A DNA stretch of 64,000 bases from Spirochaetia bacterium. GTDB taxonomy: Bacteria; Spirochaetota; Spirochaetia; DSM-2461. The notes under the pieces are model-generated. The model saw only the letters and a program-made list of their open reading frames with translations, made no database searches and was not told the origin of the DNA. This document shows, one piece after another, positions 1 through 64,000 of the stretch (position 1 is the stretch's first letter; each line of letters begins with the position of its first letter). The stretch is from positions 736,001-800,000 of the forward strand of contig CAXXIA010000001.1 of NCBI GenBank assembly GCA_963666985.2, read 5' to 3'. Position numbers and translations under genes: made by a program.

Positions 1-1072
1 ATAATGCTTTGCAGGAAAGCATGGCTCCCGTAGCGCCCAGAGGATGTCCCAGCGCCATTGCGCCGCCCCAGGGATTAACCTTTTCGGGATTCAGTCCCAG
101 AGTACGGATACAGGCCAGAGCCTGAGACGCGAAGGCTTCGTTCAGCTCGATAACATCCATATCGGCCGCTGAAAGTCCGGTTTTCTTCAATACTTTCGGA
201 ATGGCTTCAATCGGACCTATTCCCATGATTTCCGTCGGAACACCGGCGGTGGCATAGGAAATGAGCCGCGCCAAGGGCCGAATCCCTTTCTCGGCGGCTT
301 TGTCGGCGCTCATCAATACGGCAAACCCCGCTCCGTCCGTCATCTGAGAGGAGGTTGCCGCCGTAACGATTCCATCTTCCTTGAAACATGGAACCAATTC
401 GGCGAGAGCTTCCATTGTGGTCGCGGGGCGAATCCCTTCGTCGCGAATTATCGCTGGATTGGTTCCGTTTTCGTCCGGTACGGTAACCGGAATAACGTGA
501 TCGTCAAAGAAGCCGGCCTTCTGAGCCTCGGCCGCCCGCCGATGGCTCTCCACGGCCATGGATTCCATTTCTTCGCGTGTGATTCCGTACTCTTGCGCAA
601 CATTCTCAGCCGTCAATCCCATGGCGATATAGGCGCCCGGCCGGTTTTTTTCCAGCCAGGGATTGAATGTTTCGGGAGAGGGCGCCATGGGTACCAGACT
701 CATTGATTCCACGCCGCCCGCGACGATGATCTCTTCTTCTCCGCATCGAATACTGTTATTGGCGGATGCGATGGCCTGGAGTCCCGAAGAACAAAATCGA
801 TTAATCGTTTGAGAAGAAACACTGTCCGGAAATTCGGCTCTCTGTAAAATGAGCTTGGAAATATTCCAGCCCTGAACACCGAAGGGCATCGCACAGCCGA
901 CGATAACATCGTCGATTTCCTTCGGATGCAGCGAGGGGATTTTTTTGAGAACTCCCGTAAGCGCCTGTGCTCCAAATTCAACGGGATGAAGGTTCGAAAA
1001 AGATCCCTTTTTTGCCTTTGCGCATGCGGTTCTTCCGTACGCGACAATAACGGCATCATTCGATTTAAGCAT
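1..1072 (-). CDS. Thiolase (acetyl-CoA C-acetyl/acyltransferase), 3' end beyond window start
   Basis: Manual translation from ATG at 1072: MLKSNDAVIVAYGRTACAKAKKGSFSNLHPVEFG...INRFCSSGLQA...ELNEAFASQ...NPWGGAMALGHPLGATG, containing the thiolase catalytic Cys, NEAF and GHPxGA motifs. Absent from the ORF track because the stop is off-window. Confidence 0.95.
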   Translation of the reverse strand, partial: MLKSNDAVIVAYGRTACAKAKKGSFSNLHPVEFGAQALTGVLKKIPSLHPKEIDDVIVGCAMPFGVQGWNISKLILQRAEFPDSVSSQTINRFCSSGLQAIASANNSIRCGEEEIIVAGGVESMSLVPMAPSPETFNPWLEKNRPGAYIAMGLTAENVAQEYGITREEMESMAVESHRRAAEAQKAGFFDDHVIPVTVPDENGTNPAIIRDEGIRPATTMEALAELVPCFKEDGIVTAATSSQMTDGAGFAVLMSADKAAEKGIRPLARLISYATAGVPTEIMGIGPIEAIPKVLKKTGLSAADMDVIELNEAFASQALACIRTLGLNPEKVNPWGGAMALGHPLGATGAMLSCKAL

Positions 1073-1089
1073 ACTGATTCTCTTTCTTT

Positions 1090-2499
1090 TTACTTGAGGT
1101 TGTACTGATTCATTTTCTGATAAAGGACATTACGCGAAATGCCTAAGAGCTCCGCTGTTCTCACCCGATTTCCTTCGGCCGCGGTCAGAGCATCCTTAAC
1201 AAGCTCGCGTTCGAAAACACGCTTGGCGGACTTGAGATGATAAACGGACGTTTCAGGTGATGATGTGCGATTCTTTACATACATTCGCTTGATGAGCCGA
1301 TCAAAATCTTTTTTCCGCAGAGTAGGCGAATCGGCCATATTCATCGCGCTTTCGATGACGTTCTGCAATTCCCTGACATTCCCCGGCCAGTCGTGTTCCA
1401 ACAGAATATTCATGACTTCCGGTTCCACGCTTTCGATAACCATTCCAAGTTGAAGATTCAGCTTTTGGATCAGGTGCGTTACCAACAAGGGGATATCTTC
1501 TTTCCTGGAGCGCAGAGGCTCGGCTTGAATCCGGATGACATTCAATCGAAAAAACAAATCGCTTCGAAATTGACCGATTTCCACAAGATTTTCCAAAGAT
1601 ACATTCGAAGCCGCGATAACGCGAACATCGATGGGAACGCTTTTATTTCCGCCCACCGGATCAACTTCCATTTCCTGTATGACTCGGAGAAACTTCGGCT
1701 GCATCGTCGCCGTAAGAAGATTAACTTCGTCAAGGAAGATCGATCCGCCGTCGGCAAGTTCAAATCGTCCTATTTTTCCTCTCTTCGAGGCACCGGTAAA
1801 AGCTCCCGCGGCATACCCGAAGAATTCGGATTCCATAAGATCGCCCGGAATAGCGGAACAGTTGACCCGAACAAACCGGGATGTTCTTCGGGGGCTTGCG
1901 GCATGAATGGCATGAGCGATCAATTCCTTACCGCAGCCTGTTTCCCCTTCGATAAGAACGGTTGAGGATGATCGGGCCGCCTGAATAATCTGTTCCTTTA
2001 AATGACGAATCGATTCGCTTTTCCCGATGATATTGTCCAATCCGTAACGGGCTCCGCGTTCTCGGGAAAGCTCATGTTTATAGAAATCCAACTCACGCGT
2101 CAGCGTGTTGATTTGCTGAATGACTTGCTGAGCATTCGTCAATCCGTTGATAATGACATAAAGGAAAACACCGGACACGGTACCGTCGGGCGCGAATCGG
2201 GGAATATATGTGGTAAATGCCGGGATTTGCCGGCAGCATACCGGATTGCCGAAAACCGGCTTTCCCGTGCGAAGAACCTCACCGGCGGCCGTGTCGGGGA
2301 TAATGTCCCAAACTCTTTGTCCGATAACCTCATCGGCTGAAAATCCCGTATATCGTTCCCAGCCGGGACTGACGAAGGTGTACAGTCCTTCGCCGTCCAG
2401 TACCGCCATGATGAGATCGTTGATGAATTCCATTGCGGTTTCATGATCCAAACATTTCCGCAATGCGCATCCCCCTCTTTCCCGTTTACCGTATTCCAT
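1090..2499 (-). CDS. Sigma54-dependent enhancer-binding protein (PAS - AAA+ - Fis-type HTH)
   Basis: Walker A GETGCGKE, GAFTGA loop, FLDEV, WPGNVRELQN, C-terminal HTH (AELLGISRNVLYQKM), N-terminal PAS-like region. True start may be TTG at 2463 (SD GAGGGGG 7 nt upstream; TATAAT at 2501-2506). Confidence 0.95.
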   Translation of the reverse strand: MEYGKRERGGCALRKCLDHETAMEFINDLIMAVLDGEGLYTFVSPGWERYTGFSADEVIGQRVWDIIPDTAAGEVLRTGKPVFGNPVCCRQIPAFTTYIPRFAPDGTVSGVFLYVIINGLTNAQQVIQQINTLTRELDFYKHELSRERGARYGLDNIIGKSESIRHLKEQIIQAARSSSTVLIEGETGCGKELIAHAIHAASPRRTSRFVRVNCSAIPGDLMESEFFGYAAGAFTGASKRGKIGRFELADGGSIFLDEVNLLTATMQPKFLRVIQEMEVDPVGGNKSVPIDVRVIAASNVSLENLVEIGQFRSDLFFRLNVIRIQAEPLRSRKEDIPLLVTHLIQKLNLQLGMVIESVEPEVMNILLEHDWPGNVRELQNVIESAMNMADSPTLRKKDFDRLIKRMYVKNRTSSPETSVYHLKSAKRVFERELVKDALTAAEGNRVRTAELLGISRNVLYQKMNQYNLK

Positions 2500-2580
2500 G
2501 ATTATACAGCAACTTTTTCCCCGGATAACCGTGTCGTTGCCGGTGTACCTTTATTTTGTTCGCCGATATGGTTCTGCGGA

Positions 2581-4548
2581 TTATGAATACTTCTTTGCCG
2601 CCGCGGAACCTTTTTCCGTAATTCTTAACTTGCGCTTAAACAAACCTTTTTCCACGATATACCCCTGACGGGTCAGATGAGCGGAAATGGCGGCCATATG
2701 CATTGATTTAATCGAATGCTTTTTCACGAAATCGGCCTGATTCTCCGGATTGTTTTCCACCAGATTAAGGAGTTCGATATAAACGGGCGTGAGTCCTTCC
2801 TGCGCCATCTCGGCTTCGGAACCCTTCAAACCCGGAAGAGCGGCCGAGCCTTTTTCCGTGATGGAAAAAGTAAAGAACTTAATGCCGTTTTTCCCTTCTC
2901 TGACAATGTATCCGCCTTTATCAAGTGTTTCGATCGCGGCCGATGAGGTTTTTGAGTCGACGCCGAGCGTATCGGTAATATCCGACATATAGAGATGTCC
3001 GACACGGATTAATTGAAGAACTTGCTTCGCCATGTCGTCCAATTCCACATTGATTCGATTGGAATCGGTGGGAACCAGTTCCCAATTCTTTTCTCCGTAA
3101 TATTTCGGTTTGTCCGTCAAGGTGGCGATAACGGCGACAACAAGAGTAATAATAAATCCAAACGTTGCCAGGAAAATGTGCTGGTTAATTTGGAAAACAT
3201 GAAGAATTGTTCCCAGGACGGTGAAAGTCGCCATGGAAATCATTCCCGCCGAAGCGCCCCAGAGAGCTCCTCGGGCATTGAAGCGGGGCCATACGGCGCC
3301 CAATCCCAACAGAATCGCCGGGGGAACCAGCCAGCAGTTGGAGAAGGCGAACAGGTATGTGGGACCGCCCGGGAATTGACAAAGAATCCAGGTGAGAACG
3401 CCGATGGCGACCATGATATATTTGGAAGCCCTCAGTCCCTGTTCTTTCGTGGCATTGGAATTGATGAGGCGCTGATAAATATCGCGGGTTGCCACCGCGG
3501 AAGCTCCGAGAGTGGCCGTGGAGGCGGTAGAAATGGAAGCGGCAACGGCTCCGATAACGAAGAATGATCCCAAAAAGGGTACGAACACTTTAACGATAAC
3601 ACCATAGGCGGCCGTTTGAGGTAAGCTTCCGCCTCCGGGAATGAAGCTGTCTCCGAAAAAGGCGCCCGCGTAAGCTCCCACGATGCCTAAAGGAATCATG
3701 AAAAGAAGAGACAGGATGACGGCGGCCAGAACGAAAGACTTTCTTGCGACTTTTTCGCTTCGGCAGGAAGCCACTTTCATCCAGTAGTAGTTGTTTCCCC
3801 AGACAAGAGCGGCGGCGAAGCAGATGATGAAATTCAATATGGACGGATAGGTTAATTTTCCTCCCGGCAGCTTGGCTCCGCCGATACCGGCGGCGACGAA
3901 GTTCCCGCCGGGCCAAGCGGCGTTAATCGCATCGAAACCGCCGAATTTCTTGATAAGGAGAGTCAGAAGAAGCGGAACGGCCACAACACCGATAACAACC
4001 TGGAAAAAGTCGGTGATGGTCGCGGCCCAGAGACCGGAAATAAACGTAAAGCCGATAATGATTATGAAAATAACGGCGACGATGATAATCTGATTCCATC
4101 CTGTGAATCCCGTGATTGTATTGGCACAGGAGACGATGTTGTTGGCAAGAATGCCGGTCATGCCGATTACGCTGGTAATCGCGACGACGGAGCGGACCGT
4201 GCTGTTGTATCTCATTTCAAGATATTCGGGCAGGGTTTGAGCGCCGCAGCGGCGGATAAACCGGGCAAAGACCAAGCCGAACAGCATGAGACCGCAGATC
4301 GCGTAGATCAATCCCCAAAACAGGGATGCTCTGTATCCCATTAAAACGGTGAAACCCGGTGCGAGCGCGATGGTCGTACCGGCGAATCCGATGGCGCAGA
4401 CTCCCATCATGTTGATGACAGTCGACACTTCGCGTCCGGCAAGAATGAAGTCGGAAGACTCGGACACCCAGCGTTTTGAGTAAATGCCGGCGCCTACGAG
4501 AATCGAAGCGAAGACGATGAACATGATCAGGAAAATGGTTGTTGTCAT
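2581..4548 (-). CDS. Sodium:solute symporter (SSS/SLC5) with C-terminal tandem winged-helix domains
   Basis: Multi-TM protein with DFILAGR, TLPEYLEMRY, TDFFQ and RDIY SSS-like motifs. Soluble ~170-aa tail holds two ~80-aa repeats ending GYIV..G......ITEKGSAA. Confidence 0.88.
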   Translation of the reverse strand: MTTTIFLIMFIVFASILVGAGIYSKRWVSESSDFILAGREVSTVINMMGVCAIGFAGTTIALAPGFTVLMGYRASLFWGLIYAICGLMLFGLVFARFIRRCGAQTLPEYLEMRYNSTVRSVVAITSVIGMTGILANNIVSCANTITGFTGWNQIIIVAVIFIIIIGFTFISGLWAATITDFFQVVIGVVAVPLLLTLLIKKFGGFDAINAAWPGGNFVAAGIGGAKLPGGKLTYPSILNFIICFAAALVWGNNYYWMKVASCRSEKVARKSFVLAAVILSLLFMIPLGIVGAYAGAFFGDSFIPGGGSLPQTAAYGVIVKVFVPFLGSFFVIGAVAASISTASTATLGASAVATRDIYQRLINSNATKEQGLRASKYIMVAIGVLTWILCQFPGGPTYLFAFSNCWLVPPAILLGLGAVWPRFNARGALWGASAGMISMATFTVLGTILHVFQINQHIFLATFGFIITLVVAVIATLTDKPKYYGEKNWELVPTDSNRINVELDDMAKQVLQLIRVGHLYMSDITDTLGVDSKTSSAAIETLDKGGYIVREGKNGIKFFTFSITEKGSAALPGLKGSEAEMAQEGLTPVYIELLNLVENNPENQADFVKKHSIKSMHMAAISAHLTRQGYIVEKGLFKRKLRITEKGSAAAKKYS

Positions 4549-4609
4549 AATAACCCCTTTTCGTTTTTAGAAATCACCGGTTTAAAAAATCAAACCGGTA
4601 AATGTCGTG

Positions 4610-5377
4610 TTAATCCAGAATGGCTACGGCACGGCACCAGCCGGCGGATGCTTTCTTGATATTTATAGGGAGACAATGAACGGTAAATCCGGTGAGAGGA
4701 AGTTTGTCCAAATTCGTCAGTTTCTCAATATGACAATAAGCCTTATCCCGACCGACGCGGTGGGCTTCCCAAATGATGGAAGGATCATGATTTTGGGAAA
4801 ATTCCTCTCCTTCAAAAGGAAGGGGAACGTCCCAGCTCCAGCCGTCGGTACCGACGACTTTCACGCCGCGGTCGAGAAGCCACATCGTCGATTCGTAGCT
4901 CATGCCGGCTCCGGCCGAGAGATATTTCGGTGTTCCCCAATGTGCGTCGGCTCCGGTTCGCAGGAGAACGATATCTCCTTCCTGCGGAATGTAATTCACG
5001 CTGTTGAAATATTCTTCAACGTCGGCCGCGCTGATTTTGTATCCGTCAGGCTTCGACGAAAAGTCCATTTTTACACCGTTCCCGATACACCATTCCAGAG
5101 GGACTTGATCGATGGTCCATGCCGCCTCCCCGCCGTTTTGCGTGGGATAATAGTGCCACGGAGCGTCGATATGGGTTCCCGAATGAGTACAAACCTGTAA
5201 AAAGTCGATGGCCCAGCCGTTTCCTTCCGGTAAATCATCGACGGTCGCGCCTTTGAAGAAACCGGCCATTTGTTCGGCCGTTTCTTTATGATTTAAATAT
5301 TGAATCTTCGGTATCTGCATGGGAGGGTCGCTCGGCAGACCGTCTTCGAGCGCAATTGATAAGTCAATAATTTTCAT
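4610..5377 (-). CDS. Cyclase-family metal-dependent amidohydrolase (KynB/isatin hydrolase-like)
   Basis: IIDLS start, HSGTHIDAPWH metal motif, LLRTG, VGTD, HIEKLTNL, RAVAI end. Confidence 0.9.
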   Translation of the reverse strand: MKIIDLSIALEDGLPSDPPMQIPKIQYLNHKETAEQMAGFFKGATVDDLPEGNGWAIDFLQVCTHSGTHIDAPWHYYPTQNGGEAAWTIDQVPLEWCIGNGVKMDFSSKPDGYKISAADVEEYFNSVNYIPQEGDIVLLRTGADAHWGTPKYLSAGAGMSYESTMWLLDRGVKVVGTDGWSWDVPLPFEGEEFSQNHDPSIIWEAHRVGRDKAYCHIEKLTNLDKLPLTGFTVHCLPINIKKASAGWCRAVAILD

Positions 5378-5429
5378 TCTGGCTTCTCCTGGAACTGTTG
5401 ATAAGAAATTGAGATCTCAGGAGTTTTAA

Positions 5430-5445
5430 AGCAAAAAATGTGCCA
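5430..5445 (-). promoter_or_regulatory. Sigma54 (-24/-12) promoter for the cyclase operon
   Basis: Minus strand TGGCACATTTTTTGCT matches TGGCAC-N5-TTGC; about 50 nt upstream of the cyclase ATG; an enhancer-binding protein gene lies in the same cluster. Confidence 0.88.
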
Positions 5446-5524
5446 TCCGATATTCGTCCGGCGTGTTTTCTTTCCTGTTAAAAAATTGTAATCTTTCTTC
5501 GATTCCGCAAGGCTGGAAGAGAAG

Positions 5525-5644
5525 TGTAATGAAAAGAATACACCAAGAAAGAGCCTTTGAAGAATAATCTAATCAAATCATTATGTAATAACGAAATATT
5601 TTAAAATGTAATGTTTTTATTACGCAGACTCTCTTTTTATTACA
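5525..5644. promoter_or_regulatory. Candidate upstream activator sites (TGTAAT-N6-ATTACA-like palindromes)
   Basis: TGTAATGAAAAGAATACA (5525-5542) and TGTAATGTTTTTATTACG (5607-5624), plus half sites at 5487, 5584 and 5639, roughly 40-200 bp upstream of the -24 box. Confidence 0.55.
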
Positions 5645-5666
5645 TTTTTGTCGCATCCATCCTCCG

Positions 5667-5696
5667 TTGACTGTCCGGAAAGGACGGGAGTATGCT
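5667..5696 (+). promoter_or_regulatory. Sigma70-type promoter of the pur operon
   Basis: TTGACT-N18-TATGCT upstream of the riboswitch. Confidence 0.5.
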
Positions 5697-5754
5697 TCCG
5701 ATATTGGACGGTTAAATAAGGCGTAATCCTTTAAAAAAATTAAGAGACTAAAAA

Positions 5755-5819
5755 GTCCATATAATCCCGCGATACGGGCGGAAGTTTCTACGGATCGCCG
5801 TAAACGATCCACTATGGGC
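5755..5819 (+). ncRNA. Purine (guanine-sensing) riboswitch aptamer
   Basis: GTCCATA-TAAT-cccgc-GATACGG-gcgga-AGTTTCTAC-ggatcg-CCGTAAA-cgatcc-AC-TATGGGC: P1/P2/P3, kissing-loop GG/CC and C at the specificity position; directly upstream of purL. Confidence 0.95.
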
Positions 5820-5878
5820 GAACGGCCGCAACCTGCGTGTCTGGTGCGGGTGTTCCCCATTTATAATTCGGGGGAATG

Positions 5879-8800
5879 ATGGCCGAAACCTTAAAATTAT
5901 ACATCGAGCGAAAAGACGGACGCGATTCGGAGGCCCTTGATTCGGCGGCCGAGATTCGATCCGCCCTGGGACTCAGCGGACTCGAAAAAATTCGCTTAAT
6001 CACCGAATACGAAGTTGCGGGATTAACATCCGACCTGCTGAACGCGGCGGCTCCCGGTCTTCTTTATGAACCGCCTTCGGATATCGCGAAGGAATCTTTA
6101 ACCGTATCCGGTCCGGTCATCGCGCGCGAGTACCTTCCGGGGCAGTTCGACCAGCGGGCGGATTCGGCGGCCCGAGGACTCCGGCTTCTTTACCCGGATC
6201 GCACTATCGAAGTGCGCAGGGCCGATATCCTTATTCCCGTCGGCAATCTCTCGGAGGAAGATCTCAACAGAATCAGGGATTGGGTGATTAATCCCGTCGA
6301 TTCCCGTGTGAAAATCCTTGGCGACTCATCCCTCGGCGAAGAGGCGCCTCGGCCGGAGTCCATACCGATACTGAAGGGATTCCGGAAGCTGGATGATGCG
6401 GGACTCAAGCGGATCAAAAAAGAAGAAGGTCTTGCACTGGAACCCGAAGATTTGGAGTTCATCCGGATATGGTTTGATGAAAACGAACAGCGGGATCCAA
6501 CTCTGGCGGAACTCCGGGCTTTGGATACATACTGGTCGGATCATTGCAGGCATACGACTTTTGAAACCGAACTTCTGGAAATCAAGGTGGCCGACGGGCC
6601 GGAAGCCGATGAAATTCAGGCGGCTTTGAAGGATTGGGAGGCGGCCAGGGCCTTATGCGGACGGGAGGAAAAACCGAGGACTCTGATGGATTTGGCCACC
6701 GTCTCGGCACGCTGCGCCCGTTTCGAGGGAACACTGGAAGATTGGGACATCTCCGAAGAAATTAACGCCTGTACATTGAAAGTGAACGCGGACATAGACG
6801 GGAAGCGAGTTCCCTGGCTTCTTTCCTTCAAGAATGAAACTCACAATCATCCGACCGAAATCGAGCCCTACGGCGGTGCTTCAACCTGTTTGGGCGGTGC
6901 GGTCCGCGATCCTCTTTCGGGACGCGCGTATGTTCATCAGGCTCTGCGGGTAACGGGCGGCGCCGATCCCCGGCAAAATCCGCGGGAAACAAGAAAGGGC
7001 AAACTTCCGCAGCGTCTTATCGCTCACGGCGCCGCCGAAGGATACTCAGGCTACGGAAATCAGCTCGGATTGGCCACGACGATCGTCCGTGAGCATTATC
7101 ATCCGCTCTATGAAGCAAAGAGGCTGGAATGCGGCGCCGTTATGGGCGCCTGCCCCGCGGCGAATGTCGTCAGAGAAGTACCGCAGGCCGGTGATGTCGT
7201 GATTCTGGTAGGCGGCAAAACGGGACGGGACGGTATCGGCGGGGCCACGGGTTCTTCGGTTGCCCATGACGGCGGATCTCTGGAAAAGGCGGGTGCCGAG
7301 GTTCAGAAAGGCAATGCTCCCGAGGAGCGGAAAATCCAGAGACTCTTCAGAAATCCCCAAGCATCAAAATTGATTCGGCGGTGTAATGATTTCGGCGCCG
7401 GAGGCGTGGCGGTCGCGGTCGGAGAGCTGGCCGACGGACTGGAGATTAATCTGGATGCCGTCCCCGTGAAGTATTCGGGGCTGAACGGATTGGAGCTGGT
7501 TCTTTCGGAATCCCAGGAGCGGATGGCCGTGGTGGTTTCGCCGGAGGATGCCGAGACGTTCATCGGTTTGGCCGCGGGGGAGAATCTTGAAGCCGTCGCG
7601 GTGGCGCGGGTAACCGATGATAGGCGCCTTCGCATGAACTGGCGCGGCGATACGATCATCGATCTGGATCGGGATTTATTGGACACGGCCGGAGTGCGAA
7701 GAACGGCGAAGGCTTTTGTTCCTGCGGATAGGCGGGAGGATGGCGGGAGCCGGGAGCCGGGAGCCGGAGGTCGCAAAGCGGGCGCCGAGAGAAGCGGCGG
7801 TGAGCGGTGTGAAGGATTCGGCGGCGCATGCGGCGGCGCGGCCGATCTCTTATCGGTGCTTTGCGCGCCTGAAATCGCTTCCCGCCGAGGCTTGGAAGAG
7901 CGCTTCGACGGGACCGTCGGCGGGGGAACGGTTCTGGCGCCTCACGGAGGATTCCGGCAGGCGGTTCCGGCCGAGGCTTCGGTTCATCTTCTGCCCGCCG
8001 ACGGCGAAGTGGGCACCGCGGGCATTATGAGTATCGGTTTTGATCCGGCATTGGCTTCGATGAGTCCGTTTCGCGGCGGACAATACGCCCTTATCGAAGC
8101 TCTGGCCCGAATGTGCGCTGCCGGAGGCCCATGGAGAAACGCACGATTCAGTCTACAAGAGTTTTTCGGCCGAACGGATAAAGGCCCTGAGGCTTGGGGA
8201 CGGCCTCTTGCGGCGCTGTTGGGTGCCTTAACGGTTCAACGCCGATGGAATCTTCCGGCCATCGGCGGGAAGGACAGCATGAGCGGCAGCTTCGAGGAAC
8301 TGGATGTTCCTCCCACGATGATCGCTTTTGCCGCCGCGGCCATGGAGGCGAAAAAGGCCGTGGGAGCATCGCTTCCCGGAAGCGGATTGACTCTTGTTTT
8401 GGTTAACGAGAGTGCGGGCTCGGGCGGCGGAGCGGAGACGTTCTCGGCGCCTGATTTTGATGTGTTGGCGGCCGGCTGGGACTGGATCGGAACGCTGAAT
8501 GAGAGGGGAGTTCTTCAGGCGGGCGCTTCGGTCGGTCCGGGAGGACCTCTTGCGAAGCTTGCCGTGATGGCATTGGGAAATCTCGTGGGTGTGGAGCTGG
8601 ATGATGAGCCCGGAGCCGCGCCGGAGAGGACAAAGGGGACGGGGCCGTTTGCGGCCGATTACGGGGCGCTGATTATCGCTGTTGAAGGTTCCCTCGACGG
8701 ATTGCTTTCCGAAGCCGCCGAGAGGGGTGTGCGCTTTCGAGTTCTGGGGAAAACCATTGATGAGGCGGTTTTCAAATGGCCGGGAGGGAGCTTGACGCTT

Positions 8801-9889
8801 GATGAAATCGAGGCGGCGTGGCGGAGGCCTTTTTCCGAGGTTTGGCCGGAGGACCGGAGAGAGGGTGAGCGGATTGCGCAGGCACAGGATGTGCCGGAGG
8901 ACGGCAGAATCTGCGGCGAAGACCCGCTCGGCGGTCCGGGAGCGGCCCGCGGGGGGGGCGAGGGCGCCCTGCGCGGTGAAGGCGCGCCTGTAACGCCCGA
9001 AGATGGTGATGTTTTGTTACGATGGAATCGGAGGGAGAAGAGCTCCTGCGATTTCGAAAACGGCGGTGCGCGGAGAGCTTCGGGGGCCGGCAAACCAAGA
9101 GTCCTGATTCCCGTTTTTTCCGGGACAAATGGGGAAGATGACGCGAGGAGAGCTTTTTCACGGGCCGGGGCGGCGGCTGAGGAATATGTGTTTTTGGACA
9201 GGGTCGCCGGCGGCGCGGATGAGGCGATTAAGGGCTTGGCGGAAGGCATCGGGAAGTCTCAGATTTTGTATATATCCGGCGGGTTCTCGGCGGGCGATGA
9301 GCCTGACGGTGCGGGAAAATACATCGCAGCGGTTCTTCGGCAGGAACGGGTTGCCGATGCGATTTATTCCCTGCTGGAACGGGACGGTTTGATTCTGGGA
9401 ATCTGCAATGGGTTTCAGGCGCTGATGAAAAGCGGCTGGCTTATTTCGGGCGAAGCGGGGGTGCCGGGGAGCGATGATCCGACATTGGTGAGAAACCGCA
9501 TCGGGCGTCATGTGGCCCGTGTGGTCCGCACGGTCGCGACGGGGGCGAGAAGTCCCTGGCTTTCGCGGATTTCCCGAGGGGATGTTCATTGCGTGCCGGT
9601 CAGTCACGGGGAAGGCCGGTTTACGGCGCCCAAGGCGGTTCTTGATTCTTTGGCGGCATCCGGCCGGATCGCTTTTCAGTACTGCGACAGGGAGGGCCGT
9701 CCGTCCATGGGCGGCGAGTTTAATCCGAACGGTTCGGATTTGGCGGTGGAAGGACTCCTTTCGCCCTGCGGGAGGATTCTGGGGAAGATGGGGCACAGCG
9801 AACGGTGGCGCAAGGGAACGCTGATTGATATTCCGGGGATGGAAACCGAGCAGCCGCTGATTGCGGGCGGGGTTGATTGGTTCCGCTGA
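5879..9889 (+). CDS. purL: Phosphoribosylformylglycinamidine synthase (large, fused glutaminase type)
   Basis: WSDHCRH, KNETHNHPT, LSESQERM, GGKDSMS, GICNGFQ, SHGEG and GHSER motifs. Alternative ATG at 5876. Confidence 0.97.
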   Translation: MAETLKLYIERKDGRDSEALDSAAEIRSALGLSGLEKIRLITEYEVAGLTSDLLNAAAPGLLYEPPSDIAKESLTVSGPVIAREYLPGQFDQRADSAARGLRLLYPDRTIEVRRADILIPVGNLSEEDLNRIRDWVINPVDSRVKILGDSSLGEEAPRPESIPILKGFRKLDDAGLKRIKKEEGLALEPEDLEFIRIWFDENEQRDPTLAELRALDTYWSDHCRHTTFETELLEIKVADGPEADEIQAALKDWEAARALCGREEKPRTLMDLATVSARCARFEGTLEDWDISEEINACTLKVNADIDGKRVPWLLSFKNETHNHPTEIEPYGGASTCLGGAVRDPLSGRAYVHQALRVTGGADPRQNPRETRKGKLPQRLIAHGAAEGYSGYGNQLGLATTIVREHYHPLYEAKRLECGAVMGACPAANVVREVPQAGDVVILVGGKTGRDGIGGATGSSVAHDGGSLEKAGAEVQKGNAPEERKIQRLFRNPQASKLIRRCNDFGAGGVAVAVGELADGLEINLDAVPVKYSGLNGLELVLSESQERMAVVVSPEDAETFIGLAAGENLEAVAVARVTDDRRLRMNWRGDTIIDLDRDLLDTAGVRRTAKAFVPADRREDGGSREPGAGGRKAGAERSGGERCEGFGGACGGAADLLSVLCAPEIASRRGLEERFDGTVGGGTVLAPHGGFRQAVPAEASVHLLPADGEVGTAGIMSIGFDPALASMSPFRGGQYALIEALARMCAAGGPWRNARFSLQEFFGRTDKGPEAWGRPLAALLGALTVQRRWNLPAIGGKDSMSGSFEELDVPPTMIAFAAAAMEAKKAVGASLPGSGLTLVLVNESAGSGGGAETFSAPDFDVLAAGWDWIGTLNERGVLQAGASVGPGGPLAKLAVMALGNLVGVELDDEPGAAPERTKGTGPFAADYGALIIAVEGSLDGLLSEAAERGVRFRVLGKTIDEAVFKWPGGSLTLDEIEAAWRRPFSEVWPEDRREGERIAQAQDVPEDGRICGEDPLGGPGAARGGGEGALRGEGAPVTPEDGDVLLRWNRREKSSCDFENGGARRASGAGKPRVLIPVFSGTNGEDDARRAFSRAGAAAEEYVFLDRVAGGADEAIKGLAEGIGKSQILYISGGFSAGDEPDGAGKYIAAVLRQERVADAIYSLLERDGLILGICNGFQALMKSGWLISGEAGVPGSDDPTLVRNRIGRHVARVVRTVATGARSPWLSRISRGDVHCVPVSHGEGRFTAPKAVLDSLAASGRIAFQYCDREGRPSMGGEFNPNGSDLAVEGLLSPCGRILGKMGHSERWRKGTLIDIPGMETEQPLIAGGVDWFR

Positions 9890-9967
9890 TGGCGGATGCG
9901 GCGCGGTTTCCGCGGTGCGGCGAAAAGAATGGATCGGTCCTTAATCGAGGGCTTTGGGGAGGAAGAG

Positions 9968-10444
9968 ATGGTCGGGATTATTTTCGGCAGTAAAAGCGAT
10001 ACGGAAAAGATGAGGGGCGCGGCGAAGTGCCTGGACGAGTTCGGGATTCGATGGGAGGCACATGTTCTTTCGGCGCACCGTGTTCCGGAAGAACTGAAAA
10101 CGCGTCTTGCGGCGATGGAAGATTCCGGAGTGAAGGTGTTTATCTGCGGCGCGGGATTGGCCGCGCATCTTCCGGGAGTTGCGGCTTCCATGACGACAAA
10201 GCCCGTTATCGGCGTGCCCCTCTCGGCCAAGCTCGGCGGGACGGACTCGCTTTATTCCATCGTTCAGATGCCCAAGCCCATTCCGGTGGCGACGGTCGGG
10301 ATTGATAATTCCTATAACGCGGGGATGCTGGCGGTTGAGATTCTGGCATTGGCGGACGAGACTCTGGCACGGCGTCTTTCGGAGTGGCGAATCGCGATGA
10401 AAAAAACGTTTATCGCCGAAAACGAGTCGGGAGATTTACTTTAA
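9968..10444 (+). CDS. purE: N5-CAIR mutase / AIR carboxylase
   Basis: MVGIIFGSKSD, SAHRVP, AGLAAHLPG, SIVQMP motifs; SD GAGGA upstream of ATG 9968. Confidence 0.96.
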   Translation: MVGIIFGSKSDTEKMRGAAKCLDEFGIRWEAHVLSAHRVPEELKTRLAAMEDSGVKVFICGAGLAAHLPGVAASMTTKPVIGVPLSAKLGGTDSLYSIVQMPKPIPVATVGIDNSYNAGMLAVEILALADETLARRLSEWRIAMKKTFIAENESGDLL

Positions 10445-11866
10445 ATGGCCGGAAAAACAGCCGAAATGGGCATCGCCGCGGACGACGACGATAAACTGCA
10501 TGAAGAATGCGGTGTGTTCGGTCTTTGGGCACCCGCCGAAGCCACCGATGCCGGAGACGAAATTTATCGAGGTCTTTTGGCCTTGCAGCACCGGGGTCAG
10601 GAAAGCGCCGGAATCACGGTGGGCTCCGATGGAGCGCTGAAAACCGAGAAAGGCATGGGGCTTATCTCCCAAGTGTTCAGCGCCGAAGATCTGGAGAAAA
10701 TCACCGGACATACGGGTATCGGTCATGTCCGATATTCCACCGCAGGAAAGAGCAATATTGAGAATGCTCAGCCTCTGGTGGGGCACGGGAAGCTTGGCGA
10801 TTTGGCCGCGGCGCATAACGGAACTTTGGTCAATGCCGGAGTTCTCCGATCCCTGCTGGAAGACGGAGGCGTTCTTTTCCAGACGGATGCGGATTCGGAA
10901 GTCCTTTTAAAGATGATCGCCAGAAAAGCGGCCAAGGGTTTGGAAGAAGCGGTAACCGAGGCGATGAGCGCCGTAAAGGGATCGTACGCTTTGGTTATGG
11001 TCGCCGGAGACACACTGATCGGCGCCCGCGATCCTTACGGAATACGGCCCATGGTTTTGGGGCGGAAGAAGGAGCGCTGGTATTTGTCTTCCGAATCCTG
11101 CGCCCTTGAAGCCGTCGGGGCGGAAACGGTGCGGGATGTGGCTCCCGGCGAGGTGATTTTTATCGATTCGGACGGTCCCAGAAGTATCGTTCAGGATTTG
11201 GCGAATGAAAGGGCCACCTGTGTTTTCGAGTATATCTATTTCGCCCGGCCCGACAGCCGCATCGACGGGATTTCCGTTATGGAAAGCCGACTGGCCATGG
11301 GAAGGGAATTGGCGCGTGAATGGAATGTCGAGGCGGATCTGGTTTGCGGCGTCCCCGATTCGGGGGTGCCGGCGGCCCTGGGATTCGCCCGGGAATCCGG
11401 CGTTCCGTTCGGAATGGGGTTTATAAAAAATCATTACGTGGGCCGCACCTTTATTCATCCCGATCAGGCGATGAGGGAACGCGCCGTTTCGGTAAAACTT
11501 ACGGCTCTACGGGAAGAAGTGGAGGGCCGGCGGGTTCTTCTCATCGATGATTCCATAGTTCGGGGCACCACAAGCAGGCGGCTGGTTACGTTGATGCGGC
11601 AGGCGGGAGCCGCCGAAGTGAAGTTCGGCGTTGTTTCACCCCCCATTACCAGTCCCTGCTACTTCGGCATCGATACACCGGTGGCCGAGGATTTGATTGC
11701 CCATTCCATGGATGTGGAGTCGATTCGTTCCGTTCTGGCCGTGGATGAATTGGCCTATTTGAGTTTGGAAGGATTGAAGCGGGCGCTGGAACGCCAGACG
11801 GGATTTTGTTTGGGCTGCCTGACCGGGAGTTATCCTCTTCCCCCTCATAAACTGCGAAGCGCATAA
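10445..11866 (+). CDS. purF: Amidophosphoribosyltransferase
   Basis: EECGVFG propeptide/Ntn Cys, QHRGQE, GHVRYST, HNG, DDSIVRGTT; Fe-S type Cys residues (CVFEY, PCYFG, CLGC). Confidence 0.97.
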   Translation: MAGKTAEMGIAADDDDKLHEECGVFGLWAPAEATDAGDEIYRGLLALQHRGQESAGITVGSDGALKTEKGMGLISQVFSAEDLEKITGHTGIGHVRYSTAGKSNIENAQPLVGHGKLGDLAAAHNGTLVNAGVLRSLLEDGGVLFQTDADSEVLLKMIARKAAKGLEEAVTEAMSAVKGSYALVMVAGDTLIGARDPYGIRPMVLGRKKERWYLSSESCALEAVGAETVRDVAPGEVIFIDSDGPRSIVQDLANERATCVFEYIYFARPDSRIDGISVMESRLAMGRELAREWNVEADLVCGVPDSGVPAALGFARESGVPFGMGFIKNHYVGRTFIHPDQAMRERAVSVKLTALREEVEGRRVLLIDDSIVRGTTSRRLVTLMRQAGAAEVKFGVVSPPITSPCYFGIDTPVAEDLIAHSMDVESIRSVLAVDELAYLSLEGLKRALERQTGFCLGCLTGSYPLPPHKLRSA

Positions 11867-12056
11867 TGGAAGCGGAAGATGATCGGGTTCGGATGAATAC
11901 GGTCTCCGATCGCTCGATTTCTTTCATTGTCGAAAATCAAGTCTACCCGATCGGGGTTGTCATGAATTTCATTAAATGTTAATAGGTATTAATATAAAAG
12001 AATCGGTGCCGATGCGGCGCGGATCTGATACTCTGTTGAAAATACGGAATTAAACT

Positions 12057-13055
12057 ATGGATCAAGCAAAAACGATAAGTTACGAGGACTCCGGGGTTGA
12101 TAAGGCGGAAGGATATCGTGCGGTCGAAAAAATGAAGAGTGCGGTATCAAAAACTCAAGGATCGGCCGTACTCGGCGGACTTGGAGCTTTTGCCGGTTTG
12201 TATTCCCTGGAAGGATGGAAAAATCCCGTTCTTGTTTCCGGCACCGACGGTGTGGGAACGAAACTTCGGCTTGCTCTGGATGCCGGCGGACTTGAGACGA
12301 TTGGACGGGACTGCTATGCGATGGTGGCCAACGATATTCTCTGCCACGGAGCTAAACCATTGTTTTTTCTTGATTATTTGGCCTGCGGGAAACTGAACGC
12401 GGATACGGCCGCCGGCATCGTCGGGGGTATGGCGGCCGCTTGTCTGGAGGACGGCTGCGCGCTGATCGGAGGGGAAACCGCGGAGATGCCCGGTTTTTAC
12501 GCACCGGGTGATTACGATGTCGCGGGATTCGCGGTAGGAGCGGTTGAACGGGAGAAAATCGTTGACGGCTCGGCCGTCAATGCAGGGGATGTCGTTGTGG
12601 GTTTGGCTTCAAGCGGTGTTCATTCAAACGGATTCAGCTTAATCAGAACGCTTTTCCCCGATCCTTCCGAGCTGCCCGAAGGTATTCTCAAGCCGACACG
12701 GCTTTATGGAAAAACCGTCCGTTCCCTTTTGGATCAAGGTGCGCCGATTCGGGGAATGGCGCATATAACCGGCGGAGGCCTTCCTGAAAATCTTCCAAGA
12801 GCCTTCGGCGGAAAGGAGCTGACCGCTCATGTGGAACGCGGTTCATGGAAGATTCCCGATGTTTTCCGCAGTATTCGCGAAAGAGGCGTTTCCGAAGACG
12901 ATATGAACGGAACCTTCAATATGGGAATCGGCTTTACCCTGATTGTTCCGCGAAATCAGGCGGACGGTGTTGTCGCATCGCTGAATGAGGCGGGCGAGAA
13001 GGCCGGGGTTATCGGGGTAATCCGTGAAGGGAAGGGGGGTGTATGTTACGTTTAG
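12057..13055 (+). CDS. purM: Phosphoribosylformylglycinamidine cyclo-ligase (AIR synthetase)
   Basis: SGTDGVGTK, PLFFLDY, GGETAEMPG, SSGVHSNGFSL, HITGGG, TFNMGIG. Confidence 0.97.
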   Translation: MDQAKTISYEDSGVDKAEGYRAVEKMKSAVSKTQGSAVLGGLGAFAGLYSLEGWKNPVLVSGTDGVGTKLRLALDAGGLETIGRDCYAMVANDILCHGAKPLFFLDYLACGKLNADTAAGIVGGMAAACLEDGCALIGGETAEMPGFYAPGDYDVAGFAVGAVEREKIVDGSAVNAGDVVVGLASSGVHSNGFSLIRTLFPDPSELPEGILKPTRLYGKTVRSLLDQGAPIRGMAHITGGGLPENLPRAFGGKELTAHVERGSWKIPDVFRSIRERGVSEDDMNGTFNMGIGFTLIVPRNQADGVVASLNEAGEKAGVIGVIREGKGGVCYV

Positions 13056-13624
13056 CGATTCTTGCCTCGGGCGGAGGGACCAACATGCAGTCCATAATCG
13101 ATTCTTATACTTCGGGACTGCTGGAGATGGAACCGTCTCTGGTACTTGTGGACAGACCTTGCGGTGCATTGAGCAGAGGTGTTGAAGCGGGCATCGAAAC
13201 ACAGCTCCTGGATCGGAAAATTCTCGGCAGGAAACTTTCTTTCTCTGTCGGCGATGCTCTGAAAAAGGCTCATATCGACTTTGTTGCCTTGGCGGGCTGG
13301 CTCAGCATTCTGGATTCTTCCCTGGTTGATTCATGGAAAGGCCGCATGGTGAACATTCATCCTTCATTGCTGCCGTTATACGGCGGGCCGGGTCTGTACG
13401 GGATTCGCGTGCATCAAGCCGTTCTGAAATCGGGGGATGCGGAAAGCGGCTGTACCGTGCATTACGTAGTCCCCGGAGTGGATGAAGGTGAGATTATCGA
13501 GCAGGCGCGCGTCCCCGTTTTAAAGGAAGATACTCCGGAGAGTCTGGCCGAAAGAGTTTTGGCGGAGGAACATAAGCTCTATCCGAAAGTTCTTGGAGCC
13601 TTGGCGTATGAAATAACCGGCTGA
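13043..13624 (+). CDS. purN: Phosphoribosylglycinamide formyltransferase
   Basis: LASGGGTN, NIHPSLLP, SGCTVH, VDEG, EH..YP. Confidence 0.96.
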   Translation: MLRLAILASGGGTNMQSIIDSYTSGLLEMEPSLVLVDRPCGALSRGVEAGIETQLLDRKILGRKLSFSVGDALKKAHIDFVALAGWLSILDSSLVDSWKGRMVNIHPSLLPLYGGPGLYGIRVHQAVLKSGDAESGCTVHYVVPGVDEGEIIEQARVPVLKEDTPESLAERVLAEEHKLYPKVLGALAYEITG

Positions 13625-13694
13625 TTGAAGACATTTCATAATTCATAGAATGGCTTCAATCCTGCGGCCGAGACTCCGCAGACTTCGCTTCGGC

Positions 13695-13729
13695 AGGGCT
13701 TTGTTTCAAAAATTGCTGATTTTTGAAAT
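13695..13729. repeat. 35-bp palindromic repeat, copy 1
   Basis: AGGGCTTTGTTTCAAAAATTGCTGATTTTTGAAAT with a perfect 10-bp inverted repeat; 32/35 identical to 14818-14852. Confidence 0.85.
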
Positions 13730-13764
13730 TGAGTTTCGATCAAAAATTGTGCAAGAATAAAGGC

Positions 13765-14613
13765 ATGATAAATCGGAAAACCGGGCGTCTTTTTTTCGCC
13801 GTATTGATTCTTTTTGCGTTATTTCCCTCTTCATTGCTCTATGCCGATCTCGGTGATTTTTCCCGATCCGTTAATGAAGGCCGGCAGGAGAACGAACCCG
13901 AGGAAAAGAAAAAAAAGGAACGTGAATTTCATGAGGATCACGAAGACGACGAGTCCCAAAATCCCTTTTTCTTTTTAGCGGCTCTCCTTTGGTATTATCA
14001 CAACCGATCATCCTGCTATGCGGAATACCCTTACGAGAACGGATCGGATCGTCCTGCGGCCATAGCCCACGATGAACGTCTTTTATTGGAGAAACCGGCA
14101 CCCGATAGGAAGCAAAGCCGATGGATTCTTTCTTCCTCCGGCGGGATGTTCTTCGAAGGCACGGATATCGGCGGAACGGCGAATTTCCGTCTGAATGGAA
14201 TCGTCGGGGGCGTTGTTGGACCCGAATTTGAATACAGGCTGTGGAAGGATGAATCGTCGATTCTCCATATGTACCGTGCCGGGGGCGTTCTTCCTCTGAT
14301 TCAGAGTGATTATTTTTCACTCTCGCTTGATCTTTCCGGTGTTTTTTTTCGCGATGCCCTCTCGCTGAACGCCGTAGCTCTGGGAGGGAGTGTTGTTTCA
14401 TACCCCTTCCGTCCGATTTCATTGGAAATACGCGGAGGAGCGGTTCTTTCGGAGTCGGCCGCTTTCTCGGAACTCGGCATTAGGCTGGGAGCCCATATGA
14501 ATCGCTTTGAGGTGTATGCCGGTTATTACGGACTTTTTTATGACGATACGGGACTTGAAAATCAGACGAAGGGTCTTCATGTCGCCGAATTCGGTACGGC
14601 CGTGCATTTCTAA
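13765..14613 (+). CDS. Hypothetical exported protein, possible outer-membrane beta-barrel
   Basis: N-terminal signal peptide (..LLYA/D), alternating hydrophobic beta-strand-like segments, C-terminal aromatic residue (..TAVHF). Confidence 0.6.
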   Translation: MINRKTGRLFFAVLILFALFPSSLLYADLGDFSRSVNEGRQENEPEEKKKKEREFHEDHEDDESQNPFFFLAALLWYYHNRSSCYAEYPYENGSDRPAAIAHDERLLLEKPAPDRKQSRWILSSSGGMFFEGTDIGGTANFRLNGIVGGVVGPEFEYRLWKDESSILHMYRAGGVLPLIQSDYFSLSLDLSGVFFRDALSLNAVALGGSVVSYPFRPISLEIRGGAVLSESAAFSELGIRLGAHMNRFEVYAGYYGLFYDDTGLENQTKGLHVAEFGTAVHF

Positions 14614-14817
14614 ATTAAAATCCTTATCTCGCGGAGCATCACCGGAAAAACCGTCCTTTCATGCTGCATCCGCGGGCTGGAATCGGAATAAACTATCGAT
14701 AAACGGCGGAACCGACTCCTTGTTTTCATACGGGGTATTCGGTTTCTCCGGAAATAATTTCATCATTCCTGAAAGTGCTTAGATCCGATAGCAAAAATCC
14801 CTCGGAACCCGCGTGGA

Positions 14818-14852
14818 AGGGCTTTGTTTCAAAAATCGCCGACTTTTGAAAT
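14818..14852. repeat. 35-bp palindromic repeat, copy 2
   Basis: AGGGCTTTGTTTCAAAAATCGCCGACTTTTGAAAT; differs from copy 1 by three T/C changes. Confidence 0.85.
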
Positions 14853-14963
14853 CACCTTTCCGTTCTTATCTTTTTCTGACTTGATTCTCATTTTTCTCAT
14901 CTGTCTCTTACCGGTTCTTAATGCATCCCTGCTTTGCTTATTCAACATTTTTAGGAGATGAAC

Positions 14964-16223
14964 ATGAAGAGAAGAATCATTCCGACAATTCTGTGCTGTC
15001 TTTTTTTTGCCGCGACATCTTATGCAAACGGAGGAAAAGATGAAACACAGGGACCGGTGAATTGTGCCTTTTGGTACCCCTATGGGGAGGGATCCTGGAC
15101 CGGAGATTTTATCGCGAAAAAGATTGATGAATTCAATTCGGCAAATCCCGATATCATTATTACGGGACAGTCTTACGAAAATTACGCATCGATTGTCGAA
15201 GGATTGCAGCGGGCCGCAGCGGGAAAAAATCTTCCCGGCATTGCCACGATCGCCTACGGATATGATTCCTACATCATCAAGAGCGGTCTTTGCGCTCCGG
15301 TGAACGATTATCTCGAGGATGAACGTTTTCTCGACGATTTCTTTCCGTCGCTTCTCCATGTAACCGGGAAGAACGGAAAAACTTATGGAATCCCTTTGGC
15401 CTTATCCGTCGCCGAAATCTTTTTTCACGGCGATCTGTTTAGAAAAGCCGGTCTTGATCCGCGCACCCCTCCCAAAACATGGGATGAATTCGTCGCGGCG
15501 GCGAAGATTCTTCATGACACATCCGGGATTTACGGCGCCACCTTCGCCATGGATGATATGTGGATTTTCGAAACCGCCGTACGATCCTTAGGCGGAAATC
15601 TGCTCAGCTCCGACGGAAAGAGGGCGACCGTCGATTGTCCCGAGGCTGTAAAGATTCTTTCGGACTGGGCCGAAGGCGTCAAACAGGGATACTTCCTGTA
15701 TAACGCCGATTTCATGGAGACTCTCCAGAGTTTCGGGGGCAAGCAGGCGGCGATGTTCGCGGTTTCGAGCTACGGAACCCTCTATTATCACAATTCGCTT
15801 CCGGAAGTCTTGGCAATGCATTGGCCGGCCGCTCATGGAAAAGCCATCCAAAGTCCCGCGGGGGGAAATTCTCTCTATGTTTTCGGAAATAACGATTCGG
15901 AGCGGGAGGCGGCCGTTCGGTTCATCGAGTTCCTCACAAATCCCGAGGCGAATTCCGAATGGGCGATGAATTCCGGATACCTTCCGACCCGAAAATCCTC
16001 TCTCGAAGAAATGAGTGATTTTATCGAAGGATTCGACAATTACCGCACCGCCGTATCCGAAATTGAGTTTGTTGTTCCGCCGGTTCAATTCCCCGGTGAT
16101 GAAACGCCTCTTATCCGTAATACCATTATGGAAGCGATTGAAGCGGCGCTTCTCGGTAAGCTGACTCCGCAAGACGCTCTGAAAGAGGCCAATGGCGAGA
16201 TAAACGCATTGATCGGGAATTAA
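14964..16223 (+). CDS. ABC transporter substrate-binding protein (CUT1, UgpB-like)
   Basis: Signal peptide, FNSANPDI, YGIP, PPKTWDEF, SGYLPTRKS; SD AGGAG upstream. Confidence 0.88.
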   Translation: MKRRIIPTILCCLFFAATSYANGGKDETQGPVNCAFWYPYGEGSWTGDFIAKKIDEFNSANPDIIITGQSYENYASIVEGLQRAAAGKNLPGIATIAYGYDSYIIKSGLCAPVNDYLEDERFLDDFFPSLLHVTGKNGKTYGIPLALSVAEIFFHGDLFRKAGLDPRTPPKTWDEFVAAAKILHDTSGIYGATFAMDDMWIFETAVRSLGGNLLSSDGKRATVDCPEAVKILSDWAEGVKQGYFLYNADFMETLQSFGGKQAAMFAVSSYGTLYYHNSLPEVLAMHWPAAHGKAIQSPAGGNSLYVFGNNDSEREAAVRFIEFLTNPEANSEWAMNSGYLPTRKSSLEEMSDFIEGFDNYRTAVSEIEFVVPPVQFPGDETPLIRNTIMEAIEAALLGKLTPQDALKEANGEINALIGN

Positions 16224-16230
16224 CATCACC

Positions 16231-17115
16231 GTGATCACAATCGATGCCCATTGCCATACGGACTGCTCGGACGGATCGGTAACCATTGAAGAGCGGATTG
16301 CAATGATTAAGCGATGCGGATTCGATGCGGGTACGATTACCGATCATGATTTCGTTTCCAGTGAGCAAATCGACATTGCCCGGAAGGCGGCGGGAAACAT
16401 GCCGTTTATTCCGGGCATTGAACTCTCGTTATCCCATGAAGGCAGGATTGTGCATATCTTGGGGTATTTCGTCGATCCGGAGAACGGGCATCTCGGTAAG
16501 CATCTTTCCGAGGTTCAGGAACATGATCGTGATCTTACCGGAAAATTAATACGGGCGGGCCGAACCGAGGGGATCCGTTTCTCTTTGTCTGATTTGGAAT
16601 CCTCTTCGCTCCATACCTTTTATTCGGGACAATTTCTCAAAAAGGCGGCTCGTGAACACTGCGGTTCCGATAGGAGGAGGCTTCGGAAACTCTTTTTTTC
16701 TCTTCTCGAAGAAACAAACTTGAGCTATCCCTCTTTTTCTCCGTGGTCCGTACGAAAGGGCATCGAACTGATTCATGCCGCGGGAGGCCTTGCGGTTCTC
16801 GCTCATCCGGGATGCGAGGAAGATCCTCTCATGAAAATCTTGGGATTTCGATGTCATAAGGCGGCCGATATCCGGTGTTATGCCGATTGGGGACTCGACG
16901 GTGTTGAAACACATACTCCCGTGCATTCCCTAAGGGAAAAAGAGATGTATTCCCAAATTGCGGAGAATCTCGGGCTGATGGTTACCGGAGGAAGCGACTG
17001 CCATGGGAATGACGATTTTCTCGGTCCCGCTTTGATGGGAGTGTATACGGACTTCCCCGAAAACGTCTTTGAAAGTTTATGGAACAAACATGAAAAACCG
17101 TCTGAAAAACGATAA
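16231..17115 (+). CDS. PHP-domain metal-dependent phosphoesterase
   Basis: DAHCHTDCSDG, ITDHD, GIELS, HILGY, LAHP, GGSDCHG. Confidence 0.92.
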   Translation: MITIDAHCHTDCSDGSVTIEERIAMIKRCGFDAGTITDHDFVSSEQIDIARKAAGNMPFIPGIELSLSHEGRIVHILGYFVDPENGHLGKHLSEVQEHDRDLTGKLIRAGRTEGIRFSLSDLESSSLHTFYSGQFLKKAAREHCGSDRRRLRKLFFSLLEETNLSYPSFSPWSVRKGIELIHAAGGLAVLAHPGCEEDPLMKILGFRCHKAADIRCYADWGLDGVETHTPVHSLREKEMYSQIAENLGLMVTGGSDCHGNDDFLGPALMGVYTDFPENVFESLWNKHEKPSEKR

Positions 17116-17983
17116 CGCCGCATATGCATTGTTGGCGCCGGCGATAATAATAGCCGTCCTTTTTGTTTATGCTCCTTCTCTTTATGTTTTCTTTTTGAGT
17201 TTTATGGATTGGAATCTGATCGGCAAGAATAAAGAATTCGTCGGACTGAATTGTTATATCGGCTTATTCTCTTCCGGAAGCGGGTTCGGCAATTCGATGA
17301 TCCGTACGTTGGAATACGGGGCCGTTTATTTACCCTTAAGCATGCTGATCGGTCTTGGAGTCGCTTTGCTTCTTCAGAGGATTCATGAGAAGCGGGCCGG
17401 GTTCTTCCAGGTTCTTTATTTTATTCCTTCGATTACTTCCATAGCGGTTATCTCGATTGTCTGGTCTTATTTGTACAATCCTCAAGTCGGATTTTTTAAT
17501 TCTTGTCTTTTAAAACTCGGGATTTGCGCGGATAAGCTGCCGGAATATCTGAATGATCCGAAACTGGCTCTTCCGTCCATCGGATTGATGGGGATTTGGC
17601 AGTCCTCCGGTTTCGTCATGCTTCTTGCTTATACGGGACTGCAGGGAATCTCGAAGCATTACTATGAAGCCGCCGATATTGACGGCGCATCGGCTTTTTT
17701 TCAATTTCGGAAGATTACATTGCCGATGTTGAGTCCGACTGTTTTTTTCATTGTATTTATGCTGCTCATCAATTCCTTTCAAGTGTTCGCTCCTGTAGCG
17801 ATTTTGACGAAGGGAAGACCCTTGGGAAGCACCGATGTTGTTTTGTACTACATCTACCGGTATGCGTTCCAATTCTTCAAATCCGGACCGGCCAGCGCCG
17901 CATCATGCGTTGTGTTCGCGGTGATATTTCTTTCCGTAAAACTCCAAATGAGGTTCGGAGAGCGGTCCGTGTTCTATCAATAG
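17090..17983 (+). CDS. ABC transporter permease (UgpA/MalF-like)
   Basis: Six TM segments and EAA loop YYEAADIDGA..FRKITLPMLSP. Confidence 0.92.
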   Translation: MKNRLKNDNAAYALLAPAIIIAVLFVYAPSLYVFFLSFMDWNLIGKNKEFVGLNCYIGLFSSGSGFGNSMIRTLEYGAVYLPLSMLIGLGVALLLQRIHEKRAGFFQVLYFIPSITSIAVISIVWSYLYNPQVGFFNSCLLKLGICADKLPEYLNDPKLALPSIGLMGIWQSSGFVMLLAYTGLQGISKHYYEAADIDGASAFFQFRKITLPMLSPTVFFIVFMLLINSFQVFAPVAILTKGRPLGSTDVVLYYIYRYAFQFFKSGPASAASCVVFAVIFLSVKLQMRFGERSVFYQ

Positions 17984-17995
17984 GTAATCATTCAT

Positions 17996-18826
17996 ATGAA
18001 AGTTCATTCCGTTTTTTCCCGGCGTGTTTCTCTGATTCTTTTGGTTCTGTTTGGAATCATAATCGTTTTTCCATATGTGTGGATGATTGCGACGTCTTTA
18101 AAGTCTCCCGAAGAGGTCTTTACGCCGCAGATGCGCTTGCTGCCCCGCCATTGGAGGCCCTCCAACTATTCTGATGTGTTTGCGGTCGGCTCATTCCCAA
18201 GATATATTCTGAATTCTTTTATTGTCACCGCGGCCGGTACGCTGTTGGAGTGTGCCATAGCGTTTATGGGTGCCTATGCTCTGGCCCGGCTGAATTTCAT
18301 CGGCAAAAAAGCGCTGTTTCTGCTTATTATCGGAACACTGATGATACCGCCGCATATACTCATGCTGCCTTCTTACATCATGATCAGCAGACTTCGGCTT
18401 TTGGATACGTACCTCGGACTGATCCTTCCCAGAGCCGGCGCCGCCTTCGGGATTTTTCTGCTGCGTCAGCATATGCTTACGATTCCCAACGATATCGCGG
18501 ATGCCGCGGAAATCGACGGTACGGGGCTTGGAGATATGATGCTGAAGATCTATCTGCCTTTAAGCTTTCCCGTTCTCGTCACGGTGGGGGTGTTCTCCAT
18601 GATCGGCTTTTGGAACGATTATTACTGGCCGCTTATCATTACGAGCAAAAGCGAAATGAGAACGCTTGCTCTTGGAATAAGTCACTTCAAGAGCTTGGAA
18701 GGCATGGGACAGTGGGAACTTCTGATGGCGGCCGCGACGATTGCGACTCTTCCCATGCTGATTGTTTTTTTCCTGAGCCGAAAAACGGTTATCGAGAATA
18801 TGACGACCGGTTCCGTTAAAGGTTGA
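17996..18826 (+). CDS. ABC transporter permease (UgpE/MalG-like)
   Basis: AYALARLNF, DAAEIDG, WNDYYWP motifs. Confidence 0.92.
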   Translation: MKVHSVFSRRVSLILLVLFGIIIVFPYVWMIATSLKSPEEVFTPQMRLLPRHWRPSNYSDVFAVGSFPRYILNSFIVTAAGTLLECAIAFMGAYALARLNFIGKKALFLLIIGTLMIPPHILMLPSYIMISRLRLLDTYLGLILPRAGAAFGIFLLRQHMLTIPNDIADAAEIDGTGLGDMMLKIYLPLSFPVLVTVGVFSMIGFWNDYYWPLIITSKSEMRTLALGISHFKSLEGMGQWELLMAAATIATLPMLIVFFLSRKTVIENMTTGSVKG

Positions 18827-19002
18827 ATAAACCGAAAGAATAAGGCCCTTTGAGCGGAGAGCCGTACAATTGCCTTTAAAGAAGAGAAAACTCGACATTC
18901 GGCCTGTTTTAAAATATCCCCTCTCGACAGTCGTGATGATTTTCCTCATCATTTTGAAAACGAACCGCCGCCGAAAGGCGGCCTCTTTGAGGAGATTTCA
19001 CC

Positions 19003-20523
19003 ATGGCACGAGCACTCTTAAGCGTTTATGACAAAACCGGAATAGTCGAATTCGCCCGATTCCTCATTGGTAAAGGTCTTTCGCTCCTTTCAACAGGCGG
19101 AACGTATAAAACACTTAAAGACGCGGGTTTGGCTGTTACCGAAGTCTCGGAATACACCGGAGCGGATGAAATTTTGGACGGAAGAGTGAAGACTCTTCAT
19201 CCGAAGATTCACGGAGGCCTTTTGGCTCGGCGGGATGATGAGAGTCATTTGGCGGCTATGGCGGAACGGAGCATCGAACCCATCGATGTCGTGGCGGTAA
19301 ATCTCTATCCGTTCTTCGAAAAATCCGGTGCGGGATTGGAACTGTCGGAACTCGTGGAATTTATTGATATAGGCGGACCGACGATGATTCGCGCCGCGGC
19401 AAAGAATTACGCTCATGTCGCGGTCCTTTCCAGTCCCGATGACTACGCTCCTGTTATGGAAGAATGGAATTCGAAAGGGAACCTTTGTGAAGAAACGAGA
19501 AAGCGCCTGGCCGGTCGGGTTTTTTCACTTACAGGCGCCTATGATTCGGCCGTTGCGCGGAGTCTTCTCGGAGACGAGGAACCTCTCGGATGGCTGAATT
19601 GTTCGTATAAAAAAGCTTTATCTCTTCGATACGGTGAGAATCCGCATCAACGAGCGGCATGGTATATCCCCACATCCTCCGCGTCTTTCGGCGCTTTGAG
19701 CGATTTTGAGCAGCATCAGGGAAAGGCGCTGAGTTTCAACAATTTGCGCGATCTGGACGGCGCGTGGAGAACGGTGAGTGAATTTACGGAAATCGCCTGT
19801 GCCGGCGTGAAACACGCCGCTCCCTGCGGAGTTGCTCTGGGCTCATCGCCGCTGGAGGCTTGGGAAAGGGCCAGGGATGCCGATCCGGTATCCATCTACG
19901 GCGGCATCGCCGCTTTCAACAGAACAGTTGACTCCTCAACGGCATCATCACTCTGCGGACTGTTCCTGGAGGTTATCGCCGCCCCGGGATTCGATGAGGA
20001 TGCCCTGGAAATCTTTTCCAAAAAGAAAAACCTTCGGGTTCTGACGATGAAACGGCCGCCCTCCGACCGCTGGGAAGCTCTGCCTGTGGACGGAGGAATC
20101 TGTCTTCAGGAGGTGGACCGCGGATTCGCCGCCGAATCCGAATGGAGCGTTCCTACGAAAGCGGCGCCGACTCCGGAACAAATGAAAGATTTATCTTTCG
20201 CATGGCGCGTGGTAAAGCATGTGAAGTCCAACGGCATCGCTTTGGCATCCGGATCGGCCACTTTGGGAATCGGTACGGGCCAGCCGAATAGAGTCGGCGC
20301 CGTAAAGATCGCCATTGAAGCCGCGGGAGAACAGGCGCGGGGCGCCGTTCTCGCCTCGGATGCTTTTTTCCCGTTTGATGATGCCGTAAAGGCTTCATCC
20401 GCGGCCGGAATTACGGCGATTATTCAGCCCGGAGGCTCCGTGCGGGACGCGGATTCCATTAAGGCCTGTGATGAAGCGGGAATCGCCATGGTGTTTACCG
20501 GCAGGCGGCATTTCAGGCATTAA
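19003..20523 (+). CDS. purH: Bifunctional AICAR formyltransferase / IMP cyclohydrolase
   Basis: [46 protein letters not shown]. Confidence 0.97.
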
Positions 20524-20639
20524 GCTTCCGCCGAATAAATGCCGCCGGTCATAACCGAACGGACTTATGGCGAGTTCGGCGCGCGGCTCCGGGCGGATAT
20601 TGGAATATTTGTAAAAAAGGACCGGCAATTCTCATTTTT

Positions 20640-20816
20640 GGCGCCTCCCCGGCCTCTGGCCGGGCCGGGCTATCCGGGGGTACCGTCTAAACGTTTTGCC
20701 CGTTTAGACCGCTTCGCGCCCCTCCTATCCCTGACGCAGGTGAGAGCCGCGACCAAGTTTACTTGGGTATGGCCGAACCAAGGCAAGGGAAATACCGCGG
20801 GTATTATCCCTGACGC
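20640..20816. repeat. REP-like multi-hairpin intergenic element
   Basis: Hairpins CCCGGCC-tct-GGCCGGG (20648-20664) and GTCTAAACG-N7-CGTTTAGAC (20685-20709); TATCCCTGACGC repeated at 20726 and 20805. Confidence 0.55.
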
Positions 20817-20974
20817 TTTTTCTAAAATGAGAATTGCTGAAAAAGAACTCTTGAAGAATCGGCCGAACCTTTCCTAATCTTTCCGAAGATGAGGTCCTTT
20901 TTCGCGTGCCGACGGCCTTTGCGTTCTTATAGCCCGTTGGCCGAATTGCACCGCACCGGATATACTCAACGCCG

Positions 20975-22240
20975 ATGAGAAAAAAAGTCCTCGTAATCGG
21001 TTCGGGAGGTCGGGAACACGCATTGGTCCGTGTTCTTTCGGAAAGTTCCCGTGTTTCCTCCATTATTTGTTCTCCGGGAAATGCGGGCACGGCCATGATT
21101 CCCGGATGTCGAAATCTTACGGCCGACGGTAATAAAGCAATCGTTTCACTGGCTCGGAATGAATCCGTCGATCTTGTTGTTCCCGGCCCGGAGGCTCCTT
21201 TGGCGGCCGGATTGGTGGATGAATTGGCGGCGGCGGGGATAACCGCGTTCGGTCCGAAAGCGTCTTCGGCGAGACTTGAATCTTCCAAAGGATTCGCCAA
21301 GGACTTCATGGCCCGTAACGGTGTTGCCACGGCGGCCTATGCCCGTTATGCGAATCCCGATGAGGCGAAGGCCGAGATTGACCGATTCGGTTTTCCCGTA
21401 GTGGTGAAGGCCGACGGATTGGCCGCGGGGAAGGGCGTTCTTATTTGCGCCGACCGCTCCGAGGCCGAGGCTGCCGTTGACTCGGTCATGGTCCGGCGGG
21501 ATTTCGGGGATGCCGGAGCGCAAATCGTCCTTGAAGAATGCCTTAACGGATGGGAAACATCGATTATCGGTCTCATCGACGGAAAAACCTTTCTTCCTTT
21601 TCTGCCCGCGAAGGATCATAAGAGGGCCGGAAACGGCGACACGGGACCGAATACCGGCGGGATGGGCGTTATAGCCCCTCATCCTCTGGTGAACGAAGAT
21701 GTAACGGCGGATATTGAGAAAAACATTATCATTCCGACAATGGAAGGTTTGGAAAAGGACGGATTGGGATACTCCGGATTTCTTTTTATCGGAGTCATGG
21801 TTACCGGAAGCGGAGCCAAGGTTTTGGAATACAATGTCCGCTTGGGTGATCCCGAAGCTCAAGCTTTACTGCCTCTTTTCGATGGGGATTTCTTAATTCC
21901 GATCGAGTCGGCTCTCTCGGGCCGTCTTGAGGAAATCAGGCCCGGCTGGAGAGGCGGCGCGTCCTGCTGCATCGTCGTCGCTTCCGGAGGATATCCGGGG
22001 TCCTATCAAACCGGTTTCGCCATATCGGGAATGGATGAAGCGGAGAACGAGGGAGCCCTTGTCTATTGTGCCGGTGTTCAATCCGATCATAAAGGAACAC
22101 TTCTCAGCTCCGGCGGAAGAGTGTTGGGGGTTACATCCCTCGGAAAAACTCTCGATGAAGCCGGAAAAGCGGCATACGAAGCCGTTGAAAAAATCCGATT
22201 TGAAGGAAGTTGGTACCGCTCTGATATAGGAACTGCATAA
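20975..22240 (+). CDS. purD: Phosphoribosylamine--glycine ligase
   Basis: VIGSGGREHA, VVKADGLAAGKGV, DHKR..GDTGPNTGGMG, EYNVRLGDPE, GGRVL. Confidence 0.97.
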   Translation: MRKKVLVIGSGGREHALVRVLSESSRVSSIICSPGNAGTAMIPGCRNLTADGNKAIVSLARNESVDLVVPGPEAPLAAGLVDELAAAGITAFGPKASSARLESSKGFAKDFMARNGVATAAYARYANPDEAKAEIDRFGFPVVVKADGLAAGKGVLICADRSEAEAAVDSVMVRRDFGDAGAQIVLEECLNGWETSIIGLIDGKTFLPFLPAKDHKRAGNGDTGPNTGGMGVIAPHPLVNEDVTADIEKNIIIPTMEGLEKDGLGYSGFLFIGVMVTGSGAKVLEYNVRLGDPEAQALLPLFDGDFLIPIESALSGRLEEIRPGWRGGASCCIVVASGGYPGSYQTGFAISGMDEAENEGALVYCAGVQSDHKGTLLSSGGRVLGVTSLGKTLDEAGKAAYEAVEKIRFEGSWYRSDIGTA

Positions 22241-22289
22241 TACCGAATTCAGGAGAAACGTATTTTAATCAAACGTTGGAGGAATCCAG

Positions 22290-23315
22290 ATGTCCAGACC
22301 CGGCTTTCGAAATCTGATTGATTTGCTCAAGAAAGCTCCGGATGAAGTCTTCATTCAGCCGCACAATGTTCCGGATCCGGATGCCATAGCGGCAAGCTAT
22401 GGACTCCAAGTCCTTCTGGAGAAGTTTGATATTCCGACGCTCATCGTCTTCGACCAGGTACTGGCCAAGGCCAATAGTCTTCGAATGCTGGATATTTTTG
22501 GGATTCAAATGAAGAAGCCTGAGGAGGTGGCCACTCTCGGCGCCGAGGATTGGGCCGTTCTGGTCGACGTCCAAAAAGAGAATGCGAATCTTACCGATCT
22601 GATAACGGATGAGGTGGCCTGCATTGACCATCATAACGACAACGGATTTGACGATTACCGGTATAAAGATGTGCGTTCGGAATACGGAGCCTGTTCCACC
22701 ATTATCGAATCCTATTGGAATGAAGTCGGACTGACGCCGCCGACATCGGTGGCGACCGCCCTTGTCTACGGAATCCGGAGCGATACGGACGGCTTAAGCC
22801 GGGGCGTAAGCATTCAGGACATCGAAGCGTATTACCGTCTTTATCCCGAAGCCGACATGTCGCGAATTACGGAACTTGATTCCAACAGCATTAAACTTTC
22901 GGTTCTGAAGAATTATTCAAAGGCCTTCGATACGGTAGAAGTGTACGGAAAGGTCGGTTTTTTAAGCCTGGAAAGCAACGACGATTCGCTTCTCGGATCG
23001 GCCGGCGATACTTTGCTGTCCGTGGAAAACGTGGATGTCGTTGTCGCATACGCCATACGTGATAATGGTTTGAAGTATTCCATAAGAAGCATTGATCAGA
23101 ATATTCCGGCCGACCGGCTTGTGCGATTCATTGTTTCGGGACTCGGAGTCGGAGGCGGGCATGCGACGATGGCGGGAGGGTTCATTCCCGCCGAGAAATT
23201 CCCCGCCGATAAATCCTACGGAACATTCACCCGTGTGCGCACCATAGGATTTGTCGAACGGAACGGGAAGGATGATTCAATCAGTCAGTCCGTAGAAAAA
23301 AAAGCGGCCGTTTGA
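22290..23315 (+). CDS. DHH/DHHA1 family phosphoesterase (NrnA-like)
   Basis: HNVPDPDA, LVD, IDHH, SDT and GGGH motifs. Confidence 0.9.
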   Translation: MSRPGFRNLIDLLKKAPDEVFIQPHNVPDPDAIAASYGLQVLLEKFDIPTLIVFDQVLAKANSLRMLDIFGIQMKKPEEVATLGAEDWAVLVDVQKENANLTDLITDEVACIDHHNDNGFDDYRYKDVRSEYGACSTIIESYWNEVGLTPPTSVATALVYGIRSDTDGLSRGVSIQDIEAYYRLYPEADMSRITELDSNSIKLSVLKNYSKAFDTVEVYGKVGFLSLESNDDSLLGSAGDTLLSVENVDVVVAYAIRDNGLKYSIRSIDQNIPADRLVRFIVSGLGVGGGHATMAGGFIPAEKFPADKSYGTFTRVRTIGFVERNGKDDSISQSVEKKAAV

Positions 23316-23362
23316 TATGACCGCTTTGCCGCAGCTATGAAGTCGTTTTTTCCCTCACCTTG

Positions 23363-24358
23363 TTACCATAGATGATGAACAAGAGGTTTGATTCTTGTTT
23401 CATAAACGGCATTGATCGCGTTTTTCTTTTCTTGGCTCATCGGCGAGAGCGCTGCGGCCGAAAGGTTTGAAGCCAAGTGCTCCGGCTTGGAAGCGCCGGG
23501 AATGATGGTTGAAACCTGCGGATAATCCAGAATCCAGCGCAGTGCGATCGGAGCCAGGTTGTTTTCTTCCGGAAAGAGCTTTTTTATGTCCTCAACGGCG
23601 TCCAGCCCCGTTTCGAAAGGAATCCCCGAGAAGGTTTCACCTTTATCGAAAGCCGCGCCTTCGCGGTTAAAGCTTCGGTGATCCTGCGGAGCGAATTCTG
23701 TTTTACGGGAATAACGGCCGGTTAAAAGGCCGCTTGCCAACGGAACGCGGACGATAATACCCACATTCCGGCGCTCGGCTTCCTTGAAGAAGAGTTCCGC
23801 CGGTCTTTGACGAAACATGTTGAAGATTATTTGAACCGTCGTTACATTCGGATATTCGATCGCTTTCAGGGCTTCTTCCACTTTTTCAACGCTGACGCCG
23901 AGGTTGAGGATTTTGCCTTCTTCCTTCAGACGGTCGAAAAGCTCGAATATTTCCGGTCTGTAGAAAACCGCTGTGGGCGGACAGTGGAGCTGAATAAGGT
24001 CCAGAGCTTCAAAACCGGTATTCTTCAGGCTCCGTTCGACATAGCCGCGCAAAGCCTCGGGTGTATAGCCTTCGTTTACATGCGGATCAATAAAACGGCC
24101 GCATTTCGTGGCGACATAAATCCGTTCACTTCGCCGTCGGACCACGCGACCGACAGCGGCTTCACTTCGGCGGTTTTCGTACACGTCGGCGGTGTCGATG
24201 AAGTTCACCCCCGAATCGATTGCATCTTCAAGAATCGATTCGGCCAATGTGTCGTCGAAACCGCTTCCCCATTTCCCGCCGACCTGCCAGGTGCCGAGAG
24301 ATATTTCGGATATGCCGAAGCCTGTTTTGCCCAATATTCTTTTTTTCATATCGTTCAT
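23363..24358 (-). CDS. Aldo/keto reductase
   Basis: LGTWQ, FIDTADVY, VATK, DLIQLH, PLASGLL, IIPGA. Start at 24358 or 24349. Confidence 0.93.
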   Translation of the reverse strand: MNDMKKRILGKTGFGISEISLGTWQVGGKWGSGFDDTLAESILEDAIDSGVNFIDTADVYENRRSEAAVGRVVRRRSERIYVATKCGRFIDPHVNEGYTPEALRGYVERSLKNTGFEALDLIQLHCPPTAVFYRPEIFELFDRLKEEGKILNLGVSVEKVEEALKAIEYPNVTTVQIIFNMFRQRPAELFFKEAERRNVGIIVRVPLASGLLTGRYSRKTEFAPQDHRSFNREGAAFDKGETFSGIPFETGLDAVEDIKKLFPEENNLAPIALRWILDYPQVSTIIPGASKPEHLASNLSAAALSPMSQEKKNAINAVYETRIKPLVHHLW

Positions 24359-24371
24359 TGTATCCGAATCC

Positions 24372-25796
24372 TCACGATATTTTCGATTTTCTTGACGGCA
24401 GAGCGTCGGTGATGGTTCCCGCGGCCGATTCCGCGGCGAATGCCAGTGTTTCGGCGAAAGTAGGATGTGCGTGGACCGTGCCGCCGATGTCCTCCGCGTC
24501 GGCGCCCATTTCGATGGCCAAGGCGGCTTCCGCGATCAGATCGCCGGCGCGGGCGCCGACAATACCGGCGCCGATGATTCGGCCGCTCCCCGTGTCGAAG
24601 AGCGCTTTGGTTGTTCCGTAATCCTTATCAGCCGAGAGGGCCCGGCCGCTGGCACCCCAAGGGAAGGAGCCTTTTTCATAGGAGACACCTTCGGACTTCG
24701 CTTGTTTTTCGGTATAGCCGACCCAGGCGATTTCCGGGTCCGTATACGCCACCGAAGGGATGCTCATGGGAGTAAAGGCGCTCTTCAGGCCTGATGCGGA
24801 TTCGGCCGCCGTTTTCCCTTCGTGTACGGCTTTATGCGCAAGCATGGGATTCCCCACCGCATCACCGACGGCATGGATTCCCGGTACATCGGTTTCCATT
24901 CTTTCATTTACTTGAATGAATCCTTTCCCGTCCGTCTTTACGCCGATGTCCTCAAATCCCATATCGGCCGTGTTCGGGCGGCGGCCTACAGCTACCAAAA
25001 GAGCATCCGCTTCAATTGAGGCCGGAGCTTTCTCTCCTTCCAGTGAGATTTTCAAAGAGTGTTTTCCGGCCTCAACTCCCGTGAGTTTTGTGGAGGTGAG
25101 GACGGCTTCATAGGTTTTTTTAAGCTTGGCCGCCAGAGGACGCACCAGATCGGCATCCGCGGCGGGGATAATCTGGCCGAGCATTTCGATGATGGTTACT
25201 TTGGAGCCCAGCGAGGCATAGACTTGAGCCATTTCAAGTCCGATAATACCGCCGCCGAGTACCGCCAGCCGTGCGGGAATAAAGGGAAGGGCGAGCGCAT
25301 CGGCGGAATCCCAAATCCTTGCGTCTTTGGGGAGAAAGGGCAATTCCATCGGAGAAGAACCGACGGCGATAATCGCTTTCTCAAAGGCAACGGAGGTTAT
25401 GCCGCCTTCACCCTCAACCACAAGAAGTCTTTTTCCCGTGAAGCGGCCGAAACCGCGGAGAATCTCAACTTTTCTGGCTTTAGCCAATCCGGCCAGTCCG
25501 CCGGTGAGCTTTGTCACAATATCCGCTTTTTTTTCCCGGAGCTTCTCTATGTTAATCTCAGGCGCGGAGTACTTCAGGCCATAGGCTTCCGCCTCACGCG
25601 CCTCGGCAATCACTTCCGCCGCGTGGAGCAGTGTTTTGGAAGGAATGCATCCCTCGTTAAGGCATACGCCGCCTATACGTTCTTCCTTTTCGATCAGAAC
25701 AACCTGTTTGCCGAGATCGGCCGCACGGAATGCCGCCGTGTAGCCGCCGGGACCTCCGCCGAGAACCGCAACATCACACGTGATTGTTTTAGACAT
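24372..25796 (-). CDS. lpdA: Dihydrolipoamide dehydrogenase (E3)
   Basis: GGGPGGY, GGVCLNEGCIPSK redox disulfide, GGGIIGLE, HAHPTFAE. Confidence 0.96.
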   Translation of the reverse strand: MSKTITCDVAVLGGGPGGYTAAFRAADLGKQVVLIEKEERIGGVCLNEGCIPSKTLLHAAEVIAEAREAEAYGLKYSAPEINIEKLREKKADIVTKLTGGLAGLAKARKVEILRGFGRFTGKRLLVVEGEGGITSVAFEKAIIAVGSSPMELPFLPKDARIWDSADALALPFIPARLAVLGGGIIGLEMAQVYASLGSKVTIIEMLGQIIPAADADLVRPLAAKLKKTYEAVLTSTKLTGVEAGKHSLKISLEGEKAPASIEADALLVAVGRRPNTADMGFEDIGVKTDGKGFIQVNERMETDVPGIHAVGDAVGNPMLAHKAVHEGKTAAESASGLKSAFTPMSIPSVAYTDPEIAWVGYTEKQAKSEGVSYEKGSFPWGASGRALSADKDYGTTKALFDTGSGRIIGAGIVGARAGDLIAEAALAIEMGADAEDIGGTVHAHPTFAETLAFAAESAAGTITDALPSRKSKIS

Positions 25797-25818
25797 ACGT
25801 TTCTCCTTCGGCCGCCGC

Positions 25819-27210
25819 TTAGAGCAGCGTTCGCCGTATGTCGGCGAGAATCATTGCCAAATAAGCGGTAAAACGGGCGCCTTGAGCCCCGTCGATCACA
25901 CGATGATCATAAGAAAGGGAGAGAGGCAGAATGAGCCGCGGAACGAATTCGCTCCCGTTCCAAACGGGCTTCATCGTACTTCGTGAAAGACCGAGAATCG
26001 CCACCTCGGGAGCGTTGACGATGGGAGTAAAATAAGTTCCTCCAATACCGCCGAGGCTTGAGATTGAAAAAGTCCCGCCTTTCATCTCATCGATTTTCAG
26101 CTTTCCCTCGCGGGCTCGGGAACTCAGATCCGACAACTCTTCGGCCAATAAAGCGATGCCTTTTTGATCCGCGTTTTTTAATACGGGAACGACAAGCCCG
26201 TCTGAAGTATCAACGGCGATGCCGATGTTGTAATATTTTTTCCTGATTATCGAAGATCCGTCGGCGGAAAGAGATCCGTTGAAATCGCCGAAACGCTTCA
26301 GAGCCGCAACGACCGCTTTTACAACAAAAATTAAGGGGCTGATTTTTCGATTTCCCGCCGCGGCATTCTCTTCATTGATTGTTCCGCGGAATTCTTCAAG
26401 ATCCGTAATATCGGCGTCTTCGAACTGGGTTACATGGGGTATGCCCAGCCAGTTCCTGTGAAGATGCGGGCCGGAGATCTTTTTAATACGGCTTAATTCT
26501 TCGGTTTCGATGTCGCCGAAAGAAGCGTAATCGGCGGTCGGTATGGGCGGCAGGGCGAATCCTGATGTCCCGGAACCGGGGATGATGGAACGTGCCGGAT
26601 TCTCCGCAAATAAATCCGGCACGGCGCCGAAGCCGGATTTTTCCGCGATCGACATCACGTTCTTTATCCGTGCAGCGACATCTTCTCTGGTGATTCGTCC
26701 CTTGGGGCCGCTGCCGGTAACGCCGCTAAGATCGACGCCCAGTTCTCGGGCGAAAGCACGCACCGAAGGAGTCGCATGATATTTTGAGCCGAAGGGCTGA
26801 GCGTTTGCCGGAGCCTCCGAAGGGCTCGGCCGTTCGGAGGTGTCCGCGGGGCGCACTTCTTCCGCCCGATCTTCCTCAGCCCATGCCGATGAGGCCTCGT
26901 TTTTTTCCGTTTCTTCGACTTCCGTTAGGGAATTGGGATTTCCGCTGCTCCCATGAACCTCTTGATCTTCCTTTTCTACTTCCGCCAGAGCAATCAGGTC
27001 TCCGGTATTTACCGTGTCGCCTTCATTGACCTTAACCTCCGTGATAACTCCCGAAAGAGGCGAGGGGACGTCCATAACCGCTTTGTCGCTTTCCAGCGAG
27101 ATTAACGGAGATTCCACTTCAATCGTATCGCCGGGTGAAACATAAACTTCCACGACGGCGACATCATGCAAGCCTTGAAGATCGGGAACTTTTATTTCCT
27201 GTGTTGCCAT
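25819..27210 (-). CDS. aceF: Pyruvate dehydrogenase E2 dihydrolipoyllysine acetyltransferase
   Basis: Single lipoyl domain (ESDKA), E3-binding domain (ATPSVR..ARELGVDL), catalytic DHRVIDG. Confidence 0.95.
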   Translation of the reverse strand: MATQEIKVPDLQGLHDVAVVEVYVSPGDTIEVESPLISLESDKAVMDVPSPLSGVITEVKVNEGDTVNTGDLIALAEVEKEDQEVHGSSGNPNSLTEVEETEKNEASSAWAEEDRAEEVRPADTSERPSPSEAPANAQPFGSKYHATPSVRAFARELGVDLSGVTGSGPKGRITREDVAARIKNVMSIAEKSGFGAVPDLFAENPARSIIPGSGTSGFALPPIPTADYASFGDIETEELSRIKKISGPHLHRNWLGIPHVTQFEDADITDLEEFRGTINEENAAAGNRKISPLIFVVKAVVAALKRFGDFNGSLSADGSSIIRKKYYNIGIAVDTSDGLVVPVLKNADQKGIALLAEELSDLSSRAREGKLKIDEMKGGTFSISSLGGIGGTYFTPIVNAPEVAILGLSRSTMKPVWNGSEFVPRLILPLSLSYDHRVIDGAQGARFTAYLAMILADIRRTLL

Positions 27211-27223
27211 GACCTTCTTCTCC

Positions 27224-29890
27224 TTAATCCGTAAGGGGATTCGGTTTCGACGGGTTCAGATGATATCGGGAGACGGCCTCGGGAAGCACCTTTGCGGGAA
27301 CCGAACCATCGCGCACCAGCGACTTCAGGGCGGCCAGAGTAATCCAATATCGATCCACTTCAAAAAAGTCTCGGAGTTTGCTTCGGCTGTCCGAACGGCC
27401 GAAACCGTCGGTTCCCAAGATCGTCAGAGTGTTGGGAATCAGCCGTCTGATCTGTTCCGGATAGGCACGCAAATAGTCCGATGTGAAAACAGCGGGACCG
27501 TCATGGCCTTTCAGAACCGATGTAAGGTAGGGAACGAGGGACTCTCTTTCCGGATGAAGCAGATTTTCCCGCTCGACTTCCATTCCATTTCTATGAAGCT
27601 GATTCACGCCGGGAACGCTCCAGAGGTCGGCTTCAACCTTCCAATCCTTTTTCAGCAGATCCGCGGCGGCAATCACCTCACGGAAAATGGTGCCGGAACC
27701 CATGAGCTGAACCTTCGGCCCCTGAGCGCTTCCGGCTTTCTTGAAGAGATAAATCCCCTTCACGATTCCTTCTTCCGCACCTTTGGGGAGAGCCGGCTGA
27801 GGATAGTTTTCATTCATCGCCGTGATGTAATAAAAAAGATTCTTTTTTTCCGCGTACATTTGCTGAAGAGCGTCACGGATAATCACGGCCAGTTCATAGG
27901 AAAAAGCCGGATCATAAGAACGGCAGGTGGGGTAGGTTGACGCCAAGAGAAGACCGTGACCGTCCTGATGCTGGAGCCCTTCGCCGTTCAAGGTTGTTCG
28001 GCCGGCGGTCGCGCCGATCAAAAAACCGCGGGCTCCGATGTCTCCCGCCGCCCAGGCCAAATCGCCGATGCGCTGGAATCCGAACATGGAGTAGAAAATA
28101 TAAAACGGAATCATCGGAACACCGTAGTTGGCTCCGGCCGTACCGGCGGCCAGCCAGGAAGAAAAGGCTCCGGACTCGGTAATGCCTTCTTCCAGAATCT
28201 GTCCTTGGCCCGATTCCTTGTACCACATCATGTCCTCGGCATCTTGCGGTTTGTACAGCTGTCCGGAAGGTGCATAGATTCCCAGCTGACGGAACATGCC
28301 TTCCATTCCGAACGTGCGGGCCTCATCAGGGATGATGGGCACGATATATTTCCCGAGTTCGTTATCCCGCGCCAAACCGGAAAGAATCCTGACGAAGGCG
28401 TTCGTCGTGGAAACCTCGCGATCTTTGGTTGATTCGATGGCGCTTTTAAAGAGTTTGTCGGTGACGGGAGGAATCTTCAGGGAAGGAGGATCGAAGCGGC
28501 GGGCCGGAACGGGACCGCCGAGATTTTTGCGCTGTCGCCGAATAAACTCCATTTCATCGGAGTCTTCGGAAGGGCGAATAAACGGGAGAGAGGAAAGTTC
28601 TTCATCTTTCAGCGGAACATGGAACCGATCCCGGAATTCCTTCAGCGATTCGATATCCATTTTTTTCTGGCTGTGCGTACCCATGGCCGCTTCTCCGGCT
28701 CTGCCCATACCGTAACCCTTGATGGTTTTAACAAGAATCGCCGTAGGAACGCCGTCGGCTTTCACGGCCTCGGCGAAAGCGGCGTAAATTTTCCGCGGAT
28801 CGTGACCTCCTCGGGTCATCTGCCAGAGTTCCCGGTCGCTCATATCTTTTACAAGCGCGGCGATTTTCGGATCGGATTCGAAAAAAGTCTTTCTGAGATG
28901 TTCGGGATCCTTGGAGCGTATATCCTGAAATTCACCGTCCACCATGGAAGAAAACTTCTTCAGGAGCACTCCTTCCGTATCGCGTTTCATCAAGTCGTCC
29001 CATTCCGAGCCCCAGATGACTTTGATCACTTTCCACCCGGCGCCGTTGAATACCCCTTCAAGCTCGTCGATAATTCGTCCGTTCCCCCGCACCGGTCCGT
29101 CGAGCCGCTGCAGATTGCAGTTCACCACGAAAATAAGATTGTCCAGATTTTCACGGGCCGCCAGACTGAGGGCTCCGCGGCTTTCCGGTTCATCGGATTC
29201 ACCGTCGCCCATAAAGGCCCAGACTTTTCTCTCGGCAGTCTCGGCCAGGCCCCGTGCATGCATATATTTCATGAAACGGGCCTGGTAGATGGCCATAAGC
29301 GGTCCGAGCCCCATGGAAACGGTTGGAAATTGCCAGAAGCCGGGCATCAGAAAGGGGTGGGGATAGGATGAGAGACCTTTGCCGTCAACTTCCCGGCGAA
29401 AGTTGTTCAGTGCCTCTTCATCCAAGCGTCCTTCGACAAAGGCACGGGCGTACATGCCCGGAGCCGAATGGCCCTGGAAAAAAATAAGGTCCGGACCGCC
29501 GGGGGCGTCCAACCCTCTGAAAAACCAGTTGAATCCGACCTCATAAAGAGCCGAGGAAGAAGCGAAACTGGCGATATGCCCTCCGAGTGCGTCCGGGCTT
29601 ATATTCGCCCTGGCCACCATGGCCATGGCGTTCCACCGTACATAGGCGGCCACCATCATGGCCGTCAGACTGTCACCGGGAATTTTTTCGGCTTTTTCCG
29701 GAGGGATGGTGTTGGCATAGGGAGAAACAGTCGTATCGGGGGGCTTGATTCCTTTGGAACGAACACTGTCGTTCAATTTTTTGAGAAGATATACGGCCTT
29801 CTCGTCACCTTCGGCATGAATAACCGCTTCGAGAGAATCGAGCCAATCGCGTGTTTCCAGCGGATCGGAATCGCGGAATGCATTGTTCAT
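27224..29890 (-). CDS. aceE: Pyruvate dehydrogenase E1, homodimeric type
   Basis: D.DP.ETRDWLDSL, GGHIASFAS, LSSYPHP, GDGE..EPES, GRTTLNGEGLQHQDG, DGFGRSD. Confidence 0.97.
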   Translation of the reverse strand: MNNAFRDSDPLETRDWLDSLEAVIHAEGDEKAVYLLKKLNDSVRSKGIKPPDTTVSPYANTIPPEKAEKIPGDSLTAMMVAAYVRWNAMAMVARANISPDALGGHIASFASSSALYEVGFNWFFRGLDAPGGPDLIFFQGHSAPGMYARAFVEGRLDEEALNNFRREVDGKGLSSYPHPFLMPGFWQFPTVSMGLGPLMAIYQARFMKYMHARGLAETAERKVWAFMGDGESDEPESRGALSLAARENLDNLIFVVNCNLQRLDGPVRGNGRIIDELEGVFNGAGWKVIKVIWGSEWDDLMKRDTEGVLLKKFSSMVDGEFQDIRSKDPEHLRKTFFESDPKIAALVKDMSDRELWQMTRGGHDPRKIYAAFAEAVKADGVPTAILVKTIKGYGMGRAGEAAMGTHSQKKMDIESLKEFRDRFHVPLKDEELSSLPFIRPSEDSDEMEFIRRQRKNLGGPVPARRFDPPSLKIPPVTDKLFKSAIESTKDREVSTTNAFVRILSGLARDNELGKYIVPIIPDEARTFGMEGMFRQLGIYAPSGQLYKPQDAEDMMWYKESGQGQILEEGITESGAFSSWLAAGTAGANYGVPMIPFYIFYSMFGFQRIGDLAWAAGDIGARGFLIGATAGRTTLNGEGLQHQDGHGLLLASTYPTCRSYDPAFSYELAVIIRDALQQMYAEKKNLFYYITAMNENYPQPALPKGAEEGIVKGIYLFKKAGSAQGPKVQLMGSGTIFREVIAAADLLKKDWKVEADLWSVPGVNQLHRNGMEVERENLLHPERESLVPYLTSVLKGHDGPAVFTSDYLRAYPEQIRRLIPNTLTILGTDGFGRSDSRSKLRDFFEVDRYWITLAALKSLVRDGSVPAKVLPEAVSRYHLNPSKPNPLTD

Positions 29891-30187
29891 ACAACCTCCC
29901 GTAAAAATATGACCATATATATAAACATAGTTATGCAGGGGCTGTAAGGCAAGACTAATTCAAGATTCCGAAATCCATCCGGAGCCCCCTGATTGCAGAG
30001 AATGGGAATCCCCGTAAAAGTGCCGTATGTAAACACTCACTATACTAAACAAGCCCCGAACGGGAGCATTCTTTGAAATTATCATTACGGCAAAACATTG
30101 CCGTAATTGACAAGCGGGGTATGAGCGGCTATAAAAAAAAGCCATAATTGGGAAAATTTCATTCGACCAATTAAAAGGAGAAAATCT

Positions 30188-31300
30188 ATGAAGAAAATTC
30201 TTGCGGTTCTGTTCGTCCTTTTATCAGCCGGTATGCTCTTTGCGGGCGGCAGCGGCGACGGCGGAACAATTAAAATCGGTGTTGTCGGCGCTCATTCCGG
30301 AGACCTCGCCTCCTACGGCCTGCCTACCGTTAAAGCCGCCGAACTTGTCGTCGCCGAATACAATGCCAAGGGCGGCGTTCTCGGCAAGCAGATTGAACTT
30401 GTTGTTGAAGACGATGTTTGTAAGCCGGAAGTCGCGGCGAACAGCGCCGCCAAGGTTGTGGGTGAGGGCGTTGTCGCCGTTATCGGCCATATCTGCTCCG
30501 GCGCAACCAAGAGCGCCCTCGGCGTTTATCTTGAAGCCGGCATCCCGGCCATCAGCCCCTCGGCGACCAATCCTCCGCTGACCCAGAGCGGCGATTATCC
30601 CAACTTCTTCAGAACCATCGCTTCGGATGACGCGCAGGCTGCGACCGACGCGAAATTCATTGCCGAAACACTGGGCTTGAAAAAAGTCGCGGTTCTTCAT
30701 GATAAGCAGGATTACGGTAAAGGTTTCGCGGATTTCTCCGTTGAAGCTCTCAAGGGTCTGGGCGTTCAGACCGTTATCTACGAAGGAATCACAGCCGGCG
30801 CCGTTGATTATTCGGCCGTTCTGACGAAAGTCGCCAATTCCGGCGCCGAAGGTATCGTCTACGGAGGATATCACCCCGAGGCCTCCAAGCTGGTTCAGCA
30901 GATGAGCGCCATGGGCCTGGACATTCCTTTTGTCTCCGACGACGGCGTGAAGGACGATACCTTTATTCAGGTCGCCGGCGACTATGCCGAAGGCGTTTAT
31001 GCTTCCGGTCCGGTGGACACTTCTTCCAATCCGATGAATAAGGCCGCCATCAAAGCTCATCAGGATGCGTACGGCGAAGAGCCGGGTGCTTTCTACATTA
31101 ATGCTTATGCGGCCGCCATTGTTCTCATTGAAGCCATTAAAACCGCCGGAAGCACCGACGGCGCGGCCATTATGAAAGCTTTGCGGTCACAGTACGTTGA
31201 TACTCCTCTGGGAAGCATCAGCTTTGACGAAAAGGGTGATGCAATCGGCGTCGGATTCTCCGTTTATCAGGTTCAAAACGGCGAATACGTCGAACTCTAG
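30188..31300 (+). CDS. livK: Branched-chain amino acid ABC transporter substrate-binding protein
   Basis: IKIGV, GGVLGKQIEL..EDD, GH.CSG, YGKG motifs; first gene of liv cluster. Confidence 0.9.
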   Translation: MKKILAVLFVLLSAGMLFAGGSGDGGTIKIGVVGAHSGDLASYGLPTVKAAELVVAEYNAKGGVLGKQIELVVEDDVCKPEVAANSAAKVVGEGVVAVIGHICSGATKSALGVYLEAGIPAISPSATNPPLTQSGDYPNFFRTIASDDAQAATDAKFIAETLGLKKVAVLHDKQDYGKGFADFSVEALKGLGVQTVIYEGITAGAVDYSAVLTKVANSGAEGIVYGGYHPEASKLVQQMSAMGLDIPFVSDDGVKDDTFIQVAGDYAEGVYASGPVDTSSNPMNKAAIKAHQDAYGEEPGAFYINAYAAAIVLIEAIKTAGSTDGAAIMKALRSQYVDTPLGSISFDEKGDAIGVGFSVYQVQNGEYVEL

Positions 31301-31341
31301 GGTTATTTCGGCTTAGTCCGAGAACTTAAGGACCGATTTAT

Positions 31342-31365
31342 CGGGGCGGGATTACTCCCGCCCCG
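31342..31365 (+). terminator. Intercistronic stem-loop after livK (stabiliser or partial terminator)
   Basis: CGGGGCGGGA-TTAC-TCCCGCCCCG, 10-bp perfect stem followed by TTT. Confidence 0.6.
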
Positions 31366-31430
31366 TTTCCTAATCCGTAAAAACGGCTATACTGCTTTAA
31401 GTCCTTATTACTTTCCGAGGAGAAAATCCC

Positions 31431-32336
31431 TTGAAATTCTTTCTTCAGCTCGTCCTCGCCGGACTGACCAAGGGCAGTATTTATGCGCTGATCGCCCTGG
31501 GCTACACGATGGTGTACGGCATAATCCAATTGATTAATTTCGCCCACGGCGAGATCTACATGATCGGCGCCTTTACGGCTCTGATCGTCAGCGGTTTACT
31601 GCAGATAACAACGACGCTTCATCCTATTGCGATCCTTTTCATCGCTCTGGCCGCGGCCGTTTTCTTTTCAGCCGGATACGGCGTTACCATGGAAAAGATC
31701 GCCTACAAACCATTGCGCAATGCTCCGCGGCTGACCGCATTAATCAGTGCGATCGGTATGTCTCTGCTGCTGCAGAATTACGTTCGGCTGGCACAAACCT
31801 CCGACTTTCTGCCCTTCCGCTCACTTATTCCGAATTTTTCCTTTCTTACTCCGGGCGTTTCTGTCATTACAACGACGCAGCTGGTTATTTTGGTGACCAC
31901 CTTCGCCGTTATGGTGATTCTGACGTTCCTGATTAAATTTACGCGTATGGGAAAGGCGATGCGGGCCACGGCCCAGGATAAAATCATGGCTCAGCTGGTG
32001 GGAATCGATATCAACAAGGTTATCACGGTTACCTTCGCCATCGGATCGGCAACCGCCGCCATAGGCGGCGTCCTAATCGCCAATCATATGGGGCAGATTA
32101 ACTTCTATATCGGTTTTCTGGCGGGCATAAAGGCCTTTGTCGCCGCGGTTTTGGGAGGCATCGGAAGCATTCCCGGCGCGGTTCTGGGAAGTTTCGTTCT
32201 CGGCATGACCGAGAGCTTCGGCGCCGGCTATATATCCAGTGCCTATGAAGACGCTTTCGCCTTTATCATCCTGATCCTTATTCTGATCTTCAAACCCTCG
32301 GGACTTGTCGGCCGGAATGAAATCGAAAAGGTGTAG
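31431..32336 (+). CDS. livH: Branched-chain amino acid ABC permease
   Basis: GSIYALIALGYTMVYG..INFAHGE, KAFVAAVLGGIGS; TTG start with SD GAGGAG. Confidence 0.95.
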   Translation: MKFFLQLVLAGLTKGSIYALIALGYTMVYGIIQLINFAHGEIYMIGAFTALIVSGLLQITTTLHPIAILFIALAAAVFFSAGYGVTMEKIAYKPLRNAPRLTALISAIGMSLLLQNYVRLAQTSDFLPFRSLIPNFSFLTPGVSVITTTQLVILVTTFAVMVILTFLIKFTRMGKAMRATAQDKIMAQLVGIDINKVITVTFAIGSATAAIGGVLIANHMGQINFYIGFLAGIKAFVAAVLGGIGSIPGAVLGSFVLGMTESFGAGYISSAYEDAFAFIILILILIFKPSGLVGRNEIEKV

Positions 32337-32340
32337 CGTT

Positions 32341-33744
32341 ATGAATAAGGTTCTTAAAGAACTTAAGTCCTCGTTTTTAACGGCTTTATGGATACTGGTT
32401 CTCACCTTTCCCATCATGATTATCAAGGTGAATACCATCGACGCGACGGTTCGATGGCGTTGGGCAAACATTCCGACGGTATTTTTCTTCACGTATATTT
32501 TTTCATTTATTTGGAGACGCCTTCTTTTCCTGAGGGAAAAAAAAGGAAAAGAATCATTAAGACTGATTCTCATCGATTCTCTTCTTATGGGAATTGCTCC
32601 CATACTCACCATCGTTGCCGTTTCTCTTATAAATTCGAAGTCCCCCGAATATAAAGTTTTAAGCTGGATTTTACAGGCGGTTGTCTATACCGGAGTCATT
32701 ATTCTTCATTCCATTCTCATTAAGGATGTCAAAAGCGAGAAAACGGAAGAGATTCAAGAACGAAAGCCGAAATTCGATTTCCGTGAGACACTCGGTAAGA
32801 AAACCGTAAAAAGACCGCTTTTGGCCCTTTTGGCGGTTGCCGTTGTCGCCTATCCGTTTGTTTCCGGGCTTTATCACGTAGGCATTATGACCAGTGCCTT
32901 AATGTTCATCATTTTGGGTTTGGGGCTGAATATCGTTATCGGCTACGGCGGACTGCTTCATCTGGGATACGCGGCGTTCTACGCCGTGGGCGCTTACAAT
33001 TACGGACTGCTTTATATGTATTGGGGCGTTCCGTTTTGGGGCGCTCTGCCGCTTGGTGCCGTTTCGGGACTCATTTGCGGGCTGATTATCGGCATCCCCG
33101 TTTTAAGGCTGCGCGGCGATTATCTTGCAATCGTTACATTGGCCTTCGGTGAAATCGTAAGGCTCCTGTTGGAGAATCTGGCCGGATTTACAAAAGGTCC
33201 GGAAGGCATCGCACAGATTCCCAGACCCGGCTTTATCATGAAATTAAATTTGCAGAATGCATCGATTTACCTGTATTTCATTGTTTTCGCCTTAATGCTG
33301 TTAACGATATTCGTTATTAAACGAATTGAAGATTCCCGGATCGGACGTTCTCTTGAGGCCATGCGCGATGATGAAATTGCCGCGCAGTCCATGGGGATTG
33401 ATCTGACCAAAGCAAAACTGATTACTTTTGCCCTCGGGGCCATTTGGGCCGGACTCGTCGGTGTTATTCTGGCGGGTAAGACAACCTATATCAATCCGGG
33501 AAGCTTTACCCTTATGGAATCGGTGATGATTCTCGTGGCCGTGGTTCTCGGAGGCATGGGTTCCGTGCCCGGAGTTATTCTCGGTGCTCTTCTGGTAACG
33601 CTTATCCCCGAATATCTGCGGTTCCTTTCCGACTATAGGATGCTGATGTTCGGAGTCGCCCTTGTGGTGATGTCAATTTTCCGGCCTCAGGGGATTATTC
33701 CCAGGGTTCGAAAGCACTACACCGTCGGAAGGGAAAGCGCATGA
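32341..33744 (+). CDS. livM: Branched-chain amino acid ABC permease
   Basis: LGLNIVIGYGGLL.LG, LRLRGDYLAIVTLAFGE, FRPQGI. Confidence 0.93.
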   Translation: MNKVLKELKSSFLTALWILVLTFPIMIIKVNTIDATVRWRWANIPTVFFFTYIFSFIWRRLLFLREKKGKESLRLILIDSLLMGIAPILTIVAVSLINSKSPEYKVLSWILQAVVYTGVIILHSILIKDVKSEKTEEIQERKPKFDFRETLGKKTVKRPLLALLAVAVVAYPFVSGLYHVGIMTSALMFIILGLGLNIVIGYGGLLHLGYAAFYAVGAYNYGLLYMYWGVPFWGALPLGAVSGLICGLIIGIPVLRLRGDYLAIVTLAFGEIVRLLLENLAGFTKGPEGIAQIPRPGFIMKLNLQNASIYLYFIVFALMLLTIFVIKRIEDSRIGRSLEAMRDDEIAAQSMGIDLTKAKLITFALGAIWAGLVGVILAGKTTYINPGSFTLMESVMILVAVVLGGMGSVPGVILGALLVTLIPEYLRFLSDYRMLMFGVALVVMSIFRPQGIIPRVRKHYTVGRESA

Positions 33745-34520
33745 GCCGTACGATACTGAACATTGAAGATTTCTCCATGATTTTCGGAGGGCTGCGGGCC
33801 GTCGATCATGTCAGCATGCATATCGACGAGGGCGAAATCGTCGCGCTTATCGGGCCGAACGGTGCGGGAAAAACAACTCTTTTCAACTGTGTTACAGGGG
33901 TTTATAAACCTTCCGAAGGAACAATTTCAGTCAGCTCCGCCGATTCTCATACCACCCGGACAAACGGGATGAAACCCAACAAAATAACCGAGTTGGGTTT
34001 GGCCCGAACGTTTCAGAACATTCGCCTTTTCTCCACGATGACGGCTCTGGAAAACGTTATGATAGGCCGTCATCCGAAATTGAAGGCCGGTGTTGTCGGT
34101 GCCATCCTGCGTGATAGGCGGACGAAAAATGAGGAACGGCAGGTTATCGAGGACAGTCTGTCCATTCTCGGGAAACTGGGATTGGAAAAATACGCGAACG
34201 AGCCGGCTTCCAGTCTTCCTTACGGCGCGCAGCGGCTTTTGGAAATTGCACGGGCCATGGCGACCGAACCGCAGCTTCTGCTTCTGGATGAACCCGCGGC
34301 CGGAATGAACCCTCAGGAAACCAGGCACTTGGACGAAACCATTAAGCGGATACGGGACGAGGAGGGGATAACCATCCTTCTTATAGAGCATGACATGAGC
34401 TTGGTGATGAGTCTTTCGGAACGGATTTATGTCCTTGATTACGGAAAAATGATCGCCGAAGGGAGTCCTGAGGTTGTGAAAGCGAATCCCGCAGTCGTCA
34501 AAGCCTACCTGGGAGAATAA
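33741..34520 (+). CDS. livG: Branched-chain amino acid ABC ATPase
   Basis: GPNGAGKT, ARTFQNIRLF, LPYG.QR, LLLDEPAAG, AYLG. Confidence 0.96.
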   Translation: MSRTILNIEDFSMIFGGLRAVDHVSMHIDEGEIVALIGPNGAGKTTLFNCVTGVYKPSEGTISVSSADSHTTRTNGMKPNKITELGLARTFQNIRLFSTMTALENVMIGRHPKLKAGVVGAILRDRRTKNEERQVIEDSLSILGKLGLEKYANEPASSLPYGAQRLLEIARAMATEPQLLLLDEPAAGMNPQETRHLDETIKRIRDEEGITILLIEHDMSLVMSLSERIYVLDYGKMIAEGSPEVVKANPAVVKAYLGE

Positions 34521-34522
34521 CG

Positions 34523-35230
34523 ATGCTGAAAGTCGATAACATTCATACATATTACGGGAACATTCAAGCGCTCAAAGGCATCTCTCTGGAAGTGAAAAAA
34601 GGGGAGATTATCACTCTGATCGGCGCCAACGGAGCCGGAAAGTCCACGACTCTGATGTCCATTTCCGGAATTGAACCTCCCCGCAGCGGATCCATCATTC
34701 TTGAGGGCGAAGACATCACCTCAATGCCGCCGAATAAAATCGTTACCAAGGGGATGATCCAGGTTCCCGAGGGCCGAAGGATTTTCCCGAAGCTGACGGT
34801 TCTGGAGAATCTGGATATGGGTGCGTATCGGAGAACCGATAAAGAGGGAATTAAGAAGGATCTCGATTATGTCTTCGACCTCTTTCCCATTCTCTCCCAG
34901 AGAAGAAATCAGAGCGGAGGAACACTTTCCGGCGGTGAACAGCAAATGCTGGCCATCAGCCGCGCCCTTATGGGCAGTCCCCGCATCCTTTTGCTGGATG
35001 AACCGTCACTGGGGCTTGCGCCTCTGATCGTGCAGCAGATTTTCGAGATTATCACCCGGATCAATAAGGAACAGGGAACAACCATATTCCTGGTGGAGCA
35101 GAACGCCAATATCGCCCTTAAAACCGCCCACAGGGGCTATGTGCTGCAAAACGGCATGATTGTGAAATCCGATACGGCGGCGGCCCTTATGGAGGATGAG
35201 GAAGTCAAAGACGCCTACCTGGGGGTTTAG
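34523..35230 (+). CDS. livF: Branched-chain amino acid ABC ATPase
   Basis: GANGAGKS, VPEGRRIF, LSGGEQQM, LDEPSLGLAP, VEQN. Confidence 0.96.
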   Translation: MLKVDNIHTYYGNIQALKGISLEVKKGEIITLIGANGAGKSTTLMSISGIEPPRSGSIILEGEDITSMPPNKIVTKGMIQVPEGRRIFPKLTVLENLDMGAYRRTDKEGIKKDLDYVFDLFPILSQRRNQSGGTLSGGEQQMLAISRALMGSPRILLLDEPSLGLAPLIVQQIFEIITRINKEQGTTIFLVEQNANIALKTAHRGYVLQNGMIVKSDTAAALMEDEEVKDAYLGV

Positions 35231-35287
35231 AACACGGATGCATACCGTTCTTCCCACCAGGGATGATTTCCGCTAAATTCGTTCCCG

Positions 35288-36232
35288 ATGGAAACATTCA
35301 TCCTCGGCACAGGCGGCATGATGCCTTTGCCCAATCGAAATCTTACGTCCATGCTCCTCAGAAGAGAAGGCGAACTTTTTTTATTCGACTGCGGGGAGGC
35401 TACGCAGGTAAGTCTCAGAGAATTGAATCTAAAATGGAAAAAGATCTCCGTTATCTTCATAAGCCATACCCATGCCGACCATGTAACAGGCTTGCCCGGC
35501 ATTCTTATGCTCTCATCGCAGGTTGAACGGGAAGATCCTTTGGTGATTATCGGGCCGCCCCGAATCAGGGAATATATTGAAGTGAACAGGCGTGCCCTTG
35601 AAATGCATATTAATTATCCCATTGAAATCATTGAAATCGCCAAACCCGGCGTTCCTCAGGAAGTCTTTCGGGGTAACGGATATAGGGTCCGCTCTTTCCC
35701 TCTTCGTCATTCGCGTATTTGCGTCGGATACGCGTTTGAAGAAGATTCAAGGCCGGGGATTTTTTATCCCGAAAGAGCCGAAGAAGAGGGCGTCCCTCGC
35801 GGCCCCTTATGGGGACGTCTTCAAAAAGGCGAACACATAACCCTTGAAGACGGCAGAATCATTTCACCGGATATGGTCATGGGAAATGCGCGTTCCGGAC
35901 GAAAGGTTTCGTTCGTAACCGATACCGCGTGGAAAAAGAGCATCCCCGGGGAAGTCTCCGGTTCCGATCTTCTCATATGCGAGGCAATGTTCAGTGAAGA
36001 GTTTGCTGATTCGGCCCGTGAAAAGAAGCATCTGACGGCTCGTCAAGCCGGTAGAATCGCCGCGGAGGCGGGTGGTATTAAACGAATGGGACTCATCCAC
36101 TACAGCCCCCGTTATATGGATAGGGAACTGAAAATCCTCCGCGACGAATGCCGTGAATTCTATCCCGAAGCTTTTCTCTGCCGTGACAGGATGGTTATAG
36201 AAATCCCGCATTCGGAAGATACGGAATCCTGA
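35288..36232 (+). CDS. rnz: Ribonuclease Z
   Basis: LGTGG, DCGE, SHTHADH, exosite GVPRGP, H.TA..A, HYSPRY. Confidence 0.95.
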   Translation: METFILGTGGMMPLPNRNLTSMLLRREGELFLFDCGEATQVSLRELNLKWKKISVIFISHTHADHVTGLPGILMLSSQVEREDPLVIIGPPRIREYIEVNRRALEMHINYPIEIIEIAKPGVPQEVFRGNGYRVRSFPLRHSRICVGYAFEEDSRPGIFYPERAEEEGVPRGPLWGRLQKGEHITLEDGRIISPDMVMGNARSGRKVSFVTDTAWKKSIPGEVSGSDLLICEAMFSEEFADSAREKKHLTARQAGRIAAEAGGIKRMGLIHYSPRYMDRELKILRDECREFYPEAFLCRDRMVIEIPHSEDTES

Positions 36233-36338
36233 AGTTTCTTTCGAAAATGCGGAAAACCGCTCGGCTCTCCGCGAACAGTCCTCAATTGATTGATGAATCT
36301 TTCTTGCTTTCAGCTCGGAGTTCCTTATGCTATATGGA

Positions 36339-37271
36339 ATGAGGGAACCGTCACTTTTGATACCATACTGCGGACCGGATTCTTCCGGGCAAACCTTTGA
36401 TTCTTATGTTTATCTCAGACCGGAAACCAACGGTGTTTTAACCGAAAGCATCCTTATGAAGACGATCGTGGGAAACAATGAATGGAAAGAAGGTGCGAAA
36501 CTTGTCTACATGGCGAACTATCCGGGTGAGTTCATACAAACTCTGCATCTGGTGGAACATCATTATAATCTGAAAGTGGCCTTTGCCCGGCATGGAGGTA
36601 CGGCTTTCACACCGGGAATGCGGGAGGCTTTTGAGCAAAAATTTAAAAAAGACTTTAATCCGGAGAAAGTCTTAGGTTCTTTTGATGCGATTAAACGCTT
36701 TGGTTTGGATGAAGAGTCGCTTTTTCAATATCATGTCGAGAAAGAAGACATGCTTGTCGTTCTGGGGCAGAACATCAAGCGGTATGGAGATTTCTGGGTG
36801 GTGAATTACGATATTCCCGCCATTCTGAATAAGAATGCCCTCAATACGGATATTGCCGTTATGGTGTTCCGCATCGGTATGGGCTGGGAGGATTTTCGCT
36901 CCATGATAGGGGCCATGTCGTCACATCTGGTTGATGCCGGAATCATCAGAATGGAAACTCCTCCGAGCAGAGCTTTCCATCATTCGAAAAGTCCTTGGGA
37001 ACAGCTCTTGGACGGAATCGATTTTCTTTGGGGAGTGGATGTTTCGGACGGAGGCGTGGAAGATGATATTTCTTTCGGCGCTTATCTGATGGGTCAAGGC
37101 ATCGACAGAAAAGAATTACGTGAAACGATTCAAAACCCTCTTGTCGCCTATTCCACGGACGATGGAAAAGAACTTGAAGCGAATATATTTGATATTACTT
37201 CCGGAATGGGGTACAGCAAAGCGGCCGGCATCCTTTCGAAAATAACTCGGCATCTGGATGTTTCGTTTTAA
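36339..37271 (+). CDS. Hypothetical protein, divergent nucleoside-diphosphate-kinase-like fold suspected
   Basis: Long ORF; motifs YVYLRP, LVEHHY, WEDFR..IGA, FHHSKSP.E fall in NDK motif order. Alternative ATG at 36327. Confidence 0.65.
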   Translation: MREPSLLIPYCGPDSSGQTFDSYVYLRPETNGVLTESILMKTIVGNNEWKEGAKLVYMANYPGEFIQTLHLVEHHYNLKVAFARHGGTAFTPGMREAFEQKFKKDFNPEKVLGSFDAIKRFGLDEESLFQYHVEKEDMLVVLGQNIKRYGDFWVVNYDIPAILNKNALNTDIAVMVFRIGMGWEDFRSMIGAMSSHLVDAGIIRMETPPSRAFHHSKSPWEQLLDGIDFLWGVDVSDGGVEDDISFGAYLMGQGIDRKELRETIQNPLVAYSTDDGKELEANIFDITSGMGYSKAAGILSKITRHLDVSF

Positions 37272-37353
37272 CAAGGCCGCTCTTGGAGCCGGCCCGTTAA
37301 AAAACGAAACACACTGTTTTGCTCCCTTAAGAGGGAGAGCCTCAAAGGCTTAT

Positions 37354-38223
37354 TTAGATATCAACTCCCAGAACTTCTCTTACGAGAATCCCTATCCCGA
37401 AGGATAAAGCGGCCACTCCAAGACTTAAACCCGCCATTTCAAAGAAATGCTTTTTAAACGAAACGTCTTTGGCGACTGAGATGTAGAAATTGAAAACGAG
37501 AATAATCAGAATGGCCGCGGCCATCGTCAGTATCAGCGCGAGTACGTAATTGCTCAGCAGCAGATACGGCAGAACCAGAATAATAACGGTAATAATGTAT
37601 GCTATACCCGTATATAATGCGGCTTTTGCTGCTCGTCCGCCCTGTCCATCGGCGCGATGGGAAAGAAATTCGGATGAGGCCATGGATAAAGACGCGGCTA
37701 TTCCCGTAATGAGTCCCGAAAGCGCAATAAGCTGGGTATGCCTGAAAGCGAAAGTCAGTCCGGCTAAAGCTCCGGTAAGTTCCACCAGAGCGTCATTAAG
37801 GCCCAGAACCATGGAGCCGACGTAATCCAGCAGCTCCTCTTCAAGCATGTTCAGAAGCTCCCTCTCATGACGCTCTTCATCTTCAAGTGTTTTCTTTAAT
37901 CCCGGATGGTTTTCAATGGCGCCTGAATATCGCTTCTGTGCTTTCTCTTCACCCTTTTCCAGGAGTTTTAAAGCGAATGTTATTCCAAGCGTTCGTGCGG
38001 CCAAAACCGTAAAGAAAACCGTAAAGCGTCTTGGTTTCGCATCTTTTCCCGTAACCTTTTTAAAGATTTCATAATGAGAGGCTTCGTCATTCGAGATTTT
38101 TTCAAGAATCTTCGCGTTGCCTTCGTCACGGATGATTTTCGCAAGTTTCCCGTAGACAATAACGCCGGTCGCTTCATCCCTCTGAAATTCCAGAAACATT
38201 GATTCTTGTTCGTTTTTTTTCAT
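37354..38223 (-). CDS. Erythrin/ferritin-like domain + VIT1/CCC1 iron transporter
   Basis: N-terminal E..Y, DE..H, E..H diiron pattern; VLGLNDAL, AASLSMA..EFLS VIT1 motifs. Confidence 0.9.
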   Translation of the reverse strand: MKKNEQESMFLEFQRDEATGVIVYGKLAKIIRDEGNAKILEKISNDEASHYEIFKKVTGKDAKPRRFTVFFTVLAARTLGITFALKLLEKGEEKAQKRYSGAIENHPGLKKTLEDEERHERELLNMLEEELLDYVGSMVLGLNDALVELTGALAGLTFAFRHTQLIALSGLITGIAASLSMASSEFLSHRADGQGGRAAKAALYTGIAYIITVIILVLPYLLLSNYVLALILTMAAAILIILVFNFYISVAKDVSFKKHFFEMAGLSLGVAALSFGIGILVREVLGVDI

Positions 38224-38240
38224 TGTTATTTCTTCCTGAT

Positions 38241-41012
38241 TTATTTGAATTCCATTTTATAAACACCGTCCCAGTTCGTCGGCGGAGGATTCTTCCTATA
38301 CTTCTGGCAGCGTTCTATGAAAACTTGCGTCGGTCCGTCTTCGGGAAGTTTTGTGAGGACTTTGTTGAACAGTTTCTCGGAATCATCCCACTTTTTCTTC
38401 CAAAAGAGTTCCAGAGCATCACGATATAAGTTGAATCCTTCTCGCTTTTTAGCAGGAAAATCTTCCGGGAAATCCTTTGAATAACTCAATTCATACATTC
38501 CAACCGGAGTATCCCTTCCAACCACCCGGATTCTATCCAGCCTTCTGGTAATGAACTCACTGTGAATAATACTTTCCGTGGCCCCGCTGATCAGAACTTG
38601 CGTATTATAAAGTTTATTGACGCCTTCAAGTCTTGCGGCGAGGTTCATGTTATCCCCCAGAGCCGTGTAATCCTTGCGCCGTTCGGTTCCGATGAATCCG
38701 ACGTTGTTTTCACCCGTATTGATTCCGATCCTGGTGAACAGCCGTCCGTGGGGAAGAATCGACAGGATTTCGTCGCTGAGAAATCCGAGTCTTTTTAAGT
38801 CGTCACTGATTTCTCTTTCAAGCCGCGCCATCCTCATGGCTGCGCGGCAGGCTCTATGCGCATGGTCCTCCTGATCAATAGGAGCGCTCCAGAACGCTAT
38901 AATGGCATCTCCTTCGTATTTGTCTATGGTGCCGTGCTCCTCGAGAATTATGTCGCTCATGGGAGTCAGATAACGCTGAAGGAACTCAAACAGGCGATCC
39001 GTGGTTCCCAAATGCTCGGTAATCGTTGAGAATTTTTCGATATCGGTGAACATCGCGGTTATTTGCCGTGTCTGCCCCTTTATGCTCAGCATATCCGGAT
39101 GCTGCTGAATCTCTTTTACGACATCAGGAGAAATTATTTGACCGAAGGCATTTTGAATAAATGTTCTTTCACGGGATGCTGCCAGGAAGTTGCCGATGAT
39201 GGATGCCAGATAGGTTGAAATGAGTACCAACAATAAAGAGAGCATGTTTATATAAACACCGGTGTATACAAACACGGCACCCGATGCGGCCAGGATTAAG
39301 ACAACGAGAATCAGACCTAAAGTCGTATTAAGCTCGGAACGCTTAATACCGACCAAGCCCAAAAAGGTGATGATAAGGCCGCTTCCGAGAAGAATCACCG
39401 CCGTCAGCCAGAGGGGAGCTTCGGAGAGGAATTCCTGCTTAATGAATGAATTGTAAACGGCACCGTAAATTCCCATATTCATATATTGTTTTTCAAAAGG
39501 ATTGGCGCCGTAGTCCGAAGTGCTGGTTCCCGAATACCCGATAACGACGGTGCTGTCTTTGAGCCGTTCTGAAAGGACATCTCTGATGGCTTGGATATTA
39601 TCCAGTCTCCAAAGGGCTTCCTCGAAGAGAGTCGGTACAAGAGTCAGGAGCTCTTCAAAGTAAGCCGCATCATCCTCCGATGTATCCGGATCGGAAAGCG
39701 CAAAATCCAAATCATCCAGAAACAGTGACTTCGCGTCGCTTTCCAGAAAGCGGCGGGCTTCGGAAAAGTATTCGTTTCTATAACCGCCGTACTCTTCGGC
39801 CCGAGATCCGTCTCCCGATTCCAGCATTCCGCTGCGCATGCCGTCCAAATCGGCTGCGAACATGCTTAACGGCTGTGATGTTTCTCCGTAGATATCGGAA
39901 GAGAGTCCGTAATATTCGAGTTCTTCAATGATGCTTGTAAATTCCTTCAGAATCAGATCGTGATAATAAAGATAGAAAAATGACAAACGTCCGCTGAACG
40001 TTCCCGGATCGTATCCTTCGGCTTTTTTCCGGTTCAAAGGAGTGCCGTCGAAGAATCGTTTCGGCCAGTTGATGAGCATCTTTCCGTCTCTGTCCAGGGG
40101 AATCTCCACATCACCCACGACGATTTTATTTTTATACGCGGTTATCGGCGGACAGCCCTGCCGGATCCACCAAGTGCCGAATCCCATATGTGTGAAATAA
40201 TTACCGTCTTGACTGTAGAGCACGTCCACCCGGCGGCGAACGCCGTCGGAATCGATATGCATCCGGGGAAATCCGGCCCACGCGGCCGATTCGGTAACGG
40301 GCATGATGGAGGGAAGAATATCCGTCGCTTCGTCGAAAGGATCCGCCGTAAGAGTCAGGCTGTCGTTCACCGTCAGATGCTCAAGAGCGTAATCCCGCTG
40401 TTCCTGAGTAACCGTCGGATCATAATCCTCGGTCATATTGATCGTTACCGAAACATCTCCCAAATAATCAATGGCTTTTCCCAGATAGATGTCTTTATCG
40501 AAAGCTACGCCCCGAACGGCTTCATAAAGCCGCCGGCTTTCCTCCGTGTTGATGTTTTTCAGATCCTCAAGGAAATCCAGGGCGTCTTGCCTGCCGATGG
40601 TTCCCGAGATAAGTCCGTCGATAAGCTGGGCGTTGTACTGCATCATCATGTCCATGGTGCCGTAGACTTCGTCGGACAGATCGTAATCAAGATAATTCAA
40701 ATTGATTCCCGCCGGGCTTCTGTCCACGAACTCGATATCGAGCATGGTCCAGGCGGGACCGAATTCCTTCATCAGGATAAGACCGTCGGCGAAGATATCC
40801 CTTCCGAGGGGATACATATCCACTTCGGATATGGTCTGGTCGTCCACTTCCAGGAGTATGATGCTTTCATCTTCTTCTATCGCGGGCTTTATGCGCAGAA
40901 GCAAATCATAGAGGCGGCTGTCGAGGCTTTTATAAAAATCGACGAACAAAAGTCCCGTGAATAGCGCCGTTCCGAGAACGGCCGTGAGCAGGGGAGTAAG
41001 AATGCGCTTCAT
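38241..41012 (-). CDS. CHASE2-domain membrane adenylate cyclase (class III)
   Basis: CHASE2 motifs (D.DGVRRR), three TM helices, FTDIEKFST, DKYEGDA, YTALGDNMNLAARLEG; Lys/Thr specificity residues suggest ATP; C-terminal TPR-like WDGV tail. Confidence 0.92.
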   Translation of the reverse strand: MKRILTPLLTAVLGTALFTGLLFVDFYKSLDSRLYDLLLRIKPAIEEDESIILLEVDDQTISEVDMYPLGRDIFADGLILMKEFGPAWTMLDIEFVDRSPAGINLNYLDYDLSDEVYGTMDMMMQYNAQLIDGLISGTIGRQDALDFLEDLKNINTEESRRLYEAVRGVAFDKDIYLGKAIDYLGDVSVTINMTEDYDPTVTQEQRDYALEHLTVNDSLTLTADPFDEATDILPSIMPVTESAAWAGFPRMHIDSDGVRRRVDVLYSQDGNYFTHMGFGTWWIRQGCPPITAYKNKIVVGDVEIPLDRDGKMLINWPKRFFDGTPLNRKKAEGYDPGTFSGRLSFFYLYYHDLILKEFTSIIEELEYYGLSSDIYGETSQPLSMFAADLDGMRSGMLESGDGSRAEEYGGYRNEYFSEARRFLESDAKSLFLDDLDFALSDPDTSEDDAAYFEELLTLVPTLFEEALWRLDNIQAIRDVLSERLKDSTVVIGYSGTSTSDYGANPFEKQYMNMGIYGAVYNSFIKQEFLSEAPLWLTAVILLGSGLIITFLGLVGIKRSELNTTLGLILVVLILAASGAVFVYTGVYINMLSLLLVLISTYLASIIGNFLAASRERTFIQNAFGQIISPDVVKEIQQHPDMLSIKGQTRQITAMFTDIEKFSTITEHLGTTDRLFEFLQRYLTPMSDIILEEHGTIDKYEGDAIIAFWSAPIDQEDHAHRACRAAMRMARLEREISDDLKRLGFLSDEILSILPHGRLFTRIGINTGENNVGFIGTERRKDYTALGDNMNLAARLEGVNKLYNTQVLISGATESIIHSEFITRRLDRIRVVGRDTPVGMYELSYSKDFPEDFPAKKREGFNLYRDALELFWKKKWDDSEKLFNKVLTKLPEDGPTQVFIERCQKYRKNPPPTNWDGVYKMEFK

Positions 41013-41135
41013 TCAATGATCCTCCGAATAAGTATTTATTATAGAGTGATGTAAGAAGTTATGTCCTCCATGAGGAACTTTTTTTTGATTATTCGATTCC
41101 CTCAATATATTCGGAAACGTTAATGACGTGAATTA

Positions 41136-41162
41136 TTAAGTCCCGCCCTAAAAAACCGATTA
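41136..41162 (+). promoter_or_regulatory. Candidate sigma28 (FliA) promoter of flagellar rod genes
   Basis: TTAA-N16-CCGATTA upstream of flgF. Confidence 0.45.
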
Positions 41163-41207
41163 TTTAAGTGAGACCGGGTGTGCGGCATATCCGATCGGGG
41201 GGGATGA

Positions 41208-42014
41208 ATGATTAGAGGATTGTATACCGGCGCCAGCGGGATGCGTGCGCAGGAGCACCGCCTGGATGCGCTGTCGAACAATCTGGCCAATGTGGATCTT
41301 AACGGCTACAAGCGGGATACGTCCGTCCATAAGGCGTTCCCGGAGCTTATGATCCGACGGTTCGAGGACGACGGTGTGTTCCGCTTCCCTTTGGGCAGCG
41401 TGGATACGGCGCCCATGGTGGGGAAACTGGGCACCGGAGTCGAATACAACGAATCGTATACGGTTTTCGAACAGGGATCGCTTAAAGTTACCGAAAATCC
41501 GTTTGATTTGGCTCTCGAAGACGCCGGCTTTTTTACCGTCGAAACACCGCAGGGCGTCCGTTATACGCGCAACGGTTCGTTCTGGCTCGGTAAAGAGCAG
41601 ATTCTGGAAACCAAGGACGGATTCCCCGTCATGGGTGAGAACGGAATCGTTCGCATTACAAAAGATCATGTGAAAATCGATAAGCTCGGTCGGGTGTGGC
41701 AGCAGGAAACTCTGGAATCGGATCCCGAGCTCGTCGACACACTCAAAGTTGTTGATTTCCCCAGAACCCGCTTCTTGAAGAAACAGGGAAACAGTTTTTG
41801 GATTGAAACCGAAAACAGCGGATCGGCGCGGGATTTGGAGGGAACAAAGCGCCCCGGTGTGCTTCAAGGTTTCCTGGAAGGATCGAACGTTAATCCCGTA
41901 ACGGAAATGGTGAACATGATCGAGGTGAATCGGGCGTATGAGGCCAATCAAAAGGTCATCACAACGCACGATTCTCTGATGAACCGTCTGATCAATCAGG
42001 CCGCGAAATACTAA
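41208..42014 (+). CDS. flgF: Flagellar basal-body rod protein FlgF (FlhO-like)
   Basis: GLYTGASGM, NNLANV...GYK, YTRNGSF, LEGSNVN.V.EMV.MI...RAYE. Confidence 0.88.
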   Translation: MIRGLYTGASGMRAQEHRLDALSNNLANVDLNGYKRDTSVHKAFPELMIRRFEDDGVFRFPLGSVDTAPMVGKLGTGVEYNESYTVFEQGSLKVTENPFDLALEDAGFFTVETPQGVRYTRNGSFWLGKEQILETKDGFPVMGENGIVRITKDHVKIDKLGRVWQQETLESDPELVDTLKVVDFPRTRFLKKQGNSFWIETENSGSARDLEGTKRPGVLQGFLEGSNVNPVTEMVNMIEVNRAYEANQKVITTHDSLMNRLINQAAKY

Positions 42015-42032
42015 AGGAACAGGTAAGAAGAC

Positions 42033-42830
42033 ATGATGCGATCATTATGGACCGCCGCCACCGGGATGCACGGTCAGCAATTCAATATCGATACGATTTC
42101 CAACAACCTTTCCAATGTCAATACAACCGGATATAAGCAGGTTCGCGCCGACTTCGAGGATCTTATCTACCTGAATTCCCGAATCGCGGGAACTCCGGCC
42201 ACCGAACGGACCGTAACGCCGACGGGCATTCAAGTCGGACACGGTGTGAAAGTCGGAGCCTCCCAGCGAATGTTCACTCAAGGAAGTTTGAAGCAGACCG
42301 ACGCTCTCGGCGACATGGCCGTCATGGGAGAAGGCTTCTTCCGCGTGCTCAACATGGACGGAACCTTGGGATATACCCGCGACGGCTCCTTTAAAATCGA
42401 CGCGAACGGTCAATTCGTTTCCTCAAGCGGTTACAGACTTATGCCGGAACTCGTTCTTCCGCCGAACTTCATACCGGACAGTCTTGCCGTCAGCCAGCAG
42501 GGGCGCGTTACCGTGAAAATCCCGGGGCAGGACGATCCGGTAACCGTCGGGCAGGTAGAATTGTACCGTTTCGTCAATTCCGCAGGTCTTCAGGCAATAG
42601 GTGAAAATCTTTTCATGGAAACTCCGGCATCGGGCGAAGCCATGCGGGGGCGGCCGGGAGAAGACGGAATGGGAAAGGTCTATCACAAGTTCTTGGAGAA
42701 CTCGAATGTTTCGGTCGTTAAGGAAATGGTGGGAATGATCGTGGCCCAAAGGGCCTACGAGCTGAATTCCAAGGCCATACAGACGTCCGATTCCATGCTG
42801 GGCATCGCCAACAACCTTAAGCGCGGATAA
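42033..42830 (+). CDS. flgG: Flagellar distal rod protein FlgG
   Basis: SLWTAATGM..QQ, FEDLIY, YTRDGSF, AQRAYELNSKAI.TSD.ML. Confidence 0.96.
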   Translation: MMRSLWTAATGMHGQQFNIDTISNNLSNVNTTGYKQVRADFEDLIYLNSRIAGTPATERTVTPTGIQVGHGVKVGASQRMFTQGSLKQTDALGDMAVMGEGFFRVLNMDGTLGYTRDGSFKIDANGQFVSSSGYRLMPELVLPPNFIPDSLAVSQQGRVTVKIPGQDDPVTVGQVELYRFVNSAGLQAIGENLFMETPASGEAMRGRPGEDGMGKVYHKFLENSNVSVVKEMVGMIVAQRAYELNSKAIQTSDSMLGIANNLKRG

Positions 42831-42844
42831 TGAGGAGTTTATAG

Positions 42845-43195
42845 ATGACTGTAAATCCCATGATGAGCGGACAAACGGCGTATGAGGCTCAACTCAATGT
42901 GTCGCAAACCGATGCGCTTTCCAGAAAAGCCGCTTCCTCTCAGGCCGAGGAACTCCGGGAAGCGTGTGAGGGATTCGAGACGATTTTTGTTAAAATGATG
43001 CTTGATTCCATGAGAAAAACGCTATCGGATGATACACTGATACCCAAGAACTCCGGAGAAAAGCTTTTTGAAGATCAGCTTTATGATGAATATGCTGAGA
43101 AAATAAGTCAAACCGCGGGGTTGGGTATTGCCGATATGATGTATAAGCAGCTGGAATCGGGGATATCGGGAGCCAATATAGATATCACATTCTAA
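42845..43195 (+). CDS. flgJ: FlgJ rod-binding domain protein (no muramidase domain)
   Basis: LREACEGFETIFVKMML.SMRKT ... GLGIADMMYKQL. Confidence 0.88.
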   Translation: MTVNPMMSGQTAYEAQLNVSQTDALSRKAASSQAEELREACEGFETIFVKMMLDSMRKTLSDDTLIPKNSGEKLFEDQLYDEYAEKISQTAGLGIADMMYKQLESGISGANIDITF

Positions 43196-43254
43196 GGAGT
43201 AATTCCTGTTTTTATAGAATAAATTGCTTTATCGAAGTATACAAAAGTAGACAT

Positions 43255-43284
43255 AAGGGGGTTCATGACGGAACCCCCTTTTTT
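43255..43284 (+). terminator. Rho-independent terminator after flgJ
   Basis: AAGGGGGTTC-atgacg-GAACCCCCTT followed by a T run. Confidence 0.8.
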
Positions 43285-43334
43285 GTTGCAGGTTATATAT
43301 CCTTTTATGGAAACAAAATAGATCATTTCTCGGT

Positions 43335-43362
43335 AATTCCATGAATTTGGCATGGAATTTGT
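43335..43362 (+). promoter_or_regulatory. Candidate sigma54-like promoter overlapped by a 9-bp inverted repeat
   Basis: TGGCATGGAATTTGT (GG-N10-GT, one mismatch at -12) inside AATTCCATG-N7-CATGGAATT. Confidence 0.45.
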
Positions 43363-43377
43363 GTGTTAATTGGCAAG

Positions 43378-44223
43378 ATGACTAAGAAAACAACACGTCA
43401 AGATGACACAGACTTAACGCTTCATGCCTATCTCGAGGAGATCAGTCGCTTTTCTCTCTTGGATTACGAGCAGGAGTTGGACTACTCACGCCGTATAGAG
43501 AAAGGCGATCGAGAAGCTCTTGATTCGTTGATCAACGCAAATCTCAGGCTGGTTGTAAAAATCGCCAAAGCCTATGTCAGTTTCGAAATGGGACTGATGG
43601 ATTTGATTCAAGAAGGAAATCTCGGTTTGATAAAAGCTGCCGAGAAATACGATCACCGTAAAGAAGTCCGATTCAGTACCTATGCGTCATTTTGGATTAA
43701 ACAATCCATCAGTCGAGCCATAACGAACAAACGTCGCGCCATCAGGCTCCCTCATCGAAAGGAAGAGGCCTTAAAAAGACTTCAGAAAATATCCGAAGAG
43801 TTCGCTCAGGAGTACTTTCGCCAGCCGACGATCGAAGAACTTGCGGCTTACAGCGGCATGATGGAAGAAGAAGTGTCGACGGTCATGGATCTTGCCGCCA
43901 CAACCGTTTCTCTTGATTCCGAAATCAATACCAACAGCGGAACACTGCTTGATGTCCTTGAGGATCATTCTTACAGCCCCGACGGCGAACTTGTCCGAAA
44001 AAACCTGCAGGAAGATACTCGGAAGTTCCTCAGTGTTCTCAGAGAGAGAGAAAGAGAAATCCTGATGTATCGGTTCGCTTTCGACGGCGGCGAGAAAAAG
44101 ACTTTGAAGACAATCGGCGAACAGATGGGCATCTCGCCCGAAACCGTCAGACAAATTGAAATGAGGGCTTTGAAGAAGCTGCGATACGAGGCCGAGCCCA
44201 TTCGGGAATATCTTTATAATTAA
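43378..44223 (+). CDS. Sigma70-family alternative sigma factor (RpoS-like, lacks region 1.1)
   Basis: ANLRLVVKIAK.Y, DLIQEGNLGLIKAAEKYD, RFSTYASFWIKQ, TLKTIG..MGIS.E.VRQIE..AL.KLR. Confidence 0.9.
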   Translation: MTKKTTRQDDTDLTLHAYLEEISRFSLLDYEQELDYSRRIEKGDREALDSLINANLRLVVKIAKAYVSFEMGLMDLIQEGNLGLIKAAEKYDHRKEVRFSTYASFWIKQSISRAITNKRRAIRLPHRKEEALKRLQKISEEFAQEYFRQPTIEELAAYSGMMEEEVSTVMDLAATTVSLDSEINTNSGTLLDVLEDHSYSPDGELVRKNLQEDTRKFLSVLREREREILMYRFAFDGGEKKTLKTIGEQMGISPETVRQIEMRALKKLRYEAEPIREYLYN

Positions 44224-44231
44224 ATTGGAAA

Positions 44232-44260
44232 GGCCGTCGGTTCACACCGGCGGTTTTTTT
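44232..44260 (+). terminator. Rho-independent terminator after sigma factor gene
   Basis: GGCCGTCGGT-tcac-ACCGGCGGTT followed by T run. Confidence 0.7.
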
Positions 44261-44276
44261 ATTATACTTACCCACC

Positions 44277-45293
44277 ATGAACGTTCTCGGAATCGAGACA
44301 AGCTGTGATGAGTGCTCCGTATCCGTCGTAACCGACGGAAAAAAGATCCTTTCCAATGTCATTGCGACACAAGTGGAGCGTCATGCTCCGTGGAACGGCG
44401 TTGTTCCGGAAATCGCATCAAGACTCCATGTCGAATGGATTGATGAGGTGACTTCCAAAGCCTTGGAGGAAGCCGGAACGGATTTGCATGACGATATCGA
44501 CGCTATTGCCGTAACCTCCAGGCCGGGACTTATCGGCTCTTTGTTGGTGGGTCTTTCTTATGCCAAGGGGCTTGCATGGGCGGCCGGGAAACCCTGGGTG
44601 GGCGTGGATCATATGATGGCGCATCTTTTTGCGCCTCAGCTTGAGTATGATATCCAATATCCGACTCTCGGCCTTATCGTATCCGGGGGGCATACGATTC
44701 TCTGCATGGTCGAGTCCTTGGATGAAGTCGCTGTTCTCGGAACAACGATCGACGACGCCTGCGGAGAGGCTTTCGATAAAGTCGCTAAATTTTATGAGAT
44801 GGGATATCCGGGCGGTGTGATTCTCGACAAGATTGCGGAACAGGGCGATCCCGAGGCTTATCGGTTCCCCGAACCGCGTCTCTATAAAGGCGATCATCGT
44901 TATGATGTATCTTATTCGGGACTGAAAACGGCGGCCATCAATCAGGCCGAACAATTCAGGAGCGAAGGAGCCGTTTTTTCAAAGGAAAATATCGCCGCGT
45001 CTTTTCGCAAGGCCGCCATCGATATGCTGGTGAATCGCATCAGAAGAGCTGCGGATGATACGGGTGTAAGACGCGTTGTTGCCGGCGGAGGAGTTTCCGC
45101 GAATCGCTACTTAAGAAAAACTTTGGAAGAAGATTCCACATTGGAAACGTATTTCCCGTCGATGAAGCTGTGTACGGATAACGGCGCCATGATCGCCGCT
45201 CTCGGATACCATCGGCTTATGGCCGGCGAAAGATCCGGATTGGATTTGAATGCGGCCGCAAGAGTTGCGGGATTGAGAAAATCATACCCGTAA
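44277..45293 (+). CDS. tsaD: tRNA N6-adenosine threonylcarbamoyltransferase
   Basis: LGIETSCDE, VPEIASR.H, H...H, VSGGHT, DDACGEAFDK, GGVSAN, CTDNGAMI. Confidence 0.97.
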   Translation: MNVLGIETSCDECSVSVVTDGKKILSNVIATQVERHAPWNGVVPEIASRLHVEWIDEVTSKALEEAGTDLHDDIDAIAVTSRPGLIGSLLVGLSYAKGLAWAAGKPWVGVDHMMAHLFAPQLEYDIQYPTLGLIVSGGHTILCMVESLDEVAVLGTTIDDACGEAFDKVAKFYEMGYPGGVILDKIAEQGDPEAYRFPEPRLYKGDHRYDVSYSGLKTAAINQAEQFRSEGAVFSKENIAASFRKAAIDMLVNRIRRAADDTGVRRVVAGGGVSANRYLRKTLEEDSTLETYFPSMKLCTDNGAMIAALGYHRLMAGERSGLDLNAAARVAGLRKSYP

Positions 45294-45477
45294 GAGATTG
45301 CTGTGTGTTCAGTTGAAGATATTGACCGTTTATATGCCGAACATTAAGGTGAATCGTTCGTTAAAAAAACAATTGTCGAAAAAACCCGATGAAAACGATG
45401 CGAAAGGGTTTCCTTTTAAAATCGTTTTATTTAAAAATTATCTCGGGTTAACCGAAAAAAAACATCAGGAGCTTGAT

Positions 45478-46011
45478 ATGAGTAAGATTTTCGATCTCGA
45501 TACAGCCATTAGAAAAATCCCTGATTATCCTTCCGAAGGATTTCTTTTTTACGACATCACAAGCATTCTTACGAATCCGGATGCCTTTGTGTACTGCATC
45601 GACCGCATGGTCGAAATTTATAAAGATTCTCCCATTACCGCTGTTGCGGGTATCGAATCCCGCGGATTTATTTTTGCCGCACCTTTGGCCGCCAGATTGG
45701 GAATCCCTCTGATTCTTGTGAGAAAGGCCGGGAAACTTCCCGGAGAAACCTACCATGAGGATTATGAACTTGAGTACGGCCATGCCGCCGTTGAAATCCA
45801 TAAGTCGGATGTGCCGAAGGGCGGAAATGTTCTGCTCATAGACGATCTTATCGCCACAGGCGGAACTCTGCAGGCCGCCAAGAAGATTCTTGAAGAAGGC
45901 GGCGCCATGGTGAAAAAAGTTTTTGGCGTAATCGGCCTGCCTTTCCTGGAATATGAAAAGAAATTACAGGGAGTCGAAGTCACAACACTCATTAATTACG
46001 ATAGTGAGTAG
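45478..46011 (+). CDS. apt: Adenine phosphoribosyltransferase
   Basis: IESRGF, VRKAGKLPG, YELEYG, IDDLIATGGT; SD AGGAG before ATG 45478. Confidence 0.96.
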   Translation: MSKIFDLDTAIRKIPDYPSEGFLFYDITSILTNPDAFVYCIDRMVEIYKDSPITAVAGIESRGFIFAAPLAARLGIPLILVRKAGKLPGETYHEDYELEYGHAAVEIHKSDVPKGGNVLLIDDLIATGGTLQAAKKILEEGGAMVKKVFGVIGLPFLEYEKKLQGVEVTTLINYDSE

Positions 46012-46027
46012 AGAATCCCAGCGGAGC

Positions 46028-46057
46028 TTGACGCAAGCTTAAGGGCGAGGATATAGT
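46028..46057 (+). promoter_or_regulatory. Sigma70 promoter of the tRNA pair
   Basis: TTGACG-N18-TATAGT just upstream of tRNA-Gln. Confidence 0.6.
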
Positions 46058-46074
46058 ACGTTTCGGATTTACAG

Positions 46075-46146
46075 TTCCCGGTAGTGTAATTGGTAACACT
46101 GCAGATTCTGGTTCTGCCTTTGGGGGTTCGAGTCCTCCCCGGGAAG
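46075..46146 (+). tRNA. tRNA-Gln (anticodon CTG), CCA not encoded
   Basis: Acceptor TTCCCGG/CCGGGAA, anticodon arm GCAGA-TTCTGGT-TCTGC, T loop GGTTCGAGTCC. Confidence 0.95.
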
Positions 46147-46195
46147 CTTACAGCACGTATTTACATGCGTGCTGTATTATTTGGATCGAAAGATC

Positions 46196-46267
46196 GGTCC
46201 CTTCGTCTAACGGTTAGGACAGGAGATTCTCATTCTTCAAATAGGGGTTCGATTCCCCTAGGGACTA
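46196..46267 (+). tRNA. tRNA-Glu (anticodon CTC), CCA not encoded
   Basis: Acceptor GGTCCCT/AGGGACT, anticodon arm GGAGA-TTCTCAT-TCTTC, T arm AGGGG-TTCGATT-CCCCT. Confidence 0.95.
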
Positions 46268-46270
46268 AAA

Positions 46271-46296
46271 TCGACCCGAAAGGGTCGGTTTTTTTT
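46271..46296 (+). terminator. Terminator after tRNA-Glu (duplicated at 46565-46590)
   Basis: TCGACCC-GAAA-GGGTCGG followed by T8. Confidence 0.85.
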
Positions 46297-46424
46297 ATGG
46301 AAACAGAAATAGAAAGCGGCTTTCGTTTTCGTTTAATGAATCTTAGGGCCGCCGGTTCAGTCGGCTCGGCATCCGTTTCGAGCCGACCTCCAAGGATTCG
46401 GATACGCTCCACCTTTCGATTTTT

Positions 46425-46590
46425 AAGGGAAATCGAACCCCGAAGGTGACGCCGACCGAAAGGGAGGATCAGCAAGCAGGAAGCTTGCGGAAGTCACCGG
46501 AGGCGGCTTTTTCAAGCCGGCAGGACGCCGGCGCGGGAAAAGTCGATTCCCCTAGGGACTAAAATCGACCCGAAAGGGTCGGTTTTTTTT
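46425..46590 (+). repeat. tRNA-linked structured element ending in a perfect 48-bp copy of the tRNA-Glu 3' end plus terminator
   Basis: 46543-46590 is identical to 46249-46296; inverted T-arm copy at 46425-46441; internal CAGGAnG-loop hairpins. Confidence 0.88.
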
Positions 46591-46651
46591 GTCTTTTTTC
46601 GACAAAAAGATTCAAATCGACCAAGACTTTGCAAACTCGGTTCAGGAAATG

Positions 46652-46690
46652 AATGCATAAATATTGACCATTTTTGCATATTTATACATT
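46652..46690 (+). promoter_or_regulatory. Tandem ARG boxes (ArgR operator) overlapping the carAB promoter
   Basis: AATGCATAAATATTGACC and TTTGCATATTTATACATT, two 18-mers separated by 3 bp; TTGACC-N17-CATTCT promoter overlaps them. Confidence 0.78.
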
Positions 46691-46698
46691 CTACTGAC

Positions 46699-47853
46699 AT
46701 GATTCCCAATTCCTATTTGATACTCGACGACGGGAGCGTTTGGCCGGGAAAGTCTTTTGGAGCAACACCTCCAGCTGCCGACAGCCTTGCGAATGCCGAT
46801 GTTTCGTTTGACGGAGAGGTTATATTCAATACGGGTATGACCGGCTATCACGAAATTTTGACCGATCCATCTTATACCGGACAGATCGTCTTGATGACCT
46901 ATCCTCATATTGGAAACTACGGCGATGACGATTCATGGTCTGAAATCGGCCCCGAATCGGGCCGAGAGGGACTTCCCGGGATAAAGGCCGGAGGTTTGGT
47001 CGTCCGAAGCGTTTATGACGGCCGGGTTCCGGCGGGACGGATCAAACTGAACGAATTCCTGAAAAAAAACGGTGTTTGCGGAATCAGTGAAGTCGATACC
47101 AGAGGATTAACGCTTAAGCTTCGCTCGGAAGGCAGCCGCAACGGAATCATCGTCGGCGCAGGACCGAACGGCGATCTTTCGGAAGAAGAGAAAAAAGCGG
47201 CACTTCTGTATCTGCAATCTCTTCCGTCCATGGCGGGGGCGGACCTTACGGGCAAGGTGGGAACGGCCGAGGTGAGTGCAATCAATCCGGAAGGGAAAAT
47301 CCATGTTGCCCTTTTGGACTGCGGATTGAAGATGAACATTATCAGGGAATTGGTTTCCAGGAATGCGCGGGTAACGGTCCTCCCTTCAAAAACGACTCTC
47401 GAAGATATTCAAACGTTGAAGCCGGACGCACTCTTATTATCAAACGGGCCGGGAGACCCCGAACCGCTCGAATCGCAGGCCTCGCTTGCCGCCGGATTAC
47501 TGGGAAAAATTCCGCTCTGGGGAATCTGTCTGGGGCACCAGATCCTTTCCAGAGCCATAGGCGGAAAAACCTATAAAATGAGTTTCGGTCATCATGGTTT
47601 GAATCATCCGGTAAGGGATGAAAAAACGGGACGCGTTTTCGTAACAAGCCAGAATCACGGTTTCGCCGTTGACGAAGCCTCCCTGCCGGATGGGTTTACG
47701 GTAAGATTTCGGAATGCCAACGACGGAAGCGTGGAAGGAATCGAAAATACCGACCTTAAGCTCATCTGCGTACAGCATCATCCCGAGGCTTCTCCCGGAC
47801 CTGACGATTCGTCATGGATTTTCGATCTGTTTCTGGAAACCTTGGAGGATTGA
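46699..47853 (+). CDS. carA: Carbamoyl-phosphate synthase small subunit
   Basis: [52 protein letters not shown]. Confidence 0.97.
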
Positions 47854-47855
47854 GG

Positions 47856-50800
47856 ATGCCCGCAAGAGAAGATCTGAACACAATATTGGTTATCGGTTCC
47901 GGACCCATCGTTATCGGGCAAGCCTGCGAGTTCGATTACTCGGGGACTCAAGCGGTCAGGGCTCTTGAAGAAGAAGGCTACAGGGTTGTTCTGGTTAATC
48001 CTAATCCCGCAACGGTGATGACCACCCCGGGAATCGCCGAGTCCATTTATGTTGAGCCGTTAACGCCCGAATATATCGAATCGGTGATTAAGGAAGAACG
48101 GCCTGATGCTCTTCTTTCCACGATGGGCGGGCAGACCGCTTTGAATCTGACTCTGGAACTCAGAGATCTCGGAATTCTTGATAAATACGGGGTGGAAGTT
48201 ATCGGCGCGTCCGTCGAATCCATACGAAAAGCCGAAGATCGTTCCGCGTTTAAAACCGTTATCGAATCCTTGGGGCTTGAATCACCCAAATCTGTTTTAT
48301 GCCGCAGCATTGCCGCAGCCAAAACCACGGCGCGGGAGATCGGCTTCCCGCTGATTATTCGTCCTTCCTTTACCTTGGGCGGCATGGGCGGTTCCATCGC
48401 TTTTGAAGAAGCCGAATTCGATTCTCTGGTGGAAAAGGCGCTTCGGGCCAGCCCTACCCATGAGGCGCTTATTGAAGAGTCTCTTATCGGATGGAAGGAG
48501 TTCGAGCTTGAGGTTATGCGGGATAAGGCGGATAACGCCGTTATCGTTTGTTCCATCGAGAATATCGATCCGATGGGAACGCATACCGGTGATTCGATAA
48601 CCATTGCTCCCGCCCAAACCCTTTCGGATCGGGAATATCAGAAGATGCGCACCGCGGCGATTGAAATCCTTAAGGCCATCGGCGTCGACTGCGGAGGATC
48701 GAATGTCCAATTCGCCGTTCATCCGGAAACGGGAAGGATGATCGTCATCGAAATGAACCCGCGTGTGTCCCGTTCCTCGGCCTTGGCCTCTAAGGCCACC
48801 GGATTCCCCATAGCCAGAGGTTCTGCGAAACTGGCCGTCGGCTATACGCTGGATGAAGTGATGAATGAAATCACGGGGAAAACGGCGCTGGCCTTTGAAC
48901 CGGCTTTGGATTATTGCGCGGTTAAGGTTCCCCGTTTCGAAACGGAAAAATTTCCATCGGCCTACGGTGTGCTGGGAACGCAGATGAAATCGGTGGGCGA
49001 GTCGCTGGCTCTCGGCAGAACCGCCATAGAAGCGCTGAATAAGGCCGTAAGGGCCGCCGAATCCGGTTATGACGGCCTGGAATGCCTGGAACTCCCGCGG
49101 GAGGAAGAGGAGCGTATTCTCTGCAGCGCTCATCCTCGTCGGCTTTTGAGTGCATGGACGGTGATAAAGAGGGAAGGACGCTCCGCTCTGGACGAATTAT
49201 CGCGGAAAACAGGCTTTGATCCGTGGTTTCTGCATCAAATGGCGAATCAGGCCGAATTGGAATCCGAATTGGAACGTTCCGGCGGTGTGCCGTCCGCCCC
49301 TATTTATCTGGAGGCGAAGCGATACGGAATCTCCGATGCCCGAATCGCCGCGTTGGCGGGCATCGGGGAACAAGAACTCCGGACTCTGCGGGAGAGCGAA
49401 AACCTAAAACCCTGTTATCACCTGGTGGATACCTGTGCGGGCGAGTTTGAGGCCTCCACTCCTTATTTTTATTCGACATGGGGAGAGGCCGATGAAGGTG
49501 AACCGATCGGCGAGGATGCCGTGATTATCATCTCATCCGGACCGAATCGGATCGGACAGGGACTGGAATTCGATACGGGCTGCACATTGGCGTCTTTGGC
49601 TTGGCGGAATCTGGGACATAAAACCGTGATGATCAACAGCAATCCGGAAACGGTTTCAACGGATTACAACACTTCGAGCCGGCTCTATATTGAGCCGCTG
49701 ACGGCCGAGCATGTGAAGGATGTGCTGCGGAAAGAAGGCGCGAAAAGGGTTGTGGTGCAGCTCGGAGGACAAACGCCGCTGAACATGGCCGAAGAGCTTG
49801 AGGCTTCCGGCGCGCAGATAGTCGGAACCTCGGTGGAGCAGATTCGCAGAAGTGAAGACAGACAGCTTTTTTCGGCGGCCATATCGAAACTGGGCCTCAG
49901 ACAGCCGAAGAACCGCAGCGCCTCGACAAGGGAAGAAGTCGTTATCCTCGCGCGTCAAATCGGTTTTCCGGTACTCTTAAGACCGTCCTTCGTACTCGGC
50001 GGAAGAAGCATGATGATCGCCTACGGCGAGGAGGAACTTGAGGCTTTTCTGGCGAAAGGAATCCCCGTATCTCCCGAAAGGCCTGTTCTGGTGGATCAAT
50101 TCCTTGAAGATGCTTTTGAATACGACATGGACGCCGTTTCGGATGGAGAGAATCTTTATGTCGGAGGCATCCTTCAGCATATCGAAGCGGCGGGAATCCA
50201 TTCCGGGGACTCCGCGGCCGTTTTCCCTCCCTACAAATCGACACCGGCCGTTCTGGACGCCATGCGGGATGCCGCACGGAAAATCGCCAAGGAATTCGGA
50301 ATTATCGGTTTTTTGAACATTCAATTCGCGGCAAAGGATAATGTTCTTTATCTGATTGAGGTGAATCCGCGCGCTTCCCGAACCGTTCCTTTCTTAAGCA
50401 AGGCCTCGGGCGTGAATATGGTTGCCCTTGCTGTGAAGGTTTGGGAAGGGCGGTCGCTTGCCGAGCAGGGAATGGTGGATTCAACGGGATACGGAGAAGG
50501 ACGGTGTCTTACCGGATGGGCCGTGAAAGAGGCCGTATTCTCTTTCGACCGCTTTGTCGGGCTGGATCCGATACTCGGTCCCGAAATGAAATCGACAGGC
50601 GAGGCCATCGGTACGGGCGCTACATTCGGAGAGGCCTTCGCCAAGGTTCAAAGAGCCGTCGGGACGATTCTTCCCAAAGAAGGAAGGGTATTCGTTTCGG
50701 TGAATAAAAAAGATCGGGACACAATCCTGCCGACCGTGAAAGAACTTGTCGATTTGGGCTTTGCCGTCTGTGCGACCAGGGGAACGGCCAACTACCTTTT

Positions 50801-51125
50801 TGAAAAGGGGATCTTTTCCGAAGTTATTCTGAAGGTCCACGAGGGGCATCCGAACGTTCTGGATCATATGAGATCGGGAAGAATCCAGCTGCTGATCAAC
50901 ACTCCCAGCGGACGAAACAGTCAGATAGGCGGTGAAGACATTCGAACCGAAGCGGTCGCCATGAAAATTCCTTACACCACCACAACAAGCGCGGCCGCCG
51001 CAGCGGTGCACGGCATCCGATATCTGAGAACCGGATACGCGGAAGTGAAACGTCTTCCCAAGACCGAAAAGTTCGATGTTTCATCTAAAAACGATAATAT
51101 ATCGAAATCTTCTGTATTACGATAA
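47856..51125 (+). CDS. carB: Carbamoyl-phosphate synthase large subunit
   Basis: [36 protein letters not shown], second ATP-grasp half, C-terminal MGS domain. Confidence 0.97.
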
Positions 51126-51147
51126 TTACAAGTGTTATTCTAAGGAT

Positions 51148-52857
51148 ATGGAGTCAATATTCGACCGGCTTGCCAGAGAATTGTCACGGGAAGAACGCCG
51201 GTCTCTTTTAACGAAAATTGGTGAATCTCAGGATCTGAATGAAGAACCCATGAGGCTTGATGAAGTATCCGCCAATGAACCGGTTATTTTAGACAGGGAA
51301 TTCGCGGAGCTCTCTTTTTTTGCGCGTCTTAGGATTGTTCTTTTAGGATTTTTTACGGGCCGGGGAAGGCATAAACTCACCGAAGAGTTCCTGCTTCATA
51401 AAATTCAGCGGAAAGTGGAGCGGGGCTCATCCGGATTATTTGATTTCAACAGGGAATTGGTCAGCCCGAAAATGCACGATCAGATCGCCAGGCTGAAGTC
51501 GGCGATGGATGTTTTTCATCGTCCCATGATGCGCGCCCTGGAGGGAGATAAACCCGATTTTTACGCGCTTCTGGCGAAACTTGAGTTTGAAGACATTATT
51601 CAGCGGCTTGAAACGGAAACGAATCCGTATCATTTGGAAGAAGAAGCACCCGGCTCTCTTCCCTCTGAAATCAAGAAAAAAATGGATTCCGTTTTCGAGA
51701 TGATTCTGGGGGATATCATCCCGGATCGGCGGCGGCGGATGTCGGCCCATACAACGGCTTTGGCGCGGCTTCGAACCTTAACGCGTTATCCCTATGATCG
51801 AATCCTCGCTCTTTTTCCTCCCAGCGACCAGGGAGCGGCCGCCGCCGCGTCGCTCAGGCAGCTGAAGGATCCGCTCTTGGAGCTCGGCGATGCCCTTTAC
51901 GCATTTCGTTCTCCGCCGGCCACCACACTTTTGGAATCACTCTTTCTTTTTGAACTGCAGGATATCCTGGTCGACGAGAGCAGCCGGCTGGAACTTGAGC
52001 TGACCGAACGAATGGACAGAGCCGCCGCGGCGCTGGATATAATCAGAAAAATCAATTCCGATATTCCTTGGGGCGATCTTCTTAAAGCTTTGGCCGAAGA
52101 TCTTCGGTATTCGCCCCGACCTGTCGGCGGCGGAGAAGATTGGTTTCATGTGTTCAAAACGTTCTGGAAAAACAGATTGGCCGTCCGCTATCGCGCCTGG
52201 GCCGAAAAAAAGCGTCAGGCGGAACTCCTTCGCGGATTAACGGCCCTCTGGGGCTTGGAGATTATTGCCGAAATTCCCGGATACCGTGCGAATGAATTCC
52301 CCGAAAACATCCAGCCGCGGCATAATTCCAGTTTCGCGGCGACTCTGGCGCTTTTTCTTGAGGTGTTCCAAGGAAGGCTCTATCACAGTCTTAATCTCAT
52401 CATGATAGACGGGAAATTCTATAAAAAAGACAACCGCAGGGAATTTGAGGAAGTCTACGGAAGATTTTTAAAGACTCCCGATAAGGTCAGAGCCCTTGTG
52501 ACCCGATTGCGGCCCGACGGAGAGTTCGGTATCCGTCAGGCGGATTTGAGGAGATTGGCCGCTTCCGGCGAGAATATCGAAGATAAAATGAAAGACCATG
52601 TCAGATCGCTGGACAGGGAAAGTCAGAATCTTGTCGTTCCCATCATCGGCGATTTAAAGGCCATGTCGCGATTATTAAAAGGCATCCTTGATGGAAACGG
52701 GGGGACCTACGATACACTCTCGAACATGGCCGAAATCGGAGGACAGGGGCATAAAACCTTCAGAATGAGCCTTCAGGAAGTAGGGAATATCATACAGCAG
52801 AGTTCCGAACTTCTTTCGGACTTGGTTTCCCTGGAAGAGAAACGAATAGCGCCCTGA
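51148..52857 (+). CDS. Conserved spirochete hypothetical protein (DUF5312-like)
   Basis: Long helical ORF beginning F..L...LS.EER..LL, with GGGEDWF and G.FYK..NR.EF motifs that I associate with this family from memory. Confidence 0.7.
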   Translation: MESIFDRLARELSREERRSLLTKIGESQDLNEEPMRLDEVSANEPVILDREFAELSFFARLRIVLLGFFTGRGRHKLTEEFLLHKIQRKVERGSSGLFDFNRELVSPKMHDQIARLKSAMDVFHRPMMRALEGDKPDFYALLAKLEFEDIIQRLETETNPYHLEEEAPGSLPSEIKKKMDSVFEMILGDIIPDRRRRMSAHTTALARLRTLTRYPYDRILALFPPSDQGAAAAASLRQLKDPLLELGDALYAFRSPPATTLLESLFLFELQDILVDESSRLELELTERMDRAAAALDIIRKINSDIPWGDLLKALAEDLRYSPRPVGGGEDWFHVFKTFWKNRLAVRYRAWAEKKRQAELLRGLTALWGLEIIAEIPGYRANEFPENIQPRHNSSFAATLALFLEVFQGRLYHSLNLIMIDGKFYKKDNRREFEEVYGRFLKTPDKVRALVTRLRPDGEFGIRQADLRRLAASGENIEDKMKDHVRSLDRESQNLVVPIIGDLKAMSRLLKGILDGNGGTYDTLSNMAEIGGQGHKTFRMSLQEVGNIIQQSSELLSDLVSLEEKRIAP

Positions 52858-53058
52858 TTGGAATTGACCCCCCCCGTCAATCCATGATCGAATGCCCCGG
52901 GTTTCGGTGTATCGGGACGAAATCCGATCGGAGACCGTATGATTCCGAGGCGAACCGGCCGATTTCTTCGGCAGGGTTCGTTTTTGAATCCCTTTTGCCG
53001 TATATCCCCCCGAAGAACCTCATCAGGAACGTATCCCCTTGAGATAAGGAGCTTGTAC

Positions 53059-54801
53059 ATGAACGACATCAAAGACATCTGGACCGCCAGGGTTCTTTCA
53101 TCTTTGGAAACTCTCGCCGTAAAAGCAGGTATTGAATCTTCCGGTTTCAAGGAACGCCTGAGCGTCGGGAAACCTCCGAAGAGCGATATGGGCGATTTAT
53201 CATTTCCTTTATTCCCTTTTGCCAAGGACTTTAAAAAAGCTCCTCCGGCGATTGCCGCGGAACTGGCCGAAGCTCTCGGAGGAAAAGAATCCGGTGTTTC
53301 GGCCGCAGGTCCATATGTGAATGTCCGAATTGACCGAAGCGCCGCCATTGAGTCCGTCTTGAACGCCGTTGAGGCGGCCGGGGAGAACTGGGGCGGCGGG
53401 GATGAACTTGCCGGGCGAAAGGTCATGATTGAGTTCTCCAGCCCCAACACGAATAAACCTCTGCACTTGGGACACATGAGGAACGACATTCTGGGCGAAA
53501 GCTGCGCCAGAATCATGAAAGCGCGCGGTGCCGAAGTTTTAAAGGTGAATCTCGTTAACGATCGAGGAGTGCATATCTGCAAATCCATGCTGGCATATAA
53601 AAAGTTCGGCAATGAAGAAACACCGGAAACACTCCATGTAAAAAGCGATCGTTTCGTCGGAGATCTCTATGTGAAATTCAGCAAATGGGCATCCGAAGAT
53701 CAATCGGCGGAAACTCTGGCCCAGGAAATGCTGCAGAAGTGGGAATCCGGCGATGAAGAGATTCGAAACCTCTGGGAAACCATGAACGATTGGGCTCTTT
53801 CGGGTATTGAAAAAACCTATCGGAGAACCGGTGTGAGTTTCGATAGAATCTACCGAGAAAGCAATACCTACATGCTCGGGAAAGAACAGGTTCTTTCGGG
53901 ACTGAAAAAAGGCGTTTTCTACAAACATGATGATGGATCGGTTCGATTCGATATGTCGGAAATCGGATTGGATACCAAGGTTATGCTTCGATCCGACGGC
54001 ACATCGGTTTACATGACTCAGGATTTGGGAACCGCCATCAGCCGCCATGAGGATTGGCCCTTCGATCAGCTCATTTACGTTGTGGGAAGCGAGCAGGAAT
54101 ATCATTTCAGAGTTCTTTTTCATGCTCTCTCGAAATTGGGATATCCCTGGGCCGAGAAACTGCGCCATCTTTCCTACGGCATGGTGAATCTGCCTGAAGG
54201 AAAGATGAAATCAAGAGAAGGCACGGTTGTTGACGCGGATGATCTGATCGACAGCTTGGCATCCATGGCTTTGGCTGAAATTCGAGAAAAGGGACGGGAA
54301 GATTTCTTGGATGATGCCGAGTCAACCGCTGAAAAAATAGCCATAGCGGCCCTGCATTATTTTCTTCTTCAGGTAACACCGACAAAAGATATGATTTTTA
54401 ATCCGAAGGATTCGTTATCCTTCAACGGGAATACCGGTCCTTATCTTCAATACATGGTGGCCCGGGTAACCGGTTTGACTGCAAAGGCCCCTAAGGAAAT
54501 TGAATCGGCCGATGTTGATGCTTCGTTACTCGTAAGAGACGACGAATGGGAATTATGCCGGAGAATCGCCGAGTTTCCGGAATTGGTTTTTCGAGCCGCC
54601 GATAAACTCGATCCGTCGTTACTGGCGGCAGGGCTGTACGATATCGCAAGAGATTTCAGCCGCTATTATCATGATGTTCCCATAGCCAAAGCGGAAGGAA
54701 TCCCTCTCGCCGCGGCGCGGATGTCTTTGGCAAAGGCCGTATTGGCAACCTTGAAAAGCGGTTTTAAACTGCTGAACATACCTTATATCGAGGCCATGTA
54801 A
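53059..54801 (+). CDS. argS: Arginine--tRNA ligase
   Basis: EFSSPNTNKPLHLGH, KMKSREG, GNTGPYLQY, ends in M; SD AAGGAG. Confidence 0.97.
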   Translation: MNDIKDIWTARVLSSLETLAVKAGIESSGFKERLSVGKPPKSDMGDLSFPLFPFAKDFKKAPPAIAAELAEALGGKESGVSAAGPYVNVRIDRSAAIESVLNAVEAAGENWGGGDELAGRKVMIEFSSPNTNKPLHLGHMRNDILGESCARIMKARGAEVLKVNLVNDRGVHICKSMLAYKKFGNEETPETLHVKSDRFVGDLYVKFSKWASEDQSAETLAQEMLQKWESGDEEIRNLWETMNDWALSGIEKTYRRTGVSFDRIYRESNTYMLGKEQVLSGLKKGVFYKHDDGSVRFDMSEIGLDTKVMLRSDGTSVYMTQDLGTAISRHEDWPFDQLIYVVGSEQEYHFRVLFHALSKLGYPWAEKLRHLSYGMVNLPEGKMKSREGTVVDADDLIDSLASMALAEIREKGREDFLDDAESTAEKIAIAALHYFLLQVTPTKDMIFNPKDSLSFNGNTGPYLQYMVARVTGLTAKAPKEIESADVDASLLVRDDEWELCRRIAEFPELVFRAADKLDPSLLAAGLYDIARDFSRYYHDVPIAKAEGIPLAAARMSLAKAVLATLKSGFKLLNIPYIEAM

Positions 54802-54935
54802 GGTATTCGAAAGTTCGGAGAGTTCGCCGGAAACCATCGGTCGGGTTGACCATAAGTCCCGGCTAATGCTATACATGCTCGATGCGCTCAACGGTTGCGG
54901 CCGTAGGGTGATAGATTACTATAAGGGACCGAAGA

Positions 54936-55247
54936 ATGTACGCTTTAGTTGAAATAAAGGGAAAGCAGTATAAAGTGGAGAAGGGAAGCTTGATACGAGT
55001 GGATCTTCTTGACGAGAAAGCCGGCAGTGCCGTCGAATTTGAAAAAGTTCTGATGCTTTCGGGAGACAAGGGTCCGAAAATTGGTCGGCCTTATGTCGAC
55101 GGCGCCAAGATTTCGGCTACCGTCGGTGAAAATGTCAAAGGCACGAAAGTCAATGTGATGAAGTTCAAGCGTCGCAAGGGCTATCATCGGAACCAGGGAC
55201 ATCGCCAGAAGTACACCATGCTTAAGGTGAACGATATCATCGGTTAG
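54936..55247 (+). CDS. rplU: 50S ribosomal protein L21
   Basis: MYALVEIKGKQYKV ... GHRQKYT. Confidence 0.97.
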   Translation: MYALVEIKGKQYKVEKGSLIRVDLLDEKAGSAVEFEKVLMLSGDKGPKIGRPYVDGAKISATVGENVKGTKVNVMKFKRRKGYHRNQGHRQKYTMLKVNDIIG

Positions 55248-55254
55248 GATAACC

Positions 55255-55659
55255 TTGGTTTCCATCGTCGTGGGACTGGACGGGCGGGGTGCCTTGCGCC
55301 GCCTCGAAATGGAAGGTCATGCGGACGGATTCGGAACGGCGGAATTACCGCGGAGTTTCGATTTAAGGAACTGGTTCCGAAAACGGAATGGAACGGAAAC
55401 CTTCGCGAGCCGGGGGAATCCGGCCTGTGCGGCGGTAACGCTGGTGGCCCGTTCGGTCGCTCGATTGGCGGCTTCAAGAACGGGATGGACAGTCGACGGG
55501 GATGCGTCGGAACCGGGGAACCTCTCCCTGGTTATCAAAAGCCGTCCCGAAGACACGGATGAATGGCTTCTCGGGGTAACCGATACCCTGATGCAGGCCT
55601 TGGCCGATATCACCGAGGAATACCCCGGAGCGATTTCGGTGAGAACAGAGGAGATGTAA
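55255..55659 (+). CDS. prp: Prp-like ribosomal-processing cysteine protease
   Basis: Located between rplU and rpmA; GHA and CAAV catalytic motifs, ..EEYP near the end; TTG start. Confidence 0.82.
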   Translation: MVSIVVGLDGRGALRRLEMEGHADGFGTAELPRSFDLRNWFRKRNGTETFASRGNPACAAVTLVARSVARLAASRTGWTVDGDASEPGNLSLVIKSRPEDTDEWLLGVTDTLMQALADITEEYPGAISVRTEEM

Positions 55660-55914
55660 ATGGCTCATAAAAAAGGCGGCGGTTCTTCTAAGAACGGTCG
55701 CGATTCCAATGCCCAAAGGCTTGGTGTGAAGCGTTTCGGCGGTCAGGTTGTTAAGGCCGGAGAAATCCTTATCCGTCAGCGCGGCACCAGAATCCATCCC
55801 GGCGACAATGTCGGCCGCGGAAAGGACGATACGCTCTTCGCTAAAGCGGCGGGTACCGTTCTCTACCATTTTAAAAAAGGTAAGAAGCGGGTCTCCATCG
55901 TTACGGAAGGATAG
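55660..55914 (+). CDS. rpmA: 50S ribosomal protein L27
   Basis: [34 protein letters not shown]. Confidence 0.98.
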
Positions 55915-55920
55915 GATTCT

Positions 55921-56913
55921 GTGTCCGCCTTCGTCGACGAGACCCGGTTCGAGGTCCGTTCCGGCGACGGCGGTTCCGGCAGCGCCTCTTTTCGCCGGGA
56001 AAAATATGCCCCTAAGGGCGGCCCCGACGGCGGCGACGGCGGCCGCGGCGGGGATGTCGTTTTTATCACTAAAAAAAATCTGGCAACTCTTGCGCACCTT
56101 CGCGGTAAAGCCGTTTTCAAGGCTCGTCACGGCGAACCGGGAAGAGGCCGGAGAATGCATGGAAGCAACGGCGACGACGAGATAATTCCGGTGCCTCCGG
56201 GAACTCGAATCCGAAATGCTTTCTCCGGAGAAATTCTCCATGATTTTCCCAAGGATCTCGAAGGGGAAAGATGGGTTTGTCTTTCGGGCGGCAAAGGCGG
56301 TCTCGGCAACTGGCATTTTAAAAGTTCTCGGAACAGACGCCCTACATACGCACAGCCCGGACTGCCCGGTTCCATGCTGGAAGTTTCACTGGAATTGGCC
56401 CTTATTGCCGACATCGGGCTTATCGGACTGCCCAGCGCGGGAAAATCAAGTCTGATTAATGCCGTTACCGCCGCTCAATCGAAAGTCGGTGCTTATCCTT
56501 TTACAACGAAAGTTCCCCATTTGGGCGTACTCAAACGAGGAGAGGCTGAAATAGTCGTAGCGGATATTCCGGGATTAATTGAAGGCGCTTCGGAGGGCGC
56601 CGGACTCGGACATAAATTTCTCAGGCATATAGGTCGAGCGGGCTCCTTAGCCTTTTTAACGGATTTAAGCGAGGATAATCCGGCGACTGCCGTCCGCATC
56701 CTTGAGAAAGAGCTGCTTGGTTACGATGAGTCTTTAAGCTCGAAAAAGCGAATTATCGTCGGAACGAAAACCGATCTTGATGAGGATGGGAAAGGTTTTG
56801 ACGCTCTGAAAAAAGCATTCCCGGACGATATCGTTCTGGGAGTCTCCGTATTCAATCGGGAAGGTCTGGAACATCTTATCAATCTCTTCATTGAATTCGG
56901 AACGGGAGCGTAA
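55921..56913 (+). CDS. obgE: GTPase ObgE/CgtA
   Basis: FVDE, FRREKY.PKGGPDGGDGG, GLPSAGKS, YPFTT, DIPGLIEGA, TK.D. Confidence 0.97.
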   Translation: MSAFVDETRFEVRSGDGGSGSASFRREKYAPKGGPDGGDGGRGGDVVFITKKNLATLAHLRGKAVFKARHGEPGRGRRMHGSNGDDEIIPVPPGTRIRNAFSGEILHDFPKDLEGERWVCLSGGKGGLGNWHFKSSRNRRPTYAQPGLPGSMLEVSLELALIADIGLIGLPSAGKSSLINAVTAAQSKVGAYPFTTKVPHLGVLKRGEAEIVVADIPGLIEGASEGAGLGHKFLRHIGRAGSLAFLTDLSEDNPATAVRILEKELLGYDESLSSKKRIIVGTKTDLDEDGKGFDALKKAFPDDIVLGVSVFNREGLEHLINLFIEFGTGA

Positions 56914-57482
56914 TGAAGAGCGCCATACTCGGAGGATCGTTCAACCCGGTACACAAAGCGCATCTTTTGCTGGCCGAAGCTGTTTTGGAAATCGGATATG
57001 AAAGAATCATTTTCATACCGGCCGCCAATCCGCCGCATAAAAGGCTTATGGAAGGCGCCGCGGATACGCAGCGGATTGAAATGCTCTCCATTGCTCTTGA
57101 AGGATTGAAATGGGCGAAAATCTGGGATGGAGAAATCCTCAGAGGCGGCATATCCTATACCATCGATACGGTTCGGGAACTTAAATCCTCCGGGTTCGTC
57201 GTGGGCCTGCCGGGATTAATTTTGGGTGATGATCTTGCCTCGGGATTCATGAAGTGGAAATGTGCGGCCTCTTTGGCGGAGGAAACCACCATCATTCTTG
57301 CCCGCAGAGGCGCCGAAGAAGTCGATTTTCCGTTCCCTTGTATACGGCTTCGTAATGGAATTTGGCCGGATTCATCCACTGCCGTCAGGAATCTGATCGA
57401 CCAGGGAAAAGACATGAGGACTCTGGTTCCCGAAGGCGTCGCGGATTATATCGAGAGGAATCATCTTTATGGCTGCGATTGA
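56913..57482 (+). CDS. nadD: Nicotinate-nucleotide adenylyltransferase
   Basis: GGSFNPVHKAH, PPHK, SYTIDT, SST.VR. Confidence 0.93.
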   Translation: MKSAILGGSFNPVHKAHLLLAEAVLEIGYERIIFIPAANPPHKRLMEGAADTQRIEMLSIALEGLKWAKIWDGEILRGGISYTIDTVRELKSSGFVVGLPGLILGDDLASGFMKWKCAASLAEETTIILARRGAEEVDFPFPCIRLRNGIWPDSSTAVRNLIDQGKDMRTLVPEGVADYIERNHLYGCD

Positions 57483-58668
57483 AAAGACAACCTCATCACG
57501 CAGGCCCGAAAGCGCCGCTTGGTATTTGGCTCTTATCGTTATACTCGCATCGGCATTGATTGTATGGGCCGTATTAAGTCTTAAAACGGATCTTTTCACC
57601 GAAGCGATGAAGCAGGAGAAAGTTATAAGTCTTCTCATTGTTATAGATGAAGGAACCGAACCTGTCGTAACGGAGGTTTTTTTCTTTCATCCGATAACAA
57701 AATCGGGCGCTTTAATCGACTTCCCCGGAGAAACCGGGATGCTGCTTTCCAAAGTGGACAGAGTGGATCGACTTTCCTCCCTCTACAATCAGTCCGATAC
57801 CGAAGATTATGCGGATGCCGTCGGTGATCTTTTGGGTAATCCCGTGGATTTTCTTATCCGAATGGATCTTGACGGCTTTGAAAGACTGGTGGATATCATC
57901 GGGGGCATCGATATCTTCGTTCCGAATGCCATAGACGAAACATCCGCTGATTATCGCTTTCTTTTTCCTCCCGGAAGCGTCCGGATGGACGGCGCGAAAG
58001 CGAAATCCTACCTGGTTTATCACCCGGAAAGTGAATTGATCAGCGAACGCACAGACAGAGAACATCGGGTAATTCAATCCCTGCTGAAAGCTCTCGGGAA
58101 CAAAAAGGAAATGCTTGCTTCGGAAGATGTTTTGCCTTTTATCGACGAAATCATGGATTCCGACTTGGACGAAAGCGGTTTGATTTCCTTCATCGGGGCA
58201 CTTTCGGAACTGGATGCGGACAGAATCGTTTATCAGGGGATTTTAGGGAACAGACGCCGGCTTGAGGGACGCACTGTTCTATTTCCTTACTATGACGGGA
58301 AATTGATTAAAGAAACGGTGCAGAGAATTAATGAGACTTTGGCCCGTACGGACGAGTTTTCGGAAGATTTAAGAACCATCCGAGTGGAAATTCTGAATGG
58401 CACGAATGTGAACGGATTGGCGTCAAGGACGGCACAGGTTTTTCAAAGTTTCGGATTTCGAATTTCCGATATCTCGAATGCCGATAGAGACGATTACGAG
58501 AGAACCGTGGTTCTTGATCGTCGAGGAAATCCCGAAGCGGCCGGAAGGGTGGCGGATTTGATCAGATGTTCTCAAGTTCACTCTCGGGTGGATGGAACTC
58601 GTGATGAGACCGTTGATGTAACGGTGATTTTAGGAAAGGATTTTGATGGACGATTCGTTAAGGAATAA
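57469..58668 (+). CDS. LCP (LytR-CpsA-Psr) family protein with LytR C-terminal domain
   Basis: N-terminal TM, LVDIIGGI, VEILNGT...GLASR, VILGKDF. Confidence 0.85.
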   Translation: MAAIEKTTSSRRPESAAWYLALIVILASALIVWAVLSLKTDLFTEAMKQEKVISLLIVIDEGTEPVVTEVFFFHPITKSGALIDFPGETGMLLSKVDRVDRLSSLYNQSDTEDYADAVGDLLGNPVDFLIRMDLDGFERLVDIIGGIDIFVPNAIDETSADYRFLFPPGSVRMDGAKAKSYLVYHPESELISERTDREHRVIQSLLKALGNKKEMLASEDVLPFIDEIMDSDLDESGLISFIGALSELDADRIVYQGILGNRRRLEGRTVLFPYYDGKLIKETVQRINETLARTDEFSEDLRTIRVEILNGTNVNGLASRTAQVFQSFGFRISDISNADRDDYERTVVLDRRGNPEAAGRVADLIRCSQVHSRVDGTRDETVDVTVILGKDFDGRFVKE

Positions 58669-59017
58669 AGTAATCGAACTCTGCGGAGAACTGACCGATA
58701 GGGGAGTTCTGAATGTCGTCGGCCTTAAAATGGGCCCCGAATGCTCCTGGACCTCCTTTCTCGTTATTGGAACGGTAACGAGCCGCGTCCATATGAACGG
58801 GTCCGCAAAAACAACAGAAGATCTGTTGAAAAAAATGGGATTGGAATCCGGCGGTAAGAAAAAAAACGAGGCGATTTCATGGCAAATCATCGACGGCGGT
58901 GAGGTCGTTGTCAGTTTAATGGATGCCGATGCAAGAAAATTTTACGCATTGGAAGAACGCTGGTATGAATCCGAGATGATTTATGAAGGCGGAGATTTAC
59001 GGAAGCAAAACGATTAA
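58646..59017 (+). CDS. rsfS: Ribosome silencing factor RsfS
   Basis: VIGT..S..H, W..IDGG.VVV, R.FY.LE..W; typical position downstream of nadD. Confidence 0.85.
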   Translation: MDDSLRNKVIELCGELTDRGVLNVVGLKMGPECSWTSFLVIGTVTSRVHMNGSAKTTEDLLKKMGLESGGKKKNEAISWQIIDGGEVVVSLMDADARKFYALEERWYESEMIYEGGDLRKQND

Positions 59018-59106
59018 ACTAAGGCTCTTCCGAAAATTGAATCGGTTTGCCCCGGAGTATGAGGGGCGCGATTTTACCTGTGAGCCCGGGATCTATACAG
59101 GAGTAT

Positions 59107-59562
59107 TTATAGGTTCAGCAATGAATTACGTGTCCATTGCATGATAAGCTCGTTTTCTCCTGTCGCGTCATCTATGGATTCCGAGAAGAAAGAAAAGCCT
59201 TTGTATTTGTAGAATCCTATGCTTCTTTTGTTCCGTGAATACACTCTCAGATGAAGATTCGTGCGGATTGTTTTAACATAGTCTATTAATAACCCGCCAA
59301 TCCCGCTTCCTTGATTTTCAGGCCTTACGAAAATAGCGGCGAGATGATTTTCCATCAGTGAAACAAATCCTAAGATTCCTTGTTCGTTGGCGGCCACATA
59401 GGTCTCCGAGATGGGTAAGTATTTGTATTTCATCGTGGATCTATTGGCTTTCCAATAATCGATTGGAATGAAGCTGTGTGCCTCTTTTGACGCTTCATAC
59501 CAAATCTCTACAGCTTCAGTGATTTCATCCTTGCCGATTCTTCGAATTTGTATACCTTTCAT
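59107..59562 (-). CDS. GNAT-family acetyltransferase (YiaC-like)
   Basis: AHSFIP..YW, LAAIFV.PE.QGSGIG, V...N..SI.FY...GF. Confidence 0.9.
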   Translation of the reverse strand: MKGIQIRRIGKDEITEAVEIWYEASKEAHSFIPIDYWKANRSTMKYKYLPISETYVAANEQGILGFVSLMENHLAAIFVRPENQGSGIGGLLIDYVKTIRTNLHLRVYSRNKRSIGFYKYKGFSFFSESIDDATGENELIMQWTRNSLLNL

Positions 59563-59912
59563 AGCATCCCTCGATGTGAAAAATGTATAAACGGTTTTGT
59601 AATCTTAATTTGACAAGCCTAAGAAAAGTCGGTTGAAGTATGCTTCGGCATCCGCCGCTAAGCTTGTTTCATGAGAAAGTACCACATCAGCAAATATATG
59701 TCATCCATATTAACTTTTAATGTGATAAATGCGCGAAACACAATAAAACATCCGGCATCGACGGGACCGAATGGCTTGGGGGAGGTAGGTGTCAGCACCG
59801 GTGATAAATTTCCTGAAAACACCGGAATAAGATTTCCGGTTTTGAGCCAATAAAAACGGGCGAGTATCCCTAAGATGGAGTAACCATACACCCATCGAAA
59901 AGGACACTGCCC

Positions 59913-61166
59913 GTGAAGCTCCAGGAGAAACGCATGCACCAGGCTCAAGTGCTGGCCAAGGAAGGGTACAAGCAGTACCGAATCGCCGAAATACTCGGCG
60001 TTACCGACCGAACGGTTCGAAATTACCTCAGCGGACACAGTCCCAAAATGAGCCCCAGGAAGAAACGGAAGAGCAAGCTCGACCACTTCAAATCCCATAT
60101 TCGCAGTGTACTTGAGGAGGAACCGCTCTTCAATTGCGAGGTGCTTTATAAGAATCTTTGCGCCATGGGTTACACCGGAGGAATCACCATCCTCCGTGAT
60201 TTCGCCAAAGAGACCCGAGATGAGATTCAGAGAGAAGTAGTTCGCCGCTTCGAAACCCAGGCCGGCTACCAGGCACAGATGGACTGGAAGATATTGCCGA
60301 AGGAACACTGGCGAGGCGTCTACGCCTTCGTCATGGTCCTCGGCTACAGCCGGACTCCCTATGTGAGATTCACCACCGATATGACCAGCGGCACACTGCT
60401 GGCCTGCCACCAGAAAGCCTTTGAGTATTTTGGCGGTGTTCCTCAGACTGTATTGTACGACAACATGAAAACAGCATGGGTCCACGACGGAGAAGAGTGG
60501 AAGACCAACTCCCGGTTACTGGAGTTCGCTTCCTCCTACGGTTTCTCTCCAAGACGATGCGCCGTCAGGCGTCCCCAGACCAAAGGAAAAGTAGAGAGGT
60601 TCATCGACTACCTTTCGGGTAACTTCCTTTCTCAGGCACGGCGTAGTGGCCTGAAGACGATCGAAGAACTCAATGACGCCATTCTGCCCTGGCTGACTGA
60701 AGTTCAGCAGAAAGAGCTCCGGGACTACCAGGAAAGTCGTGCCCAGCGATATGAGGTGGAGAAATCCTTCCTGCAACCGGCACCGCCAGAGGGAGCTTTT
60801 GACTACCGTGACAGCATTCAGCTCATTGTCAGTCGAGAAGGCTCAGTCACCTACAAGACTAACAAGTACAGCGTGCCGCCTGTATTGGTTGGTAAGAAGC
60901 TGACGCTGAAAATCGATGCGCTTTCCATGCAGGGGGAAATCCTCAATGGGAAGGTTTCCATACGGCTATTCAATCTCCTTCCAGCTGGCTCCCGGCAGAA
61001 GGATATCCGCAATGAAGATCGGGAAGCACTCTTTACCCTGTGGGAGAAGCAGCGTAAGAAGTCGGCGAAAAAACCAGTCCGGAAGCAACAAGATGAGCAG
61101 ACCATCGTCGATATCAGAAATCCTGCCTACTATGAGCGCTTTGTCGCTGTGGGAGTCTCGGTATGA
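59913..61166 (+). CDS. istA: IS21 transposase IstA
   Basis: N-terminal HTH, DDE motifs QMDW, YDNMK, KGKVER; C-terminal Mu-like YSVP. Confidence 0.95.
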   Translation: MKLQEKRMHQAQVLAKEGYKQYRIAEILGVTDRTVRNYLSGHSPKMSPRKKRKSKLDHFKSHIRSVLEEEPLFNCEVLYKNLCAMGYTGGITILRDFAKETRDEIQREVVRRFETQAGYQAQMDWKILPKEHWRGVYAFVMVLGYSRTPYVRFTTDMTSGTLLACHQKAFEYFGGVPQTVLYDNMKTAWVHDGEEWKTNSRLLEFASSYGFSPRRCAVRRPQTKGKVERFIDYLSGNFLSQARRSGLKTIEELNDAILPWLTEVQQKELRDYQESRAQRYEVEKSFLQPAPPEGAFDYRDSIQLIVSREGSVTYKTNKYSVPPVLVGKKLTLKIDALSMQGEILNGKVSIRLFNLLPAGSRQKDIRNEDREALFTLWEKQRKKSAKKPVRKQQDEQTIVDIRNPAYYERFVAVGVSV

Positions 61167-61927
61167 ATATCAAACTTGAGACCGTCACCGAGAGAATGAA
61201 TTCGCTGGGTATGAGTTTCATGTCCGCAGGACTGGAATCCTTCCTGGCAGAACCCCGCCGGCAGGAACAGACGGTACTGGATATCGTTGCCGACTTGATG
61301 GAACTTGAATACATCCCCCGTAAAGAACGGAGCGCCAAGAGCCGCTTGAAGCTTTCAGGAATGCCGGCAGTGAAAAGGCTGGAAGACTTCGACAGGGGGT
61401 GGCTCAAAGGTGGTATCACCAACCGCCAGTTTGACGAGCTCTCCTCTCTGGCCTTCATCGAGCGAAAGGAGAACGTCATTCTCATGGGTCCCAGCGGCCT
61501 GGGAAAATCTCATCTGATGCTGGCCCTGGGGCACAAGGCCTGCATGGAGGGATTCACCACCTACCATACCACCTGCATCGACCTCATTGAGAACCTGGTT
61601 CTTGCCCGAGAGAACAACCGGCTCAAGCGTCGGCTGGTATGGCTCCGAAAACCGCACCTGCTTCTCATCGATGAAGTCGGTTACGAGAAGCTGACACCCG
61701 AACAGGCTAATCTTTTCTTCCAGGTTGTGAATGCCCGGTATGAACAGGGGAGTATGATCATTACGACGAACAAGCCATTTGGCAGATGGGCGGAGATAAT
61801 GAGTGATGAGGCTGTTGCCAGTGCAACCCTGGACCGTCTGCTTCACCATGCTCATATCCTGAGTCTTCAAGGAGACTCGTACCGAATGAAGGATCGGTTG
61901 AAAGCGGGAGTCGTTGACTTCCTTTGA
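61163..61927 (+). CDS. istB: IS21 helper AAA+ ATPase IstB
   Basis: GPSGLGKS, LLLIDEVGY, ITTN, LDRLLHH, GDSYR. Confidence 0.96.
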   Translation: MNIKLETVTERMNSLGMSFMSAGLESFLAEPRRQEQTVLDIVADLMELEYIPRKERSAKSRLKLSGMPAVKRLEDFDRGWLKGGITNRQFDELSSLAFIERKENVILMGPSGLGKSHLMLALGHKACMEGFTTYHTTCIDLIENLVLARENNRLKRRLVWLRKPHLLLIDEVGYEKLTPEQANLFFQVVNARYEQGSMIITTNKPFGRWAEIMSDEAVASATLDRLLHHAHILSLQGDSYRMKDRLKAGVVDFL

Positions 61928-61986
61928 CGCCCAAAACCGGAAAAACTAAATCGGTGAAATCCGGAAATGTTTCGTCGGTGTTGACA

Positions 61987-62118
61987 GTAGGGGGGAATCC
62001 CATTCAAACCGCGACTTCCTGTCTTGTTTTTTTCGGGCCGTCTTCGCTCACTTCCGGCCACATCCTGTGGCCTCTTCCTCGCTATTGCTCGGCGTTCGCT
62101 CCGCTTCGATTCCCCCTT
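61987..62118 (-). repeat. Second copy of the tRNA/tmRNA-linked structured element (3' end split by IS21; remainder at about 59777-59789)
   Basis: Minus strand AAGGGGGAATCGAA..ACGCCGA-GCAATAGC-GAGGA..GGCCAC-AGGAT-GTGGCC-GGAAGT..GAC-AGGAA-GTC-GCGG..GATTCCCC, the same motif order as 46425-46552. Confidence 0.78.
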
Positions 62119-62125
62119 GAATCAA

Positions 62126-62166
62126 TAAAAAAGCCCGACACCCCCTGACGGGATATCGGGCTTTTT
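62126..62166 (-). terminator. Terminator downstream of the tmRNA-like 3' end
   Basis: AAAAAGCCCGA ... TCGGGCTTTTT inverted repeat with A/T tails on both sides. Confidence 0.75.
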
Positions 62167-62187
62167 GGAGGTGGGGGGAATCGAACC
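62166..62187 (-). other. att site: isolated 3' end of tmRNA (or tRNA-Ala)
   Basis: Minus strand GGTTCGATTCCCCCCACCTCCA = T loop, T stem, acceptor 3' strand CACCTCC (U70) and discriminator A; no 5' half adjacent; composition shifts right after it. Confidence 0.8.
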
Positions 62188-62418
62188 GCCTAAAGCTCTA
62201 TATATAGCGTTATGTTGTGTTGCATTACGTTATGATCGCACTATATGTAGCGGCGTGATTTTTTGTAAAAACGATACTGATGTCACTTCTGATGACACGA
62301 CTTACGGCATTTTTAACGGAAAACTGGAGCCGGGTGGATTGTGATGTCTTTTCTGATGTCAGTACAATTTTCTAAGGCTCTCCCCCTCTTAAACACATTT
62401 TAGCTAATGTAAATACCA

Positions 62419-63471
62419 TTATTGATTTGCAATGCGTTGTATGTTTCTCGCTATAACATATGCTAATCTGGGTGGAACAGCGTTTCCAATCATTCGAGCA
62501 ATCTTATCTAGTACGTCCGAATAGAATACATAGTTGGAATCAAATGTTTGAAGAGTTGCACCCTCACGAATTGAAATAGCTCGGTCCTGTTCGGGATGCC
62601 CAAATCGTCCATTTGATAAACTTCTAAACTTTGTAGTAATTGTCGGCGAGGGCCTGTCCCAATACATCCTTCCGTAGACATCTGTATGTCCAGTATGGAA
62701 TCTGTAACAGTCCAATTGGAGTTCAGCATCAGTTTGCCATGAAATACGATTTCCACCATCATGAGGGGTTTTTTTTAGCCGCTGAAGATTTCTTTTAGAT
62801 AAAGACGCAGAAGTATGCTGCTTGGGTGAGTAATCGCAGTGCCCAGCAGTAATAGGAGGAAACAAATGATAATCACCTATAGCATCTCGAACCGTTTTGG
62901 AGGAAAAAAATTCTTTAAAACTCAATTCAAAATCATTAACAAGTCGAGTTGCTAACAATATATAGCGAAGACGTGATTGTGGTACGCCAATTTCTTTTAC
63001 ATTGAAGTTTCCATCTCGATAGATATACCCTTTCACCTCTAACATTTTCTTGAAACGACCAATTGGACTTTCAGGATTCTTTTCAAAGCCTGGAACATTT
63101 TCTATAAAAACAAAACCTGGGTTGGCATATGCAACATGCTCCAGAAAGTCGTCCAATAACAAACGAGTAGAAGAAGATTTCTCTTTGCTGGTTTGAATTT
63201 TAGAATAATACTGACACGGACTACAACCAACATAAATCAATGAGTCATCATTTCTTTTTAATCTAAGCGAATTAACTACTAGATCAGGTGTAAGATTCGT
63301 AATATCTTCATTAATAAATAGTGTTTTATTATTTATTTCATATGTCTGTTGGCATTCAGAATCAACATCAATACCGGCCAATACGTTGATGCCTGCTTGT
63401 TTAAATCCAGCAGTAACACCGCCAGCACCTGAGAAAAAATCAATAGCTTTTAAGGGGGTATTATGGATCAC
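62419..63471 (-). CDS. DNA (cytosine-5)-methyltransferase
   Basis: Motif I DFFSGAGG, IV SPCQ, VI IENV, VIII VPQSRLR, IX RAISIREGATLQTF, X IGNAVPP. Confidence 0.96.
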   Translation of the reverse strand: MIHNTPLKAIDFFSGAGGVTAGFKQAGINVLAGIDVDSECQQTYEINNKTLFINEDITNLTPDLVVNSLRLKRNDDSLIYVGCSPCQYYSKIQTSKEKSSSTRLLLDDFLEHVAYANPGFVFIENVPGFEKNPESPIGRFKKMLEVKGYIYRDGNFNVKEIGVPQSRLRYILLATRLVNDFELSFKEFFSSKTVRDAIGDYHLFPPITAGHCDYSPKQHTSASLSKRNLQRLKKTPHDGGNRISWQTDAELQLDCYRFHTGHTDVYGRMYWDRPSPTITTKFRSLSNGRFGHPEQDRAISIREGATLQTFDSNYVFYSDVLDKIARMIGNAVPPRLAYVIARNIQRIANQ

Positions 63472-64000
63472 AGCTCTTTTTTCTCTCTTCGATTAATATT
63501 CCCGCTATCGAACTATAGTCAATATCAGGAAGTCCAGGCCTACCTATATAATTAATCAATTTCCATGCAACATTTTCCCTAAAGGGGCTATCAATACTTA
63601 AAAAACGTTTCCAGGGAGAAGTTTGATCAAAGAACTCCTTATGTGGAACAGTATATAATTTTTTCAGATCAATATATGAATTACAAAAAATCTCAGGAAT
63701 CTCAGGAAGAAATATTGTCGAAGGATGATTCTTCAATTTTTCAATAAGTTTTTCCACTTTTGTTGAGATTTCGAAGAAATCAGGATCAAATGGCAGAACG
63801 TCCGCAACAATAACGTTATCAACTTTTACCTGACGTCCACCTAGGGTTGAAAGATCACATGAAGGGGTAAGCATCATTCGATATACTTTCAACTTTTCTT
63901 GATTTCTGCAAAGAATATCACCAAACAATATTTGATCATCAATAGGCGGGAAAATATATTGCGCTACAGGCGGCAATTTATGGTTATGGTCTCGTTCTAT
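63461..64000 (-). CDS. Hypothetical protein, C-terminal part (5' end beyond window)
   Basis: Frame stays open to 64000 (IERDHNHKLPPVAQYIFPP..GDIL..LTPSCDL..SPFRE..YIGRPGLPD); its stop overlaps the methyltransferase start. Confidence 0.8.
   Translation of the reverse strand: MERDHNHKLPPVAQYIFPPIDDQILFGDILCRNQEKLKVYRMMLTPSCDLSTLGGRQVKVDNVIVADVLPFDPDFFEISTKVEKLIEKLKNHPSTIFLPEIPEIFCNSYIDLKKLYTVPHKEFFDQTSPWKRFLSIDSPFRENVAWKLINYIGRPGLPDIDYSSIAGILIEERKKSCDP

Follow-up and report, generated by a model that had tools for sequence, protein, structure and literature searches.

A gene-less repeat unit, made of a folded core of roughly 120 nt set between two copies of the 3′ end of the neighbouring tRNA, one inverted and one direct, sits behind about a third of the tRNA genes of this spirochete genome, most of its tRNAs being without one. 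The unit represents a real family that is widespread in Spirochaetia, and it is probably a non-autonomous DNA element that spreads between tRNA genes and likely takes both of its flanks as copies from the target.

Two units in the window

The window (the whole stretch of 64,000 nucleotides analysed) contains two units, and all motifs which an earlier note had listed for them were recovered at the positions given there. The first unit lies on the plus strand behind a pair of tRNA genes, tRNA-Gln(CTG) (46075-46147, with one sigma70-like site upstream at 46028-46057) and tRNA-Glu(CTC) (46196-46267), the latter being its host gene. Here, an exact 48-bp direct repeat is found, of which copy 1 (46249-46296) comprises the T-loop to the end of tRNA-Glu and the intrinsic terminator (46267-46292), and copy 2 (46543-46590) the same tRNA end and terminator again. 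Since this repeat spans the T-loop through the terminator U-tract, the length of the whole unit is 294 bp (46249-46542). The earlier description of this element as running into a second host 3′ end was therefore correct but too modest, as the duplication is exact over 48 bp and takes in the whole terminator. Between the repeat copies lie a spacer without defined strand (46297-46424) with one extra hairpin (about 46360-46387), in which a possible decayed inverted core reaches a weak and non-significant 1.7 bits; a left arm (46425-46441), which is an inverted copy of the tRNA-Glu T-arm matching at 15 of 17 nt and continuing past the T-loop onto the 5′ strand of the T-stem; and the core (46442-46542), as folded in RNA folding, left arm and core both being on the plus strand. 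The core features a stem (46445-46450/46493-46498), a tandem-G.A hairpin (46452-46467), hairpin 1 (46472-46488) and hairpin 2 (46516-46532), and a carA-like gene starts at 46699, after the second repeat copy. The RNA fold of this copy has a z-score of -4.5 and that of the second unit of -2.6, with 0 of 200 shuffles as good in either case.

The second unit is associated with tmRNA. A stretch of 22 nt at 62166-62187 (minus strand) had been taken for the 3′ end of a tmRNA-like gene, but no gene is present there: the tmRNA gene of the source genome (G000) is located outside the window, at G000:C1:837254-837627 (ARAGORN), beside an ORF which, judged by eye, resembles a tyrosine integrase. This 22-nt tmRNA 3′-end copy thus represents the attachment site at the far end of a 39-kb island in the tmRNA gene, and this island has pushed the intrinsic terminator (62128-62166, minus strand) and the unit away from that gene. 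The unit itself (61987-62118, minus strand) consists of a left arm (62118-62105), the core and the start of a direct tmRNA-end copy; in its reported outer stem, which is not Watson-Crick throughout, a tandem G.A mismatch is present. An IS21 element (59790-61986, plus strand; Pfam rve and IstB), with istA at 59913-61166 and istB at 61163-61927, is inserted in the direct tmRNA-end copy. It is flanked by a 5-bp target duplication (61991-61987 and 59789-59785), and the rest of the split copy continues on the minus strand below 59785, beyond IS21. As cautioned in the earlier note, both units sit behind a terminator (those at 46267-46292 and 62128-62166), and no promoter-like site was seen between terminator and unit at either of them. 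As for the 39-kb island, a C5 DNA methylase gene is found at one of its ends (window 62419-63471, minus strand), and its start (L019) features integrase, umuDC-like, SRAP-like and adenine-methylase-like ORFs, named by eye.

A family of units in Spirochaetia

Copies beyond the two in the window are numerous. An iterated profile search yielded 26 unit copies in the source genome, and a covariance model built from 14 copies gave 28 matches there. When mapped against tRNA genes, as the earlier note had proposed, these 28 matches, all in sense orientation, fall at 17 of the 49 tRNA/tmRNA genes predicted by ARAGORN or at their displaced ends, with one orphan, and an exact 11-nt host tail adjoins 26 of the 28 profile matches. 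Tandem copies number 1 to 6 per locus in this genome, with five 187-bp tandem units and a variant at tRNA-Gly(CCC) and another unit 12.5 kb away, and 10 matches were found in a single array of genome G001. Matches were obtained in 28 of 41 related genomes, the source genome included (21 of 24 within the family), and in at least 14 of 101 genomes across the phylum, 33 candidates having been scored per genome. One carrier, Breznakiella homolactica (L082), is cultured and non-pathogenic. Sense orientation was observed for 150 of the 151 matches near a tRNA, and units occupy at least 26 tRNA isotypes in addition to tmRNA. A strict pattern searched over GTDB gave 64 loci, 57 of which are scored by the model, the other 7 being discarded as chance matches to which the model gave no score. 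Most of these 57 loci (52) are titled Spirochaetota, and the 5 titled otherwise, which include Deltaproteobacteria (2), Desulfobacteraceae and Omnitrophota, may reflect misbinning. In none of these counts of units are kin independent. Viral contigs gave 0 matches in two scans with strict patterns, and plasmids no real match to the unit. No Rfam family reached the gathering score for the unit in the window or at 9 other loci, with only sub-threshold matches in region 46000-46800.

The compensatory stem changes which had been noted between the two window copies hold for the family as a whole. In an alignment of 14 sequences that was not fitted to the model, 79% of stem cells pair, and the covariation score was reached by 0 of 500 shuffles; in 120 distinct model-fitted sequences, 88% of stem cells pair, fitted alignments leaning toward structure.

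Arms probably copied from the local tRNA

The relation between units and their hosts was analysed in 64 distinct tRNA-unit pairs representing 18 isotypes, duplicate records having been dropped here and in the later counts on arms and cores. Read as its reverse complement, the left arm matches its own tRNA over a mean perfect run of 11.4 nt, compared to 5.5 nt for other isotypes (highest null mean 6.7 in 5000 draws). Because the search pattern fixed the first 9 nt at many loci, positions 10-17 were compared separately with isotypes sharing those 9 nt, giving 4.3 vs 2.1 matches, with the own tRNA higher in 51 of 60 cases. The direct 3′-end copy starts right after the TTC of the T-loop. It was found in 55 of the 64 units, with a median length of 19 nt (range 8-221), and 9 units are without a match; the four letters preceding it are GGGC or AGGC in 45/55 and the tRNA-like GTTC in 1/55, a result partly fixed by the pattern.

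Further indications on the source of the left arm come from a set of 97 units, in 42 of which the downstream copy differs from the tRNA. At the differing positions, the left arm follows the tRNA 71 times and the copy 36 times (23 vs 9 units, 10 ties, p 0.02), a preference to which decay of the downstream copy may have contributed. In 7 of the 97 units (null mean 1.0), the arm enters the 5′ T-stem by 4 nt or more, a segment absent from the downstream copy; the tRNA-Glu unit of the window is one of these, and five of the seven, which have the same stem sequence, may be kin. A T-run is present between tRNA and unit in 68/97 units, and at several loci the tRNA end, the terminator and the left arm form one long hairpin. 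The earlier suggestion that the inverted and direct T-arm copies pair to close the unit stands as far as the closing stem is concerned, but the arm sequences also point to a fold-back copy of the upstream gene.

Signs of movement

Cores were compared among 93 genome-by-isotype units from 56 genomes and 26 isotypes. Within a single genome, identities of up to 81-87% are seen between cores of different tRNAs. A core has its nearest neighbour at another tRNA of the same genome in 11 of 53 cases (2.0 expected), and at the same tRNA of another genome in 11 of 53 (4.1 expected), mean core identities being 61-64%, so that cores both switch hosts and are inherited. At different tRNAs, most cores share about 64% identity, and moves are thus rare or old.

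A search for empty sites in close strains, also proposed earlier, yielded one candidate. Three runs of sample S2 contain a strain about 99% identical in the tRNA-Glu flanks, and in the S2 contig the 11 tRNA-Glu letters before the repeat join the repeat and then the downstream flank, the unit interior being uncovered. This strain is thus likely to lack the 294-bp tRNA-Glu unit; the empty allele is called only likely because 11 letters fall short of the 31-letter bridging rule and depth is 3-7, and in this one sample gain and loss of the unit are indistinguishable. Runs X1 and X2, which may be the source sample, carry the filled allele.

Cores were also encountered in unusual settings. At a tRNA-Met gene (L055 1318-1449), a second core downstream of a normal unit is flipped in place between its arms. 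Template switching between short inverted repeats has been described as homogenising the arms and inverting the spacer (PMC8604942). In genome G005, the same core is found without T-arm ends inside a terminal-inverted-repeat element, at 11 of 11 loci examined (L116-L125, L044). This miniature element of roughly 290 bp is present in about 150 copies (307 matches to its terminal motif), some of which carry the unit core, and L049 in genome G009 is another of its loci. Extra sequence is inserted in the hairpin-1 loop at four loci (L027, L041, L129, L130).

No mobilising enzyme is evident from the surroundings of the units. The ORFs within 700 nt at 105 loci cluster by synteny, as IS1182-type copies or as the element only, and no cargo ORF or integrase of the kind that marks integron cassettes and islands occurs within the unit at these loci. 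Matches to the Y1 (RAYT) transposase domain PF01797 that goes with REP sequences number 0 in the source genome (93% complete), and the only GIY-YIG match there is a single frame of 618 aa, presumably UvrC. The target preference of IS91-like elements prompted the idea of an IS91-like partner, and one truncated IS91-like zinc-domain gene lies in the tRNA-Met island. This candidate was rejected, as neither core nor tRNA was found at 20 IS91-like loci of relatives; units and IS91-like elements do co-occur (13/14 vs 14/26 genomes, p 0.015), an association confounded by kinship and mobile-DNA load.

Comparison with known repeats

To our knowledge, the tRNA-linked repeats (TLRs) of E. coli have been unexplained since 1978. 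They comprise 22 copies at ten loci, with 18-19 bp identical to the end of the upstream RNA, and no known function or origin is given for them in PMC8144298. The spirochete unit likewise lies downstream of a tRNA in sense orientation, with a 3′-end copy, tandem copies and an inverted arm. In common with the unit, the TLRs at tyrT/tyrV (rttR, RtT RNA), serX and lysQ are found behind tRNAs, often between two terminators, with a direct 3′-end copy of 18-19 nt from the T-loop, an inverted arm of 8-10 nt and tandem copies, and the two share a short motif before the last hairpin. Among the five E. coli loci compared, inverted arms measure 10 nt at tyrV, 8 nt at serX and 9 nt at lysQ, and none is present at lysT/W/Y/Z; pheV has no repeat within 200 nt. 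The spirochete unit differs by its core with two CA(G/C)GA loops and a tandem-G.A three-way domain, by its occurrence at 26 or more isotypes and tmRNA, by arms of up to 19 nt and by the likely empty allele. The unit's own model gives at most 10.6 bits on the five E. coli loci, and the unit has no Rfam match to RtT. On anatomy and definition, the unit therefore works like a TLR, without belonging to the RtT sequence family.

Three E. coli TLRs located behind 5S rRNA (RrA, RrB and RrF) are transcribed, processed at the repeated end and bind CsrA, RrB doing so through GGA with a KD of about 100 nM (PMC8144298). They resemble the unit in lying between two terminators, with a 3′-end repeat, a start resembling an inverted T-loop and a hairpin with a CAGGAC loop at the corresponding position, and the repeat at rrfB has a hairpin like hairpin 2 of the spirochete unit. 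Nevertheless, these E. coli RNAs are conserved in position, whereas the spirochete units are variable and often without the second GGA. MITEs and REP/REPIN sequences are gene-less, palindromic and multi-copy as well, but the inverted ends of the unit are copies of the target that change with the host tRNA, rather than the fixed terminal inverted repeats with short target duplication of a MITE. Islands that integrate at tRNA genes similarly keep the gene intact by duplicating its 3′ end; unlike them, the unit has neither integrase nor cargo, its junction follows TTC, and it has an extra inverted arm.

The novelty suggested in the earlier note must be lowered because the layout is that of the E. 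coli TLRs. No description of the unit in spirochetes was found in the literature searched, and Egan and Landy 1978, Bosl and Kersten 1991 and Rudd 1999 may cover the arm or mobility. As a term, tRNA-linked repeat was found in PMC8144298 alone, and the TLR alignments of that paper and the position of the CsrA-like RNA of Leptospira biflexa in PMC4863578 may bear on novelty. The spirochete family adds several observations to those on the E. coli copies, namely arms tailored to 26 isotypes, cores that switch hosts, a core that lies flipped, an allele that is likely empty and DNA-like pairing, which together turn the question of what TLRs are into a testable one on mobility.

Pairing in the stems

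G.T and A.C pairs, scored alike, were used to compare the stems of the unit with those of known RNA structures. In 58 terminators next to units, 52 G.T and 3 A.C are found in 790 pairs, against 9 G.T and 17 A.C in the 1494 pairs of 192 element hairpins (Fisher p 2e-8, kin not being independent); tRNA stems have 80 G-U in 1030 pairs. The whole model counts 53 G.T, 57 A.C and 224 G.A in 3566 cells. Judging by the counts in the element hairpins, the stems are thus without a signature of RNA selection. The tandem G.A on the sense strand and the strict orientation show that one strand matters, and the sense strand is favoured by RNA energies in 28/40 cases and by DNA energies in 19/40. Low G-U might come from arm copying at the DNA level even with a product that acts as RNA, and single-stranded DNA and RNA motifs are described as hard to separate computationally (PMC5737381).

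Origin of the units and alternative explanations

Of the two possibilities raised in the earlier note, the small non-autonomous element tied to T-arms is the one that gained support, from the many copies, the tailored arms, the arrays, the likely empty allele and the cores common to different tRNAs. A plausible course of events, pieced together from the arms and junctions, is as follows. While DNA is being replicated or repaired, a nascent strand extended beyond the tRNA end and terminator would fold back and copy the 3′ strand of the tRNA up to the T-loop, which would create the tailored left arm. This strand may then be joined to a core from another site, or copy it, and would re-enter the original template just after the T-loop TTC, where the junction is indeed observed, so that tRNA end and terminator would be duplicated and the gene kept intact. 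Subsequently, the direct repeats would let the unit multiply in tandem or be lost cleanly, and the inverted arms could be homogenised and would now and then allow the core to flip; these outcomes are those seen at present-day loci. A single-strand-DNA (HUH-type) transposase acting in trans would be our guess for the enzyme, and any read-through RNA, with its one good CsrA site, may be a by-product. One may go further and suppose, though we would lean slightly against the statement in its full breadth, that TLRs are non-autonomous single-strand-DNA elements, widespread, still active and able to retarget to any tRNA gene, with both ends built on the target by T-arm fold-back and T-loop re-entry and with a core that also occurs in an unrelated miniature transposon. 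Should the target indeed serve as the template of the ends, the element would be able to enter essential RNA genes without depending on a fixed attachment site, and the filled and likely empty tRNA-Glu alleles would offer a direct way to test the mobility of TLRs.

The other possibility of the earlier note, a CsrA sponge tethered to the tRNA, is weakened and now appears unlikely as the main role. In this scenario, a read-through RNA processed at the tRNA-like 3′ end would titrate CsrA and the unit would be kept for that purpose. Indeed, the hairpin-1 loop holds GGA in 108/120 units, variants keep A(N)GGA, and hairpin 1 fits the published CsrA consensus (PMC8668096). A csrA gene is present in the source genome and in 35/41 genomes, RrB of E. 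coli, which lies between two terminators and shares a hairpin-2-like motif, binds CsrA (PMC8144298), and a CsrA-like RNA has been predicted in Leptospira biflexa (PMC4863578). In a sponge of the CsrB/RsmZ type, however, GGA would be expected in every hairpin loop, whereas the hairpin-2 loop of the unit is GGA in 64, ACGA in 48 and other in 8 of the 120; both loops are GGA in only 4/24 distinct copies of the source genome, and the two window copies are atypical in this. With 1-2 loop GGAs, no promoter of its own seen and no G-U bias, the unit differs from the CsrB and RsmZ sRNAs, with which it has GGA hairpin loops in common, and the RsmZ model (RF00166) gives it 18 bits, below the cut-off of 44. 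Moreover, csrA of the source genome adjoins fliW, the arrangement in which PMC8668096 expects a protein antagonist, and unit presence does not track csrA (25/35 genomes with the gene vs 3/6 without, p 0.36). In E. coli, too, the other 19 repeats, those in tRNA operons, score below 0.01 as CsrA binders (PMC8144298). Hairpins with GGA behind tRNAs can therefore be mis-called as CsrA sponges. Even less probable is a vertically kept RNA trailer, similar to RtT, which would aid processing or stability of the tRNA precursor and owe its repeats to ordinary slippage. The strict sense orientation, the transcription of RrA, RrB and RrF with processing at the repeated end (PMC8144298) and the units common to the same tRNA across genomes (11/53, 4.1 expected) agree with it, but the T-run between tRNA and unit in 68/97, the many tRNAs without a unit, the likely empty allele and the occurrence of the core in a dispersed repeat away from tRNAs do not.

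Two further alternatives concern DNA. The unit could be an attC-like or phage-CTX-like folded single-strand site used by tyrosine integrases that target tRNA genes, units being gene-less cassettes, an idea to which we give as little credence as to the trailer. It draws on the folded arms, which rebuild a duplex T-loop and T-stem in the window copies, on the integrase-bearing islands beside units at tmRNA, tRNA-Val and tRNA-Met, and on the DNA-like pairing pattern. Yet the island repeat starts 5′ of the T-loop whereas the right junction of the unit follows TTC (in part fixed by the pattern), cargo ORFs and matches in the two viral scans are lacking, and a fixed circle would be unable to retarget to other isotypes. 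Least probable of all is that the core acts as a primosome-assembly-like single-strand signal, helping replication to restart at tRNA genes prone to R-loops, or a mobile strand to acquire its second strand. The tmRNA copy can be aligned to a segment of ColE1 (L193 1325-1370) that lies immediately downstream of the origin and that we take to hold the ssiA site, with two tandem-G.A helices in common, and this segment ranks first of 218 windows for 17/60 units. The ssiA site is placed by the ColE1 origin in PMC3167613, the consulted portion of which gives no sequence. However, the alignment score of 29.7 lies within shuffled maxima (mean 27.1, top 34.3), and covariance model and profile are both without a match to the segment. 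Neither is there a bias in replication direction, tRNA rows with a unit being 12 head-on vs 8 co-directional (n=20) and those without 14 vs 15. The reading of the unit as a DNA element retargeted between tRNA genes thus keeps our preference.

Other features near the units and in the window

The one orphan among the loci, L011 4903-5010 (G000:C2:2750303), is the 3′ half of a unit inside an island. Its end resembles that of tRNA-Pro, no gene for which is anywhere near, and it is located 4.7 kb behind tRNA-Met, in a block that also contains a truncated IS91-like gene. Another repeat module, shorter and GA-rich, occurs behind tRNA-Gly(CCC), Gly(TCC), Leu(CAA) and Leu(TAA) (L004 12230-12680 and 640-960, minus strand; L018; L014; L005). 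At the Gly loci, the part of the tRNA that is repeated is confined to roughly its last 10 nt and no terminator is present; at non-Gly loci, the module is nested inside units. The two parts of the tRNA-Gly repeat array are separated by an 11-kb block (L004 1100-12200) in which no integrase was seen and which, by eye, contains sugar ABC transporter-like genes, an AraC-like regulator and an IS1182-like element. Near-identical IS1182-like transposase copies or their ends are located at terminators behind several tRNAs (L003, L004, L009, L010, L014). In genome G033 (L126, L127), tRNA-Ala genes located between the 16S and 23S genes of rRNA operons are followed by units, which are not preceded by a terminator. 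Finally, a purine riboswitch (Rfam RF00167, 65 bits) is present in the window at 5737-5834 (plus strand), where it precedes an ORF of 1337 aa at 5876.
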